A stretch of DNA of 64,000 nucleotides from NCBI GenBank assembly GCA_965202625.1, contig CBDBBI010000010.1, forward strand, positions 1-64,000. The letters are read 5' to 3'. Below, piece by piece: positions 1 to 64,000 of the stretch (position 1 is its first letter; each line of letters opens with the position of its first letter). The notes below the pieces were generated by a model, which saw only the letters and a list, made by a program, of their open reading frames with translations, was not told the origin of the DNA and searched no databases. This DNA is from a bacterium. Its GTDB lineage: Bacteria; UBA8248. A program made the position numbers and the translations under genes.

Positions 1-1
1 G

Positions 2-694
2 GAGGAAGGCGCCGACGTCATTGACCTCGGCGGCGAGAGCACTCGGCCCGGAGCGTGTGGGGTGGACGAGGCGCAGGAAATCAGGCGGATAGCGCCAATT
101 TTAGAGCGAATGAACATGGACGAAGGCCCCCTGGTTTCGGTGGATACCTCAAAGGCCGGTGTGGCGCGAGTGGTTTTAGATATGGGCGTTCACATCATAA
201 ACGACGTCACCGGTCTTAAGTTCCCGGATATGCGCGCGGTGATTGCGGATTTCAGCGCGGCAGCCATCGCCATGCACATGAAGGGCGAGCCACGCACTAT
301 GCAGGAAAATCCAACGTATGGAGACCTTATGCGTGAGATATCGCGCTATCTTCACCAGAGGGTGCTTGAGGCCGAGAGAGACGGCATCGCGTCCGTCTTG
401 GTCGATCCAGGGGTCGGTTTCGGAAAATCGTGGGATCATAACCTGGAGATATTAAGACGGATGCGCGCGCTGAGGAACCTCGCCCGCCCAGTGGTCGTCG
501 GCGTTTCCAGGAAGGCGTTTATCGGAGCGGCCACGGCGGTCAAAGTAGCCGGAGAACGATTGATCGGCTCGAAAATCGCCGAGGCCTTCGCCGTGGTGGG
601 TGGAGCGGATATGATTCGCACCCACGATGTGAAGGCAGCTGTCGAGGCGGTGCGCATGGGCGAGGCCATTGGTCGGGGAAGCATTGCGCCTTGA
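2..694 (+). CDS. folP: Dihydropteroate synthase (5'-truncated by window edge)
   Basis: Frame is open from base 2: EEGADVIDLGGESTRPGA..., then SVDTSK, IINDVTG, MHMKGEPRTMQ, DPGVGFGK, GVSRKAF, RTHDV, all DHPS motifs. Confidence 0.96.
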   Translation, partial: EEGADVIDLGGESTRPGACGVDEAQEIRRIAPILERMNMDEGPLVSVDTSKAGVARVVLDMGVHIINDVTGLKFPDMRAVIADFSAAAIAMHMKGEPRTMQENPTYGDLMREISRYLHQRVLEAERDGIASVLVDPGVGFGKSWDHNLEILRRMRALRNLARPVVVGVSRKAFIGAATAVKVAGERLIGSKIAEAFAVVGGADMIRTHDVKAAVEAVRMGEAIGRGSIAP

Positions 695-772
695 AGGGCG
701 TTTTACGTGAAGGCCCCGCCCTGAGCCCGAGGTAGGGTTTCGCGAACGTGGCATGAGAGAAGGGTAGCTGTC

Positions 773-1633
773 ATGTTGGAATATATTTTTGAATTTTGGT
801 GGATGTTGCCCATCGCGTTTTGCGTGTGCCTCACGGCGACGAGCACGAGCGTGGAAGGCGCCGTTTTCTTCGCGCCGATATTCATCCTCCTATTCCCTTG
901 GGTGGCGGGCGTGAGCATCGCTCCCCTAGAGGCTGTGTTTCTGGCGCTTTCCATCGAAATTTTTGGTTTCGGCAGCGCGCTTACGGGCTACGTCAGAAGA
1001 AAACTGGTGGATTATGAAATTGCCCAAAAAGTCCTCGTCGTATCTATACCCGTAGGGATGACGTTTGGCTTTTTGGCGCATTCGGTACCTTCAGAAATCA
1101 TTTTGGGTCTTCTGGGTGTAATGATGGTGCTTCTCGCCGGCGCTATGCTCTTCGCCTACTCCCAGGGCGGCGTCCATGAAGTCCAAGGAGCGGTGAAGGC
1201 CGGATCTCCCGTCCGGATCGACGCGATGGGCAGAAAGTATTGGTATCGTTATGAACATGGGCCCTTGGGCTATGGCTGGGCGACCTTGGGCGGCGTTCTC
1301 GTGGGTTTTACGGGCATCGGTATTGGCGAGCTCGCGACCACCCTCTTGATCGTGAAAGACAAACTGCCCGTTCGCATGGCGGTGGGGACAGGGATTTTGA
1401 TCGTGTTCGCGACGGTGCTGCCTGCCACCCTAGTTCACGCTTACGTGTTTTCCTCCGGCGCGATGAGCGTGCATTGGAACATTCTATTCATGACCATCCC
1501 TGCAGTTGCCTGCGGCGGCCAGATATCGCCGTTCATCAATAATCGCGTTGATGGCGAGAAAATGAAGATGTTTCTCTCCTTCGTTTTCATCTTCGTGGGC
1601 GTTCTGCTTCTCTGGCGCGCTCTTGGCGGCTAG
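773..1633 (+). CDS. Sulfite exporter TauE/SafE (TSUP) family membrane protein
   Basis: About 8 hydrophobic segments; two-repeat pattern with SVEGAVFFAP and GFTGIGIGEL...AVGTG...GGQI. Confidence 0.8.
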   Translation: MLEYIFEFWWMLPIAFCVCLTATSTSVEGAVFFAPIFILLFPWVAGVSIAPLEAVFLALSIEIFGFGSALTGYVRRKLVDYEIAQKVLVVSIPVGMTFGFLAHSVPSEIILGLLGVMMVLLAGAMLFAYSQGGVHEVQGAVKAGSPVRIDAMGRKYWYRYEHGPLGYGWATLGGVLVGFTGIGIGELATTLLIVKDKLPVRMAVGTGILIVFATVLPATLVHAYVFSSGAMSVHWNILFMTIPAVACGGQISPFINNRVDGEKMKMFLSFVFIFVGVLLLWRALGG

Positions 1634-2644
1634 GTGCGATTTTATTTGACTCCTAAAGCGTCCCCCATCGTCGTCGTGGGCCCTGGAGCCGTGGGTACCA
1701 TGCTTGCGGCGCGATTACAAATAAGCGTCCCTGGGCGAAGAATTTATCTGGCGGGCTCCTCAAGCCCAAGCCCCGAGACGGCCGCGCATCTTGATGAGAT
1801 AAGCGCCAATGGCATCATTGTCCATGGAGAGACGACCTGCGCGACCCGCCCCTTGGTATGCAGGGGAGCCATGGATGAGGCTGCCTCGCATCTTTTGTTC
1901 GCCGTCAAAGCGGGGAGAATGAGAGAGGCGGCCACGGAATTCTCAAAAATGGCTGATCGAAAAACGATCGTGGCCGTTTTCTCAAACGGCCTGAACGTCT
2001 GCGATCATCTCCCGTCCTTTTATCGAGAGAGCGGTGTCGTCAGAGGTCTTATCAATACAGGGGCCGAGCTCGCGAAAGCGGGGTATGTGAATCAATTCGG
2101 CTCACTGGACATCACGTTAGCCCCAGGGCTGGGGAGTGTGAGGGGCTTCGCTCGCGTGAGGCGGTTGGCGGAATTTTTGGAGGTTTTGGGAGTTCACGTC
2201 CATCAAAAGCGTGATGGAAAAGATGCTGAATGGAGAAAAGCAGTGGTCAACGCCGTCATTAACCCTCTGGGGACCTTGATGGAATTGAAAAATGGCGCGT
2301 TGCTGAATAACTCCCCTGCGGCGGCGCTTGTGGACGCCTTGGCGAAAGAGTTGCAGGTGCTCATCGATGTGGAAGGAATGGCGTTCGACGCCTTAGATAT
2401 CGTTCGGGAGACTGCTCGGGCCACGGCCGGCAATAGAAATTCCATGTGGCAGGATTTGACGAGAGGTCGCCGAAGCGAGATTCAGGAGGTCACGGGCCGC
2501 CTCATCGCGCACGCGGATGCGCGAGGCGTATCGTTACCTACCCATAAATATTTGTATTATAAAATCTTATCTCTTGAATTTGGTTCTTTGTCCAAGTCTG
2601 ATAGCGACGTTTCAGGTGTTGACATGGATGGGCGGAGTCCATAA
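1634..2644 (+). CDS. panE: Ketopantoate (2-dehydropantoate) reductase
   Basis: VVGPGAVG Rossmann motif, AVK, NG, W-x-K...NAVINP, NRNSMWQDL..GRRSEI; directly upstream of panB. Confidence 0.85.
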   Translation: MRFYLTPKASPIVVVGPGAVGTMLAARLQISVPGRRIYLAGSSSPSPETAAHLDEISANGIIVHGETTCATRPLVCRGAMDEAASHLLFAVKAGRMREAATEFSKMADRKTIVAVFSNGLNVCDHLPSFYRESGVVRGLINTGAELAKAGYVNQFGSLDITLAPGLGSVRGFARVRRLAEFLEVLGVHVHQKRDGKDAEWRKAVVNAVINPLGTLMELKNGALLNNSPAAALVDALAKELQVLIDVEGMAFDALDIVRETARATAGNRNSMWQDLTRGRRSEIQEVTGRLIAHADARGVSLPTHKYLYYKILSLEFGSLSKSDSDVSGVDMDGRSP

Positions 2645-2752
2645 TGTTTAGTTCCATGCTGGGAGCTGTTGCGCCCTGGACATGGAATGGAAGCGAAAAC
2701 ACGAACGTGAAAGCTGGCTCTGTAACAGGCGTTCACCTCAGAGGGAGCGACC

Positions 2753-3628
2753 ATGAGTCCAAGAAGTATTGCCAACAAACCACATTCGAGTGGCAAAAAC
2801 CTCGTCAATGACAACGAAGCCCGTAAGAAAACGCTTAGAAAAGTCACGACCGCCATCGTTCGCTCCCGCAAGGGAGGGAAGAAGATTACCTCCCTCACCG
2901 CATATGACTATCCTACGGCGAAGCTCGTGGATGACGCCGGCGTGGACGTTATCCTGGTCGGGGACAGCCTGGGAATGGTGGTTTTGGGATATCCCGACAC
3001 AACAAAAGTGACCTTGGATGACATGGTCCATCACACACGTGCGGTGAGTCGCGCGAGTCCCAAGGCGTTGCTCGTGGCCGATTTGCCGTTTCTGAGCTTT
3101 GGAGTCAGCCTACGTGACACTATCCTGAACGCTGGTCGTCTCATTCAGGAAGGATGTGCCGAGGCGGTGAAGCTCGAAGGTGGTGTTCGTGTCAAGGATG
3201 AGATACGCGCAGTGGTGGAAAGCCAGATTCCCGTGATGGGGCACGTAGGTCTTACGCCCCAGAGCGTTCATAGGCTCGGCGGCTTCAAGATTCAAGGGAA
3301 AACCGATGACGGAGCGGAGCAGGTATTGCGCGATGCGGTGGCTGTTCAGGAGGGTGGCGCGTTCTCCATCGTTTTGGAGGGCATACCGGCGACCCTAGGC
3401 GCGCGGGTGACGCGTGAAGTCGATATTCCCACGATCGGCATCGGTGCGGGTCCCGATTGCGATGGCCAGGTTCTCGTCACTCATGACATGCTTCGTCTTT
3501 TCCGCGATTTCACGCCGAAATTCGTCAGGGTGTATGCCGATGTGGGCCAGGTGACCACAGAAGCGATAGCGCGCTACTGCCAGGAGGTCCAAGAGGGCAC
3601 GTTTCCTGCGGAAAGGCATTGTTTTTGA
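2753..3628 (+). CDS. panB: 3-methyl-2-oxobutanoate hydroxymethyltransferase
   Basis: LTAYD, ILVGDSLG, ADLPF, AVKLEGG, GHVGLTPQ, IGIGAG.DCDGQVLV motifs; exact start uncertain. Confidence 0.97.
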   Translation: MSPRSIANKPHSSGKNLVNDNEARKKTLRKVTTAIVRSRKGGKKITSLTAYDYPTAKLVDDAGVDVILVGDSLGMVVLGYPDTTKVTLDDMVHHTRAVSRASPKALLVADLPFLSFGVSLRDTILNAGRLIQEGCAEAVKLEGGVRVKDEIRAVVESQIPVMGHVGLTPQSVHRLGGFKIQGKTDDGAEQVLRDAVAVQEGGAFSIVLEGIPATLGARVTREVDIPTIGIGAGPDCDGQVLVTHDMLRLFRDFTPKFVRVYADVGQVTTEAIARYCQEVQEGTFPAERHCF

Positions 3629-3719
3629 TTTTTCTCCATCCGCAAGTAGCCTCCAGGTTTTGTTGAGGAGGCAAATTCACCGGGGCGCATTCTGCCCCTT
3701 TCACTTTGATCCTGATCGC

Positions 3720-4493
3720 ATGGACGACCACGCTTTACGAGCTCTCTTGAAAACCTCTGGACCGAGGCACGTTTCCCGCCGTGATCTGGCTCGAAGCGGG
3801 TTGCGAGCCTATCTCTAAACGGTGATTCTTGGGAAATCGGTAGGGAGTGGATTGGTTCCTGAAAGCCTTAGGGCCGGCGGCGCGGAGTATGGTTGGAGAA
3901 AGTGCTGGCGTTGGCCGTGAGGTTTCTGACCTTAGCCGAACAAAAATAATTGCGAACGGCCTGGAAAACGGCCGTAAAGGGTGTTGACAAGGTGTTTTCT
4001 TCATGTAGGTGCACTGTCGATTCTCGTGAGCACTTTCGGCTCGTCGGAAGGTCTGAAAAAAAGGGTTCTGCGGCTCAATGGGTGTCGCGGCCATCCCGAG
4101 TATATTCTTGCTCAAATTCGTCTTCTTAAGAGAAATCCAAGGGGATGAACGCTACTTCGCCCTCATTCTGTTGCCCATACTCGCTCGCGCGGCGATAGCT
4201 TATCTCATCACATCGTTGTCTTTGGCGGGAGATAGGAAGGGGAGCACTAGGTGTTCGCCCATGCGGCCATAGACCGTGAGAAGGCCGCGTCGCTTAGGGG
4301 TTAGTCTTTGCATTCGGTCTTTGTTCTGGGCTGGTTCTGGGGCGTCGTCCTCATAGCTCTTGCGGCCTTGGGCGTCGCGTGGAGCTTAAAGCGTCTTCTC
4401 GATAAACCAAGAGGCGAAGGCAAGGAGGCCGCGTATGGCGGCCTTAAAGAAATCGTTGAGACCATAACGCTCGTTCTTTTCCCTTTATGGTGA
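3720..4493 (+). pseudogene. Decayed cobS-like (adenosylcobinamide-GDP ribazoletransferase) remnant
   Basis: Fragments in different frames resemble successive parts of CobS: RRDLARS (about 3780), NGLENG, GSMGVAAI..FLLKF..LILLPILAR (4078-4272), GEGKEAAYGGLKEIVE (4308-4493); multiple stops and frameshifts. Confidence 0.5.
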
Positions 4494-4541
4494 AATTTAC
4501 TTATCATCACGCCTGCCTTCTTTCTTTAACTTTCAAACTGC

Positions 4542-4556
4542 CCCACTACTACCCAC
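4542..4556 (-). promoter_or_regulatory. Two inverted MraZ-box-like GTGGG repeats (CCCAC on + strand)
   Basis: CCCAC at 4542-4546 and 4552-4556, 10-bp period, same as the forward array. Confidence 0.5.
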
Positions 4557-4688
4557 TTTTTTGTTTTTTAACTTTATTTCAGTAAATTAAAAATATTAAT
4601 TAAAGTAAAATATGATATACTCAACTTAGGAATACACATAAGGTATACGTAGAAACCATTGGTTTTTATGCGTTTTTTGATTTGCGTG

Positions 4689-4717
4689 TTGACAGGGTTT
4701 TGGGACGGGATTATAAA
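4689..4717 (+). promoter_or_regulatory. Sigma70-type dcw (Pmra) promoter
   Basis: TTGACA (4689-4694), 17-bp spacer, TATAAA (4712-4717), preceded by an AT-rich tract. Confidence 0.85.
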
Positions 4718-4727
4718 AGGCATGTCA

Positions 4728-4752
4728 GTGGGAGAATGTGGGTTGAAGTGGG
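4728..4752 (+). promoter_or_regulatory. MraZ operator: three GTGGG direct repeats
   Basis: GTGGG at 4728, 4738 and 4748 (10-bp period) between the promoter and the mraZ start. Confidence 0.88.
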
Positions 4753-4762
4753 AGATGATGAG

Positions 4763-5221
4763 GTGCTCATTAGTTCCCATGTCGTCTCTGTGGACGCGAA
4801 AGGACGTGTAAGTGTTCCTGCCCAGTTCAGAGAGTATCTGCGGGTCGTGTTTGGCGACGATGTCGTTCTTCTCGGCAAAGATGGTTGTATATGCGTATAC
4901 CCCTTGCGGGAGTGGAAGCGTAGGTTCAGTGATAAGCTAAAATATCTGTCCACTTCCAATAAAAAGATTCGGAACTATCTACGAAGGCTGTATGGCAGTG
5001 CCCATCCGTGCAAATTTGACCGGCAGGGTCGGATTTTGTTGTCTTCTAAACTGCGCGAGAACTTCAAGATACAGCAAGAAGCCGTGATTGTCGGCATCGA
5101 AAACAAATTGGAGATTTGGGGCCGTGAGGAATGGGACAAGGAAATCGGTGGAGTATTTGATGGAGAATTCGGTGGCCCCGATGAGTCTTTGGATGAAGAT
5201 TCCGTCGAATTCGAGTTTTGA
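4763..5221 (+). CDS. mraZ: Division/cell wall cluster transcriptional repressor MraZ
   Basis: Two DxxGR motifs (VDAKGRVSVP, FDRQGRILL), LEIW; GTG start at 4763 with GGAGA RBS, downstream of the promoter (ORF-track start 4682 lies upstream of the promoter). Confidence 0.95.
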   Translation: MLISSHVVSVDAKGRVSVPAQFREYLRVVFGDDVVLLGKDGCICVYPLREWKRRFSDKLKYLSTSNKKIRNYLRRLYGSAHPCKFDRQGRILLSSKLRENFKIQQEAVIVGIENKLEIWGREEWDKEIGGVFDGEFGGPDESLDEDSVEFEF

Positions 5222-5317
5222 CGCGAGCGAGAGGGAGGGTGAGTGTGGTCGCCGCACCGGTTAAGAGCTGCAAGGAGATACGTCGCCACGCATCGTCGTT
5301 GCGGTAAGAATACGAAT

Positions 5318-6241
5318 ATGACGGCATCTCACGTTCCGGTCATGGTTCAGGAGGTCTTGCGTTTCTTGGCACCATCTCCGGGCGCTGTGTTCTTAGATAC
5401 TACCTTGGGCGGAGGAGGGCATGGCACTGCGGTTTTGGATGCGGTTCAGCCATCGGGTGTGCTGATCGGCTGTGACCGGGACAGGGATGCCGTCAATTTC
5501 TGCATGGAGCGGCTGGCGAAATATGGGTCCGCCGCGAGAATTCATCATGCGCACCATGGCGAGATGAAGCGCATCGTGGAGGAAGAGGGATATGCGTCTG
5601 TTAATGGCATTTTGTTCGATCTTGGCCTTTCCTCGATACAGATTGGCGCGCCTGGCCGTGGATTCCGAATGGACGCTTCCGAGCTTCTGGACATGAGGAT
5701 GGATCGGACGAAGGGCGTGACTGCGGCCGATTTAATCAATGGGCTGCCAGAGGAAGAACTTGCCGCTCTCATCTATAGGTATGGGGAAGAGCACCATTCC
5801 CGCGCCATCGCGCGCGCCATCGGGCGAGCGCGCGTGGATGGAGGCGTCAGTCGTTGCGACGCACTCGCATCGCTGATCGCCTCGGTCGTCGCCAAAAGAG
5901 GCGACCGCCGCGGGAGAAGGCGGCGCATTCATCCCGCCACCCGAACGTTTCAAGCTCTGCGGATCGCCGTGAACCAAGAGATGGAGACGCTAGAGGGTGC
6001 CTTGCGCGACGCGGTGTCGCTTTTGCGCCCCGGGGGGCGCATCGTCGTCATTAGTTTTCATTCGCTTGAGGACAGGATGGTCAAGAATCTCTTTTTGGAA
6101 CTCTCACGTGGAGAGGCGCCGACGCTCGAAATACTGACGCGAAAGGTTATTCGTCCTGGTGATTTGGAAGTGAAACGAAATCCGCGTAGCCGCAGCGCGA
6201 AACTTCGCGCCGCCGAGCGACTCGCCGGAGTATCAAACTGA
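5318..6241 (+). CDS. rsmH: 16S rRNA m4C1402 methyltransferase
   Basis: HVPVM, DTTLGGGGH, DLGLSS.Q, LDMRMD, HPATRTFQALRIAVN, ISFHSLEDR, NPRSRSAKLR. Confidence 0.97.
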   Translation: MTASHVPVMVQEVLRFLAPSPGAVFLDTTLGGGGHGTAVLDAVQPSGVLIGCDRDRDAVNFCMERLAKYGSAARIHHAHHGEMKRIVEEEGYASVNGILFDLGLSSIQIGAPGRGFRMDASELLDMRMDRTKGVTAADLINGLPEEELAALIYRYGEEHHSRAIARAIGRARVDGGVSRCDALASLIASVVAKRGDRRGRRRRIHPATRTFQALRIAVNQEMETLEGALRDAVSLLRPGGRIVVISFHSLEDRMVKNLFLELSRGEAPTLEILTRKVIRPGDLEVKRNPRSRSAKLRAAERLAGVSN

Positions 6242-6597
6242 TGAGAAGCGCAGGAGGCCGAAGGACGTGGCGCAAGCGGTTTGGCGCGCGTTTTTCCAGG
6301 TGGGCTTTCGCCGGACCAAGTATTTCGTTGCCCAAGGCGGGTTTCTGCATAACTCTCATTGCATGCAGTGCTGCCGCGTCGGTGTGGCCGCACCTTGAGA
6401 TGGTGAGAATCGGTTATGAATTGGCGCGCTTGGAGCGTCAAAGAGAAAAACTCTTGGAAGATAGGCGCGTTTTGCGAATCGAAGTGGCCGCGCTTAGGCA
6501 GTTGGAGCGAATCGAGTCGATTGCGCGAAAGAAAATGAAAATGGTTTTTCCAGAGCCTGGGCAGATCGTATATGTGAAAGCCGGTTCTGGAAGTTAG
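6241..6597 (+). CDS. ftsL: Cell division protein FtsL
   Basis: One TM segment plus leucine-zipper coiled coil, RIESIARKKMKM.FP; located between rsmH and ftsI. Confidence 0.85.
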   Translation: MRSAGGRRTWRKRFGARFSRWAFAGPSISLPKAGFCITLIACSAAASVWPHLEMVRIGYELARLERQREKLLEDRRVLRIEVAALRQLERIESIARKKMKMVFPEPGQIVYVKAGSGS

Positions 6598-6642
6598 GAC
6601 AACGACGCTTTTTTCTCATCTACCGCCCATGGCAGATCGCCC

Positions 6643-8496
6643 ATGAAACAGGATTTCTCTCGCCGTCTCATAGTTTGCGGCTCCTTGGTGGGATTTGGAT
6701 TTTGCATGTTGGGCCTTAAACTTGTCATTATCCAAATCCGGGATAAGGACCGTCTGGTTGCCTATGGTGAGCGGCAGTTGGGCCACACATTAGTAGTGCG
6801 GCCCAAGCGTGGAGACGTCACGGACGTGAGGGGTCGGCCATTCGCGGTGAGCATCGACGCTCCTTCTCTTTTCGCAAACGCCAGGAAAATCGCGGATCCC
6901 CACGCGACCTCGTTGGCACTCAAGAGAGTTCTGGGTGGTTCTGCGGTCGATTTTTTCAAGAAGTTGAATGGCCGTCGAAGATACGTGTGGCTCAAGCGTA
7001 AAATCACTCCGGACCAGAGAAAAAAGATTGAAGAATTAGGGTTGAACGGCCTGGGTTTCGTCACTGAGAGCAGACGGTTTTATCCGAAACGCGAACTCGC
7101 CTCCTCCCTAGTCGGGTTCGTCGGCGTCGATGATTTGGGCATGTACGGCGTAGAGCAATCTTACCAAAGCCACATGGGCGGACGCGTAGGTCGAATTCGT
7201 ATTCAACGGGACGCGAAAGGAAGGTCTGTTCATCCGGAAGCGCAGGTCCTCGTGGCCCCGCGCCCGGGGGCGGGGGTTCGCCTCACCATTGACGAAGTGC
7301 TCCAGTATATCGTCGAGAGAGAACTGAGTGCGCAAATGCGACAGGTGGGCGCGCGACGTGCCATCGGCCTGATGGTTGAGCCTCAGAGCGGGAGAATTCT
7401 CGCTTTGGCGTCCGTTCCAGGATTTAATCCTAATACCTACGGATTTTATGGCGCATCTCTCTGGAAAGAGCCCGCCATTCAGGAGCTCTACGAACCCGGA
7501 TCGACGTTCAAAATCATCACAGCGGCGGCGTATTTAGACGCGGGTGAATCGCTCGCTAAAAGATATTTCGCCGAACAGGGTGCCTACCGCACCGGTGCGG
7601 GCCGCCATACCCTGCACGACCACGAAAAATACGGCTGGCTCACTGCCGGACAGGTGATTACTAAATCATCCAACATAGGCGCGTTCAAGATGGCGAGAGA
7701 CGTTGGCGGGCGGCGTCTGTATCGCATGGCGCGCCGATTTGGCTTTGGCGAGAAAACGGGCATCCAGTTTCCTGGAGAAGCTAGAGGAATACTCCGCCCG
7801 CCGGAGAGATGGTCGAAAGTTTCCCTGGCGGCGATATCCATCGGCCAGGAAGTGGCTGTCACCCCTCTTCAGATGGTGATGGCGGTGGCCGCCGTGGCGA
7901 ACGGTGGTCTGATGCCCAAGCCTGTTCTGCTTGCTTCTATTGAGCGTGAAGGAAAAAGGACGCACCTCATGCGGGCGCCGAAGGTCAAGCGCGTCATCTC
8001 CCGGCGAGTGGCGGAGGACCTACGCGCCCTGATGAGGCGGGTCGTTACCGAAGGCACGGGCGCGAAAGCCGAAATTCCAGGTTATGGCGCCGCGGGAAAA
8101 ACGGGCACGGCGCAAAAGTCTCTCCCTGGGCGGAAGGGCTATAGTCGCTCGGATTTCATTATGTCGTTTGTGGGGTTCGCGCCCTATGAGAATCCCCGAT
8201 TCGCGCTCATCGTCATCTTTGACGAGGGGAGCGCACGGGGCGGCGCGTGGGGTGGGACGGTTGCGGCGCCGGTTTGGCGGCGAATAGCCTGGCGCGCGTT
8301 GCGCTATATGAGAGTGCCTCCGAACGGCGCGAGAGTTCTGCGCGTGGCGAGTTTACCTCCTGTCGATCGCGCGAGGGCGCGGAACGTGAACCAGACGGGC
8401 GGGAAGGAATTGGACGCCGCAAGGGGCGGACGCCGTTTTGTTGCACGACGATGGGCAAAAGCTGCCTCAGAGGACATAGGGCGTTGGGTGGAGTGA
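6643..8496 (+). CDS. ftsI: Class B PBP, septal transpeptidase
   Basis: N-terminal TM, RG...D..G, YEPGSTFK (SxxK), SSN, KTGTAQK; dcw position. Confidence 0.93.
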   Translation: MKQDFSRRLIVCGSLVGFGFCMLGLKLVIIQIRDKDRLVAYGERQLGHTLVVRPKRGDVTDVRGRPFAVSIDAPSLFANARKIADPHATSLALKRVLGGSAVDFFKKLNGRRRYVWLKRKITPDQRKKIEELGLNGLGFVTESRRFYPKRELASSLVGFVGVDDLGMYGVEQSYQSHMGGRVGRIRIQRDAKGRSVHPEAQVLVAPRPGAGVRLTIDEVLQYIVERELSAQMRQVGARRAIGLMVEPQSGRILALASVPGFNPNTYGFYGASLWKEPAIQELYEPGSTFKIITAAAYLDAGESLAKRYFAEQGAYRTGAGRHTLHDHEKYGWLTAGQVITKSSNIGAFKMARDVGGRRLYRMARRFGFGEKTGIQFPGEARGILRPPERWSKVSLAAISIGQEVAVTPLQMVMAVAAVANGGLMPKPVLLASIEREGKRTHLMRAPKVKRVISRRVAEDLRALMRRVVTEGTGAKAEIPGYGAAGKTGTAQKSLPGRKGYSRSDFIMSFVGFAPYENPRFALIVIFDEGSARGGAWGGTVAAPVWRRIAWRALRYMRVPPNGARVLRVASLPPVDRARARNVNQTGGKELDAARGGRRFVARRWAKAASEDIGRWVE

Positions 8497-9998
8497 TGGC
8501 GGTGGGGGAGAGAAGCGTGTCGTTCAGGAAGTTGACGCGGGCGATTTCCGGTGCTACAATGATTGGGGATTTTTCCGCAGAGGTTGAGGTTGCCGGTGTG
8601 GCCTACGATTCGCGCCTCGTGCGCGCGGGCGATGTGTTTGTCGCGGTGGCGGGCTTTGAGGCGGATGGTCACTATTTTGCAAGAGACGCAGTTGTAGCAG
8701 GGGCGACCGCTCTGGTCGTGGAGAGAAAAATAGAGAACCTCCCCTCCGGGATTCCCCAATTCATTGTTCCCTGCTGCCGTGAGGCTTTGTCCCTCATCAG
8801 CGGTGCGTTCCACCGCCATCCCTCCGGAGATTTATCCCTCATTGGCGTCACGGGGACGAATGGAAAAACAACCATCGCGTTTCTCGTTGATGCCATTCTC
8901 CGCTCCTCGGGCAGGCACAGTGGTTTGATGGGCACGATTCATTATCGTGTGGGCGATGACGTGTTCGAGGAGCCGCGCACCACGCCGGAAGGGCCTGACC
9001 TGCAAAATTATCTGCGCCGGATGGTGGACGCCGGCGCTTCTCATGCCGTGATGGAAGTCTCGAGTCATGGATTGGCTCTTGGCAGGTTGCTTGGATGCGA
9101 ATTCCAGGCGGCCGTGTTCAGCAACCTCACCCAGGATCACCTCGACTTCCACGGCGATATGGAATCGTATTTTCACGCGAAATTGAGGCTATTTCGGGAC
9201 TTCTCCCCTGCAAACTCCATCGTCAACGCGGATGATGAATACGGAAGGAGAATCGCCGGGACCGCGAAGGGTAATGTCTGGACGTACGCCCTCGACGATG
9301 CGGCGGACCTAAGCGTGGAAGAACTCAGAAGTTCATCCTCGGGTATGGGTTTTCAGATGGTGACGCCTTTAGGGCGGACGAGGATCGAAACAGCGCTCAT
9401 TGGTCGGCACAATCTAAGCAACGTTCTCGCGGCATCAGCGGCGTGTCTCTCGCAAGGTTTAGCGCTTGATGAGGTGGCGGCGGGGGTTGCCGCCCTTCGG
9501 AACATACCCGGTCGTTTTGAAAAGGTAGATTCAGGACAGCCGTTTTTGGTGGTAGTGGATTATGCGCATACCGAAGACGCCCTCGCCCGTTTGCTAGAGT
9601 TCGCTCGCCCCATTACGGAGAAAAGAATTCTGATCCTCATGGGGTGCGGGGGTGACAGGGACAGAAAAAAGCGTCCGCTCATGGCCGCCGCCGCCCTACA
9701 TGCGAGCGATTATGTGGTGATGACGTCTGACAACCCGCGCACGGAGGATCCGGAGTCGATTCTGAGCGAGGTGAGAGCAGGTGCCGCCCTCGTGCCGGCG
9801 AGCGATGGGCGCTGGAGGAGCATTGTGGACAGGCGCGAGGCGATTTGCGCCATCATCGCCGCAGCGCGCGCGGGGGATACCGTGCTCATCGCCGGCAAGG
9901 GGCATGAGACGTATCAGATTCTCGGTAGCGAACGCGCCCCGTTCGACGATCGCGAAGAGGCCCGCAAGGCGTTGAGTCTCGCAGGATATCAGAAGTGA
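8496..9998 (+). CDS. murE: UDP-MurNAc-dipeptide:meso-DAP ligase
   Basis: GVTGTNGKTT, MEVSSHGL, NLTQDHLDFH, VDYAHT, SDNPR (DAP-type), AGKGHE; ATG overlaps the ftsI stop. Confidence 0.97.
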   Translation: MAVGERSVSFRKLTRAISGATMIGDFSAEVEVAGVAYDSRLVRAGDVFVAVAGFEADGHYFARDAVVAGATALVVERKIENLPSGIPQFIVPCCREALSLISGAFHRHPSGDLSLIGVTGTNGKTTIAFLVDAILRSSGRHSGLMGTIHYRVGDDVFEEPRTTPEGPDLQNYLRRMVDAGASHAVMEVSSHGLALGRLLGCEFQAAVFSNLTQDHLDFHGDMESYFHAKLRLFRDFSPANSIVNADDEYGRRIAGTAKGNVWTYALDDAADLSVEELRSSSSGMGFQMVTPLGRTRIETALIGRHNLSNVLAASAACLSQGLALDEVAAGVAALRNIPGRFEKVDSGQPFLVVVDYAHTEDALARLLEFARPITEKRILILMGCGGDRDRKKRPLMAAAALHASDYVVMTSDNPRTEDPESILSEVRAGAALVPASDGRWRSIVDRREAICAIIAAARAGDTVLIAGKGHETYQILGSERAPFDDREEARKALSLAGYQK

Positions 9999-11410
9999 TA
10001 GAGGTAGAATCGATGCCAGCTGTTTTCAGCGCGCGTGAAGTTTCTGCGGCTGCGGGAGGCGATCTCGTTCGCGGGGATGGCGCGACTCTGGCCACCGGAG
10101 TAAGCACAGACACTCGCACGCTTGAAACGGGGGAGTTGTTCATCGCGTTGCGGGGCCCCCGATTCGATGGGCATAAGTTTTTGCTCCAGGCCATGGAGAG
10201 AAAAGCGGCTGGCGTCGTTGTGGAAAGGGGTTCGGGCGTTCCTGGCGCGGATGCGACTTTCGTCATCGAGGTCGGCGACACCCTCAGGGCTTTGGGCGAC
10301 ATTGCGCGATGGCACCGGAGCCGCTTTAAGATTTCCGTGGTGGGGGTGACGGGCAGCAACGGAAAGACGACGGCGAAGGAGATGATCGCAGCCATCCTCT
10401 CCACTAAGGGTGAAACGTGCAAGAGCCAGGGAAATCTCAATAATCTGGTGGGCTTGCCGCATCAGGTGCTCCGCCTCAGCGAGAAGCACGCGCACGCCGT
10501 CTTTGAGATGGGCATGAGCCAGGCTGGAGAGATTAGAAGGATGACTGAAATCGCCCGACCCCAAATTGCCATTATCACGAACATAGGGCCCGCCCATATA
10601 GAGGGGCTGGGCAGCATGGAAGCGGTGAGTGATGCGAAGGGTGAAATACTGAAAGCGATGCCCACTGGGGGCGTGGCTATACTCTCGAACGAGGACGCGT
10701 ATAGTCGCGCTTTGGCTGAAAGGCGCGAAGCCGCCGGAGAGCGGGTAGTCCGCTTTGGCTTTTCGGCGGAAAGCCGCGTTTGGAGCGATGCGGTTCACAT
10801 CACCGCTGAAGGTACATATTTTACCCTCAAGTATCCCGATGGCGAAAGGGATGTGCAACTGAAGGCGATCGGACGTCATAACGTCTTAAACGCGTTGGCC
10901 GCCGCCGGTTGTGCCTTTGTCCTAGGGGTGGGCCCGGACGAGATAGCCATCGGACTCTCTCTCGCCGATCTTCCTGAGATGCGCTTGCAGGCGCGGGATA
11001 TTCCCGGGCGAGCGGGCGTCTATCTGCTGGATGATTCCTATAACGCGAATCCGGCGTCCGTTTTTGAGGCGTTGGAAGCTGTAAGTGCCCTGAGAGGTGA
11101 GGGGAGGTTCATATGTATTCTCGGCGACATGGCGGAACTTGGCGGAATTGCCGAGAGCGCGCACCGAAAGGTAGGCCACAAAGTGACAGATTGTGGAGCG
11201 GACTTATTCGTGAGCGTGGGGCCGTTGATGCGTCTGGCGTCTGAGGAGGCGCGCCGATCGGGCATGGAGGACTCGCAACTCATGTGCTTTGACGCGCTGG
11301 ATGAAGTCGCCTCCTTTGTGGCCGAAATACTGCGACCTGGCGATTGGGTTTTGGTGAAGGGTTCGCGTTCGATGAGAATGGAGCGCGTGATCAAAGGGCT
11401 CGAAATCTGA
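9995..11410 (+). CDS. murF: UDP-MurNAc-tripeptide:D-Ala-D-Ala ligase
   Basis: TDTR, FDGH, VTGSNGKTT, GNLNN.VGLP, EMGM, DDSYNANP, GDMAELG, KGSR. Confidence 0.97.
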   Translation: MIEVESMPAVFSAREVSAAAGGDLVRGDGATLATGVSTDTRTLETGELFIALRGPRFDGHKFLLQAMERKAAGVVVERGSGVPGADATFVIEVGDTLRALGDIARWHRSRFKISVVGVTGSNGKTTAKEMIAAILSTKGETCKSQGNLNNLVGLPHQVLRLSEKHAHAVFEMGMSQAGEIRRMTEIARPQIAIITNIGPAHIEGLGSMEAVSDAKGEILKAMPTGGVAILSNEDAYSRALAERREAAGERVVRFGFSAESRVWSDAVHITAEGTYFTLKYPDGERDVQLKAIGRHNVLNALAAAGCAFVLGVGPDEIAIGLSLADLPEMRLQARDIPGRAGVYLLDDSYNANPASVFEALEAVSALRGEGRFICILGDMAELGGIAESAHRKVGHKVTDCGADLFVSVGPLMRLASEEARRSGMEDSQLMCFDALDEVASFVAEILRPGDWVLVKGSRSMRMERVIKGLEI

Positions 11411-12495
11411 TGTTGTATTCCGTTTTCGCCTCTTTGAGTGAGACGGTCTCGGTCTTGAACGTGTTTCGCTTCATCACATTTAGGGTGGCGATAGCAGTGT
11501 TCTCCGCCCTCATCATGTCGCTGGTGTTGGGGCCGCGCCTCATTCGCTATCTGCAAGATCGTCAGATTGGAGAAGTCATTCGAGACGATGGGCCACAGAG
11601 TCATCTGTCGAAAAAAGGAACGCCGACGATGGGGGGGATTCTGATTCTCGTGTGCGTGGCCCTTCCGGTTTTGATGTGGAACGACCTAAAGAACGGCTAC
11701 ATCTGGCTCTCCTTGTTCGTTTTGCTCTCCTTCGGTCTTCTGGGTTTTTGGGACGACTATACGAAGGTGGTGTTGAAGGATAAAAATGGCGTTAAGCCCT
11801 CTGTGAAATTTCTGGCCCAAGGCGTCATCGGCCTACTCGTAGGCTATGCACTTTATGGCGGTCTCGTGGGAGTGGGTTTCAAGACCGTCGTCATGTTTCC
11901 CGTCTTCAAGGACATACAGCCTGATATCGGAATTTGGTTCGTGCCCTATGCTGCCCTCGTCATCGTGTCGACGAGCAACGCTGTGAATCTCACGGATGGG
12001 CTGGATGGCCTCGCCATCGGCCCGTTGATGATCGCCGCTGGAGCGTATCTAGTTTTTAGTTATGTCTCGGGACATGCGGTCATCTCCAAGTATTTGCTCA
12101 TTCTCCCCGTCCGAGGTGCGGGAGAGTTGGCCGTTGTCTGTGGCGCCGTTTTTGGTGCGGGGCTTGGTTTTTTATGGTTCAACGCATATCCGGCCCAGGT
12201 ATTCATGGGCGATGTGGGGGCGCTTCCGCTCGGGGCACTACTGGCCACGGTGGCGCTGACGATCAAGCAGGAGTTGCTTTTGTTCTTGGTGGGCGGTTTG
12301 TTCGTCGTGGAGACCCTTTCGGTCATATTGCAGGTGGCTTCCTTTAAGACCACTGGCCGGCGAATGTTCCGCATGGCGCCGCTGCATCATCATTATGAGG
12401 AGATGGGTTGGTCTGAACCCAAAGTCACGGTCCGATTCTGGATAGTGGCCATTGTGCTGGCGCTTATGAGTTTGGCGACGTTGAAACTGAGGTGA
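11410..12495 (+). CDS. mraY: Phospho-MurNAc-pentapeptide transferase
   Basis: KKGTPTMGG, DDY, NAVNLTDGLDGL, FMGDVG, MAPLHHHYE; ATG overlaps the murF stop. Confidence 0.98.
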   Translation: MLYSVFASLSETVSVLNVFRFITFRVAIAVFSALIMSLVLGPRLIRYLQDRQIGEVIRDDGPQSHLSKKGTPTMGGILILVCVALPVLMWNDLKNGYIWLSLFVLLSFGLLGFWDDYTKVVLKDKNGVKPSVKFLAQGVIGLLVGYALYGGLVGVGFKTVVMFPVFKDIQPDIGIWFVPYAALVIVSTSNAVNLTDGLDGLAIGPLMIAAGAYLVFSYVSGHAVISKYLLILPVRGAGELAVVCGAVFGAGLGFLWFNAYPAQVFMGDVGALPLGALLATVALTIKQELLLFLVGGLFVVETLSVILQVASFKTTGRRMFRMAPLHHHYEEMGWSEPKVTVRFWIVAIVLALMSLATLKLR

Positions 12496-13889
12496 GGAAT
12501 CGCGTTTTGGACGCCAGGGCCCGGGCGTGGAGAGAAGCGTTGCCCAATAGGCGGGCGCTGATTATGGGAATGGCGAGGAGCGGGATTGCCGCGGCGCGCG
12601 TCCTGGCGCGTCTGGAGGCGAAGGTGGTGGCCACGGATTTACGGGAAATTTCAGATTTGGATGAGCGACTACCCTCTGGGGTGACCCTTGAGTTGGGCGG
12701 CCATCGCGAGGAGCGTTTCAGGGAGTGCGACCTACTGGTGACGAGTCCGGGTGTTCCGGCGACGAATCCCTATGTCGCTTTGGCCAGAGCGTCGGGTGCC
12801 GAGGTCATCAGCGAGGTGGAGCTCGCCTACCGGTTGTGTCCTGCGCCCATTGCCGCCGTCACTGGAACGAATGGAAAGACGACGGTTGCCACGATGCTTG
12901 GGAGGATTTTGGAAGAGAGCGGCTTTCGCGCGCCGGTGGGCGGAAACATCGGAAGGGCGCTTGTCGATGTGGTGGAAGCCGAGGGGCGATATGCCGATTT
13001 CATCGTCGGCGAAGTGAGCAGCTTCCAACTCGAATGGGCACCAACGCTCAGGCCCAGGGTGGGGGTGATGACCAACGTAACGTCCGATCATCTCGATCGG
13101 CACCCGGATATTCATGCGTATGCAGAGCTCAAGTCGAGGCTGTTTGTCAATCAGGGGGAAGGGGACGCCAAAGTCCTGAACGCTGACGACCCTCTGACGG
13201 CGCGCTACATGGCTGTCGGTCCACAAAGCGTCATGGCGTTCAGCAGAAAAGGGCCCGTGCGCCAGGGAGCCTATGTGGAGAGAAGCGACGTATTTCTGAT
13301 CGATGAGGCTGGCTCCGTGCGCGTTTGCAGCGCGCGCGATTTGCGAGCTCCTGGCCTTCATAACCTCGAGAATTTTCTGGCTGCGTGTGCTGCAGCCCAT
13401 TTTCTGGGCGCAAACGCGGACGCGATGGCGCGCGTGGCGCTTGATTTCAAGGGGTTGCCTCACCGGATGGAGGTAGTGGGTGAGATAGATGGCGTGCGCT
13501 GGGTGAATGATTCGAAGGGGACGAACGTGGGCGCGACGGTGATGAGCCTGGAGAGCTTGGCAAGTGACGTGCTTCTCATCGCCGGTGGCGCGGATAAGGG
13601 AGGCGATTTGACGCCCTTGCGCCCCATGGTGGAGAGGAAAGTGCGCCGGATGATTCTCATCGGCGAGGCGGCGGAGCGTTTTGGCCGTTTTTTCCGTGAG
13701 CGTGTGCCGATCGCGCAGGCAAATACGTTGGATGAAGCCGTGCGTATCTCCTATGAGGAAGCGAGAGTGGGCGATACGGTCCTCCTGTCTCCCGCTTGCG
13801 CGAGCTTCGATCAATTTCGCGATTATGCCCATCGCGGCGACGTGTTTCGTGAAATGGCTCAGGAGCTGATGGGGAGGGAGAAGAGTTGA
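12492..13889 (+). CDS. murD: UDP-MurNAc-L-Ala:D-Glu ligase
   Basis: GMARSG, SPGVP, TGTNGKTT, EVSSFQLE, DHLDRH, NDSKGTN, LSPACASFDQF. Confidence 0.97.
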   Translation: MRNRVLDARARAWREALPNRRALIMGMARSGIAAARVLARLEAKVVATDLREISDLDERLPSGVTLELGGHREERFRECDLLVTSPGVPATNPYVALARASGAEVISEVELAYRLCPAPIAAVTGTNGKTTVATMLGRILEESGFRAPVGGNIGRALVDVVEAEGRYADFIVGEVSSFQLEWAPTLRPRVGVMTNVTSDHLDRHPDIHAYAELKSRLFVNQGEGDAKVLNADDPLTARYMAVGPQSVMAFSRKGPVRQGAYVERSDVFLIDEAGSVRVCSARDLRAPGLHNLENFLAACAAAHFLGANADAMARVALDFKGLPHRMEVVGEIDGVRWVNDSKGTNVGATVMSLESLASDVLLIAGGADKGGDLTPLRPMVERKVRRMILIGEAAERFGRFFRERVPIAQANTLDEAVRISYEEARVGDTVLLSPACASFDQFRDYAHRGDVFREMAQELMGREKS

Positions 13890-15076
13890 TCCATAGAAGG
13901 ATTGACCCCGTCATCTTTTGCGTCTCTTTGGGATTAGTGGTGTTTGGCGCGGTCATGGTGTTCAGCGCGAGTCACATTCTGGCGCTGGACAGGTATAGCG
14001 ATGCGTTTTTCTTCGTGAGGCGCCACGTTTTGTCTGCGGTGCTCGGGTTCGTTCTCATGCTGTTGATCTCTCGGGCCGACCCCCGCTCCATCCGTAAAAT
14101 TGCGTTTCCTTTGATGCTCGCCTCGATCCTGGTGCTTTTGATGGTGTTCGTGCCAGGCGTCGGAAAAGAGGCGGGTGGCGCGCGCCGTTGGTTGGCTTTG
14201 GGCCCCGTTTCTTTTCAGCCCGTAGAGGCTGCGAAATTGGGATTGGTGATTTTTCTCGCGCATTTTCTGGCGTTGAAGGGCGAACGTTTAAGGGATTGGA
14301 AGTATGGATTTTTGCCGCCGGCCGGATTCGCGGGAATTACCCTCGGGTTGATTCTGTTGCAGCCGGATCTGGGATCAGCCACTCTAATAGCCGCGCTCGT
14401 CGGTGTGCTCTTTTTTCTGGCGGGCGCGAGATGGACGCATCTGGGCCTTTGTGCGTTCGTGGCTGCCTCTGTGTCGTTCGGTATGGTGGTCTACGCGCCA
14501 TGGCGCATGAAGCGGATATTCGCTTTTTGGGATCCTTTTGCCGCGGCCAAGGGCACTGGCTATCAGCTTATCCAATCTTTGCTGGCCATTGCGCGCGGAG
14601 GTCTGACCGGACTCGGCCTGGGCGAGGGCAAGCAAAAACTCTTCTATTTGCCAGAGCCGCATACGGATTTCATCTATGCGGTCGTGGGCGAGGAGCTCGG
14701 GCTCATCGGCGCCTTGTGCGTCGCGGCGGCGTTCGTGGTTTTACTTTGGCGCGGATTGCAGATAGCCGCGCGTTGCCCGAATCTCTTCAGCGCCCTCCTG
14801 GCGGCGGGCGTGACGTTCCTGATCGCCTCGCAAGGTTTTTTGAACATGGCAGTAGCTACGGGACTTTTGCCCACCACGGGCATACCGTTGCCCCTCATCA
14901 GCTTGGGCGGGTCATCTCTGGTGTTCACGCTCATTTCTCTGGGTCTTCTGATCGCCATTGAATCGTCGAATCATGGCTCCAGGAAACCTGCGAAGGGAAG
15001 TCTACTCGACGCGGCACCTTCGCGCGCCTCGCACACGCGGAAGAGGGCAATCTCCGAGGGGAGGGCGCGCGCATGA
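13886..15076 (+). CDS. ftsW: SEDS peptidoglycan polymerase FtsW
   Basis: GARRW, FQPVEAAK, LQPDLG, GYQLIQS, LPEPHTDFI, EELG, LPLISLGGSS. Confidence 0.96.
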   Translation: MIHRRIDPVIFCVSLGLVVFGAVMVFSASHILALDRYSDAFFFVRRHVLSAVLGFVLMLLISRADPRSIRKIAFPLMLASILVLLMVFVPGVGKEAGGARRWLALGPVSFQPVEAAKLGLVIFLAHFLALKGERLRDWKYGFLPPAGFAGITLGLILLQPDLGSATLIAALVGVLFFLAGARWTHLGLCAFVAASVSFGMVVYAPWRMKRIFAFWDPFAAAKGTGYQLIQSLLAIARGGLTGLGLGEGKQKLFYLPEPHTDFIYAVVGEELGLIGALCVAAAFVVLLWRGLQIAARCPNLFSALLAAGVTFLIASQGFLNMAVATGLLPTTGIPLPLISLGGSSLVFTLISLGLLIAIESSNHGSRKPAKGSLLDAAPSRASHTRKRAISEGRARA

Positions 15077-16158
15077 GGCTTCTCATCGCGGGCGGAGGCA
15101 CAGGGGGACATCTCTATCCCGGAATTGCGGTGGCCCGGGCTTGGCTGGCGAATGGCGAGGGGAACGAGGTTTTGTTCGTGGGCACCGCGCGTGGGTTAGA
15201 AGCCGAGGTGCTGCCGCGCGAGGACTTGGCGTTTGAGGCGATCTCATCCGCTGGCTTTCTGGGACGCTCGATGGGCGAGAGGGCCAAGGCGTTCACCATG
15301 GTGAGCTATGGATTTTGTCAGGCGATCAGAATATTAAGGCGGTTTCGGCCCCACGTCGTTCTGGGGGTGGGCGGCTATTCGAGCTTTCCGGCCGTTGCAG
15401 CGGCCGGCATTTGTAGAAAACCGATCGTCTTGCTCGAGCAAAACGTCGTTCCCGGTATGGCCAACCGTTTGTTGTCTCGACTAGCGTCTCAGGTCGCCGT
15501 GGGTCTCCCAGTGCGCGACGCCGGTTTCGCTTCGGGAAAAATCGTTCGAACCGGTCTGCCGCTCAGGCGCGAGTTTTCAGAAAAATTTGAGCGAGATGAA
15601 GGCTTCTGGGGCGGACCTTTGAAGGTGCTTATTTTCGGGGGGAGCCAGGGAGCGCGTGCGATCAACGAAGCGGTTATGGAGGCACTGCCCCGATTGGGCG
15701 ACGCTTTAGAAAGGATGCGGTTCGTGCACCAGACGGGCCACGCCGATCTGGCGCGCGTACGCACCGCCTATGCGGACGTTGGTGCTCGCGCGTACGTGTC
15801 GTCCTATCTGCATGACATGGCGGAGCGTTATAGCTGGGCGCAGATGTGCTTCTCGAGGGCGGGGGCGATGAGCGTCGCGGAATTGTCCGCCATGGCGCTG
15901 CCGGCCGTTTTGATTCCACTGCCTAGCGCTACCCACGGGCACCAGGAGGCGAACGCCCGTTATCTCGCCGATCGCCAGGCGGCACGAATGATTCTGCAAA
16001 AGGATATCAGCGGACAGGTTCTAGCGGATATATGGCTCGAATATGAGTCGGAGCGGGGGAAACTCGCCTACATGTCGAAACAGGCGAAATCACTGGCCCG
16101 CTCGAATGCCTCGGAGGCGGTCGCTGCGTTGTGTCGAGAGGAAGCGCTGGCAGCGTGA
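15073..16158 (+). CDS. murG: Lipid II GlcNAc transferase
   Basis: AGGGTGGHLYP, GGY, EQN..PGMAN, GGSQGA, RAGA, HQEANA. Confidence 0.97.
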   Translation: MRLLIAGGGTGGHLYPGIAVARAWLANGEGNEVLFVGTARGLEAEVLPREDLAFEAISSAGFLGRSMGERAKAFTMVSYGFCQAIRILRRFRPHVVLGVGGYSSFPAVAAAGICRKPIVLLEQNVVPGMANRLLSRLASQVAVGLPVRDAGFASGKIVRTGLPLRREFSEKFERDEGFWGGPLKVLIFGGSQGARAINEAVMEALPRLGDALERMRFVHQTGHADLARVRTAYADVGARAYVSSYLHDMAERYSWAQMCFSRAGAMSVAELSAMALPAVLIPLPSATHGHQEANARYLADRQAARMILQKDISGQVLADIWLEYESERGKLAYMSKQAKSLARSNASEAVAALCREEALAA

Positions 16159-16207
16159 TGCACAAAGGAGCCCCTCAATGATCGCGCGGCCATACGTTGC
16201 CCATGTC

Positions 16208-17605
16208 ATGTTCAGGCGTTCGAGCCGCGTGCATTTCGTCGGCATTGGTGGAACAGGTATGTGCGGTGTCGCCGAGGTCTTGTTGAACCTGGGCTATGAA
16301 GTCAGCGGATCGGATGTCGCGAGCAACGAGGCGATATTCAGGCTTCGAGGTCTGGGTGCCAAAGTGGTGTTGGGCCATAGAAAGGAAAACGTGGTGGGAG
16401 TGGATGTTTTGGTCTACAGCTCGGCGGTGACGGGCGAGAACACCGAGGTAGCCGAAGCGAGGCGCCGGAAAATACCTGTCATCAGGCGCGCGGAGATGCT
16501 GGCCGAGCTCATGCGCATGAAATATAGCATCGGCGTGGCGGGAACGCACGGAAAGACGACCACCACATCTTTTATCGCGGCTGCTCTCGCGGCCGGCGAC
16601 CTCGATCCCACGGTCGTCGTCGGCGGCCGCATCAACGCTTTGGGGTCGAACGCGCGAATGGGGGAGGGAGAATATTTGGTGGCCGAGGCGGACGAGAGCG
16701 ACGGCACGTTTCTCAAGCTCGCTCCCACGGTTGCGGTCGTTACGAACATTGATGAGGAACATTTGGATTTTTACGTCAATTACGACGCCATCAAAAGCGC
16801 GTTTCTGGAGTTCGTGAACAAAGTGCCGTTTTATGGTTTCTCTGTTTTGTGCCTGGATCATCCCGCGATTCAGGAGATCATCCCCCGTGTGGAAAAGCGG
16901 TTTTTCACCTATGGATTTGGTGTCCAGGCGGATTATGTGGGTGAGGAGTTTCGCTACGAAAATGGCGAAGCGGTTTTTGGTGTCAAAAGGCGTGGAGAGC
17001 GACTCGGCGAGATCCGCCTCCTCATGCCCGGTCGTCACAATGCGGACAACGCCCTGGCCGCCACCGCTGTCTCGCTGGAACTCGATCTCTCCTTCGGGGA
17101 CGTTCAGAGGGGACTCCATGATTTCGACGGCATTGGCCGTCGTTTAGAACGTGTCGGAGACGCATCGGGCGTCACTGTTTTCGATGACTATGGGCACCAT
17201 CCGGAGGAAATCAAAGTCACGCTTAGGGCCGTTCGGGAGGCATGGTTAGGGAATCGCCTAGTGGTAGTGTTTCAGCCGCATCGCTACACGAGAACGCATC
17301 ACTTGGAAGAAGCCTTTCATACCGCTTTCTATGATGCCAACAGGGTGCTCATCGCGCCGGTATACGCCGCTGGCGAGGCTCCGATTCCGGGGGCGAGCGC
17401 GGAGAGGCTCGCCGAGGGAATCAGGGCACATGGCCACAGGAACTGCGACGCGACGGACAGTTTGGAGGATACCTTGCGTCGCTTGAGTGGGGAGACAAAG
17501 GCAGGAGACATCGTTCTCACGCTGGGCGCGGGCGACGTCTGGAAGGTGGGCTGGGGGTTGCTCGAAGAATTGAATCGACAGGAAGGCAGGGCCGAGGAAG
17601 CGTGA
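16208..17605 (+). CDS. murC: UDP-MurNAc:L-Ala ligase
   Basis: HFVGIGGTGM, GTHGKTTTT, AEADESDG, DDYGHHPEEI, FQPHRYTRT, GAGD; start uncertain (16178 or 16208). Confidence 0.97.
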   Translation: MFRRSSRVHFVGIGGTGMCGVAEVLLNLGYEVSGSDVASNEAIFRLRGLGAKVVLGHRKENVVGVDVLVYSSAVTGENTEVAEARRRKIPVIRRAEMLAELMRMKYSIGVAGTHGKTTTTSFIAAALAAGDLDPTVVVGGRINALGSNARMGEGEYLVAEADESDGTFLKLAPTVAVVTNIDEEHLDFYVNYDAIKSAFLEFVNKVPFYGFSVLCLDHPAIQEIIPRVEKRFFTYGFGVQADYVGEEFRYENGEAVFGVKRRGERLGEIRLLMPGRHNADNALAATAVSLELDLSFGDVQRGLHDFDGIGRRLERVGDASGVTVFDDYGHHPEEIKVTLRAVREAWLGNRLVVVFQPHRYTRTHHLEEAFHTAFYDANRVLIAPVYAAGEAPIPGASAERLAEGIRAHGHRNCDATDSLEDTLRRLSGETKAGDIVLTLGAGDVWKVGWGLLEELNRQEGRAEEA

Positions 17606-18558
17606 TGGGTGTTGCGATGATGGGGGAGTCGGTGGTGCTTGAGATGGCGGAGAATCTGAAAAATCTCGATTGCGAGTTCATCTTCGACGAGAATCTGGCT
17701 GCATACAGCACGTTTCAGGTGGGAGGTCCCGCCGATGTCCTCGCGCTGCCCGCGACGGAAGATGAACTGGTGACGTTGGTCGAGAGATGCCGAAGCGAGG
17801 CGCTTTCGATCACGGTTTTGGGCGGCGGCGCCAACACCCTGGTACGCGATGGAGGAGTTCGTGGGGTGGTGGTCGCGTTTCCAAAAAAATTTCGGGGGAT
17901 TGAAGTGGTGGAGGAGAGTCGGAAGCAGGTGTTGCTTGAGGCGCGGGCGGGAGAAAAGATTCCGGCGCTGGTTCGCTTAGCCGTGGAGCGAGGGTGGGCG
18001 GGGCTCGAGTGCCTGGCGGGAGTTCCGGGCACCGTGGGAGGCGCGCTATCCATGAACGCGGGCACCGCTGAATCTTATGTCCAGGACGCCGTGGAGAGCG
18101 TTCGCTGGATGCCTTTTAAAGCGCGCGCGCCCGAATGGTTGTCCGCGAAAAGTCTGCGCTTCTCCTACAGGCGCACCCATTTGCCTGAACCCGGCGTAAT
18201 TTTGTCCGTCCGTTTTTCGCTTCGGCCTGCAAACGCCCACGAGTTGAGAAAGCAATTAAGACAAGACGCCGCTCAGAGGCGGGAGCGTCAACCTTGGGGA
18301 ATGCCTTGCGCGGGTTCGATATTCCGAAACCCCGCCGGGGAGCGTGCGGGGGCGCTGATCGAGGCGGCCGGCCTCAAGGGAATGCGGGTTGGCGGGGCTC
18401 AGGTGAGTGAGACGCATGGAAACTTTGTGTTGAACGTCGGCGGCGCCACGGCGGCGGACGTGTTGGAGCTCATCAACGAAATCAGGCAAACGGTTTTGGA
18501 GAGCAGGGGCATTGAACTGTGTTTGGAGCTGAACGTGATCGGGGAGGAATTCGCGTGA
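17602..18558 (+). CDS. murB: UDP-N-acetylenolpyruvoylglucosamine reductase
   Basis: VGGPA, LGGGAN, GVPGTVGGALSMNAG, FSYR, AGSIFRNP, HGNF. Confidence 0.96.
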   Translation: MMGVAMMGESVVLEMAENLKNLDCEFIFDENLAAYSTFQVGGPADVLALPATEDELVTLVERCRSEALSITVLGGGANTLVRDGGVRGVVVAFPKKFRGIEVVEESRKQVLLEARAGEKIPALVRLAVERGWAGLECLAGVPGTVGGALSMNAGTAESYVQDAVESVRWMPFKARAPEWLSAKSLRFSYRRTHLPEPGVILSVRFSLRPANAHELRKQLRQDAAQRRERQPWGMPCAGSIFRNPAGERAGALIEAAGLKGMRVGGAQVSETHGNFVLNVGGATAADVLELINEIRQTVLESRGIELCLELNVIGEEFA

Positions 18559-19445
18559 GTTCCTTGTCGTCTATTTGGAGACGGAAGCCAAAGCGTCAAG
18601 AGGTTTGCTTGAATCTCGCTCAAGCGTCCTCAAGCGCCAGAGCCGCCAAGGAAAAGATTAGGAGAAACAAGGGCGCGAGAATCAACGGAAACTGGATACG
18701 GCCCGCGATTGGTTTTTTGGTTTTCGTAGAGGTGCTTCTCTTGGGCGGGCACGCGATTCGTTGGGCGAGGAGAAGCCGACATTTTGAGTTGAGCAAAGTG
18801 GTAATAGCGGGACATCAGGCGCTTCAGCCCGAAGACGTTGTAAGGCTCGCGGCGCTCGAGCCAGGATCGAATATATTCGACGCCGACTTAGAGGCCGTAC
18901 GCATGCGCGTGACTTCTCATCCATGGGTGGAGCGCGCACATGTGCGCATGCGTCCGCCTCATTTCGTCCACATCGATATCATTGAGCGTAAGCCCGCCGC
19001 GTTGCTCTCGGGCTACCGACCCGTCGTCGTGGATGCGTATGGCGTCGTGCTCGGCAGGCCCATGATGCCCCTTGGAAAGTGTCTGCCCCTTATTGAGGGG
19101 TTCGCCTCAGGAGATTTGCGGCCCGGCGATTTGGTACGGAAGGCGGGTTTCGCGCGCTCCATGAAGGCGGCCTTTACGTTCCAGGACGTTCCTGTGATTC
19201 GTAGTGGGTGCGTTTCCGTCCGCAACGCCGGAGCGGGTCATCTTCGGCTTCGCGCTTTGGGAGGGAGGGTAGAGCTGATGGTGAGTGGGGAGAGAATGAA
19301 GGGGCAGGCCAGTCGGCTCCGGGCCATTGCGCGCGAGGTTCTCCGGCGTGAGCAATTCAGAATGGGCGGCCTCCGGCTTGATTTGAGATTTCCGGGCAGG
19401 GTTATCGTCCGGCCGTTCATAAAGGATGAAGGAGGCAGGGGATGA
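18555..19445 (+). CDS. ftsQ: Cell division protein FtsQ/DivIB
   Basis: Basic N-terminal tail, one TM, POTRA-like segment (HPWVERAHV....P..V.I.I.ER.P), DLRF; between murB and ftsA. Confidence 0.88.
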   Translation: MSSLSSIWRRKPKRQEVCLNLAQASSSARAAKEKIRRNKGARINGNWIRPAIGFLVFVEVLLLGGHAIRWARRSRHFELSKVVIAGHQALQPEDVVRLAALEPGSNIFDADLEAVRMRVTSHPWVERAHVRMRPPHFVHIDIIERKPAALLSGYRPVVVDAYGVVLGRPMMPLGKCLPLIEGFASGDLRPGDLVRKAGFARSMKAAFTFQDVPVIRSGCVSVRNAGAGHLRLRALGGRVELMVSGERMKGQASRLRAIAREVLRREQFRMGGLRLDLRFPGRVIVRPFIKDEGGRG

Positions 19446-20680
19446 GTAAACAAAGCGACACGCTCGTGGGCTTGGACATCGGCACGTCGAAGATTTGCGT
19501 GGTTGTGGCCGACGTGAACGAAGATGGTTCTCTTGAAATCGTGGGCTTGGGGAAAACCGCCTCAAAGGGACTGAACCGAGGCTCAGTCGCGAATATCGAT
19601 CAGACGGTGGACTCAATTCGAAAGGCGGTGGACGAAGCGGAGTTCATAAGCGGTGCGCCCATTCGTTCCGCTTTCGTCGGCATAGGAGGAGGGCACATCC
19701 GGAGTTTTAACACGAACGGCATCGTGGCGATTAAAAACAAGATTGTGGCGCAGGAGGATATCGATCGTGTCGTCGAACAGGCGCGCGCGGTCACCATGCC
19801 GACGGATCATGAAATCATCCATGTGCTCCCGCAAGAATATATCGTCGATGAACAAGAAGGCGTTACAGAGCCATCGGGAATGGCTGGCGTGCGCTTGGAA
19901 TGCAAGGTTCATGTGGTGACGGGGGCGATTCCTGCGATTCAAAACATCACCCGCAGCGTCGAAGGGGCGGGCCTGCGTGTAGAGCGCCTGGTTCTTCAGC
20001 CTTTCGCCTCGTCGCTGGCCGCCTTGGGCGATGATGAGCGCGACCTCGGCGTGGTGCTCGTAGATATTGGAAGCGGCACGGCGGACGTTGCCGTTATCAG
20101 TGCGGGTACGGTGCGGTATTCGGCTGTCGTTCCCGTGGGCGGCAACCACATTACGAGGGATATCGCCATAGGTTTAAGGACGCCGGATTATCAGGCGGAG
20201 AGGATCAAGCAGGAATACGGCTGCGCCCTGGCCGCTCCCTTGTCTCACGAGGAGGAGATAGAGGTGCCCAGCGTGGGTGGTCGCCCGCCGCGCGTGCTGA
20301 GCCGGCAGATGCTTGCCGAGATTATTGAACCGCGCATGGAGGAGATTTTGACGCTCATTCGCCGTGAGATTCAAAAAAGCGGCATGGAGGATCTCCTGCC
20401 CGCCGGCGTCGTGCTCACGGGCGGGGCAAGCACCATCAAGGGAATTGAGGAGTTGGCCGAGGGCGTGCTTCAGCTGCCGGTGCGCGTTGGTGTTCCCGGC
20501 GGCGTTGGAGGGCTGGTGGATATGGTGAACGGCCCTATGTATTCCACCGGCGTGGGCCTTGTGACATACGCGATGAAGGTAGACCCTCAGCGGGGGTTGC
20601 GCGCCACTGGGGTCTCGAATGGCTCAATCCGCCAAACGACGGCGAGGATACGTAACGTCTTAGCGAGCGTGTTCAAGTGA
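19442..20680 (+). CDS. ftsA: Cell division protein FtsA
   Basis: GLDIGTSK, VDIGSGT, GGNHIT.DI, AERIK, VLTGG, C-terminal amphipathic helix. Confidence 0.97.
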   Translation: MSKQSDTLVGLDIGTSKICVVVADVNEDGSLEIVGLGKTASKGLNRGSVANIDQTVDSIRKAVDEAEFISGAPIRSAFVGIGGGHIRSFNTNGIVAIKNKIVAQEDIDRVVEQARAVTMPTDHEIIHVLPQEYIVDEQEGVTEPSGMAGVRLECKVHVVTGAIPAIQNITRSVEGAGLRVERLVLQPFASSLAALGDDERDLGVVLVDIGSGTADVAVISAGTVRYSAVVPVGGNHITRDIAIGLRTPDYQAERIKQEYGCALAAPLSHEEEIEVPSVGGRPPRVLSRQMLAEIIEPRMEEILTLIRREIQKSGMEDLLPAGVVLTGGASTIKGIEELAEGVLQLPVRVGVPGGVGGLVDMVNGPMYSTGVGLVTYAMKVDPQRGLRATGVSNGSIRQTTARIRNVLASVFK

Positions 20681-20729
20681 TTTTTGGAGACCCGGGGCAC
20701 GTTTCCCGGGGATAAACGGGGGAGAGAAA

Positions 20730-21878
20730 ATGGGTGACGTGCATTCAATGTTTGAGCTGGAGCAAGAAACGCCATGTAGCGCGAGAATCGCAGTCATCGG
20801 CGTAGGCGGCGGCGGCGGAAACGCCGTGGACACTATGATTGCGGCGGGTATGGAGAGCGTCCAGTTCGCGGCCGCCAACACGGACGCCCAGGTCTTGGAG
20901 CGCTCGCTAGCGCCTGAGAAAATTTACCTCGGTCGAGAGTTGACGAACGGACTGGGGGCCGGAGGAAATCCGGAGATTGGCCGAAAGGCTGCCTTGGAGG
21001 ACGCTGAGAGCCTGTCTCAATTCTTGAACGAGCTGGAGATGGTGTTCGTCACCGCCGGCATGGGGGGGGGCACGGGAACGGGCGCCGCCCCTGTCATCGC
21101 ACGTATGGCGAAAGAAGCAGGGGTGTTGACGGTGGGCGTCGTCACCAAGCCGTTCGAGTTTGAGGGGCCGCGCCGGATGAATCAGGCCAACGAGGGGATC
21201 GAAGAGTTGCGCGAGGGTGTGAACACGCTCATCACCATCCCCAACCAGCGGCTTTTGGGAATGGTCGAGCACTCAACGCCGATGACAGAGGCTTTCAAGA
21301 AGGCGAACAGCGTTTTGTTACAGGCGTGCAAGGGGATTGCCGACCTCATCACCACGCCTGGACTGATCAACCTCGACTTCGCCGACGTGCGCGCCATCAT
21401 GCGGGATATGGGGGGCAAGGCGCTCATGGGCAGCGGCATCGGCCAAGGCGAGAATCGCGCCGTCATCGCCGCGCAAAACGCCGTTAACAGCCCACTGCTT
21501 GAGGAGGGGACTATCGAAGGCTCCCGAGGCGTTCTCATCAACATCACGGGCGGCCCGGAGCTTTCCCTTGTCGAGGTGAACGAGGCCTGCAAGCTCGTTC
21601 ATGAAAAAGCGCATCCTGAAGCCAACATCATTTTTGGATCTGTGATTGACCCAGGGCTGAGTGGGGAGATTCGCGTGACCGTAATCGCCACGGGCTTCGG
21701 ACGGGAATCGATTCGGGAGGTTCCCCAATTGCCGTCAGAAGCCACGGGCACAGAAGGCAAAAAACTCTCGATGCCGGCTTATATGCGCTTGAAAGGCGAC
21801 AAGGGCAAATCTCCCACTGAATATGAATTGGAAGAAGACATAGATGTGCCGACTTTTCTGCGCAAGCAAGTCGATTAA
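20730..21878 (+). CDS. ftsZ: Cell division protein FtsZ
   Basis: GVGGGGGNAV, NTDAQ, GMGGGTGTG, NLDFADV, C-terminal DVPTFLRKQ. Confidence 0.99.
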   Translation: MGDVHSMFELEQETPCSARIAVIGVGGGGGNAVDTMIAAGMESVQFAAANTDAQVLERSLAPEKIYLGRELTNGLGAGGNPEIGRKAALEDAESLSQFLNELEMVFVTAGMGGGTGTGAAPVIARMAKEAGVLTVGVVTKPFEFEGPRRMNQANEGIEELREGVNTLITIPNQRLLGMVEHSTPMTEAFKKANSVLLQACKGIADLITTPGLINLDFADVRAIMRDMGGKALMGSGIGQGENRAVIAAQNAVNSPLLEEGTIEGSRGVLINITGGPELSLVEVNEACKLVHEKAHPEANIIFGSVIDPGLSGEIRVTVIATGFGRESIREVPQLPSEATGTEGKKLSMPAYMRLKGDKGKSPTEYELEEDIDVPTFLRKQVD

Positions 21879-22432
21879 CCCCCGCAGCGTCGTTTGGCCG
21901 AGAGTACCTCTCTCATGCTTGACTACGCATTCCCCTTCATCACAACTGGGGGAGGATGAAACCTCCCCTAGTCCCTGCCATCTCTACTAAAAGGTCTTGC
22001 TCGCAGATGGATTTTATATCTCGGCTTTAGGGGTTGTATTTGTTTGCAAGGTTGATGTTGGAAGACGTTTCTGGCCTCCTCCATCGCAGGGTGCGCCCGC
22101 GTGTTTGCCCTGATGTGTGATTTCCGACCTTTGCGGGAATGAGATGGCGGGCTTTCCGCGCGTGCTTGGCCCTCCTCGCGCCAAGCACGGCTATTCCGAG
22201 CTGGCTGGCGGACTGTATGATGCGGCTATGCGATTTATGATTTATGAAGATTGGCTTCCCTGAAGGGCTTCGGCCTGTCTCTTTCCCTGGGTGCGAACGC
22301 GCGGGCCCATTTCCCCCTCTCCTCCTAATGGTGTTTTCTTGTGGCGTCGCCCACCTCTCTTTATAATGCTAGTCACGTAATGGTTTGATTCAGGCGTTTC
22401 CATGATTTCTCGCTCGCCAGGATGGGTTGCGG

Positions 22433-23230
22433 ATGGGTTCTTTGAAGGGTCATGAATCTGGCGGCGTCGAATTCTTGAGGTCTCCTTTGTTGGAAAAGGC
22501 GGGGTTTTCGCGTCACGGATTCAGCACCCGAAGGGGAGGAGTGAGCGGGGAGCCTTTCTTTTCGCTGAATTTAGGGCGTGCAAGAGGCGAAGCCCCCCAG
22601 AACGTGGACGAAAACAGAAGACGTTTCTTTGAGGCCGCTGCGTTGCCGCCGGGACGTTTGGTGGAAATACGACAGGTGCACGGGAGTGCTGTTCTCGCGG
22701 CCGAGGATATTCCCCTTGGTGCACAGGCGCGCGGCGATGCCTTGATCACGAACGATGCGCGCCTGGGCGTAGCTGTCCAGACCGCGGATTGCGTGCCCGT
22801 CCTCATCGCCGACGCCCGTAGAATGGCCATCGCCGCCGTTCACGCGGGGCGCAAGGGAGTGGCCGACGGCGTCTTGCTAAAGACTATCGAGCGAATGAAG
22901 GAGAGATACGGCTGCGATCCTCATGATGTATGGGCCGCTCTTGGCCCCGCCATCTCGGGGTGTCGCTATGAGGTGGACGAAGAGTGCTTACGGCCGTTTC
23001 GCGCGCGTTATCGAAATTGGAGAGATTTCAGCGCGCCCCTGGGGCGAGGGAAATGGCTGCTGAATCTTCCCAGTGCGGCGCGGCGTCAATTGATGTTTGC
23101 GGGGGTTCCTGACAACCAGATTGGCGCGCCGGGGCCTTGCACGTTTTCTGATGCATCGCGGTTTTTCTCCTACCGACGTGACGGCCCGCCCACGGGGCGG
23201 TTGTTATCGGTAATGTGGGCGGCGTCATGA
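22433..23230 (+). CDS. pgeF: Peptidoglycan editing factor PgeF/YfiH
   Basis: HGFSTRRGGVS, LNLG, QVHG, TADCVPVL, HAG, GPAI, CT, FFSYRR. Confidence 0.93.
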   Translation: MGSLKGHESGGVEFLRSPLLEKAGFSRHGFSTRRGGVSGEPFFSLNLGRARGEAPQNVDENRRRFFEAAALPPGRLVEIRQVHGSAVLAAEDIPLGAQARGDALITNDARLGVAVQTADCVPVLIADARRMAIAAVHAGRKGVADGVLLKTIERMKERYGCDPHDVWAALGPAISGCRYEVDEECLRPFRARYRNWRDFSAPLGRGKWLLNLPSAARRQLMFAGVPDNQIGAPGPCTFSDASRFFSYRRDGPPTGRLLSVMWAAS

Positions 23231-23976
23231 GGAATACGGTGAACGCAATCCAGTACAGATATGAGATGGTGAAGCAGCGCGTAGCGGATGCCACCGTCTC
23301 CTCGGGCCGAAGTCTAGCCGAAGTTCGGCTTCTGGCCGTGAGCAAGACGCAGCCGCCCGAGAAGATCGTCGAAGCCATCAAGGGAGGCGTTGATATTCTG
23401 GGGGAGAACCGGGTGCAAGAAGCCCGGCGGAAAAGGAATGAGATGGACCCGGAAATCGCGAGCAGGGTGAGGTGGCACCTCATCGGCTCCTTACAAAGGA
23501 ACAAGGCGCGCGCCGTGCCTGGATTGTTTGAGGTGGTCGAGTCCCTTGATTCGCTCGCCCTCGCGCGGGAGTTGAACAAGCGTGTAGATGGATCGGGAAA
23601 CTGCCCGCTGGAGGTGTTTATCCAGGTGAACACGGGCGGGGAAACCCAAAAGGGTGGGGTTTTGCCGGAGGACGCGATGGCACTGGTGCACGAGGCGTCT
23701 CGACTCGAGTGCCTGAGGTTGGTCGGTTTGATGTGCATTCCTCCTTTAGGCCGCACAGCGCAGGAGAGCCGCCCGCATTTCGCGTTGCTCAGAAAACTGA
23801 GGGATGAGGCACAGGAGAGGGGGTTTCTCCACGTCAAGGAGTTGTCCATGGGGATGTCGAATGACTTTGAAGTGGCGATAGCCGAAGGGGCGACGATCGT
23901 TCGCATTGGAACCGCTATTTTTGGACCCAGGCGGACGCGTCTGGGCGGGTTTGAATTGCGCGAGGAATCTCAGTAG
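23227..23976 (+). CDS. yggS: PLP homeostasis protein (YggS/PROSC)
   Basis: AVSK, GENRVQE, WHLIGSLQRNK, QVNTG.E..KGG, GLMCIPP, LSMGMSNDF, VRIGTAIFG. Confidence 0.96.
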   Translation: MRNTVNAIQYRYEMVKQRVADATVSSGRSLAEVRLLAVSKTQPPEKIVEAIKGGVDILGENRVQEARRKRNEMDPEIASRVRWHLIGSLQRNKARAVPGLFEVVESLDSLALARELNKRVDGSGNCPLEVFIQVNTGGETQKGGVLPEDAMALVHEASRLECLRLVGLMCIPPLGRTAQESRPHFALLRKLRDEAQERGFLHVKELSMGMSNDFEVAIAEGATIVRIGTAIFGPRRTRLGGFELREESQ

Positions 23977-24036
23977 GGTGGATTCGATTTGGCGTCCGAC
24001 TTGACTTCGGGCGTGGGCGTGGAAGGGGTTTGAGAA

Positions 24037-24843
24037 ATGGCGGACATCCTCGTAGTCGGCGGTGGGAACATGGGCGAGGCGCTCGTTCGGGGCATGGTGA
24101 ATTCCGCTTATGCGAGCGTCGGCGGCATCACTATCGCGGAACCGCTGGCTGATCGCGCCAGATATCTCCGTGAAACTTCGGGTTTTCATGTGATACCCGA
24201 TGCGGCGGAGGCGGCCTCGGAGGCGGGGAAGGTAGTCATCGCCGTGAAACCACAGGTTTTAAGAGGAGTTCTGGACGGGCTAAAAGACGCCCTGACGCAC
24301 CGCCCGCTTTTGATTTCTATCGTCGCAGGTGCGTCCACGAGTCGTTTTGTCGAGATTTTGGGTGGTGAGGTGCGCATTGTCCGCGTCATGCCGAACACTC
24401 CCGCCCTCGTGGGGGAGGGCGTTGCGGGACTGTGCGCGAGCGGAGGCGCGTCGGAGTCGGATTTGTCCCAGGCCAAGAGGCTTTTGGAGTCTGTGGGCCG
24501 GGCGGTAGTTTTGCCTGAATCGTTGATGGACGCCGTGACGGGTTTGTCGGGCAGCGGCCCCGCCTATGTTTTTCAGTTTGTCGAGGCGTTGGCGGACGGA
24601 GGAGTGAGGGCGGGACTGCCGCGTGAGGAGGCGATGCTTCTGGCGACCCAGACCGTTTTGGGGTCCGCCAAAATGTTACTTGAGACGGGGGAGCACCCCG
24701 GCCGCCTGAAAGATATGGTTGCTTCGCCCGGAGGAACGACTATCGCCGGTCTGCACGCGCTGGAAACCGGGGGGCTACGCGCCGCCGTCATAAACGCGGT
24801 GCATGCCGCCGCGCGCAGGAGCGAGGAGCTGGGCGATGGCTGA
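24037..24843 (+). CDS. proC: Pyrroline-5-carboxylate reductase
   Basis: GGGNMG, AVKPQ, RVMPNTP, GLSGSGPAY, VASPGGTT. Confidence 0.97.
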   Translation: MADILVVGGGNMGEALVRGMVNSAYASVGGITIAEPLADRARYLRETSGFHVIPDAAEAASEAGKVVIAVKPQVLRGVLDGLKDALTHRPLLISIVAGASTSRFVEILGGEVRIVRVMPNTPALVGEGVAGLCASGGASESDLSQAKRLLESVGRAVVLPESLMDAVTGLSGSGPAYVFQFVEALADGGVRAGLPREEAMLLATQTVLGSAKMLLETGEHPGRLKDMVASPGGTTIAGLHALETGGLRAAVINAVHAAARRSEELGDG

Positions 24844-24870
24844 CTCATTCTTTAGAACCGGAGATTCCCC

Positions 24871-25167
24871 GTGTTTTTGATAGCGAATTTCATGCACGCG
24901 GTTGCCGTCATTCTCGGCTATGTGTTCACGATCTATATTTGGGTCATCATCATCCGAGCGCTTTTGTCATGGGTGAGTCCAGACCCTTACAATCCGATAG
25001 TTCAGGTATTGTATCGTTTGACGGAGCCGGTGCTGGAGCCCGTTCGGCGCCGGTTGCCGAACCCTATGGGCGTCGATCTAAGTCCGATCGTCGTAGTGTT
25101 GATCGTATTCTTTTTGCAAAACTTCCTGGTTCAAAGTATTTTCGATTTGGCTAGAATGTTGCGCTGA
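24871..25167 (+). CDS. yggT: YggT family membrane protein
   Basis: RALLSWVSPDPYNPIV...TEPVLEPVRR...GVDLSP. Confidence 0.93.
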   Translation: MFLIANFMHAVAVILGYVFTIYIWVIIIRALLSWVSPDPYNPIVQVLYRLTEPVLEPVRRRLPNPMGVDLSPIVVVLIVFFLQNFLVQSIFDLARMLR

Positions 25168-25189
25168 TTTTCACCCGGGGAGCGAGTCG

Positions 25190-25744
25190 ATGAAATTCAC
25201 TGGCGAGGATGTTCGAGGCCGAGAATTCAAAGTCAAAATGAGGGGCTATAATCGGCTCGAAGTGGATGCGTTTTTATTCGCGCTCGCTGATTGGGTGGAT
25301 CAGCTGAGTCGCAGGAACGAACAACTGGCCACACAGTGTAAGGATATGTCTGGGCAATATCAGCAGTTGAAAGAAGAGTATGGCGGTATGAAGAAAATCC
25401 TCGCCTCCGTGAACGAGATTCGAGAAGAGGCGGGGGCCAAAGCGGAGGCGATCGTCCGAGATGCGGAAGCCGACTCCGAACGGATACGCAGCGAGGCCGA
25501 ATCTCAGGCGCGCGAGGTGCGCGTTGAGGCCGAAAGGGAATCCGAGCGCTTGCGCGATGAAGTGTCGAGCCTAAGGGAATTGAGGAATAATTTTCTACTC
25601 GAGCTCTCCCAGATGTTTCGTTCCCAAATTCGAATACTGGAGGCGGAAAGTAGCCGCATGGGGGTGGATCTCGCCAACCTTCTTGGCGAGGAAAGCGGGA
25701 ACGTCATCAAATTGAATCAAAAAGCAGAGGGCGATGGGGCGTGA
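25190..25744 (+). CDS. DivIVA-domain coiled-coil protein
   Basis: N-terminal REFKVKMRGYNRLEVDAFL (DivIVA motif) followed by a long coiled coil. Confidence 0.9.
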   Translation: MKFTGEDVRGREFKVKMRGYNRLEVDAFLFALADWVDQLSRRNEQLATQCKDMSGQYQQLKEEYGGMKKILASVNEIREEAGAKAEAIVRDAEADSERIRSEAESQAREVRVEAERESERLRDEVSSLRELRNNFLLELSQMFRSQIRILEAESSRMGVDLANLLGEESGNVIKLNQKAEGDGA

Positions 25745-26000
25745 TCACCTTCCGCCAAGAGGCGGACGGCGTCAGCTTTCAAGTGCGGGTACTCCCTCGG
25801 TCGTCCAGAATCCAAATCAGTGGAAGCCACGATGGCGCCTTGCGGGTGCGACTGACGGCGCCGCCCTGCTCTCCCGAAAGATGAAGGTTCCAAGGTGCTC
25901 CATACGAATTACGTCGGGTCTGGGTGCGTGCAGGAAGCGCGTCAAAATCATAGGCGTGGACGCTCAGGACGTGGAAAATATCTTGGGCGCCATGGAGTAG
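25741..26000 (+). pseudogene. yggU: DUF167/YggU protein disrupted by an internal deletion and frameshift
   Basis: From GTG 25741: MITFRQEADGVSFQVRVLPRSSRIQISGSHDGALRVRLTAPP then a stop 5 codons later; the C-terminal half LLSRKMKVPRCSIRITSG....RKRVKI is in another frame; the conserved V-D/E-G-x-A-N segment is missing. Confidence 0.8.
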
Positions 26001-26043
26001 GGAATCATGCGCTTGTCAGAGGGCGCGCGCTTGAGAATATGGG

Positions 26044-27102
26044 ATGAGCGGAAAAAAAGAGATTGAGGGAAATTTTCATACCGTCTCGTTTCTGGACGAC
26101 GCGGTCGCATTTATCGATCAGAGAAAACTTCCTCAAGAAGAGACGTATGTCGAGTGTCGCACGGAGGATGAAGTGGCCGAGGCCATCTCCAGCATGGTGG
26201 TGCGCGGCGCGCCCGCCATCGGGGTGGCGGCGGGCTACGGCATGGCGCTGGCGGCTGCACGTCTCGCGCGTTTGGGTGCCGACGCGCAGCGCCAGGGACT
26301 TGAGCGGGCGGCGCGCGTGTTGGGTGCGGCACGCCCCACGGCGGTGAATCTGTTTTGGGCGATTGAAAAAATGAGCGCGCGCGCTCTAGAGAGTAGCCAT
26401 TCTCCGGAGACGTTGGCTGAAGCTCTCCTCGCGCTGGCGAAGGAGATCCATGAGGAGGACGTGCGGATTTGCCGAAAAATAGGCGACCTAGGCGCAGCGT
26501 TGTTGCCGGAGCGGACCAGCCTCCTCACCCATTGTAACGCGGGCGCGCTGGCGACCGCCGGTTATGGCACGGCGGGCGGCGTGATTCGTAGCGGATTCAG
26601 GGACGGTAAGGTGCGGGAGGTTTTTGTAGATGAGACCAGGCCTTTTCTTCAGGGCGCGCGCCTCACGGCGTGGGAGTTGAGCCGGGACGGCATTCCCGTC
26701 GTTCTCATCACCGACGGCATGGCCGCGCATTGCATGCGTCTTGGCAAAGTCCGCGCTGTTCTCGTAGGGGCCGATCGCGTGGCTTCCAACGGGGATGTCG
26801 CCAATAAAATCGGCACGTATGGCCTCGCGGTTCTCGCCAGAGAGCATGGGCTGCCCTTTTACGTGGCGGCGCCCATGAGCACCATCGACGTGAACGCGAG
26901 GGGAGGCGCGGACATTCCTATAGAAGAGCGTCCGGAGGAGGAAGTGCGCTCGTTTGGCGGCAAATCTATCGCCCCAGCGGATGTGCGCGTCTTCAACCCT
27001 GCGTTCGATGTGACGCCCGCGCGTTTCGTGGACGCCCTGGTGACGGAAAAGGGGGTGGTCCGCCTCGCGGAAGGAGAGCCCCTCGCCTCGGTGATTGACT
27101 AG
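26044..27102 (+). CDS. mtnA: S-methyl-5-thioribose-1-phosphate isomerase
   Basis: DQRKLP, VRGAPAIG, RPTAVNL, THCNAGALAT.GYGTA, ETRPFLQGARLTAWEL, NKIGTY, NPAFDVTP. Confidence 0.96.
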   Translation: MSGKKEIEGNFHTVSFLDDAVAFIDQRKLPQEETYVECRTEDEVAEAISSMVVRGAPAIGVAAGYGMALAAARLARLGADAQRQGLERAARVLGAARPTAVNLFWAIEKMSARALESSHSPETLAEALLALAKEIHEEDVRICRKIGDLGAALLPERTSLLTHCNAGALATAGYGTAGGVIRSGFRDGKVREVFVDETRPFLQGARLTAWELSRDGIPVVLITDGMAAHCMRLGKVRAVLVGADRVASNGDVANKIGTYGLAVLAREHGLPFYVAAPMSTIDVNARGGADIPIEERPEEEVRSFGGKSIAPADVRVFNPAFDVTPARFVDALVTEKGVVRLAEGEPLASVID

Positions 27103-27169
27103 GCGGCTTCGGGTCCGATGTCTGATTTTCCCTAGGTTTCGGGTGGAATGCGAATGAGAGCGTTCCGTG

Positions 27170-27199
27170 TTGACTTAAAGCCTGGATGCGGGCTATAAA
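27170..27199 (+). promoter_or_regulatory. Probable tRNA promoter
   Basis: TTGACT (27170-27175), 18-bp spacer, TATAAA (27194-27199), about 40 bp upstream of the tRNA. Confidence 0.55.
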
Positions 27200-27240
27200 C
27201 GCTCGCTCATTGAGCGTTTTTTCAAAGAGGTCCTTATAGC

Positions 27241-27317
27241 GGGGCTGTAGCGAAGCTGGTTATCGCGCTGGCCTGTCAAGCCAGAGATCGCGGGTTCGAG
27301 TCCCGTCAGCCCCGCCA
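27241..27317 (+). tRNA. tRNA-Asp(GUC)
   Basis: Acceptor stem GGGGCTG/CAGCCCC, anticodon stem CTGGC/GCCAG with loop CT-GTC-AA, T arm GCGGG-TTCGAGT-CCCGT, discriminator G, encoded CCA. Confidence 0.97.
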
Positions 27318-27421
27318 CTTCTCTCCCCACGCGGAAACCTTCACTTCTCCTGATTTGTCCCGTGAGATAGGGTCGTTCAAATTTTTGACTTCGCTTCCGA
27401 ACAGGGCGGGCGTCTTGAAAT

Positions 27422-27449
27422 TTGATTTCAGAAGATTTTGTGGTATAGT
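27422..27449 (+). promoter_or_regulatory. Probable promoter of the solute-binding protein gene
   Basis: TTGATT (27422-27427) and extended -10 TGnTATAGT (27441-27449). Confidence 0.5.
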
Positions 27450-27579
27450 AAGCAAATAGAACATCAAACTTGCTTGTAGCCAGAAACGAATCTGGCTTAT
27501 CGAGAGTTGCCGGTTTACGGCTTCTTAACGGCTCCCTGGGCCGCAAGGGGGTCTTCATTCACACCAAGGAGGAATAAGC

Positions 27580-28572
27580 ATGAGAAGATTTGTTGGTTTC
27601 GCACTCTCTGCCGTGTTCGTAGCGGGTATGTTCGTGGTGGTTGCACCCGCTGATTCCGCGACGCTGCGCATCGGTGCGCATCGCGGTATGTGGGGTTCCT
27701 ATGAAGTTGTCGCTGATCGCATGGGTTACTGGAAAGAAGAGGGACTGAAATACGAGCTCGGGTACTTCAAGCAGGGAAAATTGATGCGCAACGCCATCAT
27801 CCAGAACAATCTGGATACCGGCACCACGGGTTTCTCGCCCTTCACCACGGCAATTTCCAAGGGTGCGCGCGTGACCGCCCTCGGCGTGACGGCCAACATC
27901 TGCGCCGCCGTCTCCATCGTCGTGCCCGTGAACTCCAAGGCGAAGAGCCTGAAAGATCTCAAAGGCTCGGTTTTCGCCAACAAGAAGGGCACGAGCACAG
28001 ACTTCTCGTTTCAGTCCTACGTTCTTCCCTCGTATGGTTTGAAGAGTTCGGATTTCCCTCTTCTGAGCGTTCGCGCCACCGAGCGTGTTGCCGCGCTCAT
28101 ATCCGGCTCCGCCCAAGCAGCCCTGATAGGCGAGCCGCAGGCGGAGATCGCTCGTGAGCAGGGGCTGATTCGTTATCTGGAGGATCTTTGCAAATACGAC
28201 AACACGAGCATGATGCACGTGGGGAACCCCCAGACGCTCAAGAAGCATCCCGACCTCTACCACAAATACTTTCGAGGCTGGCTAAAGGCGCATCGGTTGC
28301 TCAAAAACGATCCCGACACGTATGCCAAGGTCTATACCAAGGCTCTGAACGAAGTCGGCGACAAGGCCAAAGTGAGCACGACGCTCAAGGCGCTCAAAAA
28401 GCTGAAGACGGAGGTTTTTCTGACCGCCCGCGTGAAGAACTACTTGAACGACATGGGGGACAAGCAGATAAAGCTCGGCTGGATCAAGAGCCGTCCCGAC
28501 TTCACGAAGAGTCCGTTTCTGGATGACTCTATTCTGCGTCGCGCCGCCAAAGAGATTGGTTTCTTCAACTAG
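27580..28572 (+). CDS. ABC transporter substrate-binding protein, NitT/TauT/SsuA-like
   Basis: Sec signal peptide, GYWKEEGL, SLKDLKG, KGTSTD, AALISGSAQAA...EP; strong AAGGAGG RBS. Confidence 0.85.
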   Translation: MRRFVGFALSAVFVAGMFVVVAPADSATLRIGAHRGMWGSYEVVADRMGYWKEEGLKYELGYFKQGKLMRNAIIQNNLDTGTTGFSPFTTAISKGARVTALGVTANICAAVSIVVPVNSKAKSLKDLKGSVFANKKGTSTDFSFQSYVLPSYGLKSSDFPLLSVRATERVAALISGSAQAALIGEPQAEIAREQGLIRYLEDLCKYDNTSMMHVGNPQTLKKHPDLYHKYFRGWLKAHRLLKNDPDTYAKVYTKALNEVGDKAKVSTTLKALKKLKTEVFLTARVKNYLNDMGDKQIKLGWIKSRPDFTKSPFLDDSILRRAAKEIGFFN

Positions 28573-28603
28573 GCGGACAAACTAGGCGGAACGTCATGAA
28601 GAA

Positions 28604-28638
28604 GCCCCTGGAGGGGGTCTCCTCTCCGGGGGTTTTTT
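28604..28638 (+). terminator. Rho-independent terminator
   Basis: CCCCTGGAGGGG-loop-CCTCTCCGGGG hairpin followed by a T run. Confidence 0.8.
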
Positions 28639-29234
28639 CCATCCATAGGCACTTTTGGAGGGAAAATTCAGGTGTTTTTTGGGTATCTTTTGGATATCTG
28701 CAATCCGCTGATCCAAAGCGTGCCAAACACCCATCAGGAAAGGTCATAGATTTTTTCCTCTCGTGGATTTATCACCTCAAGTAACCCGTCTTTTTCCATC
28801 TTATATTTTTAATCGCTCACTACCCTCCTTCATGGCCTATACCACAGCCTGCCAGAATTGCTCCTTTTCCTCCGAGAAGCCTGCCATCCGTGCCGTGAGT
28901 TTCTACGCCGTCTGAGACACCCGGCCTCCGTCCATCACCTTTTGCGCGCGCGTGTTCCGCCGCTTCCACATCCCCCTAGTCGAATTCCGCGAGCGTCTCT
29001 TCGCACGGCAAAATCGACCGCCTCTCCCAGCGGAATATCGAGAATTTTAGAGTCAACCATCAGACGTCCGCCTTCTTGGCACGAAATTCGTCCAGAGACA
29101 CTCGGTTTTTCTTTAATCTTGGGTGTTTTGAGGAAGTTAGGATTAGAACTCGTCGCCCCCTCGCGGCGTGGACCCTCGGGGGCATGATTTCCTCCAAGCG
29201 GGCTCTTTAGAGTAGGAGAACGTGGTCTTGCGCT

Positions 29235-30392
29235 TCATCTTCTCTTGAGGAACGCGCCTATTTTTTCGATGCCGACCTGGATGCTTGCAACGGAGTTGCA
29301 GTAGGAGAACCGAAGAAATCCCTCTCCCGCCGGGCCGAAGTCAGCTCCTGGTGCAACTGCCACGCCAGTGGCCTCCAGAATTTCTCTAGCCAATTCCAGG
29401 CTGCTCGCCCCATGGGCGCGCGCATCGGCAAAGGCGTAAAACGCGCCCTGTGGCTCATGAAGCGTCGCCAGACCGACCTCCTTGAGGAGCGCGAGGGTGA
29501 TTTTACGCCTCTCGTCATAAATCCCGCGCATGCGCTCGGCTTCCGGCAGACCTTCTTTCAAGGCGGCGAGCGCGGCGTGCTGGACGAAAGAGTTGGGCGA
29601 GACGAAATAGTTCTGTTGCAATATCTCCAGGGGGCGGACGTATTCCAGAGGGACGATGAGATACCCGATGCGCCATCCCGTCATGGCGAAATATTTCGAG
29701 AAGCCGTTGATGACGAAGCAATTCTCCGTGAACTCCAGCGCAGTGTGCTCCTCCTCGCCATAGCTGAGGCCGTGATAGATCTCGTCTGACACAATAGATT
29801 TCCCCAGACTTGCGATGGCCGCCATCTCCCCATGAGACAACGACGCGCCCGTGGGGTTGGAGGGCGAGTTGACGAGGATGGCCCTGGTTCTTGAACTGAT
29901 GAGGTCTCTGGCGACGCGCGCTTCCATCGAGAAGCCGGTTTCCGCGCGGGTGGACGCCAGCACGGGTTTTCCGCAGGCGGAGAGAATGAAGGCCGGATAA
30001 CAGGCGTAGTAAGGGTCTGAGATGATTACCTCCTCGCCCTCATGGATGAGAACGGATAAGAGGAGCAACATACCTGCGCTCGTGCCGTTCGTCACCACCA
30101 CGCGCTCCGGGGATATGGACGTCCCGTATTTTTGATAGTAGAAATCCGCGATCGCCTCACGCAGCTCAAGAATGCCCAGCGCCGCCGTATAGTGCGTGTG
30201 TCCAGCGCGAAGGGCGCGCTCGGCCGCGTGGATGATCACTTCGGGAGTGTCGAAGTCGGGCTCCCCAACTTCCAGATGGATCACCTCTCGGCCCTGGGCC
30301 TCCAACTGGTGGGCGCGCTTCATGATGTCCATCACGAAAAAGGGTTTGACACCCGATACGCGCGCGGGCGTAGAGGGTTTCGTCATTTTCAC
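29235..30392 (-). CDS. PLP-dependent aminotransferase class I/II (aspartate aminotransferase-like)
   Basis: LEVGEPDF, NSPSNPTG, SDEIYHGL, NGFSKYFAMTGWRIG, GAFY, LRFSY. Confidence 0.93.
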   Translation of the reverse strand: MKMTKPSTPARVSGVKPFFVMDIMKRAHQLEAQGREVIHLEVGEPDFDTPEVIIHAAERALRAGHTHYTAALGILELREAIADFYYQKYGTSISPERVVVTNGTSAGMLLLLSVLIHEGEEVIISDPYYACYPAFILSACGKPVLASTRAETGFSMEARVARDLISSRTRAILVNSPSNPTGASLSHGEMAAIASLGKSIVSDEIYHGLSYGEEEHTALEFTENCFVINGFSKYFAMTGWRIGYLIVPLEYVRPLEILQQNYFVSPNSFVQHAALAALKEGLPEAERMRGIYDERRKITLALLKEVGLATLHEPQGAFYAFADARAHGASSLELAREILEATGVAVAPGADFGPAGEGFLRFSYCNSVASIQVGIEKIGAFLKRR

Positions 30393-30574
30393 GTTCTCCA
30401 GGCGGCGAATGGTTCCCAGACGTTTGATCGTCCACGAGGCTAGTAGTAAAATGCTCCTCTTTCAAGACCTTATCAAGGTTTTTTACCAGACGGCGAGCGG
30501 GGGATTGGAGTGCGCTTCGTGCCGGTTCGCTCATTCCGAGCAGGACGCGAGATTCCTCGGGGAGGGGAAATTTC

Positions 30575-30868
30575 TTGACGAAGATTGATATCATCAACCT
30601 CGTGTCGGACGATACCGGCCTCAGCAAGGTGAAGGCGGAAGAGGCGGTCGAGATGATACTCCATACGATCAAGGAGTCGCTCCAAGACGGCGAATCCGTC
30701 ATCCTGAGGCGCTTTGGCTCGTTCCAGGTGAGAGAGAAGAACGCACGCGTGGGGCGTAACCCGAAGACGGGTCGGGAGGCGCTCATTAGCGCGCGCAAGG
30801 TCGTGCGCTTCAAGGCGGGAAAACACTTCAAGGAGGCGGTGAACGGCGCCGAGGTGCGATTCCATTGA
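30575..30868 (+). CDS. HU/IHF family DNA-binding protein
   Basis: MTK..., FGSF.VR, GRNPKTG, RKVVRFKAGK; TTG start with GGAGG RBS. Confidence 0.93.
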   Translation: MTKIDIINLVSDDTGLSKVKAEEAVEMILHTIKESLQDGESVILRRFGSFQVREKNARVGRNPKTGREALISARKVVRFKAGKHFKEAVNGAEVRFH

Positions 30869-30891
30869 GCACTTGATCTCCCCGATATCGC

Positions 30892-31923
30892 CTATTCTAT
30901 CAACATAGCGTCTCCGTAGCTGTAGAATCGATAGCCTTCCTCAATGGCCTGAGCGTAGGCGCGCAGAATCCTCTTCCGCCCCGCGAACGCCGCCGCGAGC
31001 ATGAGCAGGGTCGAGCGCGGCAGGTGAAAGTTGGTCAGCATCATGTTTATCAGCCGAAAACGAAAACCCGGTGTGATGAACAAGCGCGTGGTGAACTCTC
31101 CCGCCTGTAAGGACCTCCCTCGCGCTCTCGCCTCCATCTGCGCGGACTCAAGTGCTCGCACCACCGTCGTTCCCACCGCCAGGATGCGGCCGCTGACCGC
31201 CTTGGTCTCCTGAATCGAGGCGACGGTTTCCTCGGACAGAATGTAGTTTTCCGGTTCCATCTCGTGTTCTTCGACGTTTTCCTCGCGAACTGGTCTGAAC
31301 GTCGCCGCGCCCACGTGGAGGGTGAGTTTGGCGATGCGCGCGCCGGCGTCCGAGACTGCCTTCAGCATGTTTGCGCTGAAATGCAGGCCCGCCGTGGGGG
31401 CGGCAGCCGCTCCGGGGTTTCGGGCGAAAATGGTTTGATAGCGCTCTTTGTCGATCTCCTCCGCTCCCCTGTCCAGATACGGTGGAATTGGCATCTTGCC
31501 GAAGGATTCAAGCCATTCGGGCAGATCGGGAGAGGGGGAGAATTCGATCTCCCTCTCCTCTCCCGGTGGTCCGAGAACCGCGCGATGCGCCGCGTCGAAC
31601 ACAATGCTCTCGCCCTCCTTGAGAGGGCGAGATGCGCGCGTCAAAGCGCGAAATCTGGACGGGGAGAGTTGCGCGAGGAGCAGGACCTCCACCCGCCCAC
31701 CGCTTTGGCGCTTCCCATGAAGTCTCCATGGATTGACTTTCGCGTCGTTCAGGACGAGGAGATCGCGGGGGGCCAGATAGCGTGGAAGGTCGGCGACTTT
31801 GTGATGCCTGACCCCCTCATCCCGCCTAGGGAGATAAAGGAGCCTGGCGTCCTCTCGGCTCGGCGGGGGATATTGGGCAATGAGACGCCGGGGGAGGTGG
31901 TAGTCGAAATCATCCAATTTCAT
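30892..31923 (-). CDS. queA: SAM:tRNA ribosyltransferase-isomerase
   Basis: MKLDDFDYHLP, PIPPY, YQT.FA...GAAAAPTAGLHF, TLHVG..TF, AVGTT, TNFHLPRSTL, YRFYSYGDAM. Confidence 0.97.
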   Translation of the reverse strand: MKLDDFDYHLPRRLIAQYPPPSREDARLLYLPRRDEGVRHHKVADLPRYLAPRDLLVLNDAKVNPWRLHGKRQSGGRVEVLLLAQLSPSRFRALTRASRPLKEGESIVFDAAHRAVLGPPGEEREIEFSPSPDLPEWLESFGKMPIPPYLDRGAEEIDKERYQTIFARNPGAAAAPTAGLHFSANMLKAVSDAGARIAKLTLHVGAATFRPVREENVEEHEMEPENYILSEETVASIQETKAVSGRILAVGTTVVRALESAQMEARARGRSLQAGEFTTRLFITPGFRFRLINMMLTNFHLPRSTLLMLAAAFAGRKRILRAYAQAIEEGYRFYSYGDAMLIE

Positions 31924-32797
31924 GTGTCTCACCACCGTAATCACTCGAAGCGGAAGGCGTCTGGGGCGGGAGGTATCCATCCGCTTCGTCGGCGCGAGGC
32001 GGGGGGAGGGCATTTTGTGCCCTCTCTTTTTTCTCTGGATGCAGGAGTTTCCAGATCGCCTGCCGCATGATTCCCCGCATCACCCGCACCTCTCTCTCGT
32101 CCGGGCCCAGCCTGTCGAGCATTCTCCGAAACGTCCGAGCCACACGATCCGGATCGTTGTGGGGGACGAAGCCTATCCGCGTCATGGATTCGAGCAGATG
32201 ATCCACGAGCCCTTCGATTTCCTCGCGCGAGGCGGCCGCGTCCGCGCGTCTCGATCCCTCGCTCGCTTCTTGAGAGTGAAGGTTCGCCTGGTTTGCACTG
32301 AAAAGCTCCCAAAGAACGATTAAAACGGCTTGAGAGAGATTGAACGATTCCCCATCGGGTAGGGCCGGAATGAACAGTCTCTCCTGGCACAAACTCAACT
32401 CCTCGGTGAACAAGCCCTTATTCTCCTGTCCGAAGACCAGACCCACCCTTGTGGCGGACGCACGCCTCAGAAGAGCGTCTGCATCCTCGCGCGGGCGCAT
32501 GGTGGGCTGCCGCTTTCTGCCCAATCGTCTTGACGTGCCCACCAGCCAGCCGCAATCGCGAGACGCCTCGCGCAGGCTGGCGAAATGCCGCGCTCGCGCC
32601 AGCAGGGGCTGCGCGCTCATGGCCATCGCGCGGGCGTCCACGCTTTTGATGTCGCACCGGGGCGAGACGATGCGCAAGGTTGATACCCCGAAGTGCGACA
32701 TGGCGCGTGCGACGGCGCCCACGTTGCGCGCACCCTGTGGGCGCACGAGGATGACGACGAAATCGACGTTTTTGTCCAGGGAAACCAGCGCGTCCAT
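31910..32797 (-). CDS. SPOUT RNA methyltransferase, TrmJ/LasT family
   Basis: VILVRP....NVGAVARAM..FG, LVFGQE.KGL..EEL, SFNLSQAV, EVRVMRGI. Confidence 0.88.
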   Translation of the reverse strand: MDALVSLDKNVDFVVILVRPQGARNVGAVARAMSHFGVSTLRIVSPRCDIKSVDARAMAMSAQPLLARARHFASLREASRDCGWLVGTSRRLGRKRQPTMRPREDADALLRRASATRVGLVFGQENKGLFTEELSLCQERLFIPALPDGESFNLSQAVLIVLWELFSANQANLHSQEASEGSRRADAAASREEIEGLVDHLLESMTRIGFVPHNDPDRVARTFRRMLDRLGPDEREVRVMRGIMRQAIWKLLHPEKKERAQNALPPPRADEADGYLPPQTPSASSDYGGETHEIG

Positions 32798-33071
32798 AAG
32801 ATTAAAATCAATAGGTCCTGAAAACGGGAGTCTCGCCGCTCTCTCGCGGAGGATGCGTTCTTGGCACCGCCAGGCGCTAGCGTACCTCTTCCCTCTCATA
32901 GCACGAAGGGGAGTGGTTGTCATAAGCGAATCGGACGTTACGCCCCCGTTTTCTTGGCGCGGATTTTCTCGTCAAGGAAAAGGACGAAATATCTTTCTCG
33001 GAAGGAGGGACGCTTCCAAAAGGGGGGAGCGCGGTGTCATGTCCTTCATTTTAGCGTAATATGCGAACACT

Positions 33072-33524
33072 ATGGATTCTGCTGACATGACGCGAACATT
33101 CGAGCGTGGCAACCTGCACGATTTGGCCGCTTTGCTGGTTACGCCCGCCCGCTCGGGCGTATTGCTCACGCGGGTGCGCATTCGCGGCTTGGCGGGGGAG
33201 ATGGGCTTGCGCGCGGGCGTTCAGAGCCGAGCCAGAATGCTGGAGAATCTTTTTCGGGAGGCGGGCGCGGAGGGGCGGATAGGAGAGCTACTCGGGCGGA
33301 TAGATGAAATCGCGAAGCGCAGCCTCGCCGACTATCGAGCGTGGGCGCGCGCGTGTCCGCCTTCTAGGGGCGCGTGGCGCGATTGGGCGCGCAAGGCACG
33401 CAGGCTCAGGCGCCACCTCGCGCAAGCCCAGAAGTGGTCGCGCGCCATCATGCGCGAGGAGTTTTCAGGGGCGGCGCATGAGTCTGTCGCGGGCGCGAAG
33501 GGAGAAAAGCCGGATGGGGGATGA
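33072..33524 (+). CDS. Hypothetical helical protein, convergent with the Mo-enzyme operon
   Basis: Only coherent ORF in the gap; helical, amphipathic pattern (LVTPARSGVLL...SRARMLENLF...W..KA). Confidence 0.65.
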   Translation: MDSADMTRTFERGNLHDLAALLVTPARSGVLLTRVRIRGLAGEMGLRAGVQSRARMLENLFREAGAEGRIGELLGRIDEIAKRSLADYRAWARACPPSRGAWRDWARKARRLRRHLAQAQKWSRAIMREEFSGAAHESVAGAKGEKPDGG

Positions 33525-33555
33525 CGGGGAGGCGCAAGCGCCGTCCACCCCCGGC

Positions 33556-34194
33556 CTAAAGCGCGCTGGCGACGTATTTTCTGTCCGAGAAGGCGAATTC
33601 GCGTATCCATCTGGTGAGTTCTCGATACAGGCGCGTTTGTGCGTCCTCCTCCGCGCTTGACGTATAAATGGGAATCCATCGCATGAGGTGCTCGTCCATG
33701 AACCGCGCGCTCAGGGAGAGTTTCTCCCGCGCGAGATCGGGCCGACCCTGGCTCCAGGCATCGGCCTCCTCAGCGGCGAGTTGGGCGAGGAATTCGAGCT
33801 CCACACTCAAATGGTCCATTGCTAGGACGCTCGGGTGCGCCAGGCCCCCGCTTCCGCGCCCGGGGTTGTAGCCGCACGCCCGATAGAAGTCGGCGACCGC
33901 ATCGGCCGCCTTCGAGTTCAGATGCCCGCTTTCGTCCACTAGGGCGGCTTCGTAGGGAGGGGAGGAGAGGAGAAATAGCTCCGTGAAATCCACCCTGAGC
34001 TTTCTGAGGGATTCTTCGGTATTGGCGAATTTTTCGGGAAACAGAAACGGATAGTTTTCTTGCAAGAATCCGGCGAGTTCGGCGTCCATCGGTTCGAGCA
34101 TCGCCTGTGCCTGCACCCGGTAGAGCTGGGCGCGAAGCCTTGCGCGTTCGGCGTATTCGGCGTTTGACGCGTGGCGCTTTCGGGAGAGACTCAT
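33556..34194 (-). CDS. TorD/DmsD family redox-enzyme maturation chaperone
   Basis: DFTELF, PPYEAA, FYRACG, DHLSVELEFL, FMDEHLMRW; ATG overlaps the Mo-subunit stop (ATGA). Confidence 0.9.
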   Translation of the reverse strand: MSLSRKRHASNAEYAERARLRAQLYRVQAQAMLEPMDAELAGFLQENYPFLFPEKFANTEESLRKLRVDFTELFLLSSPPYEAALVDESGHLNSKAADAVADFYRACGYNPGRGSGGLAHPSVLAMDHLSVELEFLAQLAAEEADAWSQGRPDLAREKLSLSARFMDEHLMRWIPIYTSSAEEDAQTRLYRELTRWIREFAFSDRKYVASAL

Positions 34195-37064
34195 TCTGGA
34201 ATGGTGTAGGCCTCGACCTGGGGTTTGTTCGGTCTCGCGAACCACAGCGGGCGTCGGAGCCCCTCGGGCCCGGGGGCGGGCTTCGTCATCTCGAGCCATT
34301 TCTTATAGTGTGCAAAGCTTTTTTTTGTGTCCACACTGATGTCCCCGTAGCGATCCGAGTCTCCCGCCTTCGTGACTCTTACCTTCTGGTGCCAGCAGTG
34401 CATTCCGCTCACCGGGTCGGGATTGACGGGGAAGGTGAGGTTTTGGTTCACGCCCACCTCGCGCCACCAGATGCGCTCCGTATCGGGATCATCACTGCTG
34501 AAGGGCTGGACGCCGTGAACTTGGCGCATGGCGTATTCCCCCTCGCCCTTCTCTTCCAGGCGGACGACGGCCGAGGCGATTTTAGGCGCGCCTTGCTCCT
34601 CACTCAGGCGCCAGCGCCCGAGGTGATGTGCCATGGCGACGATACCAGGCCGTAAGCCCTCCGTCACCCAACATCTTGTGACGAAACGCCCTATCTCGGT
34701 CTCTACCCTTGCGAGGTCACCCGTGCGCAGCCCGAGGCGCCTGGCGTCGTCGGTGTGCACCCAAAGGGGGTTGTTGTGGGTGATTTCATAAAGCCACTTC
34801 ACCGCCGAGCGCGTGTGGATGAGGGTGGCTAGGCGATAGTTCGGTAGCAGGTCGAATTCGTTGTTCTCCTTTGCCATGTCGCGCCAATAGACGTGGGTTT
34901 TCATGTATTTGGGTATCGTCTCGTCGCCCCAGTTCCAGTCCGCCATGGTCGGGCTGTAGAATTCGAGTTTCTTTGAGGGGGTGGCGAAGCCGACCCGTGG
35001 CCGGCCACGGCTCATGTTGCCGATGACGGTGCCGTCCTTTCGGATGGATCCTGCGGCGTCCACTTCGGCGTCGCGCATCGTCTCATCGGAGAGCTCCTCC
35101 ATGTGCGGCTCATATATGTTCTCCTGCACCGTGAATACGCCGTATTTCCGCATGTATTCCAGAGGCGCCAGCCCTTCCTTTCGCGCGGCTTCTGGAAGCC
35201 CCGGAACGCCGTTCTCGAACATCCACTGATAGTATTCGTTCACTGTGATTTTCTCGCCCGGCCTGTAGGGGCTCTCGAAATACCGCCTGATGCCGAGGGC
35301 GCCGTCTGGGTCTATCCGCCAGGAGAGTTCAATGTGGAGTTCGTCCTCCTCCCACACTTCCCCCGGATTCGCCTCGCGCGAATTTTCAAACGTTTCGCCC
35401 ATCTTCTCGCGCAGCACTCTCAGGACGGGCTGGCGAAAACCCACCCATTTCGTGGGATGCGTCTCCTGGCTTTGGTTGTCGTGTCGCTCCGTCGCGTTGC
35501 CCATAGGCAGAATGTAGTCGGCAAACCACGCCGTCTCGCTCCAGGTGGGGGTGAGCGCCACGTGACAGCCTATTTGCTCGTGGTTCTTCAGCATGTCTAC
35601 CCACATGAAGCCGTCTGGATTCGTCCACACCGGGTTATAGGCCCGCGTAAAATAGACGTCGACGCTGTGCCCCTTGTCCTTGATGAGATGGGGCATCAAG
35701 AAACTCATCTCGAAGAAGGCGAGGGGGTATTCCCTCGGAAAGAGGAGCTCGTTCCACTCCTTGGGCCCTGGAGCGGGGTTGGGGTGCTGGGGCACGAATT
35801 TGTGCGCGCTCGCCAGATGCGTGCCGCCCACGGCACCCACGGCGCCCGTCAGCGACGGCAGGAAGTGCAGACAGCGCGCCACCTGCCAGCCGTGGAGATT
35901 TCCGGTGGCGGCCGCGCGCCAGACATGGACGCAAAGACGGCTTCCGGCGCGGGCGACGACCTGCGCGACTTCCGCGATGAGGTCGGCGGAAACGCCCGTC
36001 TCCTCCGCCGCGTACGCGAATGTGAACTCCGCGTATTCTTCCTTCAGGCTAGCGATGAAATTGTCAAAACGCGCCTCCTCGCCCGGATGAGCGGCCTCCA
36101 TGTATTCTGCCCAGTTCATCCATTCGCTGACGAACTGCGCGTCAAACTGCCCGGTGTCCAGCAGGTAGCGCGCGATGGCGAGCAGAATTGCGCTCTCCGT
36201 TCCACTGTAGGCAGGCAGCCAGTAGTCTGCTTTCGCCGCCGTGTTGGAGAGTCTGGGATCTATCACGATGAGCTTCGCCCCGCTCGTCTGCGCCTCAATG
36301 ATCCGCTGGGCGGATGGATTGTAGTAATGGCCCGTGTCCAGGTGGCTGCTGATCAGCAAGATGGCGTCGGCGTTGGTGAAGTCGGGCGAAGGTCTGTCCG
36401 ATCCGTTCCACAGGAACTGTCCGATGCGGGCGGATGAGCTGCAAACGTTGGTGTGGCTGTTGTGGCCGTCCACGCCCCAGCCGGCGAGGGTCCGGAACAT
36501 GTAGCCGTCCTCGCCCGGCCGCCCCACGTGATAGATGACGCCGTTGCGCCGCCCTGCCTGAATGGCCTTCCGAATACGTTCGGCGATGTCGTCGAGCGCC
36601 TCATCCCAGCTCACGCGCTCCCATTTGCCCTCGCCGCGCTCGCCCACACGCTTGAGGGGATGGAAGATGCGGTCGGGGTCATATACCTGGTTGAGCGTCA
36701 CCCATCCCTTCGCGCAGTTGCGCCCGCGCGAGGCGGGGTGGAGTGGGTTTCCCTCGATTTTCCTGATCTTCATGTCGTCCTTGTCAACGTAGGCTAAAAG
36801 CCCGCAACCCGCCTCGCAGTTGAAGCAAAGGGTAGGAACCAGGGCGTAGTTTCTCGCTACTTTCTGCGGCCATTTCGCGCTCTCGTATTCCGTCCAGTCG
36901 TCCCACTTTTCCGGACTCGGGTAGGAGGCGAGCGCCCCGTCCATGTTCGTATAGTTCAGCTGGCCCGCAGGGGCCGCCGGCGGCGCCTTGGCCAGAAGGT
37001 CGGGACGACCTAGGGAGGCGACGTCGCGCGCCCCCTTGCCGACCTGGAGGTGGGTTATGCTCAT
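34191..37064 (-). CDS. Molybdopterin (Mo/W-bisPGD) oxidoreductase catalytic subunit, no Tat signal
   Basis: CFNCEAGC...CAKG [4Fe-4S] motif, PLKRVGERGEGKW..VSWDEALD, HNSHTNVCSSSAR, IDPRLSNTA, SETAWFADYILP, C-terminal molydop-binding domain. Confidence 0.93.
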   Translation of the reverse strand: MSITHLQVGKGARDVASLGRPDLLAKAPPAAPAGQLNYTNMDGALASYPSPEKWDDWTEYESAKWPQKVARNYALVPTLCFNCEAGCGLLAYVDKDDMKIRKIEGNPLHPASRGRNCAKGWVTLNQVYDPDRIFHPLKRVGERGEGKWERVSWDEALDDIAERIRKAIQAGRRNGVIYHVGRPGEDGYMFRTLAGWGVDGHNSHTNVCSSSARIGQFLWNGSDRPSPDFTNADAILLISSHLDTGHYYNPSAQRIIEAQTSGAKLIVIDPRLSNTAAKADYWLPAYSGTESAILLAIARYLLDTGQFDAQFVSEWMNWAEYMEAAHPGEEARFDNFIASLKEEYAEFTFAYAAEETGVSADLIAEVAQVVARAGSRLCVHVWRAAATGNLHGWQVARCLHFLPSLTGAVGAVGGTHLASAHKFVPQHPNPAPGPKEWNELLFPREYPLAFFEMSFLMPHLIKDKGHSVDVYFTRAYNPVWTNPDGFMWVDMLKNHEQIGCHVALTPTWSETAWFADYILPMGNATERHDNQSQETHPTKWVGFRQPVLRVLREKMGETFENSREANPGEVWEEDELHIELSWRIDPDGALGIRRYFESPYRPGEKITVNEYYQWMFENGVPGLPEAARKEGLAPLEYMRKYGVFTVQENIYEPHMEELSDETMRDAEVDAAGSIRKDGTVIGNMSRGRPRVGFATPSKKLEFYSPTMADWNWGDETIPKYMKTHVYWRDMAKENNEFDLLPNYRLATLIHTRSAVKWLYEITHNNPLWVHTDDARRLGLRTGDLARVETEIGRFVTRCWVTEGLRPGIVAMAHHLGRWRLSEEQGAPKIASAVVRLEEKGEGEYAMRQVHGVQPFSSDDPDTERIWWREVGVNQNLTFPVNPDPVSGMHCWHQKVRVTKAGDSDRYGDISVDTKKSFAHYKKWLEMTKPAPGPEGLRRPLWFARPNKPQVEAYTIPE

Positions 37065-37082
37065 ACGCTTGAAACTCCTGAA

Positions 37083-38603
37083 TTACGAAAGAGGGACGGC
37101 CTGTCCGGCCTTGACCCATATTTTGTCCCAAAGGCAGGCGCCCGTCATGGCTATGACGCCGGCCAGCATCGCGCTGTATCCTCCAAAGCCCCACACCCAA
37201 AGAACGAAGAGAGGAATGAGACATCCTACGACGATCGCCCCGCCCCAGAAATCGTTCTTGAAAGCACCGCTTGTCAGCAGGTGAATCGCCCGTTCATGCG
37301 CGACCGATCCGAAACGATGCGCCAAGGTCGAGAACGCGAGAATGAGCAGGTGCAGAAAAATGAGTATGACGAGCAGCGCGCCCAGAATGTCCAGAACCGC
37401 TTCCTGCTCTTCAATGGGAAAGAGCGTTGCGAAAAGGAGCATGACGGCGACGCCTTTGAGGCCCGACTGCACGCCGATGTCGAGAGTGTTCTCGCTCCCT
37501 TTCCACAGGTCGCGCGCCGACGCCTGGGCGAAGAAAAAGCCGGTGTAGAGCGACGCGAGCGCGCCCGTGACGATGGTGGGCCACAGGATGACGTCCATGA
37601 AGCCCGTCGTGCCCACCATCGCGCCTACTACCCAGAGAAAGGTGAGGAGTCCGTCCAGGGCGATGAACCATGTCCCCCACGCCATCCAGCTGCCCCAGTT
37701 CGAGCGGAGCATGATGTAGTAGAATCGCTCGGGCCGCTTCAGGTCGGTGATGAGAAGTCCCCCCGTGATGGCCAGGAGTATTCCGCTCAGGGCGGGCATC
37801 CAGAAGGAGATCAGCCAGCTTTTGAAGCCGAACGCCCAGAGAAAGAGGCTGATGAGCAAGAGGCCCGTGCTCACTCCCTTGGTCATCAGGTAGGTGATGA
37901 TTTTCGAGTCCCAGGGAATCTCGTGGAAAGTGTCGTATACGGTGCGGCTCTCCCCCGGTTTGTTCTCCCACTCAGGCACGACGTCCTCTTTCGTCACGTC
38001 CATCTCGCCTTGTTTGTAGATGCCCGACTGCCCCGCCTCTGTGGGGTCCAGAAGCTGGCGGCTACCCTCCAGATAATAGATGTTGGGCGAGGTGTTGTAT
38101 TCAGGCTTTCGCACGTGGAAGGGGTGTTGGGTGGTGAGTCGGATAATTTTGGAGTTCGCATCCTCGATGTCGCCGAACACGCGGCACTGTGTGGGGCAGA
38201 CCACTACGCAGGCGGGCTCGAGTCCTACTTCAAGGCGATTCGCGCAGAAATTGCACTTCTCGGCGGTCATCGTGTTGGGGTCGATGAAGAGCTGATCGTA
38301 GGGGCAGGCCGCGATGCAGGATTTGCACCCGATGCACCAGTCCGCGTCGAGGTCCACGATGCCGTCGCTGCGCCTGAAAAGCGCCTTCGTCGGGCAAATG
38401 TTCTGGCACGGGGCGTCGTCGCACTGGTTGCACAGGACGGGCAGAAATTCTCGCTTCGTGTTTGGAAAGGCGCCTTTCTCCACTTCTTTCACCCAGCATC
38501 GCCAAACGCCGATGGGGATGTCGTGTTCCGATTTGCACGCGATTGTGCAAGCATGGCATCCGATGCAGGATTCGAGGTCAATTGCCATGGCGTATTTGGG
38601 CAT
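37083..38603 (-). CDS. Fusion of a 4x[4Fe-4S] (DmsB/PsrB-like) domain and an NrfD/PsrC membrane anchor
   Basis: Four Cys groups (CIGCHACTIAC; CNQCDDAPCQNICP; CIGCKSCIAACP; CNFC..PACVVVCP), then about 8 TM helices with DLKRPERF and SWMAWG NrfD motifs. Confidence 0.92.
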   Translation of the reverse strand: MPKYAMAIDLESCIGCHACTIACKSEHDIPIGVWRCWVKEVEKGAFPNTKREFLPVLCNQCDDAPCQNICPTKALFRRSDGIVDLDADWCIGCKSCIAACPYDQLFIDPNTMTAEKCNFCANRLEVGLEPACVVVCPTQCRVFGDIEDANSKIIRLTTQHPFHVRKPEYNTSPNIYYLEGSRQLLDPTEAGQSGIYKQGEMDVTKEDVVPEWENKPGESRTVYDTFHEIPWDSKIITYLMTKGVSTGLLLISLFLWAFGFKSWLISFWMPALSGILLAITGGLLITDLKRPERFYYIMLRSNWGSWMAWGTWFIALDGLLTFLWVVGAMVGTTGFMDVILWPTIVTGALASLYTGFFFAQASARDLWKGSENTLDIGVQSGLKGVAVMLLFATLFPIEEQEAVLDILGALLVILIFLHLLILAFSTLAHRFGSVAHERAIHLLTSGAFKNDFWGGAIVVGCLIPLFVLWVWGFGGYSAMLAGVIAMTGACLWDKIWVKAGQAVPLS

Positions 38604-38763
38604 GAAAAATCCTCAACTGTGATGAAGCGTGTCTCTCATAGGGTGATTTTAACAGTTCATTACTATCGCTTTGCGGCGCGCGTGTCAATTCAGGCGGGGC
38701 GCCTTGGGTTTTCACGTTCTCGCGTGGTCCGAACGTTTCAGGAAGCCGGAGGAGAGGTGAGGG

Positions 38764-39339
38764 TTGGCGAAGCCTAAGAAAATGGGACTCGCGCGCCTGG
38801 CGCAGAGCCTCACGCTCATGCGTATGCTAGCGACTCCTGCGTTCTTGTGGGTTTTTCTTCGCCTCGAGTTCTCTCCTGATCTCGCGTGGCGCATTGCGCT
38901 TCTAGCCATTTACGCAGGCGCCGTCCTGAGTGACCTTCTAGATGGGCCGCTGGCGCGGCGTGCCAGCACTAGAAGCTACTTCTGGGGGCAGATGGATGTG
39001 CTCGCCGACGTCGCCTTCAACGGGGCCGTTCTCTCCGCCGCCGTTTGGGTGGGGCGCGTTGGATTCTGGGTGCCCTTGAGCTTGGCGGCCCTGGGTGCGA
39101 ACTTCTTGTGGCGCTGTCGGCGCTACGCGGGGCGCTCGGGCGATTCGTTGCCCGAGGACAGCGCGGGCAAGTGGGCGGGCGTTTTTTTTTACGTTCTGGT
39201 GGGCGCAGTCGTTCTTGATGCGAGCTTTCCCGCCGCCTGGCTGAGCGTCGTCGTCTACTGGTTGAGCCGCGTCGCTTTTCTCTACGCCCTGTGGCTGCTT
39301 TTTAGAGACTGGTTCCCTCCTCGCCGCCGCTTCGGCTAG
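38764..39339 (+). CDS. CDP-alcohol phosphatidyltransferase family protein
   Basis: LTLMR, DLLDGPLARR......G..MDVLAD signature; hydrophobic. Confidence 0.88.
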   Translation: MAKPKKMGLARLAQSLTLMRMLATPAFLWVFLRLEFSPDLAWRIALLAIYAGAVLSDLLDGPLARRASTRSYFWGQMDVLADVAFNGAVLSAAVWVGRVGFWVPLSLAALGANFLWRCRRYAGRSGDSLPEDSAGKWAGVFFYVLVGAVVLDASFPAAWLSVVVYWLSRVAFLYALWLLFRDWFPPRRRFG

Positions 39340-40291
39340 CGCGTTGGCGACCGAACAAATCCGCATACGCCTTTGGCATGAACAACACGCCAATCGTTCC
39401 GTTCGCCAACATGAAGGTCAAATGGGAGACGAGGCTGTAGGCGAGCAGATCCGCTTCTTGGGCATAGTCCTTAAAAAAGAATATCCAAGCGGCCTGGGAG
39501 GTGCCTAGGTGCGCCACCGTCACCGGGAGGGCGCCTATCATGAAAACGAGGGGAAGAAACGTTAGAAGCTGCAGCGACGGTATGTTTACTCCGAAGAGCG
39601 TCAGAGCGTATTTGTGCACGAGAAGGGAGAGCAGAAAAACGGCGCCTTTCAGCGCGAGGATCAAAAGACCGTCTTTTAGGCGGATGGTCTTGAACGTGCC
39701 GAGCAGGGTGTGGTTTCCGATCTTTTTGCCGATGGCGCCCAGCCCGCCGCGCGCCGCCCGGGTGATGAGAATCCAGAAACAGCCAAGCCCTAGTGGCAGA
39801 ATGACGAGGACGGGAGGCGCGCCTCCCGGAAAGGCGATGGCGCCGATGGTGGAGAACGAGACGAGGTTCGTGACTTCCAGGAGAATGAGGGTGGCGACCG
39901 TGCCGGTGATCTCGGCGAGCGGGGTTTGAAACCTTCGATGGAAATACAGGGCGAGCGCCACTTGGGCCAACTGGGTGTTAATGATGGAGACGACGTAGGT
40001 GACGGCGCGCACAGGCAGCAGCGTCCGAAAAGTGAGCGGGCCGTGGAACCACCGAACCATCTTGCTCAGGACGAACGTGTCCATCAGAAAAAAACAGATC
40101 GAGAAAGACGCCATCACCGCGAGGAAGGGGAGGAGCCTCGCCTTCGAGATGGCGAGGGCGAACTCGTGGAAGGGGATGCGCCAGAAGATGACGAAGAATA
40201 TCCCGATGGTCAAAACGACCGGGATGATTCGCCTTGTCTTGCTTTGCCGATGCGTGACCTGGTTTTTCTCCAAAGCGGGTCTCCCCTTCAT
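39302..40291 (-). CDS. Lysylphosphatidylglycerol-synthase TM (UPF0104, flippase-like) protein
   Basis: Multi-TM protein; LPVTVAHLGTSQAAW resembles the LP.t.gGlG..e motif of this family. Confidence 0.72.
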   Translation of the reverse strand: MKGRPALEKNQVTHRQSKTRRIIPVVLTIGIFFVIFWRIPFHEFALAISKARLLPFLAVMASFSICFFLMDTFVLSKMVRWFHGPLTFRTLLPVRAVTYVVSIINTQLAQVALALYFHRRFQTPLAEITGTVATLILLEVTNLVSFSTIGAIAFPGGAPPVLVILPLGLGCFWILITRAARGGLGAIGKKIGNHTLLGTFKTIRLKDGLLILALKGAVFLLSLLVHKYALTLFGVNIPSLQLLTFLPLVFMIGALPVTVAHLGTSQAAWIFFFKDYAQEADLLAYSLVSHLTFMLANGTIGVLFMPKAYADLFGRQRASRSGGEEGTSL

Positions 40292-41214
40292 CCGTGATGC
40301 GGCAGCGAGAGGCGCAGCGCCTCCTCAATGCCGGTGCGCGGAATAGACATGACGCTTCTCGCTTCATCGTCGTGGAGATGCTCGTAGAAAACGACGTCGA
40401 ACGCGGCGCGTCCCAGAGGGGAGGAGGGAGGAGAGAGCCAGCCGAGGAAGGTGGATACGGCCCGACCCAGACCTCTGGGAATCGTCAGGATTCTGGGCCG
40501 CTTTCCGAGTTGGCCTCCGGCGCGCCTTAGGAGTTCGGAATAGGGGAGGGTGTCCGGCCCGGTGAGGTTCATGGTTCTCAGCGGCGTATCGGGATGAAGG
40601 AGAGCCCATTCTATCGCGCACAGGACGTCGCCCTCGTATATCGGCTGAACGCAAACCGCTCCCCCTCCCACAAGGGGGATGACTGCGGAGCGCAGCATTT
40701 TTTTCATCTGGTTGATTGCTGGAGCGTCGGGCCCCAGTATCATGGGAACGCGCAGGATGGCCCCGCATGGAAAATTCTTTCGAATCACTTCCTCCGCCTG
40801 TCCTTTCGTTTGCAAATACGTGTTTTTTGACTTGGGGTCGGCGTCCGGAAAGCTCAAATACACGAACGACCTGGCACCGCCGGCGCGACTCGCCTCCACG
40901 ACGTTTTTTGTGGTGAGCAGGTTGGCCTGAACGAGCGAGTCGCCGGCCCTCGGAACCAGAGAACCCGCCAGGTGCGCCACGCGGTCCACGCCGTTTAGGG
41001 CGCCTGCGAGGCTTTTGGGGTCGGCGTAGTTCACCTCGATTATCTCGGCGTGGGTGCTGCGCAGGCTCTCGCCTCGCGCGATGTCGCGCACGAGCGCCCT
41101 AACGCGCGCGTGCGCAAGGGGCGAGTCCGCGCCGAGACGTTCAAGGAGTGCTTTGCCGACGGCGCCGTTCGCACCAGTGATGGCGATGTCGATGGTCTTC
41201 TCCCCTGAGGCCAC
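40288..41214 (-). CDS. NAD(P)-binding atypical SDR / epimerase-dehydratase (NDUFA9-like)
   Basis: ITGANGAVG, VAHLAG, YLQTK (YxxxK), ILR..MILGP, QPIY.GDV; GTGA overlap with the next gene. Confidence 0.85.
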   Translation of the reverse strand: MASGEKTIDIAITGANGAVGKALLERLGADSPLAHARVRALVRDIARGESLRSTHAEIIEVNYADPKSLAGALNGVDRVAHLAGSLVPRAGDSLVQANLLTTKNVVEASRAGGARSFVYLSFPDADPKSKNTYLQTKGQAEEVIRKNFPCGAILRVPMILGPDAPAINQMKKMLRSAVIPLVGGGAVCVQPIYEGDVLCAIEWALLHPDTPLRTMNLTGPDTLPYSELLRRAGGQLGKRPRILTIPRGLGRAVSTFLGWLSPPSSPLGRAAFDVVFYEHLHDDEARSVMSIPRTGIEEALRLSLPHHG

Positions 41215-41268
41215 AAGCCGAGGGAAAAACCGCCCTGGGTCCGGAGCCTCGTTTCTAGCGCTCCTAGG

Positions 41269-42504
41269 CTACGCCGTGAGCAGCCTGTGGGTCGGCGCCG
41301 TCATCTTCTCAATGGGCAGCCCGTGCGTGCAGGCTCCGGCGCAGGTTTGGTGGGTGCAGGCGAGGCACGCGGACGCGCCCTCGCCCAAAAGCGCGTACTC
41401 CGCTCTGGCGAGTCGCATGTCCCCATAGTCCTTCGCGTACATGCGGGTGCGGAGCACGTCCGCGATGGGCACGCTTTGCGGGCAGGCACCCTCGCAGTCG
41501 TTGCACGCGTGGCGGCAATAGGACGCCCCGTTGAGGCGCGCGTATTTCTGGAGAATCGGCAGTTCGCGGCGCGATATCTTCTTCCAGCCCGAGGCGCCCA
41601 GAAATTCCGTGATCCGCTCCTTGCTCGTCATCGAAATGACGAGGGAGTCCACGTTCGGGTTCGAAAGCACCCAGCGGAAGGCGGCCTGCGAATACGTAGC
41701 ACCCCCCCGCTCGTAGGGCCGCATGTCGTTGAGGCGCGCGCCCATGAGCGTCTTCATGGCGATGACGCCGATGCCCCTGGCCTTCGCCCTCTCCAGGGTT
41801 TGGGGTAGTTTCGGAAAGCGGGCGATGAAGTCGAACCCGCGCGTGAACTTCTGGTAGAAGGCCGGGTCCTGCCCGAAGTTGTACGCCACTAAGAACACAT
41901 CCACGGAGTTCTGCTCGACGCAGTAGTCGAGGCATTCGATCAAGTTGCCCGCGTGACCCGACATGCCGGAGTACCTGATCTTTCCTTGTTCCTTGGCGCG
42001 CGCGACGAACTCGCCCCACTCTGGGTTTTTCATCCGGTTCACGTCGTTCACCGCGTGGTTGAAATAGACGTCCACGTAATCCGTCTGAAGCCTTCGAAGA
42101 CTTGCCTCAAGGGAACGCATCATCGACTCCTTCTCGTCCCTGGAGCCGGCGTGCGTCTTCGAGATGATATAGACTTCCCCGCGTCTTCCCTTGAGCGCGT
42201 TGCCGATGGTGGTCTCGGATTCTCCGCCTGTGTAGCTCTCCGCCGTGTCGAAGTAGTTGATCCCCGCGTCAAGAGCGTAGCGAACGAGGTCTTCCTCGCC
42301 AGCCCCCAGCCGGCTGCTGCCGAATGAAACGTCCGACATCTTGATGTCCGTCTTCCCCAGCGAGACGTAGCGGTGCACCCGATTTTGCGCGGCCTCCGCA
42401 TTCGGAATGGCGCGCGCCAGCGGCAGAAAACCCGCGCTCAAGCCGGCGAAAGCGCTTTTTCTCAGAAAATCGCGTCTCGGCAATAGTCTCGAATTCTCTG
42501 TCAT
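41269..42504 (-). CDS. Aldo/keto reductase with twin-arginine leader and C-terminal Fe-S dicluster
   Basis: PRRDFLRK leader; YFDTAESY, IISK, SLRRLQTDYVD...H, IAMK; C-terminal CRHACNDCEGACP and CLACTHQTCAGAC. Confidence 0.88.
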   Translation of the reverse strand: MTENSRLLPRRDFLRKSAFAGLSAGFLPLARAIPNAEAAQNRVHRYVSLGKTDIKMSDVSFGSSRLGAGEEDLVRYALDAGINYFDTAESYTGGESETTIGNALKGRRGEVYIISKTHAGSRDEKESMMRSLEASLRRLQTDYVDVYFNHAVNDVNRMKNPEWGEFVARAKEQGKIRYSGMSGHAGNLIECLDYCVEQNSVDVFLVAYNFGQDPAFYQKFTRGFDFIARFPKLPQTLERAKARGIGVIAMKTLMGARLNDMRPYERGGATYSQAAFRWVLSNPNVDSLVISMTSKERITEFLGASGWKKISRRELPILQKYARLNGASYCRHACNDCEGACPQSVPIADVLRTRMYAKDYGDMRLARAEYALLGEGASACLACTHQTCAGACTHGLPIEKMTAPTHRLLTA

Positions 42505-42835
42505 CGTCTTTCCCTCCGGCAAAGGCGGTGCATCTCCCCATTGCACCCCATTTTTGCGTCCGGGTCAATTTGCAAAATTTCCTCCCCGTGTTCGCCTCCT
42601 CTCACGCCGATTCGGCAGATGCGAGGCTCTGGCGAGGGGTGGGGGTGAAGCAGGCGGAGATCGGGGCGACGACAGGCGTAGCGGTTGCCTATTCGCTATC
42701 AGGAGGAATCTTGGCGGTTTCATAGGGTGCTTTGCGGTTGGTGCCGCCGGCGAGCGGAAATCCGACGCGCGCCCATCCCGCTTCCTCCGGGAGGGCGGTG
42801 CTCGTCCGAGGCGGTCGTGAAGCGCGCACATCGGG

Positions 42836-44068
42836 TTATGCGTCGATCACCCGAAAGCTTCTGTCCTGCGGAATGAGCTTCTTCCAGCCGTTTTCTTTCA
42901 CGATCAAGGAGTATTCGATCTGGTAGCCCCCGTAGCCGAAGGCGCCCACAGGCGCCTCAACGTTGATCACCGAATTGACGGGCAGGGGCAGCTCGGAAGA
43001 TTTTGGCAGGAAGGGCTGATCGATTTTGGATTCACTCCCCAGAATAAAGGGGAACTCTCGCGCCTCAAGGCCAATCGTGTGGCCGGCGAAGGGGGCGTCG
43101 AACGCGGGGAAGCGAGCTTGGACGCCGCGTAGGAGCGCTTGGTATATCTGGCTGCCCGTGCAACCCGCCTTGATCACCTCCAGACATTCATGGAACCCTT
43201 CCTCGATGCCCTTCCACTCGCGCTGCGTTCGTGTGCTCGGCTCACCGATAGAGCCGCAGCTTCCTGTGTCGGCGTTGTAGTTTTGATAGAAAAGACCGGC
43301 GTCGAACATGAAGTGATCGCCCTTTTGAAGTTTTCTCTCGGTGGGCGGAAAGATGAAGACGCTCCTCGGGCCGCCGTTGAAGTGAAACCAGTGCCACATG
43401 CCGCCCGGTCGGGCCACCGCCTGACGCCAGACTTCCGCCGCTTCGCGTTCGCTGACGCCCTCGCGCGCGAAGTCGAACACCTCGGAGATGGCGTCCTCGT
43501 TTATCTGGGCGGCTTGGCGCAGGCGGTCGAGTTCGTCCACCGTCTTGACGAGCCGGGTCATCAGGAAGAGTCCCGATCCGGGGATGAATTCACAACCGGG
43601 GAGCCTCTCCTTCAAGGCGGCGAACAGGCTGTCCGGGCAGCCCTCCTCGTCCAGGGCGATTCTTCCGGACGTGATCCCCCGGTGTTTGAGAGCGGCGAGG
43701 AGGCCGTCGATAAGGGTGGGATGCTTGCCCCCGCTCTCGTGAAGCGTTAGGTAGCGCTCCATCTCCTCGTCGTGGGGCGCGTATCCTTCAGGTTCGATGT
43801 GATACGCTTGTCCTCCCCAGACGTAGACGTTCTCCGCGAACCCACCATAGGCGGCGTAGTAGGTGTTGTCCGCGCGGTTCATGACGAGATCGGTTCCGGC
43901 GTCCGGATCGTTCGTGAGCAGGGAATAGCTTCTCCGCGCCCGATAGACCCTTTGTGCCCAGCCAATGTGGCCCGTCAGATAGGTGACATTCTCCATCGTG
44001 GTGCCAATCATGGCCCTAACCTCGTGCTCCCTCATCAATTCCAGCGCGCGCTGCTTGTTGTAGAGCAT
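42836..44068 (-). CDS. M24 family (Xaa-Pro peptidase/creatinase-fold) hydrolase
   Basis: ENVTYLTG, RLVKT.DEL..LR.AA, metal ligands D(MFDAG)..D(NADTG)..H(GHTIG)..E(NVEAP)..E(IEYS); GGAGAAG RBS. Confidence 0.87.
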   Translation of the reverse strand: MLYNKQRALELMREHEVRAMIGTTMENVTYLTGHIGWAQRVYRARRSYSLLTNDPDAGTDLVMNRADNTYYAAYGGFAENVYVWGGQAYHIEPEGYAPHDEEMERYLTLHESGGKHPTLIDGLLAALKHRGITSGRIALDEEGCPDSLFAALKERLPGCEFIPGSGLFLMTRLVKTVDELDRLRQAAQINEDAISEVFDFAREGVSEREAAEVWRQAVARPGGMWHWFHFNGGPRSVFIFPPTERKLQKGDHFMFDAGLFYQNYNADTGSCGSIGEPSTRTQREWKGIEEGFHECLEVIKAGCTGSQIYQALLRGVQARFPAFDAPFAGHTIGLEAREFPFILGSESKIDQPFLPKSSELPLPVNSVINVEAPVGAFGYGGYQIEYSLIVKENGWKKLIPQDRSFRVIDA

Positions 44069-44461
44069 GTTTTCTTCTCCTGGAGAAAATGTTCGGCCCC
44101 GTGGAACGCATCGCAAAGCATCGCGGGAAAATGTGTATCACAATCTGTTCGCTTCACGCCAGAAGGCGCACCTTGGCGCACGAGAGCCAGGGCGCGGCGG
44201 GGTCGATGCGTCTCGCATTCCGGAAATTTTCCGCTTCGGGCGGAAAGCACTCACTCGAAAAACCTCTTAAAACGGAAGGGACGAGCTCTCGTGGAGGCGG
44301 TTTCCGCGTCCGCCTCTGTGGGGAGCGTCTGCATGGACGATGAAGTTCCGCCCCTGCGGTCCGGCGGGCGCGCCTCGCCCTCAAAGCCTTGAACGAGAAA
44401 GCGCCGGTGTGTTTAGATAAGGTTGCACGCGCGGTTCGTCATTTTGAGGGAGGGTTGGAGC

Positions 44462-45037
44462 GTGAAATTGGATCGCCCGGATGCGGAGGCGCTTTTGTTC
44501 GAGTGGACCGAAGGCCCTGGCTTGCGAGCCCACGCCCGGTCGGTGGAGGCTGCCCTGCGCGCCTACGCGCGGAGGTTCGGGGAGGACGAGGCGCTTTGGG
44601 GCATCACCGGTCTGCTGCACGACATGGACTATGAAAAGTATCCTTCGCCGCAGGAGCATCCGAGAATCGGCTGCGGGGTGCTGCGTGAGAAGAGCTATCC
44701 GGAGGAGATGATTCAGGCCATTCTGGGACACGCGGAATACCTGGGGGTGCCCAGGGAGACGCGCCTCGCCCGGGCGCTTTTCGCAGTGGACGAACTGGTG
44801 GGACTCATCACTGCCGTCGCGCTGGTGAATCCGGCGAAGGACGTTCGCCAGGTGAAGCCGAGGAGTGTGCGAAAGAAATGGAAGGACAAGGCGTTCGCCA
44901 GGGGCGTCAATCGCCAGGACGTGGAGCGGGGCGCCTCCGAATTGGGGGTGCCTCTGGAAGATCACGTCGCTTTCACGCTGGAGGCCATGAAGGGAGTCGC
45001 GGCGGATTTGGGCCTGGATGGTTCGCTCGCGCGTTGA
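44462..45037 (+). CDS. HD-domain (HDIG-like) metal-dependent hydrolase
   Basis: H...VE, GLLHDMDYE, HP, AILGH, LFAVDEL, FARGVNR. Confidence 0.85.
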   Translation: MKLDRPDAEALLFEWTEGPGLRAHARSVEAALRAYARRFGEDEALWGITGLLHDMDYEKYPSPQEHPRIGCGVLREKSYPEEMIQAILGHAEYLGVPRETRLARALFAVDELVGLITAVALVNPAKDVRQVKPRSVRKKWKDKAFARGVNRQDVERGASELGVPLEDHVAFTLEAMKGVAADLGLDGSLAR

Positions 45038-45074
45038 CGCCTTCATTTTATTGTAAAAAACTTTACGTTTTGCG

Positions 45075-45103
45075 TTGACGCAGTGGATGGATTTGCGCAT
45101 AAT
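45075..45103 (+). promoter_or_regulatory. Probable korAB promoter
   Basis: TTGACG (45075-45080), 17-bp spacer, CATAAT (45098-45103). Confidence 0.55.
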
Positions 45104-45255
45104 TCGCCGTCGATTGATCGTTCGATGAAACGCCATTGGGATTTGCAATGGGAATTATCGAAAAAGACCGGGCAAGATACGATACCTCGCGGTGTGGAAC
45201 ACCCTCCACGGATTCTCCAACGTCCAGTCAATCCAACTGAAGGACATTGAAAACG

Positions 45256-47112
45256 ATGGCTGAGTCTGCAAGTAGTAGCGGGGCGGAAAAGCAGCTTGTC
45301 GAACTCCAAACAGTGGCGATTCGCTTCGCCGGCGACTCCGGCGACGGGATGCAGCTCACGGGAGATAGGTTCACGAACGCGGCGGCGATCGCCGGGAACG
45401 ACCTGAGCACGTTTCCGGATTTTCCGGCTGAGATTCGCGCTCCGATAGGCACTCTCGCCGGCGTGAGCGGCTTCCAGATCAATTTCTCCAGCAAGGACAT
45501 CCACACCCCCGGCGACACCGTGGACGTCCTTGTGGCGATGAACCCCGCCGCGCTCAAGACTAGCATCGCCGATCTCAAAAGCGGCGGAATCGTCATCGTC
45601 AACGTGGACAACTTTGGCCAGAAGAATCTCGACAAGGCGGGCTATGCGGCCAACCCCCTGGATGATGAGGAGCTCAAGAACAACTACCGCGTCCACGAGG
45701 TGAAGATTACCTCCATGACGCGGCGCGCGCTCGAGGACATGGAACTGCAGTCCAACCTGGCGGATCGATGTAAGAACTTCTTTGCCCTGGGCCTCATGTA
45801 CTGGATGTACTCGCGCCCGCTGGAGCCTACGAAAAAGTGGATCGAGGAGAAATTCGCAAAGCGGCCCGAGTTCGTGCAGGCGAACACGCGCGCGCTGGAG
45901 GCGGGCTATTTCTTCGGCGAGAACACAGAGATCTTCACCAGCAACTACATCGTCCGGGAGGCGACCTACCCGTCTGGCAGATACAGGAACATATCGGGCA
46001 ATGTCGCCCTGGCCTATGGCTTTATCACCGCGACGAAGAAGATGGGGATCAACCTTTTCTGGGGCGCCTATCCGATCACGCCCGCCAGCGATGTTCTTCA
46101 CGAGTTGTCCCGCCATAAGAATTTCGGAGTGCAGACCTTCCAGGCCGAGGATGAGATCGCGGCCGTGTCCTCTGCCCTGGGCGCTTCTTTCGCCGGATCC
46201 CTCGGCGTGACCTGCTCGAGCGGCCCCGGTATCGCCCTCAAGGCGGAGGCCATGGGCCTGGGCGTGATGACGGAACTTCCCATGGTTATCGCCGACGTCC
46301 AACGGGGCGGCCCCAGCACGGGACTGCCCACGAAGACTGAGCAGGCCGACCTTCTCCAGGTGATGTTCGGCCGCAACAGCGAAAGCCCGCTGCCGATCGT
46401 GGCGGCAGCCACGCCGGGGGACTGTTTCTGGACGGCGATAGAGGCGTGCCGGCTGGCGGTGAAATACATGACGCCCGTCGTGCTTTTGAGCGACGGGTAT
46501 CTGGCGAACGGCTCCGAACCTTGGCTTCTTCCTAAGGCCGCGGAGATTCCTGAGATGCCGGTGTCCTTCCGAGCAGATCCGGAGGGTTTTCTGCCTTATG
46601 AGCGAGACCCAGCGACGCTCGCCCGCCCGTGGGCGATTCCGGGAACGCCGGGGCTTGAGCACAGAATTGGTGGAATCGAGAAACAGGACAGAACCGGAAA
46701 CGTCAACTACGAGCCGGAGAATCACGAACACATGGTGCGCACGCGCGACGCCAAGATCGCGGGAATCGCGAAGGACATTCCGCCCGTCGAGGTCATTGGC
46801 GAGCGTGGCGGCAAGGTTCTCGTGGTGGGCTGGGGCGGTACCTTCGGTGCCATCACGGCGGCGGTTGAGGCGCTACAGGCGCGCGGTGCCTCCGTATCCC
46901 AGGTTCACCTCCGCCACCTGAATCCATTTCCGGCGAACCTTATGGAGGTGATGGGCGGTTTTGAGAAAATCCTCGTGCCCGAACTCAACCTGGGGCAACT
47001 CTCCAAGATGCTCCGCTACCAGTTCCTCGTCGATACGATCAACTTCAACAAGATACAGGGCAAGCCCTTCAAGGTCGGCGAACTCATCACCAAGATCGAG
47101 GAGTTACTCTAA
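45256..47112 (+). CDS. korA: 2-oxoacid:ferredoxin oxidoreductase alpha (gamma-alpha fusion) subunit
   Basis: RFAGDSGDGMQLTG, PAEIRAP, YPITPAS, QAEDEIAA, QRGGPSTGLPTKTEQ, ELNLGQL. Confidence 0.93.
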   Translation: MAESASSSGAEKQLVELQTVAIRFAGDSGDGMQLTGDRFTNAAAIAGNDLSTFPDFPAEIRAPIGTLAGVSGFQINFSSKDIHTPGDTVDVLVAMNPAALKTSIADLKSGGIVIVNVDNFGQKNLDKAGYAANPLDDEELKNNYRVHEVKITSMTRRALEDMELQSNLADRCKNFFALGLMYWMYSRPLEPTKKWIEEKFAKRPEFVQANTRALEAGYFFGENTEIFTSNYIVREATYPSGRYRNISGNVALAYGFITATKKMGINLFWGAYPITPASDVLHELSRHKNFGVQTFQAEDEIAAVSSALGASFAGSLGVTCSSGPGIALKAEAMGLGVMTELPMVIADVQRGGPSTGLPTKTEQADLLQVMFGRNSESPLPIVAAATPGDCFWTAIEACRLAVKYMTPVVLLSDGYLANGSEPWLLPKAAEIPEMPVSFRADPEGFLPYERDPATLARPWAIPGTPGLEHRIGGIEKQDRTGNVNYEPENHEHMVRTRDAKIAGIAKDIPPVEVIGERGGKVLVVGWGGTFGAITAAVEALQARGASVSQVHLRHLNPFPANLMEVMGGFEKILVPELNLGQLSKMLRYQFLVDTINFNKIQGKPFKVGELITKIEELL

Positions 47113-48132
47113 ATGGCTACCACGACGGCGAAAAACGGCGGCGGGCTGGGCCTCACGCGCAAGGACTTCCAGTCCGATCAGGTCGTGCGCTGGTGCCCGG
47201 GCTGCGGAGACTACGCGATTCTCGCCCAAATGCAGAAGGTGCTGCCGGGGCTCGGTATTCCGCGCGAAAAGTTCGTCTTCGTTTCCGGAATAGGTTGTGC
47301 GGCGCGTTTTCCCTACTATATGGACACGTTCGGATTCCATACCATTCACGGGCGGGCTCCGGCCTTCGCCACGGGCGTGAAAGTGAGCAATCCGGATTTG
47401 TCCGTCTGGGTCATCAGTGGGGACGGCGACGCGCTGAGCATCGGCGGCAACCACCTCATCCACGCCATGCGCAGAAACGTGGGGGTGAAGATCATCCTCT
47501 TTAACAACCGCGTCTATGGATTGACGAAGGGGCAGTATTCGCCCACCTCGCTTCTGGGTTCCAGGACGAAATCCACGCCTATCGGCTCAGTAGACTATCC
47601 TCTGCATCCGCTGACGCTCGCTCTGGGGGCGGAGTGCAGCTTTGTCGCACGCACCTCGGACAGGGATCAGCGGCACATGGCCTCAATGTTCGAGGCGATG
47701 GCGCGCCATGAGGGGACGGCCCTCCTCGAGGTGCTGCAAAACTGCATTGTGTTCAACGACGGCGCATGGCACAAATACACCGAGAAGGGGCTGAAGGAGC
47801 AAAACGTGATTTACCTGGAAGACGGCCAGCCCTTGGCGTATGGCCCAACTGACGACCGCAAGGGAATTTCCCTGAACGATTACAAGGTCGCGTTCATCGC
47901 CCCCGACGCGCCCGAGGTTACCACCCATCGCGTGGACGACGAAACGGGGGCTTACGCCCATATTTTGAGCCGAATTGAACTGGAGGGCGGTCCCGTCCCC
48001 CTTGGCGTTCTGAGAAAAGTGGAGCGTCCTCCCTTCGAGGAGTTGATGACGGAGCAGGTCGCGGCGGCCCAGGGGAAGGAGGAGGTCGACATTGACGCCC
48101 TTTTAGGCTCGGGAGATACTTGGGAGCATTAA
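47113..48132 (+). CDS. korB: 2-oxoacid:ferredoxin oxidoreductase beta subunit
   Basis: WCPGCGDY, SGIGC, HGRA, GDGD..SIGGNH, NNRVYGLTKGQYSPT TPP motif. Confidence 0.93.
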   Translation: MATTTAKNGGGLGLTRKDFQSDQVVRWCPGCGDYAILAQMQKVLPGLGIPREKFVFVSGIGCAARFPYYMDTFGFHTIHGRAPAFATGVKVSNPDLSVWVISGDGDALSIGGNHLIHAMRRNVGVKIILFNNRVYGLTKGQYSPTSLLGSRTKSTPIGSVDYPLHPLTLALGAECSFVARTSDRDQRHMASMFEAMARHEGTALLEVLQNCIVFNDGAWHKYTEKGLKEQNVIYLEDGQPLAYGPTDDRKGISLNDYKVAFIAPDAPEVTTHRVDDETGAYAHILSRIELEGGPVPLGVLRKVERPPFEELMTEQVAAAQGKEEVDIDALLGSGDTWEH

Positions 48133-48247
48133 TAGAATAGCCTCTGGCCGTTTCACGGGCCGTCCGAATTCTTCTCATCCGGTGGCTTTTTTTTTCACTG
48201 TTGCGGATTTTCATGCCGCCCCTCAAGTTATCTCAAGCAAGCTTCTT

Positions 48248-49108
48248 ATGTCCAAAACTTTCACACTTCTTCTTGTTCACGCCCATCCAGATGATGAGTG
48301 TAGCGGGACGGGCGGGCTGATTCTCAAGAGCACGAGCGAGGGGCATCGCGTCATCCTCATCACCTGCACCAACGGCGAGATGGGCGAGGTGCGGCATCTC
48401 GACTTCCGCCTGGACCCGGACTCCCCGAAGGACAGAGACAGACTCGGGGAGATCAGGATGGGAGAACTCGCGCGGGCGGCGCGGATATTGGGGATTTCAA
48501 GGGTTCACCCTTTGGGCTATCGAGACTCCGGCATGGACGGCTGGGAGGGGAATCAGCACCCCGAGGCGTTCATCAACGCGCGCAGGGATGCTGTCGTGGA
48601 ACGGCTGGTGGGCTACATACGCCGCTACCGTCCGGATGTGGTCGTCACCTACAACGAGAAGGGCGGGTATGGGCATCCCGATCACGTGATGGCCAACAGG
48701 GTCACGACGGAGGCGATAGAGGCGGCGGGCTCCGCCCGATTCCCCAAGGGGGAGGCGTGGCGGGTGACCAAGTTCTATCACACAGCGTGGGCGCGCTCAA
48801 AAATGTTGCGTGCCTGGCGTTGGATGCGATTTCTGGGACAGAAAACGCCGCTGGACGATCCGGATTTCGATGAGGATAAGTTCGGTACTCCGGACGCGCT
48901 CATCACCACCCGCGTGAACATCAGGAGGCATCTGCGCGGTAAATGGCGCGCTCTCACTGCGCATCAAAGCCAAATCACGGGCAATTTCTTCTGGTGGTTC
49001 ATCCGGATGACGAGCCGTTGGCTCTACAACGAGGAGTCCTTCGTTTGCGTGTGCTCACACGTCAAGGTGGGCGAAAACGAGACCTCGGTGTTCGACGGCC
49101 TATTCTGA
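48248..49108 (+). CDS. PIG-L family deacetylase/amidase, Mca/MshB-like
   Basis: VHAHPDDE, TCTNGEMGE, LGYRDSGM, RPDVVVTY..KGGYGHPDH, AHQSQ. Confidence 0.9.
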   Translation: MSKTFTLLLVHAHPDDECSGTGGLILKSTSEGHRVILITCTNGEMGEVRHLDFRLDPDSPKDRDRLGEIRMGELARAARILGISRVHPLGYRDSGMDGWEGNQHPEAFINARRDAVVERLVGYIRRYRPDVVVTYNEKGGYGHPDHVMANRVTTEAIEAAGSARFPKGEAWRVTKFYHTAWARSKMLRAWRWMRFLGQKTPLDDPDFDEDKFGTPDALITTRVNIRRHLRGKWRALTAHQSQITGNFFWWFIRMTSRWLYNEESFVCVCSHVKVGENETSVFDGLF

Positions 49109-49498
49109 GCCGGTTTGAAGGGGCCGACTGACTTCGATTAAAAAACCGTTCGGGTCTCTTAGCATGAACATGCGTGCCCCCCAGGGGACGTTGCGGGGCG
49201 CGAAGACGACATCCGCCCCTTTTTTGAGGAGCGTGGCGTGGGCGCGGTCCACGTCGTCGGGCGCGAGTGTGAGGACGACGCCGGAGCCTCTGGGCTCGGT
49301 GAGGGGTTCGAGGCTCCATCTCCGCATCTCCGCATCCGAAATCGGCGCGTGTATGACGAGCGCGGTGCCTCTTAGCGTGTAGCACACGTGATTTTTCTCC
49401 CTGCTCGCTTCCTTCAGTTCCAATGTTTCTGTATAAAAACGGCGCGACGCCTCATAGTCTTTGGTGATGAGAAAAATGGCGGGCAGCGATTCGAACAA
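49100..49498 (-). CDS. VOC (glyoxalase/bleomycin-resistance) family protein
   Basis: SRRFY...L, DDVD..H, PWGARMF..RDPNG..IE. Confidence 0.85.
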   Translation of the reverse strand: MFESLPAIFLITKDYEASRRFYTETLELKEASREKNHVCYTLRGTALVIHAPISDAEMRRWSLEPLTEPRGSGVVLTLAPDDVDRAHATLLKKGADVVFAPRNVPWGARMFMLRDPNGFLIEVSRPLQTGSE

Positions 49499-49535
49499 GA
49501 CGAGAACTCCATGGTTTTCGCGTCGGGAGAAAAAT

Positions 49536-50222
49536 ATGCCCCATCCTTTGGTCGAACTGATAGAGGCATCTAAAACCTACGCCTCGGGCGAGTCCATCGT
49601 TCACGCGCTCAAGAACGTCAGCTTTTGCGTGGAACAAGGGGAGTTTATCACGATTGCGGGCCCGAGCGGGTCCGGCAAAAGTACGTTTTTGCGCCTCATG
49701 GGCGCGATCGACGTGCCATCGAGCGGCGCGGTCTTTTTTTGCGGGCGGGAAATATCGCGCTTGAGCGATGAGGGTTTGAGCCGTATTCGGCTGAGAGAGG
49801 TGGGTTTCATCCATCAATTTTTTCATCTGATGCCGACGATGACCGCCTATGAGAATGTCGCGCTACCCCTGGTGTTGCAAGGCAAAAAACGGGCCGAGTC
49901 CGGGGAGTTGGCGGAAAACGCCCTGGTGCGCGTGGGGCTGGAAAGCCGGATGCGGTGCTGGCCGAGACAACTCTCCGGCGGCGAGATACAAAGGGTGGCC
50001 ATCGCTCGCGCCGTCGTCCACGAGCCCCGCCTCATTCTTGCCGACGAGCCGACGGGGAATCTCGATTCCGAGAACTCACGCAACGTTCTGCAACTCGTCT
50101 CGCAACTTCATCGAGAAAATGGCTTTACGATTGTCATGGCGACCCATGACAAGATGCCCTTGCGGTACGCTACCCGAAGCCTCGAGATAACCGACGGACG
50201 CCTGAGGGCGGCGGACCGATGA
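49536..50222 (+). CDS. ABC transporter ATP-binding protein (LolD/MacB-type)
   Basis: [38 protein letters not shown]. Confidence 0.95.
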
Positions 50223-52810
50223 TCGCTATGGGCGCGCTTTTGCGCCTTCTCGTCTGGCGTCGCCTGCGCGAGGAGCCGTTTCGCTTCCTGCTCACAACTC
50301 TGGGCATTGCGTTGGGCGTCGCAGTGTTCATCGCCATCAAACTCGCGAACGGAGCGGCCGTCCACGCGTTTCAGAGCAGTTTGACGGCGGTTTCCGGAGA
50401 AACGCATCTTGAGGTTTACGCGGGCGATCTGGGTGTGGATGAGGATTTGATTTTACGGCTTCGGGCGATGCGGGAAGTGAAGAGAGCCACGCCGGTCTTC
50501 CAGAGACACGTTTGGGCGCGGAGGGGCGGCGTCTCCGAGGCGAGGTGGCGACGCGGCGCCTCATCGCAAGGGCGGACGGTACTGGTCCTGGGGCTTGATC
50601 TGCTGGGGGACAGCGATTTCAGACGCTATGTGTTCGAGAAAAAGTATTCGCGCGAAGAGACGCTCTCGCGCATCGCCGACCCCCGGGGTTTGTTCATCGC
50701 CCGCGCTGCCGCCGATGCGCTGGGCGTCGGCCTAGGCGATTTCGTCGAACTCGAGGCCGCGCGGAGGGTGCGTTTGCGCGTTCGGGGAATCCTGAAGCCG
50801 AAGGGAGTGGCGAGGGCGATGGACGGCCGCCTCGTAGTGATGGACGTCGGCGTTGCGCAAGAGGCATTCGAGCTTTTCGGCCGTTTGGACCGCATCGATA
50901 TCATCCTCAAAGATGAAAGCGAAATCGCGCCGATTCGCAAGAAAATTCAAGGGTTTTTGCCGCTCGGGGCGGTGGTCGAGCGCCCTGCGCGACGCGGGCG
51001 CGACGTGGAGAAGATGTTGGCGTCGTTTCATCTGAATCTCACGGTGTTGAGCGTCATGGCGCTCCTGGTGGGTTGTTTTCTCATCTACAATGCGATGTCC
51101 GCCTCCGTATCAAGACGCAGGGGCGAGATCGCCACTCTGCGCTCGCTGGGTATGCGGGCGCGAGCGGTCCTGCTCCTGTATGGGGCAGAAGCGCTTTGTA
51201 TCGGCCTGGTCGGTTCGTGTCTGGGCGTCGCGCTTGGAGTGTTCATGGCGCAGGGCGCGCTTTTGGCGATCTCGCAGACGATCAGGAATCTCTACGCGTT
51301 TTTGGAGGTGGGCCACGTTCCCCTGGCGCCCGCTACGCTTCTTTCGGGGCTGGGCGTGGGGGCGGGAGTCTCTCTCGTTTCCGGAATTTTTCCGGCGGTT
51401 GCGGCGTCCCGCCAGACTCCCCACCAAGGCTTTGTGGACGGGCGGGGCAAAGTGGGAGCGCGTCCGGGCACCATCGTGATTTTGCTTGCAAGCGCCCTCG
51501 TCATGGCCCTCATCGCATACTGCCTGAGCCAGCAGGCGTGGAGAGGCGCGCCCCCTTTGCCCGGTTATCTATCGGCGGCGGCGGCCATTTTGGTCACCAC
51601 GCTCTCAAGCTTGCCGGTTGTTTTGCTCGGGGCTTTCGTTTTCAGGCGAATTCTGGGCGGAACCGCGAGGGGGTGGCTCGCCGCGCATAGCTTGGGGAGA
51701 CACCCGCATCGAAACGGCGTCACGCTCTCCTCGCTGGCGATCGCCGTGGCCATGCTGGTGAGCCTCATCGTTATGACAGAGAGTTTTCGCGCCACCGTAG
51801 AAATCTGGACCCGCCAGACGCTCAAGGCGGATTTCTACGCCGCCCCGGCCTCCCAGTTCATCCAGGGCTCCCGGGCGAGCTTTTCAGAGGATGTGCTTGA
51901 CGCGATACGAAGCGTTGAGGGCGTCGCGGCGGTCGATGGCTTCAGGGCCATACGACTGCCCTGGCGTGGGGAGCGCATCACTTTGGCCGGCAGTGATTTT
52001 CGCATCGTGGCCCGAAGGAGCCGACTGTTGTTTCTGCGTGGCGACTCGGAGGAGACGCTCGCGCGAGCGCGCTCGCGCGGCGAGGCGATCGTAACGGAGA
52101 CTTTCGCTAACGCGCACGGCGTGAGGGAGGGAGACGTCATTCGGCTTCCGGCCCCGGTGGGCGAGGTCGCGCTTCGGGTGGCGGGCGTCTATTACGATTA
52201 CACCACGGACCGGGGTTACGTCGTGGTCGATCGAGAGTTTTTGAAAAAACGTTGGCGAGACGCCCGCTTGAGTTCTGTGGCGATATATCTGAAAGAGAGC
52301 GCGCGACTCGAAGAGGTTCGCGAATCGCTGAACAACGTTCTGGACCCCACGATCGTCTTGATCTCCAACGCCGCCTTGAGAGAGCGCGTCTTGAGCGTGT
52401 TCGATCAGACGTTCGCCATCACATACGCGCTGGAGTTTGTCGCCGTTCTCGTGGCATTGTTCGGAGTCGCCACGGGTTTGAGTTCCAACGTCTTGGAGCG
52501 CGTCCACGAAATTGGCGCGCTGCGCGCGATGGGCCTTACCCAAAGGGGCGTCGCGTCCATCATCATGGGGGAGGCGGCCATTCTGGGAACGCTCTCGGTG
52601 TTGAGCGGCCTGGCCGCCGGGGCGTGCCTGGCTGCGGTTTTGGTGATCGTCATCAAGCAAAGTTTCGGCTGGACGATACAGTACGTTTTCTCATGGAAAG
52701 GGGTGGGCGTTTATCTTCTCGTCGTGGTCGCCGCCTCGCTGGCCGCAGGCTGGCTCCCCGCGAGAATCGCCGCGAGACTCCCCATTCGCGAGGCGATGAG
52801 CGCGGAATGA
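50219..52810 (+). CDS. Double FtsX/MacB-type ABC permease (AttF/G-like)
   Basis: Two repeats of TM1, large periplasmic domain, TM2-4, with RR.EIATLRSLG and ER..EIGALRAMG. Confidence 0.9.
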   Translation: MIAMGALLRLLVWRRLREEPFRFLLTTLGIALGVAVFIAIKLANGAAVHAFQSSLTAVSGETHLEVYAGDLGVDEDLILRLRAMREVKRATPVFQRHVWARRGGVSEARWRRGASSQGRTVLVLGLDLLGDSDFRRYVFEKKYSREETLSRIADPRGLFIARAAADALGVGLGDFVELEAARRVRLRVRGILKPKGVARAMDGRLVVMDVGVAQEAFELFGRLDRIDIILKDESEIAPIRKKIQGFLPLGAVVERPARRGRDVEKMLASFHLNLTVLSVMALLVGCFLIYNAMSASVSRRRGEIATLRSLGMRARAVLLLYGAEALCIGLVGSCLGVALGVFMAQGALLAISQTIRNLYAFLEVGHVPLAPATLLSGLGVGAGVSLVSGIFPAVAASRQTPHQGFVDGRGKVGARPGTIVILLASALVMALIAYCLSQQAWRGAPPLPGYLSAAAAILVTTLSSLPVVLLGAFVFRRILGGTARGWLAAHSLGRHPHRNGVTLSSLAIAVAMLVSLIVMTESFRATVEIWTRQTLKADFYAAPASQFIQGSRASFSEDVLDAIRSVEGVAAVDGFRAIRLPWRGERITLAGSDFRIVARRSRLLFLRGDSEETLARARSRGEAIVTETFANAHGVREGDVIRLPAPVGEVALRVAGVYYDYTTDRGYVVVDREFLKKRWRDARLSSVAIYLKESARLEEVRESLNNVLDPTIVLISNAALRERVLSVFDQTFAITYALEFVAVLVALFGVATGLSSNVLERVHEIGALRAMGLTQRGVASIIMGEAAILGTLSVLSGLAAGACLAAVLVIVIKQSFGWTIQYVFSWKGVGVYLLVVVAASLAAGWLPARIAARLPIREAMSAE

Positions 52811-53922
52811 AAAAAAAGATCGCTTGCCTTTCGGTAATCATCGCCATCCTCGCTGGGAGCGCGGCGCGCGCGTATTCGGGGAGTTGGCGCCGGGCCCTTC
52901 CCGGCTATCGTTACCGCTTTCCCCGAGACCATGGCGCGCATCAGGAGTTCAAGACGGAGTGGTGGTATTTTTCCGGAAACTTGAAGGGCGCGCACGAGCG
53001 AAGATATGCGTTTATGCTCACGTTCTTCAGGACGGGGCTTCGGCCGGAAGCGCCTCGAAAATCAAGGAGCCGCTGGGCGTTGAGAAATCTGTATTTCGCG
53101 CACTTCTCTGTGTTGGACGCTAAGCGTGGCAGGCATCGGTTTTTCGAGCGATTCAGCCGAGGTGCTCTGGAGCAGGCGGGCGCGTCGGAGGAGGGTCTCG
53201 ACGTCTGGATTCGCGATTGGCGCGCCAAGAGCGTCGGTTCAGGAGACGCACTCTCGCTCAGCATAAGCGCGGCGGCCCCGGGGACGCAGTTGCGCCTCAC
53301 GCTCAAACCCCAAAAGCCCCTCGTGATTCACGGGGAGAGGGGGGTGCACCAAAAGGCGGAAGTTCCTGGCCGCGCCTCACACTATTATTCCTATTCCAGG
53401 CTCCTTGCCACCGGCGTTCTCGAAGTGGGGGGCGAAACCCTCAACGTGCGAGGCACCGTATGGATGGACCATGAATTCGGCTCTTCCCAGCTGACGAAAG
53501 ATCAGGTGGGGTGGGATTGGATGAGTCTCCAGTTGTCCGATGGCCGGGATTTGATGTTGTATCTTCTCAGGCGAAAGGACGGGAGCCTGGAGCCTTCGAG
53601 CGGCGGCACGCTGGTGGAGGCGGACGGGCGCGCGAGACGGCTGCGCCTCGGGGAATTCAGATTCAAGGTCACCGGCCGTTGGAGGAGCGAGAAAAGCGGG
53701 GCGGTATATCCCATAGAATGGGAGATAGATATCCCCGCCCACGACCTTCGCTTGCGGGTGCGTGCTTATTCCCACGCGCAGGAGATCGACTCCCGCTTTA
53801 CCATGATCATCTATTGGGAAGGGGGAGTTTTCGCCAAAAGCCTCTCTGGCGAGAACGATCTCACGGGTGCGGGATTCGTCGAGATGACGGGCTACGCCTC
53901 TAAGGGGCGGCCAAGGTTCTAG
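52807..53922 (+). CDS. Secreted AttH/CrtC-like lipocalin-fold protein
   Basis: Signal peptide; FPRDHGAH.EFKTEWWYFSGNL, SHYYSY, WMDHEF, GWDW.SLQL, YP.EW, YWEG, GFVEMTGY; ATGA overlap with the permease. Confidence 0.9.
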   Translation: MKKKIACLSVIIAILAGSAARAYSGSWRRALPGYRYRFPRDHGAHQEFKTEWWYFSGNLKGAHERRYAFMLTFFRTGLRPEAPRKSRSRWALRNLYFAHFSVLDAKRGRHRFFERFSRGALEQAGASEEGLDVWIRDWRAKSVGSGDALSLSISAAAPGTQLRLTLKPQKPLVIHGERGVHQKAEVPGRASHYYSYSRLLATGVLEVGGETLNVRGTVWMDHEFGSSQLTKDQVGWDWMSLQLSDGRDLMLYLLRRKDGSLEPSSGGTLVEADGRARRLRLGEFRFKVTGRWRSEKSGAVYPIEWEIDIPAHDLRLRVRAYSHAQEIDSRFTMIIYWEGGVFAKSLSGENDLTGAGFVEMTGYASKGRPRF

Positions 53923-53980
53923 TTTTTTCTTGAGGCGACCCCCCCCTCCGGGGGCGTTTTCAGGTGTGGGGAGATGTGCG

Positions 53981-54916
53981 ATGGCGGAGAAGGGCGGAAT
54001 CGGAATCATAGGTCTTGGCCTCATGGGAACGGCCATGAGCCAGAAGTTGATGGAGGCGGGATACCGCGTGCGCGGCTTCGACGTCGATCAGAGCAGGCTC
54101 GACGCGCTCGCCGCCGGCGGGGGTGTTCCTGCGGTATCTGCCGCCGAGGCGGCACAAGGGGCGGAGTTCGTGATCCTCTCCTTGCTCTACAGCCACGTCG
54201 TTCGCGAATCGTGTCTGGGCGCGGACGGCGTCACCGGCGCGGCCCAGGATGGCCTCATCGTCATCGACACGTCCACCTCCAGCCCTGACGAATCGCAAAG
54301 GCTCGGTGCGGACCTGCGCCGCGTGGGCGTCGGCTTTCTCGACGCGAGTCTGAGCGGTTCGCGCAACAATGTGCTGGAGGGGAACATCGTCTCTGTGGTC
54401 GGGGGAGAGGCGCGGGATTTCGAGGCGGCGCGGCCGGTGCTCGGAGCGTTCGCCCGCTCTATCCACCACGTGGGCCCCAACGGCGCCGGCGCCCGGACGA
54501 AGCTTGTCATCAACCTCGTCTTGGGCCTCACCCGCTTCGCCCTTGCGGAAGGACTGGTTCTGGGTATGAAGTCCGGGCTCGATATGGAGGGCTTGCTTGA
54601 TATGCTTCGGGACAGCGCGGCCTACAGCAAGGCCATGGACCAGCGCGGTCCCCGAATGATTCATGCGAATTACGAGAATCCGCTCTCCCGGGTGAAGCAG
54701 CACCACAAGGACGTGCGCCTCATGCTGGATCAGGGACAGAAGGTGGGCGCGCCCATGCTGCTCAGCGCGGTGCATCAGCAAGTGCTACAGGCCGCTGAGA
54801 TGGACGGGCTCGCCGACGCGGACACGGCGGCCATCATTGAGGTATTGAGGCGGATGGCGGGCATTCCCTCTCGCCAGGCGCGTGGGGAGGCTCACCCCGA
54901 TGGACGCGCGGGCTGA
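53981..54916 (+). CDS. NAD(P)-dependent beta-hydroxyacid dehydrogenase family protein
   Basis: GIIGLGLMG, IDTST, DASLSG, catalytic K in GARTKLVIN, KDVRL. Confidence 0.88.
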   Translation: MAEKGGIGIIGLGLMGTAMSQKLMEAGYRVRGFDVDQSRLDALAAGGGVPAVSAAEAAQGAEFVILSLLYSHVVRESCLGADGVTGAAQDGLIVIDTSTSSPDESQRLGADLRRVGVGFLDASLSGSRNNVLEGNIVSVVGGEARDFEAARPVLGAFARSIHHVGPNGAGARTKLVINLVLGLTRFALAEGLVLGMKSGLDMEGLLDMLRDSAAYSKAMDQRGPRMIHANYENPLSRVKQHHKDVRLMLDQGQKVGAPMLLSAVHQQVLQAAEMDGLADADTAAIIEVLRRMAGIPSRQARGEAHPDGRAG

Positions 54917-54918
54917 CC

Positions 54919-56511
54919 ATGAAAACAGCGTCGCCTGTTGAATTGAAGGAGTTGATGAAAAGCGGCGTCGCGCACGCGGTTCTTGATGTGCGCGACCCGA
55001 TGGAGTTTCATGAAAAGCAGATTTTCTGGACGACGAACGCCCCGCGCGGCGCCATCGAATTTTTGGCCTCGCGCCTTGTCCCCGTGAAGGCGACGCCGGT
55101 AGTTTGCCTGGACGAGGGAGGTCCCAGAGCCGGGCGCGTCGGTGCCCTTCTGGAGGAAGGAGGCTATGCGGACGTCCGGGTGCTGGATGGCGGATTGCGC
55201 GCGTGGGAGGCCCAGGGCTTTGTGACGGTCTCCGGCACCAACCTGCCGAGCAAGGATTTTGGCGAGCGGATTCACGTGGAGAACGACGTGCCGGAGATCA
55301 CCGCCATAGCGCTTTACGCGCTGATCGAGAGCGATACGCCCCCGCGCATATTCGACACGAGGACGGAGGCGGAATTCGAGCGCTTTTGCATTCCCACGGG
55401 GCGGAGCCTGCCCGGAGGCGAGCTTATCCTCCACGCCTGGGACTTGAACCAGGACAAGGAGACTCCGCTCGTCATCAACTGCGCGGGCCGCACCCGGAGC
55501 ATCATCGGGACACGGGCGCTTCACCGGCTCGGCGTGACGCACGCTCGCGCGCTGAAAAACGGAGGCATGGGCTTCATGCTGGAGGGCTTGCGGCTTGAGA
55601 AGGGAAAACCGAGTGAGGTCCCGACACCCTCTGAGAGGAGCCGCGCCCACGCAGAGGTGCTGGGGGTACGGGTGGCGGAGGAGGAGGGAATCCCCTTCGT
55701 GTCGGTTCCGGAGTTGATCCGCATGCAAGAGAGGTCGGAGAGCGAGACGGCGTATCTCCTTGACGTGCGCTTGGCGCCCGAGTTTGAGGCGGGCCACGTT
55801 CCGGGCGCGATCTCCATCCCCGGCGGACAGGCCGCGCAGCGCACGGACGAGGCGATAGCGGTGCGCTCCGCGCGAGTGGTAACCTATTGCGACAAGAATG
55901 CGCGCGGCGTCATGGCGGCTTATTGGCTGCGCCAGATGGGGCTCGACGTCAGCGTGCTGCGCGGAGGGTTCGAGGCGTGGCTGGAGGCGGGAGGGGCGAT
56001 AGAGAAAGAAGACGCCGCGTCCGCCGGAGAAGGCCCGGGCGAGGCGCAAGATGTTCTCCTCCTGACGGAGGCGCGGAAGCGGACCCGCGCCTACGCTCTC
56101 CAGGAGGCGCAGGCGGGAGCGAGCGACGCGATTCTGGACGTGGACCTGAGCGCTTCGTATGAGGGGGGACATCTGGCGGGCGCCGCCTGGGTCGCCAGGG
56201 GGTGGCTTGAGGAGCAGGCGTCTGCGCAAGTAGGCGACAAGAACGCGGCGGTGATGCTCGTCTGCGAGGATGGACGCAAATCCGCTTTGAGCGCGTTGAC
56301 GCTTCAAAGGCTCGGATACGCGAACGCGGGCTACCTCAAAGGCGGCAAGGGCGCCTGGCGAGCGGCGGGCCTTTCTCTACAAACGGGGTGCGCGGGCACA
56401 GCGGAGAAGCCAAAGGACGTTCAGCGCAAGCCATACGACATCGGTCGAGGCGCGATGGAGGATTATCTCGCATGGGAGGAAGATTTGGGGAGGAAATACG
56501 CGCGAGAATAA
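54919..56511 (+). CDS. Four-domain rhodanese-like sulfurtransferase
   Basis: Four repeats beginning LDVR/FDTR/LDVR/LDVD and ending L.GG..AW; NCAGRTRSIIG active-site loop in domain 2; C-terminal YLAWE. Confidence 0.9.
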   Translation: MKTASPVELKELMKSGVAHAVLDVRDPMEFHEKQIFWTTNAPRGAIEFLASRLVPVKATPVVCLDEGGPRAGRVGALLEEGGYADVRVLDGGLRAWEAQGFVTVSGTNLPSKDFGERIHVENDVPEITAIALYALIESDTPPRIFDTRTEAEFERFCIPTGRSLPGGELILHAWDLNQDKETPLVINCAGRTRSIIGTRALHRLGVTHARALKNGGMGFMLEGLRLEKGKPSEVPTPSERSRAHAEVLGVRVAEEEGIPFVSVPELIRMQERSESETAYLLDVRLAPEFEAGHVPGAISIPGGQAAQRTDEAIAVRSARVVTYCDKNARGVMAAYWLRQMGLDVSVLRGGFEAWLEAGGAIEKEDAASAGEGPGEAQDVLLLTEARKRTRAYALQEAQAGASDAILDVDLSASYEGGHLAGAAWVARGWLEEQASAQVGDKNAAVMLVCEDGRKSALSALTLQRLGYANAGYLKGGKGAWRAAGLSLQTGCAGTAEKPKDVQRKPYDIGRGAMEDYLAWEEDLGRKYARE

Positions 56512-56559
56512 CCGCCGCACAGGCTTCCGTTTCCACTCAGGCGCGGCGAGCTGGGGGAG

Positions 56560-56982
56560 TCAGTATGTAGCGACTCTTTTCGCTTCCAGGGAGGCGATGA
56601 CCTCCATCTCCAGGTTTTCGTTGAAAATGCGCACCTGCTTAGGGATGGTAAACAAATCCACGAGCACCCATACGAACAATACGCACCCGGCGAGGGTGGC
56701 CAAGGCCGAGAAAAACAAAGAAAGGGAGCTCCGTGGGGCAGAGAAAAGCAAGGAAAAGATCAATATCAATGGAGCGATGATGTAAATCATGCCCATCTCG
56801 ATTTTGCCCAGATAAAACTTGTGCAAACCCAGCCAAGAACCGAGAAAACAAAGGCCATATGTGACGCCCGTTGATTTCCTTTGGCGGTCGAGTTCGATGC
56901 TCAGGATATGGAGTTCCCGCTCGCTCATCTCGTTTTTGAGTGTGATAAGCCTTTCGCTTTGGTTGATTATCGATGGTCTCAT
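56560..56982 (-). CDS. TM2 (NINE) domain membrane protein
   Basis: KS..VTY.L...G.LGLHKFYLGK, two TMs, W..VDLFTIP..V. Confidence 0.85.
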   Translation of the reverse strand: MRPSIINQSERLITLKNEMSERELHILSIELDRQRKSTGVTYGLCFLGSWLGLHKFYLGKIEMGMIYIIAPLILIFSLLFSAPRSSLSLFFSALATLAGCVLFVWVLVDLFTIPKQVRIFNENLEMEVIASLEAKRVATY

Positions 56983-57130
56983 CCTTTGATGTTCCCCTTC
57001 TCCTTTGCGCCCCATTCTTCGGCGGGGCGCTTCAAAAAATCAAAAAATATAGCAACGTTTCATGTGCTGTCCAACCTGCGGCGATGGAGGGGTGCGCGGC
57101 GGTGGGAGTGAGAAGCGGCGATCCTCGGCA

Positions 57131-59413
57131 TCAGCTTTTCTCCGCCTCCACGCGGTAGCTGTTGAAGGTGGCGTTTTCGTATTCCGACAGCGCGTCGCCA
57201 GTGATGTGATTGGCGGCGCCGTGCTCGGGTAGCCCGCCGGCGGGGACGTGCACGACCCCCCGGCGGATCCTCGCGCTCACCCTGGCCTCGAATACGGACT
57301 CGCCAAAGTCGTTTTTCAGACGCACCCGATCGCCGCTCATCACGCCTCGGACGGCGGCGTCCTCCGGGTGTAGGGTGGCGACGTTCCACCCGTGGCGTAA
57401 CAGCTTCGTCGCGTTGTTGAAGGTGGAACTCGCCCGAAAATAGGTTTTTGGCGTGATGAGGTGGAGGGGATAGCGTGCGTTTTCGCCCGGGGCGGCCTCC
57501 TCGGGCGAAAAATACGTGGGCGTGCGCTGCGCGAGTTCCTCGAAATAGATTTGCGCGCGCCTGTGAGGAGTGGCGAGCTCCCAATGCGGTACGCCTTCGG
57601 GAACCTCCAGCACGATCTGACCCTCTGCCTCCAGTTTGTCAAGTGTGACGTTCTTGAACCAGGGGAAGCGCGCGTCCACTCTCGCTGCCTCAAGGAGCTC
57701 CTCTATCCACTCCCTGGATGATTTCCAGGGGAAGCGCGCGCCATAGCCCATCTTCTCCGCCAAGCGGCAGACGATCTCAAAATCGTCCAGGGATTCTCCG
57801 CGCGGCGGCATGACTCCGGGCGTATAGAGGAGAACGTGCCTTGACCGCATCTCGGGAATCAGGTGATAGAAGGTGCCGCCCGTCTCCAGCCCCCCGGTGA
57901 TCGCGCAGCGTTCTAGCCAGGTGGAGGCAGGCAGAACCACGTCCGCGCATTTCGCCGTCGGCGTCATGAAAACGTCCACCACCGCGCAAAAGTCCAGAGA
58001 GCGCAGGGCGCGCTCGGTTTTGCGCGCGTCTCCTGCCTGGCCCACCGGGTTGCCCCACATCACCAGCGCGGCGTTCACGGGGCCGCCGTAGGAGTCCGGA
58101 TGGAGGATGGCCTCCCCAATCCGCCCTGCAGGGATGGTGCGCTTGACGGGATTGGGCACGGCCCATCGCTCCGTCATCACCTCCTTGAGGCCGGTTCCGT
58201 TTGCCTGAGGTGAGGAGAACCCCGCGCCTTGCGCCCCATGCCGCAGGACGCCGCCGAAGCCGCCCGTCATCAGGTTCAGGATGTGCAGCGCGCGAACAGC
58301 CTGCTCTCCATGAATGGCGCGCTGGTAGGAGCCGTAATAGACGACGACTTTCCCTTTCCGCATCGCGCGGGCGAGGTCTCGTACGTGCTGTTCCGGGACT
58401 CCGCATTCTTCCGCCGCGCGTGCGGGCGTCCATGGATCCGCGGCGTCCCTGAGACAATCGAGCGCGGTCCGGCATCGCGCGCCCTCCACCCGAAAGGTGC
58501 CGCTCAAGGCCGGTTGCGCGGCGGAGTCGAATGGTCGCGCCGAGGCGGTGCTCTCATCCCAGACGAGCGGCGCGCCGTCTGCCGTCCTGACGAACCGGCC
58601 GTTGTCCGCATCGACCAGAAACGCGGCGTTCGTCCTCTCTCGCAGGAAGGTCTCGTCAACGACCCCTTCGGAGAGAAGGAGCCTCAAAACGCCCAACGCC
58701 AGTGCCGCGTCCGTGGACGGGCGAATCGGCACGTGGACGTCGGCGAAGCGCTCCGCCGTGCGCGTCCGCATGGGATCGACCACGATGAAGCGTGTCCCCG
58801 CTCTCTTGGCGTCCTGAAGGGACTGAAGCAGGCCACGGTATCCCGTCTCCACCGGATTGTTTCCCCAAAGGACTATCCACTCGCAGTCCTCGTTCGGCTT
58901 GTTGCGCACCTGCCAATGGCCGAATACATCGTCGCTCGCGCCCAGAAAGGCTTTCCAGCAAAGGCTGCCGCGCAGGTATGGCTGCACGGCACCCCCCCAG
59001 AGGTTCAAAAGCCGCATGATGGTGGCGGGCTCGGCGTCCCGCCCTCCGGGCAGGGTGTGCTGGGCGGAATAGTGATACATCATGACGGATTCGTTTCCGC
59101 CCTTTTCCTTGGCCGCCTCCAGCCCTTGGGCGACCATCTCCAACGCCTCGTCCCAGCTCGTGCGCTCGAAGCGATTCGCTCCGCCTGGCCCCGCTCCCTT
59201 TTTCCCCACGCGCTTCATCGGGTGGAGAAGCCTGTCGGGATGGAGGTATCTCTCTGGTATCTGAAATCCCTTGATACAGGGCTTGATGCGCATTCTGGGG
59301 TTCGCCCTGAACGAGATGATAGCCCCTTGGTCGGTCTCGACCTCGAAGCTGCACGGGTAATTCCCGCAGTGCGGGGAGCAGACGGTGTGGGCTTTCCTGG
59401 GAGCGTCCGGCAT
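57131..59413 (-). CDS. Stand-alone molybdopterin oxidoreductase, no Tat signal
   Basis: CSPHCGNYPC...CIKG, DRLLHPMKR, SWDEALE, WGNNP, VDPMRT.TA, IRPSTD.AL, DVFMTPTA..ADVVLPA, LHPEDA..RG. Confidence 0.9.
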   Translation of the reverse strand: MPDAPRKAHTVCSPHCGNYPCSFEVETDQGAIISFRANPRMRIKPCIKGFQIPERYLHPDRLLHPMKRVGKKGAGPGGANRFERTSWDEALEMVAQGLEAAKEKGGNESVMMYHYSAQHTLPGGRDAEPATIMRLLNLWGGAVQPYLRGSLCWKAFLGASDDVFGHWQVRNKPNEDCEWIVLWGNNPVETGYRGLLQSLQDAKRAGTRFIVVDPMRTRTAERFADVHVPIRPSTDAALALGVLRLLLSEGVVDETFLRERTNAAFLVDADNGRFVRTADGAPLVWDESTASARPFDSAAQPALSGTFRVEGARCRTALDCLRDAADPWTPARAAEECGVPEQHVRDLARAMRKGKVVVYYGSYQRAIHGEQAVRALHILNLMTGGFGGVLRHGAQGAGFSSPQANGTGLKEVMTERWAVPNPVKRTIPAGRIGEAILHPDSYGGPVNAALVMWGNPVGQAGDARKTERALRSLDFCAVVDVFMTPTAKCADVVLPASTWLERCAITGGLETGGTFYHLIPEMRSRHVLLYTPGVMPPRGESLDDFEIVCRLAEKMGYGARFPWKSSREWIEELLEAARVDARFPWFKNVTLDKLEAEGQIVLEVPEGVPHWELATPHRRAQIYFEELAQRTPTYFSPEEAAPGENARYPLHLITPKTYFRASSTFNNATKLLRHGWNVATLHPEDAAVRGVMSGDRVRLKNDFGESVFEARVSARIRRGVVHVPAGGLPEHGAANHITGDALSEYENATFNSYRVEAEKS

Positions 59414-59577
59414 TATCCCCTCGTGGGCGTTAGAAACCCGACTTTACACGAGTCGTGCATCATTCTACCATAGAGACTCTTCTGCTTCTGAGCAAATATA
59501 GCGTTTGCGCATCATCATCACAGTACCGCGGCGCGGTCGCTTCCATTCACGTTTGACCCTTCAGGAGGTGAGAGAGA

Positions 59578-60765
59578 ATGGCTACAGGCGCAAAACCGAA
59601 AGGAAAGGCGGCGAGTCCCGAAAAGGAGGAGTTCACGCCGCCGACTTGGGACACGGAAATGCCCTTGCCGTCCAATCCGGAGGCGGGCGAGGACGCGAAC
59701 GACTACTACGTCATCGACTGCGAAGTTCACGTCATGCCCGAGGATTATCGGCGTTTCATCAAGTATTTCGAGGGTACCCAGACCTTCGAGTACGCGCACA
59801 AGATGTGCAACCAGTGGCAGTGGATCGACCATCGCAACAACAGGCAGTCGGCCATTCACCCAGGCATGGACTGGCACATCGACAAGATCATCGCCGACAT
59901 GAACCGCTCGGGCGTGGACCAAATCGCCCTGATGCGCGAGTCCTTCATTGATACGGCGGGCGACAGCGCGCCCTTCTCCACGAACCAGCACGTCATCGAC
60001 GCGATCGAGAAATATCCGGATCGCGTCATCGGCGTCTCCAACGTGGGGCCCTTCTCCAAGCGCAAGACGAAGGATTTTCTCTGGGAGATGGAATACCTGC
60101 ACGACAACTACAACTTCAAGTTCACCAAATTCTATCAGCCCGAGGACTGTCCCATCAACGACCGCCGGCTCTGGCCAGCCTACGAGATGTGCCAGGATAA
60201 GGGAATCGTCGCTTTCTTCCACACCGGCATCACCATCCGGATGGGGCCCACGCGCTACACCCTTCCCATTCTGCTGGACGAGGTGGCGTCCGATTTTCCG
60301 GACCTCAAGATCGTGGCCTATCACGGCGGTTATCCTTACTGGGAAGACCTCGTCATGCTGCTCTGGAAGCACCCGAACGTCTACGTGAGCTACTCGATTC
60401 TTCTCCCCTGGCTCATGCGCGCTCCCCATCGCTTCGCCCACATGGTCGGCACCACGCTGCAAATCGCCGGGCCGGGCCGCTTCGTCTGGGGAAGCGACTG
60501 GCCGGCTTCGGATCCCTATCAATCCGTCGAGGCGGTGCTGAAACTCCACATCGACGACGAGTTGCAGGAGAAGTGGGGCTATCCCGCCATCACGAAGCAG
60601 GACAAGGCGGACTTCCTGGGTGGTACGCTCGCGCGGCTTGCGGGCATTGATGCGAAGAAAAACCACCTGAAATTCCCCGGCATGAACGGGGCGCCTACAG
60701 GGAAAACGCCGGAGGGCGACATCACTCGCCGCATCATGGCACAGCAGAAGGGGAAGGCGGAATAA
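59578..60765 (+). CDS. Amidohydrolase_2 family metal-dependent hydrolase/decarboxylase
   Basis: IDCEVH, N..V...IEKYPDR, FFHTG, FPDLKIV.YHGG, HPNVY, WGSDWP; AGGAGG RBS; strong codon bias. Confidence 0.88.
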   Translation: MATGAKPKGKAASPEKEEFTPPTWDTEMPLPSNPEAGEDANDYYVIDCEVHVMPEDYRRFIKYFEGTQTFEYAHKMCNQWQWIDHRNNRQSAIHPGMDWHIDKIIADMNRSGVDQIALMRESFIDTAGDSAPFSTNQHVIDAIEKYPDRVIGVSNVGPFSKRKTKDFLWEMEYLHDNYNFKFTKFYQPEDCPINDRRLWPAYEMCQDKGIVAFFHTGITIRMGPTRYTLPILLDEVASDFPDLKIVAYHGGYPYWEDLVMLLWKHPNVYVSYSILLPWLMRAPHRFAHMVGTTLQIAGPGRFVWGSDWPASDPYQSVEAVLKLHIDDELQEKWGYPAITKQDKADFLGGTLARLAGIDAKKNHLKFPGMNGAPTGKTPEGDITRRIMAQQKGKAE

Positions 60766-60801
60766 CCCGCCCCGGCGCTTGCGGAGGCGGCGCAGAGCGT
60801 G

Positions 60802-60833
60802 AAGCCCCGCCCGGTGCCCGGGCGGGGCTTTTT
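60802..60833 (+). terminator. Rho-independent terminator
   Basis: AAGCCCCGCCCGG-TGC-CCGGGCGGGGCTT perfect hairpin followed by TTT. Confidence 0.85.
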
Positions 60834-61007
60834 ATGGAAAATTTCCGGACTATGCAAGCTTTGGGGCAGCCTTGGACTTTAGAGAATTCAGGGACCTCCC
60901 TCCTTGCAGGCGCGCCTGAGAGGCGTATCCATTTGGTCGTCTTTTGAGGTCGCCGCGCCACTATTCGAAAAGACGCCGTGCGGCGGGGAGCCTGTTGCCG
61001 ACGACGC

Positions 61008-61760
61008 CTAGGTGTGTGCCAGGATGAATTTGATCACGAGGCTCGTGGCGATGAGAAAAAGCGCGGTGCGGATGAGGCGGAAGAAGAGTGCCTGATCGAT
61101 GCGCTCTCGAATGCGGATCCCCGCCCAGTAGCCGGCGTAGATGGGGACTATCGCCAGCAGTGCTTTGTCCAAACGGGGTTTGTCGTAGTGCCCCCGGAGC
61201 GAGAGGGTGAGGAGAATGACGAACATGCCCGTCGCGTTGAAGGCGTTCATCAGAAAGATGAAAGGGTTTTTGGGCAGCCTTAGCATAGAGAAGTAAATCG
61301 TGTTGACCGCGCCACTTATCGTGGTCGTCCCGTATACGAACCCCAGAATCGTGCCCATGAGGGTGCCCACGATTCTTTGAGAAACCGCCCGCAACTCCCT
61401 GAAAGAGGAGAGTCGACCCTCTACGAGCAGATACGCATACGCCATGAGGCCCATCATCAGGCGAATGACGTCGGGGTCTCCGAATCCGAGAAACCAGACG
61501 CCGATCGGTATGAATGCCAGGGCGCAGGCGAGATATAGCGCGATTTCCTTGATGGCGCGCCACTCTGTGCGAAGGCGGAGGGCGTCGGTGACGTTCGAGA
61601 GGAGGAGTGCCGGGACGAGGAGGGTGACGACGTCTCGGGGGTCGAGGAGAAGCGCGAGAAGCGGCGCGGACACCAGGGGCATGCCGAAGCCGATCGAGCC
61701 CTTGACGAAGCCTCCTAGGAGGAGGACGCAGCCGAGGAAAGTGATTTCAAAGTCGCTCAT
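61008..61760 (-). CDS. Sulfite exporter TauE/SafE family protein
   Basis: GFVKGSIGFG..LV..PLL, about 8 TMs, G.RIR.RI....F. Confidence 0.85.
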   Translation of the reverse strand: MSDFEITFLGCVLLLGGFVKGSIGFGMPLVSAPLLALLLDPRDVVTLLVPALLLSNVTDALRLRTEWRAIKEIALYLACALAFIPIGVWFLGFGDPDVIRLMMGLMAYAYLLVEGRLSSFRELRAVSQRIVGTLMGTILGFVYGTTTISGAVNTIYFSMLRLPKNPFIFLMNAFNATGMFVILLTLSLRGHYDKPRLDKALLAIVPIYAGYWAGIRIRERIDQALFFRLIRTALFLIATSLVIKFILAHT

Positions 61761-61909
61761 GGCGTCCTTACGAGAAAAGGAGGGGTTTGATCCCGAAACG
61801 TGATGGAAATAAGGGACGGCTGAGGACGCAGGAGACGGGGGAGAGCGCGACTCTTCTCAAGCGCGCGGCGTCCTCTCGATTCACGCGCTTCGTTCGCGCG
61901 AAACGCGCC

Positions 61910-62716
61910 TTAACCCGCGATGTCCTCGCCTCCGTCCACCCGAATCACGTCTCCCGTCATCCACTGTGTGCCCGAAGTCGCTAGGGCGGCGATCGCGTCG
62001 GCTACCCTCTGGGGCGTCGTCAGCTCCCCGTGCGGATTGACGCTTTTCGTGTGCGCGATCATCTCGGCGTTTCCGGGAATCTTGCGAAGGGCGGGGGTGT
62101 CCGTGACGCCGGCCTGAATGCTGTTCGCCGTGATGCCACTGGGCGCGAGCTCGACGGCGAGTTGGCGAACATGGCTCTCGAGCGCGGCCTTTGCCGCCGA
62201 CACGGCGCCATACGTTTTCCATATCCGGCGCCCGCCCGCGCTCGTCATGGCGTAGATGCGGCCTCCGCAGCCCATGAGGCCGCGCCGCACGAGTGACTGA
62301 GTCCAATACACCAGACTGTGCGCCATGACGTCCAGCGTCATCTCCATCTGCCGGGGAGTGAGGGCGTCTTTCTCGTCCTCGGCGATGTAGGGCTTGAGGG
62401 CGCCGAAGGCCAGGCTGTGGAGCAGGATTTGCACGCCACCTCTCGTCTTTTCTCCCAGGTGCTCCTGTATGCGATCCAGAACGCCCTTGCGCTCTTCCTG
62501 ACCCGCCGCGTTGACGTTGAAAAAGACGGCCTCGGCCCCGTTTTTCGTGATTTCCTCCTGAATGCGATTCGCGTTCGGCAGCGTGGCCTTCCTGTCCAGA
62601 TGAACGCCGAAGATGTTCATTCCCAGACGGGAGAGTCTGAGGGCGTTCGCCTCCCCAAAGCCGCTGCTGGCGCCCAAGATGAGCGCCCATCCTCCTTTCA
62701 TATCCGATTTCGACAC
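61910..62716 (-). CDS. SDR, enoyl-ACP reductase (FabL/FabI-like)
   Basis: LGASSGFG, Y-x6-K (YGAVSAAK), ELAP.GITAN, GVTDTPAL, W.TG..IRVDGG; GTG start with AGGAG RBS. Confidence 0.8.
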   Translation of the reverse strand: MSKSDMKGGWALILGASSGFGEANALRLSRLGMNIFGVHLDRKATLPNANRIQEEITKNGAEAVFFNVNAAGQEERKGVLDRIQEHLGEKTRGGVQILLHSLAFGALKPYIAEDEKDALTPRQMEMTLDVMAHSLVYWTQSLVRRGLMGCGGRIYAMTSAGGRRIWKTYGAVSAAKAALESHVRQLAVELAPSGITANSIQAGVTDTPALRKIPGNAEMIAHTKSVNPHGELTTPQRVADAIAALATSGTQWMTGDVIRVDGGEDIAG

Positions 62717-62971
62717 GTCGTTTCTCTCCTTCTGGGCGATGTGGGTGGTCGGGCGCGCACCGTTTATAGCATATCCGCGCCGCCGTTGGGGCTGGGTCGG
62801 GAGAACGTCGGTGCGCGAACTCTCTGCTGAGAGAGAGCGTGAGCGTACGTCGCCGGAAAGTCCCCTCGGGACGCACTGATGAATACGTGAGAGTAAGTGC
62901 AAAAAAGGAAAATATACACAAAAAGGTGCAAAAACGTAGAATGGAAATGAAACGTTAAAATATTGAATTAT

Positions 62972-63856
62972 TCAGATTGATACTGAATTGACCGAGCGGA
63001 GCAGCGCGTCGACCGCACCGCTCAAGGGTGTGGAAATTCCATGCTTGGCACCCAACCGAACCACCGCGCCCGTCATGGCGTCCGCCTCGATCGCTCGCCC
63101 GGCCCTTCTGTCGACAAGCATGGAGGTGGTCGCATCAGGGTCTGCGTCCTGGAGGCGTTCAATGGTTCGCTCTGCGACGTCGTCCGCCAGCTTCGCGCCC
63201 TCGGCCCTGGCCACAGAAGCGCACTCGCTCACGAGCGCGCGGCAAAGCTCCGCCACCTTCGGCTCGCGCAACACGCCTCTGCCCCTGCCGGTCAGCGCAG
63301 TGGCGGGACCGGCGCCGACGTTGTTGCACAATTTCGACCAGGAAGCGGTCGTAAAATCAGAGGTCGGTCGCACGGGGACATCCGTGCCTGTATAGAGGGA
63401 CACGAGAAGCCGCGCTCCGTGTCCCTCTTCGGGAACAAGTTGAGCGCCTCCTTGCTGGACTACGTGTCCGGGTGCCAGTCTATCCGCTGGACAGTTCACC
63501 ACGACCGGGACGATCTCCGCTCCCCGGGCGTATGGCTTCACCCGTTCTTTGTGTTCCACCCCGTTTTGAAGAACGGCTATGACGGTGTTGGGCTCCACGA
63601 GCGTTTCCAGCCAATGCGCCACGTCTTTCGTTTGATGCCCCTTCACCGCAAGTATGACGCAGTCGACGGGCCCTACTTCCAATGGATCGGTCGCACACTT
63701 CACGGGGGATTCGATGACGGAACTCCGCGTTTCCACGATGAGCTTTTCAATGGGCTTTCGCACGCAGAGCGTAACGTCGTGCGCATCCGACCGACACAAC
63801 CGCGCCCCGAACACCCCGCCGATGGCGCCGACCCCCAACACAGCCACGCTGCCCAT
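62972..63856 (-). CDS. Second ketopantoate reductase family protein
   Basis: LGVGAIGG, LAVK, LQNGVEH, WSKL..N, SMLVD..AGR.IE. Confidence 0.85.
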   Translation of the reverse strand: MGSVAVLGVGAIGGVFGARLCRSDAHDVTLCVRKPIEKLIVETRSSVIESPVKCATDPLEVGPVDCVILAVKGHQTKDVAHWLETLVEPNTVIAVLQNGVEHKERVKPYARGAEIVPVVVNCPADRLAPGHVVQQGGAQLVPEEGHGARLLVSLYTGTDVPVRPTSDFTTASWSKLCNNVGAGPATALTGRGRGVLREPKVAELCRALVSECASVARAEGAKLADDVAERTIERLQDADPDATTSMLVDRRAGRAIEADAMTGAVVRLGAKHGISTPLSGAVDALLRSVNSVSI

Positions 63857-64000
63857 CCATCATGCTCCATAGGAATTCACGCGGAAACGGAACTATCCCT
63901 CCATGCCGCCAAAACGCATACGACGCCGGCCAAAGAGTCCCAGCCCGAAGTATGTCCGATGCGCGCTAGGGTGTGCAAAGCGGAACGCAGACGCGCTCCA

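Follow-up and report, generated by a model that had tools for sequence, protein, structure and literature searches.

The stretch of DNA analysed here (the window) comprises 64,000 nucleotides of a bacterial genome, and between positions 33556 and 38603 it holds three genes for a molybdoenzyme without export signals: a catalytic subunit (A), a fused electron-transfer and membrane-anchor subunit (BC), and an assembly chaperone. The locus raises two questions. Does the combination of a fused anchor and signal-less subunits represent a new kind of enzyme, and on which substrate does the enzyme act?

The gene calls of the first-pass annotation, which was made from the sequence without database searches, provide the starting point. 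It described three co-oriented, tightly spaced genes, and this is confirmed: all lie on the minus strand, only 18 nt separate the stop of BC from the start of A, and A and the chaperone gene probably share an ATGA overlap. An AGGAG precedes the A start. The predicted products, namely a fusion of four [4Fe-4S] clusters with an NrfD domain, a 957-aa Mo subunit and a TorD-type chaperone, are likewise confirmed by Pfam matches and cysteine motifs. BC (37083..38603, minus strand) has 506 aa and was identified by Pfam and NCBIfam matches, cysteine positions and hydropathy. A (34191..37064, minus strand) is a catalytic Mo/W-bisPGD subunit of 957 aa and 108.4 kDa, assigned by Pfam and NCBIfam, motif inspection and alignment. 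The third gene (33556..34194, minus strand) encodes a TorD/NarJ-type (Nitrate_red_del) chaperone of probably 212 aa.

The extent of the chaperone gene depends on the choice of start codon. The longest frame spans 33556-34299 and matches Nitrate_red_del (PF02613) at 65.5 bits against a cut-off of 22.2, while NCBIfam models of chaperone subfamilies stay below their cut-offs (42.3 vs 152.3). The most likely start is M36 of this long frame (34194), giving 212 aa. It is preferred because it creates the ATGA overlap between the chaperone start and the A stop, and because in 13/13 same-genus loci the chaperone match starts with the first residue of the 212-aa form and lies directly against the end of A.

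Upstream of the operon lies a divergent intergenic region of 160 nt (38604..38763), with GAGGA before the ATG, which is presumably the promoter region. A scan of the locus for consensus promoters and terminators returned two promoter-like sites, against a mean of 1.3 in shuffled sequence, and hence no excess. This region also adjoins a plus-strand gene for a CDP-alcohol phosphatidyltransferase. Forty contigs from RNA libraries, at ≥99% likeness and from four runs of one study, cover all three genes. They hint only weakly at transcription of the operon, because DNA can occur in RNA libraries, and library bins without cover carry no information.

The catalytic subunit matches the Pfam families Molybdop_Fe4S4, Molybdopterin and Molydop_binding, and its FS0 [4Fe-4S] site is formed by C80-x2-C83-x3-C87-x29-C117. 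In an alignment, Cys208, within HNSHTNVCSSSAR, shares its column with the cysteine of PsrA (2VPW) and ArrA (6CZ7); it is probably the Mo ligand. This alignment supports the earlier suggestion of a Psr-like catalytic subunit with a Cys ligand. The cluster site is preceded by the family motif YPSPEKWDDWTEYESAKWP. The N-terminal extension, which had been called distinctive, and the CFNCEAGC sequence are hallmarks of the family and occur in green sulfur bacteria too. A shares the active-site block DGHNSHTN(V/I)CS with all intact Tat-less family members in a 47-row alignment; two deviant Tat-less representatives (P0125 and P0130) are without it. A is 89–92% identical across 19 genomes of the same genus, and this lineage has its own N-terminal tail on the protein.

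BC consists of three parts. Residues 1–190 form a PsrB/SoeB-like ferredoxin domain (Fer4_11 at residues 52–145, 85.3 bits) with 16 cysteines for four [4Fe-4S] clusters, arranged in four motifs between residues 13 and 136, the first cluster cysteine being residue 13. A hydrophilic linker (residues 191–242) leads into an NrfD/PsrC-like quinone module (residues 243–492), in which hydropathy predicts eight hydrophobic segments or helices. An NrfD-type module had been proposed before, and the match to PF03916 at residues 224–489 (58.6 bits against a cut-off of 25.8) bears this out. BC is the sole NrfD match in the 3.09-Mb genome.

Neither redox subunit had been credited with a twin-arginine leader, and none is present: RR is missing from residues 1–80 of A and from residues 1–40 of BC. 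The stop-to-stop frames, of 963 aa for A and 509 aa for BC, extend only 6 and 3 codons upstream of the starts, so no upstream start can add a leader, a possibility that the first-pass annotation had raised against its own reading. The loops of BC contain 12 Lys or Arg residues predicted inside against one outside, and inside exceeds outside in 71/71 aligned fused proteins. This positive-inside charge pattern places the ferredoxin domain of BC on the predicted cytoplasmic side of the membrane. Together, the missing leaders and the charge distribution support the view that the enzyme faces the cytoplasm.

Relatives of this enzyme are abundant. All 8000 of the 8000 candidates scored were relatives, and the best 120 of these are 62–89% identical. 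Among species genomes, 412 of at least 589 pattern-matching stretches encode relatives; the best 80 of the 412 come from many phyla and are 54–78% identical, and A shares 56–64% identity with copies in other phyla. A fused FeS-NrfD frame lies upstream of the A gene in 70 of these 80 loci, with eight cut by contig ends and two without such a frame, which means that the fused gene precedes the catalytic gene in 70 of the 72 loci with enough upstream DNA. When split B subunits were sought, the hits were for the most part fragments and frameshifted copies of fused genes, betrayed by Arg/Ala-rich out-of-frame tails, and tblastn against plasmids (9 and 8 records) gave fused-type or other layouts only. 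In a sample of one class, 159 of 401 genomes had matches, mostly 54–63% identical and in three cases weak, and all 30 loci fetched from this sample are of the fused type. Closer to home, the operon is conserved in the organism's lineage, being present in 42/51 genomes of its phylum and 20/22 of its genus.

The same layout recurs in green sulfur bacteria, recognised here by the FMO gene alone, which was found in 98 of 401 sampled genomes of one phylum. A copy occurs in 20 of the 40 FMO-bearing genomes searched, at 54–57% identity: 19 copies are intact (56–57%) and one is split in two. Twelve green-sulfur-bacterial loci have NrfD-coding DNA upstream in 12/12 cases and FeS-coding DNA in 11/12; all twelve show the same N-terminal motif and CFNCEAGCG, and RR occurs in 0/12. 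The first question can thus be answered. A fused anchor with signal-less subunits is what is normal in a very widespread, previously described enzyme family, and does not make a new kind. The arrangement had earlier been taken as undescribed, a view that did not survive, since the fusion of B and C without a leader is the rule of the family and the type is already in print.

The phylogeny called for by the first-pass annotation was run in part, and the part that was run places A with green-sulfur-bacterial enzymes. The tree (IQ-TREE quick search, LG+G4) has 47 rows, with no author-labelled PSRLC3 or named SoeA among them, and an outgroup termed 'Psr/Phs-like', for which NCBIfam put 0/10 representatives over a cut-off. 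A branch with SH-aLRT 100 unites A with the fused types of green sulfur bacteria, actinobacteria, Chloroflexota and haloarchaea, and sets all of these apart from the Psr/Phs-like proteins. As judged from these aligned sequences, A is shown to belong to the clade that holds the green-sulfur-bacterial enzymes. Models of characterised enzymes all score A below their cut-offs: PhsA (NF012032, 200.3 bits against 694), DmsA/YnfE (TIGR02166, 183.8 against 777.7), ArrA (NF041714, 121 against 1600) and TtrA (NF011567, 99.5 against 1750); the narG model gives only 21.6 bits.

The published record contains close counterparts. Wright et al. 2013 (PMC3906813), citing Frigaard and Bryant 2008, describe psrBC fusions with a Tat-less PsrA; the cytoplasmic PSR of green sulfur bacteria is there proposed to oxidise sulfite, and Marine Group A, Marine Group II, Haladaptatus and Caldilinea are listed with 'psrBC-psrA' operons. 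PSRLC3 (polysulfide-reductase-like complex 3) of green sulfur bacteria appears in a figure legend of PMC9324843 as an inferred sulfite oxidase; the same paper lists the SoeA of A. vinosum as UniProt D3RNN8. The operon in the window matches this PSRLC3 or 'psrBC-psrA' type, for which sulfite oxidation has been proposed since 2008–2013. A review (PMC8232776) counts the green-sulfur-bacterial enzyme as SoeABC, which it calls 'universally present' both in these bacteria and in purple sulfur bacteria. SoeABC itself is cited as a sulfite:quinone oxidoreductase of Allochromatium vinosum (Dahl et al. 2013) and Aquifex aeolicus (Boughanemi et al. 2020). A literature search found no assay or mutant of a fused-type member; supplements and the papers of Dahl 2013, Boughanemi 2020 and Gregersen 2011 lay outside its reach.

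Gene neighbourhoods in other genomes provide further information on the substrate. Among 273 open reading frames flanking 70 loci, the commonest matches are Nitrate_red_del (15), Rhodanese (11), Sulfate_transp (10), Lactamase_B (8), TauE (5) and DrsE_2 (4), given as raw counts without a background control from heuristically chosen frames. Genes of the MBL type lie within 9 kb in 15–16 of 80 loci. On plasmid pRHL3 of Rhodococcus jostii RHA1, DsrE-like and TusA genes directly precede the BC and A pair, and the surroundings include three MBL-fold genes, two ArsR genes and a thioredoxin; on the megaplasmid of Thermomicrobium roseum, the pair follows a CsoR-type regulator. Such neighbours (rhodanese, SulP, TauE, persulfide-dioxygenase-like, DsrE and TusA) support the conversion of sulfite to sulfate with a quinone as the probable acceptor. 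A sulfur oxyanion, which had been put forward as a plausible substrate, can now be called a likely one.

The genome itself offers points against sulfite oxidation. The operon's neighbours are housekeeping genes, with no sulfur genes beside it, and this 99.7%-complete genome has no match above curated cut-offs to dsrA, soxB, aprA or xsc; the best dsrA match reaches 19.7 bits against a cut-off of 392.85, and these searches pointed to no cytoplasmic source of sulfite. Matches to MBL proteins are weak only. Three SUOX-fold proteins are alternative candidate sulfite oxidisers. According to Watanabe et al. 2019 (PMC6397845), SoeABC co-occurs with the cytoplasmic sulfite-forming Dsr or sHdr pathway.

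On this evidence, the operon is best read, with a probability of roughly 0.6, as encoding a cytoplasm-facing complex iron-sulfur molybdoenzyme of the PSRLC3 type, on the fused-anchor branch of the SoeABC-like enzymes, that would oxidise sulfite to sulfate. Sulfite would be converted at the Cys-ligated Mo centre. The two electrons would then travel by way of FS0 and the fused ferredoxin domain's four clusters to the NrfD module, where they would reach a quinone bound close to the cytoplasmic side. With both half-reactions then cytoplasmic, charge separation by a redox loop would not arise from the enzyme itself unless its NrfD module acts as a pump. NarJ is known to hold NarG by its N-terminal tail. 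The TorD-type protein may similarly hold the signal-less apo-subunit until the cofactor is inserted, perhaps by way of the N-terminal tail of A.

It is rather unlikely that the strictly conserved three-gene operon of this heterotroph-like lineage does not encode a sulfite dehydrogenase but a cytoplasmic quinone-linked enzyme for some other substrate, for instance sulfur on a carrier, an oxyanion derived from organosulfur or one without sulfur, with the fused family perhaps mis-assigned by analogy to SoeABC. More specific alternatives can be weighed separately. An improbable one is a quinol-driven reductase of cytoplasmic inorganic sulfur, such as polysulfide or sulfur, tetrathionate or thiosulfate. 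The bacterial 'Sre' enzyme of Aquifex was reportedly first read as a reductase of sulfur compounds. The best solved or curated matches of A are indeed reductases (PsrA 2VPW, E 8.5e-39; ArrA; the PhsA model at 200 bits), the neighbouring rhodanese, TusA and DsrE handle sulfane sulfur, and PMC10100899 places bacterial SreA and SoeA in one cytoplasmic lineage. Nevertheless, every reductase model scores far below its cut-off, SulP and TauE neighbours point to the handling of sulfate and sulfite, many lineages of aerobic heterotrophs from soil and sea are among the carriers, and the published proposals for the PSRLC3 type (PMC3906813, PMC9324843) are oxidative.

A second possibility, to which we attach little weight, is that the substrate is sulfur bound to a carrier, for example a persulfide or thiosulfonate carried by TusA or DsrE-like proteins, and not free sulfite. 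The Rhodococcus arrangement suggests this, and such genes do recur by the pair: DrsE_2, DsrE and TusA account for 4, 2 and 2 of 137 adjoining frames, and tblastn detects DsrE and TusA in 7 and 8 of 80 loci. Most loci, including that in the window, are nonetheless without a DsrE or TusA neighbour, and a tblastn search of this genome with the two Rhodococcus proteins gave no hit.

It is similarly doubtful that the enzyme of this lineage has a non-sulfur substrate in the cytoplasm, whether a different oxyanion or an organic compound, so that the sulfur contexts seen elsewhere do not apply. The absence of adjoining sulfur genes, the lack of a lithotrophic sulfur pathway in the searches for dsrA, soxB and aprA, the lineage's own N-terminal tail and its dedicated chaperone all fit this idea. 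Against it stand the active-site block, shared with every intact Tat-less row, the 56–64% identity to copies in other phyla, and the position of A nested inside the family in the tree. Export, either by hitch-hiking on a Tat substrate or through a mis-called start, with an enzyme facing the periplasm as Psr does, is very hard to credit: Tat-bearing relatives with the same N-terminal motif do exist (P0129, P0157 and P0142) and fall inside the clade on long branches, but here both subunits lack RR, their frames are too short upstream to encode a leader, a covalent link without any additional helix ties the ferredoxin domain to the anchor, and the loop charges place that domain inside throughout the aligned proteins.

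If sulfite oxidation is indeed its function, the PSRLC3-type enzyme has implications beyond this locus. In soil, marine and sponge-associated phyla, few membrane molybdoenzymes are as common as the fused inward-facing enzyme, whose cultured carriers include R. jostii RHA1 and T. roseum. Were it the main cytoplasmic route from sulfite to sulfate, surveys for the three-gene SoeABC, SorAB or Apr/Sat may miss it. Enzymes of the fused type carry the generic annotation 'molybdopterin-dependent oxidoreductase'. The gain for this window itself is chiefly a correct annotation.

Comparison with known systems places the enzyme more precisely. NarGHI with NarJ resembles the enzyme described here in being a cytoplasm-facing Mo enzyme that is not exported, and in having a TorD-family chaperone for a catalytic subunit that lacks a signal. 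NarI, however, is a haem b anchor, and the ligand in NarGHI is Asp, so that anchor, ligand and clade all differ. Psr is exported by the Tat system, faces the periplasm, and has separate B and C subunits. The PsrABC of Thermus thermophilus (PDB 2VPW-2VPZ) is the best solved relative, matching A residues 73–549 with E 8.5e-39. PsrABC and PhsABC share the same three modules and the Cys ligand column with the present enzyme, whereas A is about 190 residues longer than its Psr counterpart, and Psr/Phs-like proteins stand on the opposite side of the SH-aLRT-100 branch.

Two systems are closer. The canonical soeA, soeB and soeC are three separate genes in that order, and the SoeA of A. vinosum is reportedly about 109 kDa, similar in size to A. 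SoeABC, compared here by description only, is likewise a Mo enzyme held at the membrane by an NrfD/PsrC-type anchor, its A and B parts being cytoplasmic; the difference is that B and C are here one polypeptide encoded before A (BC-A). The PSRLC3 or psrBC-psrA type differs as follows. The lineage studied here has in addition a TorD-type chaperone gene and a tail of its own on A, while the green-sulfur-bacterial loci have no chaperone within their 1.5-kb flanks, and this genome has no Dsr system, with no dsrA above cut-off. The two agree in these features: a Tat-less A, a fused PsrB-PsrC gene, the order BC then A, 56–57% identity to the copies in FMO-bearing genomes, and the same N-terminal motif, cluster site and clade.

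The operon in the window belongs to a very widespread family and has that family's usual layout, which is already in print; the first-pass annotation had proposed an uncharacterised DMSO-reductase-family clade. Its three genes are co-oriented on the minus strand and tightly packed, and gene layout and Pfam matches bear out the original description of a cluster with a fused anchor, a molybdenum subunit and a TorD-type chaperone. The fused gene (BC; 37083-38603) encodes 506 aa matching Fer4_11, a four-cluster ferredoxin domain, and then NrfD. Its 16 cluster cysteines lie within residues 13-136, and the ferredoxin domain is followed by a hydrophilic linker and eight hydrophobic segments (residues 243-492). 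The catalytic gene (A; 34191-37064) starts 18 nt after the BC stop codon, behind a Shine-Dalgarno sequence, and encodes a 957-aa, 108.4-kDa protein with Molybdop_Fe4S4, Molybdopterin and Molydop_binding domains. The FS0 motif of A is C80/C83/C87/C117, and in HMMER alignments to solved structures Cys208 lines up with the column where PsrA and ArrA have a cysteine. The longest frame of the chaperone gene (33556-34299) matches Nitrate_red_del, the TorD/NarJ family; its start is most likely the 36th codon (34194), an ATG that overlaps the catalytic gene's TGA stop and at which similarity begins exactly in 13/13 same-genus loci.

Curated NCBIfam cut-offs were reached by no model with A as the query: PhsA scored 200.3 bits (cut-off 694), DmsA/YnfE 183.8 (777.7), ArrA 121 (1600) and TtrA 99.5 (1750). 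The closest solved structure is Thermus PsrA (E 8.5e-39). Relatives of A are abundant. All 8000 scored candidates were significant, the best 120 at 62-89% identity, and the best relatives, from Nitrospinota, Vicinamibacterales, Gemmatimonadaceae and others, are named only 'molybdopterin-dependent oxidoreductase'. A full HMMER pass returned 14431 proteins with E<=0.001, of which 1125 reached E<=1e-30. When a single genome of each species was scanned, at least 589 stretches matched, and 412 of them encode relatives; the best 80 of these 412 share 54-78% identity with A and come from Acidobacteriota, Binatia, Rokubacteria, Gemmatimonadota, Chloroflexota, Actinomycetota, Planctomycetota, Bacteroidota, KSB1, Myxococcota, Spirochaetia and Dormiibacterota. 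The closest named relative is a Nitrospinota MAG (L014), with 78% protein identity and DNA of 37% G+C, versus ~60% G+C in the window.

Fusion of the ferredoxin and NrfD modules, first taken to be unusual, is the norm of the family, since a single frame covering both matches lies upstream of the catalytic gene at 70 of the best 80 loci. Contig ends truncate eight of the remaining ten loci, and the last two have the catalytic gene alone. These two, an Acidimicrobiia-family MAG (L055) and a Phycisphaerae MAG (L088), have no ferredoxin or NrfD gene nearby despite full 9-kb flanks. At L058, L065, L068, L069, L082, L085 and L091, which are Pyrinomonadaceae and one Acidobacteriota locus, 0.6-3.3 kb and extra small ORFs separate the fused and catalytic genes. 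Many short ferredoxin proteins from long contigs that looked 'split' (within P0287-P0367) were set aside as frameshifted calls of fused genes, as judged by the Arg/Ala-rich out-of-frame tails at their ends.

The claim that neither redox subunit has a twin-arginine leader is correct. Inspection found no RR near the N-terminus of BC or A, and an upstream start supplying a Tat leader is impossible because the stop-to-stop frames are only 963 aa for A and 509 aa for BC. The first cluster cysteine of BC is residue 13, and since no helix separates the ferredoxin domain from the anchor, this domain must share a side of the membrane with the anchor's N-terminus. The loops of BC carry 12 K/R on the ferredoxin side versus 1 on the opposite side, a bias found in 71/71 fused proteins aligned (medians 9 versus 1). 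By the positive-inside rule, loops richer in K/R face the cytoplasm; the ferredoxin domain is therefore predicted to do so together with the catalytic subunit that docks there, and the cytoplasm-facing reading is reasonable.

Phylogenetic analysis of the catalytic subunit (47 rows, one a partial protein; 953 columns; IQ-TREE quick search, LG+G4, SH-aLRT only) used a Psr/Phs-like outgroup, and its rows lack the named SoeA of Allochromatium, Aquifex or Ruegeria. A branch with SH-aLRT 100 joins 41 of the 47 rows apart from the Psr/Phs-like proteins. This clade holds the window's A and the copies of green sulfur bacteria, Rhodococcus, Thermomicrobium, Natrinema and other phyla; within it, A groups with its own genus, a Nitrospinota MAG and an Acidobacteriota locus. 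Tat-bearing proteins (915-1123 aa) with the family's N-terminal motif also fall inside the clade, on long branches and with unsure placement, so exported and inward-facing forms would coexist in one clade. Clear twin-arginine leaders with the YPPFE.W motif retained are seen in P0129, P0157 and P0142. A gene of this kind, not annotated in the record, also lies on a Sulfurovum mangrovi plasmid (L011:5844-12131), where the gene order is NrfD, A, TorD, FeS.

Ahead of the conserved motif, the first 25-60 residues of the catalytic proteins (L014-L093, L126-L154) form lineage-specific types: an MSYKHKP..IE..AEKL.LIPDLH helix in green sulfur bacteria and Bacteroidota, RVSAAR.E.EARGETFYPGPSR.HLAAFPPKER in Gemmatimonadota and Pyrinomonadaceae, and MS.SHLQVGKGARD.ASLGRPDLL in the window's genus. 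Because a TorD-like gene follows mainly with the latter two types, there are hints that the tail may be the chaperone's handle.

The gene neighbourhoods of relatives point to sulfur. Among 273 ORFs at 70 loci (the two nearest on each side and any between BC and A, picked by a heuristic based on GC3 and length, and cut off at 420 aa), the most frequent Pfam families, as raw counts with no background control, were Nitrate_red_del (15), Rhodanese (11), Sulfate_transp (10) and Lactamase_B (8), followed by TauE, CoA_trans and DUF445 (5 each) and DrsE_2 and HTH_5 (4 each). On plasmid pRHL3 of Rhodococcus jostii RHA1 the order is DsrE-like, TusA, fused BC, A and Mrp/NBP35, surrounded by three MBL-fold hydrolase genes, two ArsR regulators, DUF202 genes and a thioredoxin; on the Thermomicrobium roseum megaplasmid the gene immediately before the BC-A pair encodes a CsoR-type regulator. 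Searches by tblastn with the Rhodococcus proteins, within 9 kb at the best 80 loci, found MBL-type genes at 15-16, DsrE at 7 and TusA at 8, and Mrp/NBP35 at none. The Mrp/NBP35 ATPase gene takes the place of a TorD-type chaperone 3' of the catalytic gene in R. jostii RHA1 (L009:11799-12968) and Natrinema halophilum (L013:10906-12066). Oxidation of cytoplasmic sulfite to sulfate by the operon's enzyme would fit the sulfate permease, sulfite-exporter-family and persulfide-handling genes that neighbour it elsewhere. By analogy with Psr and SoeABC, electrons from sulfite would reach quinone in the NrfD module by way of five clusters. The earlier suggestion of sulfur-oxyanion and quinone-pool chemistry is reasonable.

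In the window itself, the operon is flanked by housekeeping genes: CDP-alcohol phosphatidyltransferase, an LPG-synthase-like protein, epimerase, aldo-keto reductase, M24 peptidase, SpoU methylase, QueA and aminotransferase. The genome (3.09 Mb, 99.7% complete) encodes one NrfD protein, three Fe4S4-type Mo subunits and three SUOX-fold proteins, and model searches found no match above cut-off for dsrA, narG, soxB, aprA or xsc. The sulfoacetaldehyde acetyltransferase model gave 14 matches at 12 places, the best at 356 bits against a cut-off of 676; twelve thiamine-diphosphate enzyme genes are matched below cut-off in this way (G000:C10). Any sulfite for the enzyme might come from organosulfur breakdown, persulfide dioxygenase or sHdr. 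The operon is conserved in 42 of the 51 genomes examined from the phylum and 20/22 other genomes of the genus (89-92% identity), with an identical BC-A-chaperone arrangement in all 13 same-genus loci fetched. Near-identical contigs from a single marine study, in four of its RNA libraries, together cover all three genes, which is only a weak hint of expression. Some 16 kb from the operon, and not adjacent to it, lies a gene for a 530-aa protein with four rhodanese domains (54919-56511, plus strand; Pfam E 1.2e-53), a possible sulfurtransferase. A second molybdopterin oxidoreductase in the window (57131-59413, minus strand; 760 aa) has the Molybdopterin and Molydop_binding domains and lacks an Fe4S4 domain at its N-terminus; it resembles soluble enzymes of the BisC/TorA-like type.

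The family reaches the green sulfur bacteria, for which the FMO protein gene is a marker. This gene was sought in sampled genomes of one phylum, that of a Saprospiraceae locus, and is present in 98/401; 20 of the 40 FMO-bearing genomes searched hold a copy of A. Nineteen copies are intact (56-57% identity, frames of 955-1026 aa) and one more is split in two. All 12 such loci fetched have NrfD-coding DNA upstream, and 11 of them have ferredoxin-coding DNA there as well. The N-terminus MSYKHKP...PPPEKWDxWVEYDSKSWP...CFNCEAGCG occurs in all 12, with RR in none, so the N-terminal extension and CFNCEAGC do not set the window's protein apart. All intact Tat-less members aligned share the (Y/F)PPxExWDDWxEY..WP motif and a DGHNSHTN(V/I)CS block.

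The literature searched yielded neither an assay nor a mutant of any fused-type enzyme, though such data may exist beyond it. The remaining interest is that so common a family is apparently still unassayed. One review (PMC8232776) describes the SoeABC genes as universally present among purple and green sulfur bacteria, and a figure legend infers that PSRLC3, polysulfide-reductase-like complex 3 of green sulfur bacteria, is a sulfite oxidase (PMC9324843). Passages in Wright et al. (2013; PMC3906813) describe a Tat-less psrA with a psrBC fusion upstream, list as its carriers green sulfur bacteria, Marine Group A, Marine Group II, Haladaptatus and Caldilinea, and relate that oxidation of Dsr-derived sulfite had been proposed for the cytoplasmic complex in green sulfur bacteria. 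The window's operon resembles PSRLC3 and this psrBC-psrA layout, as it also has a fused BC gene upstream of a Tat-less catalytic gene.
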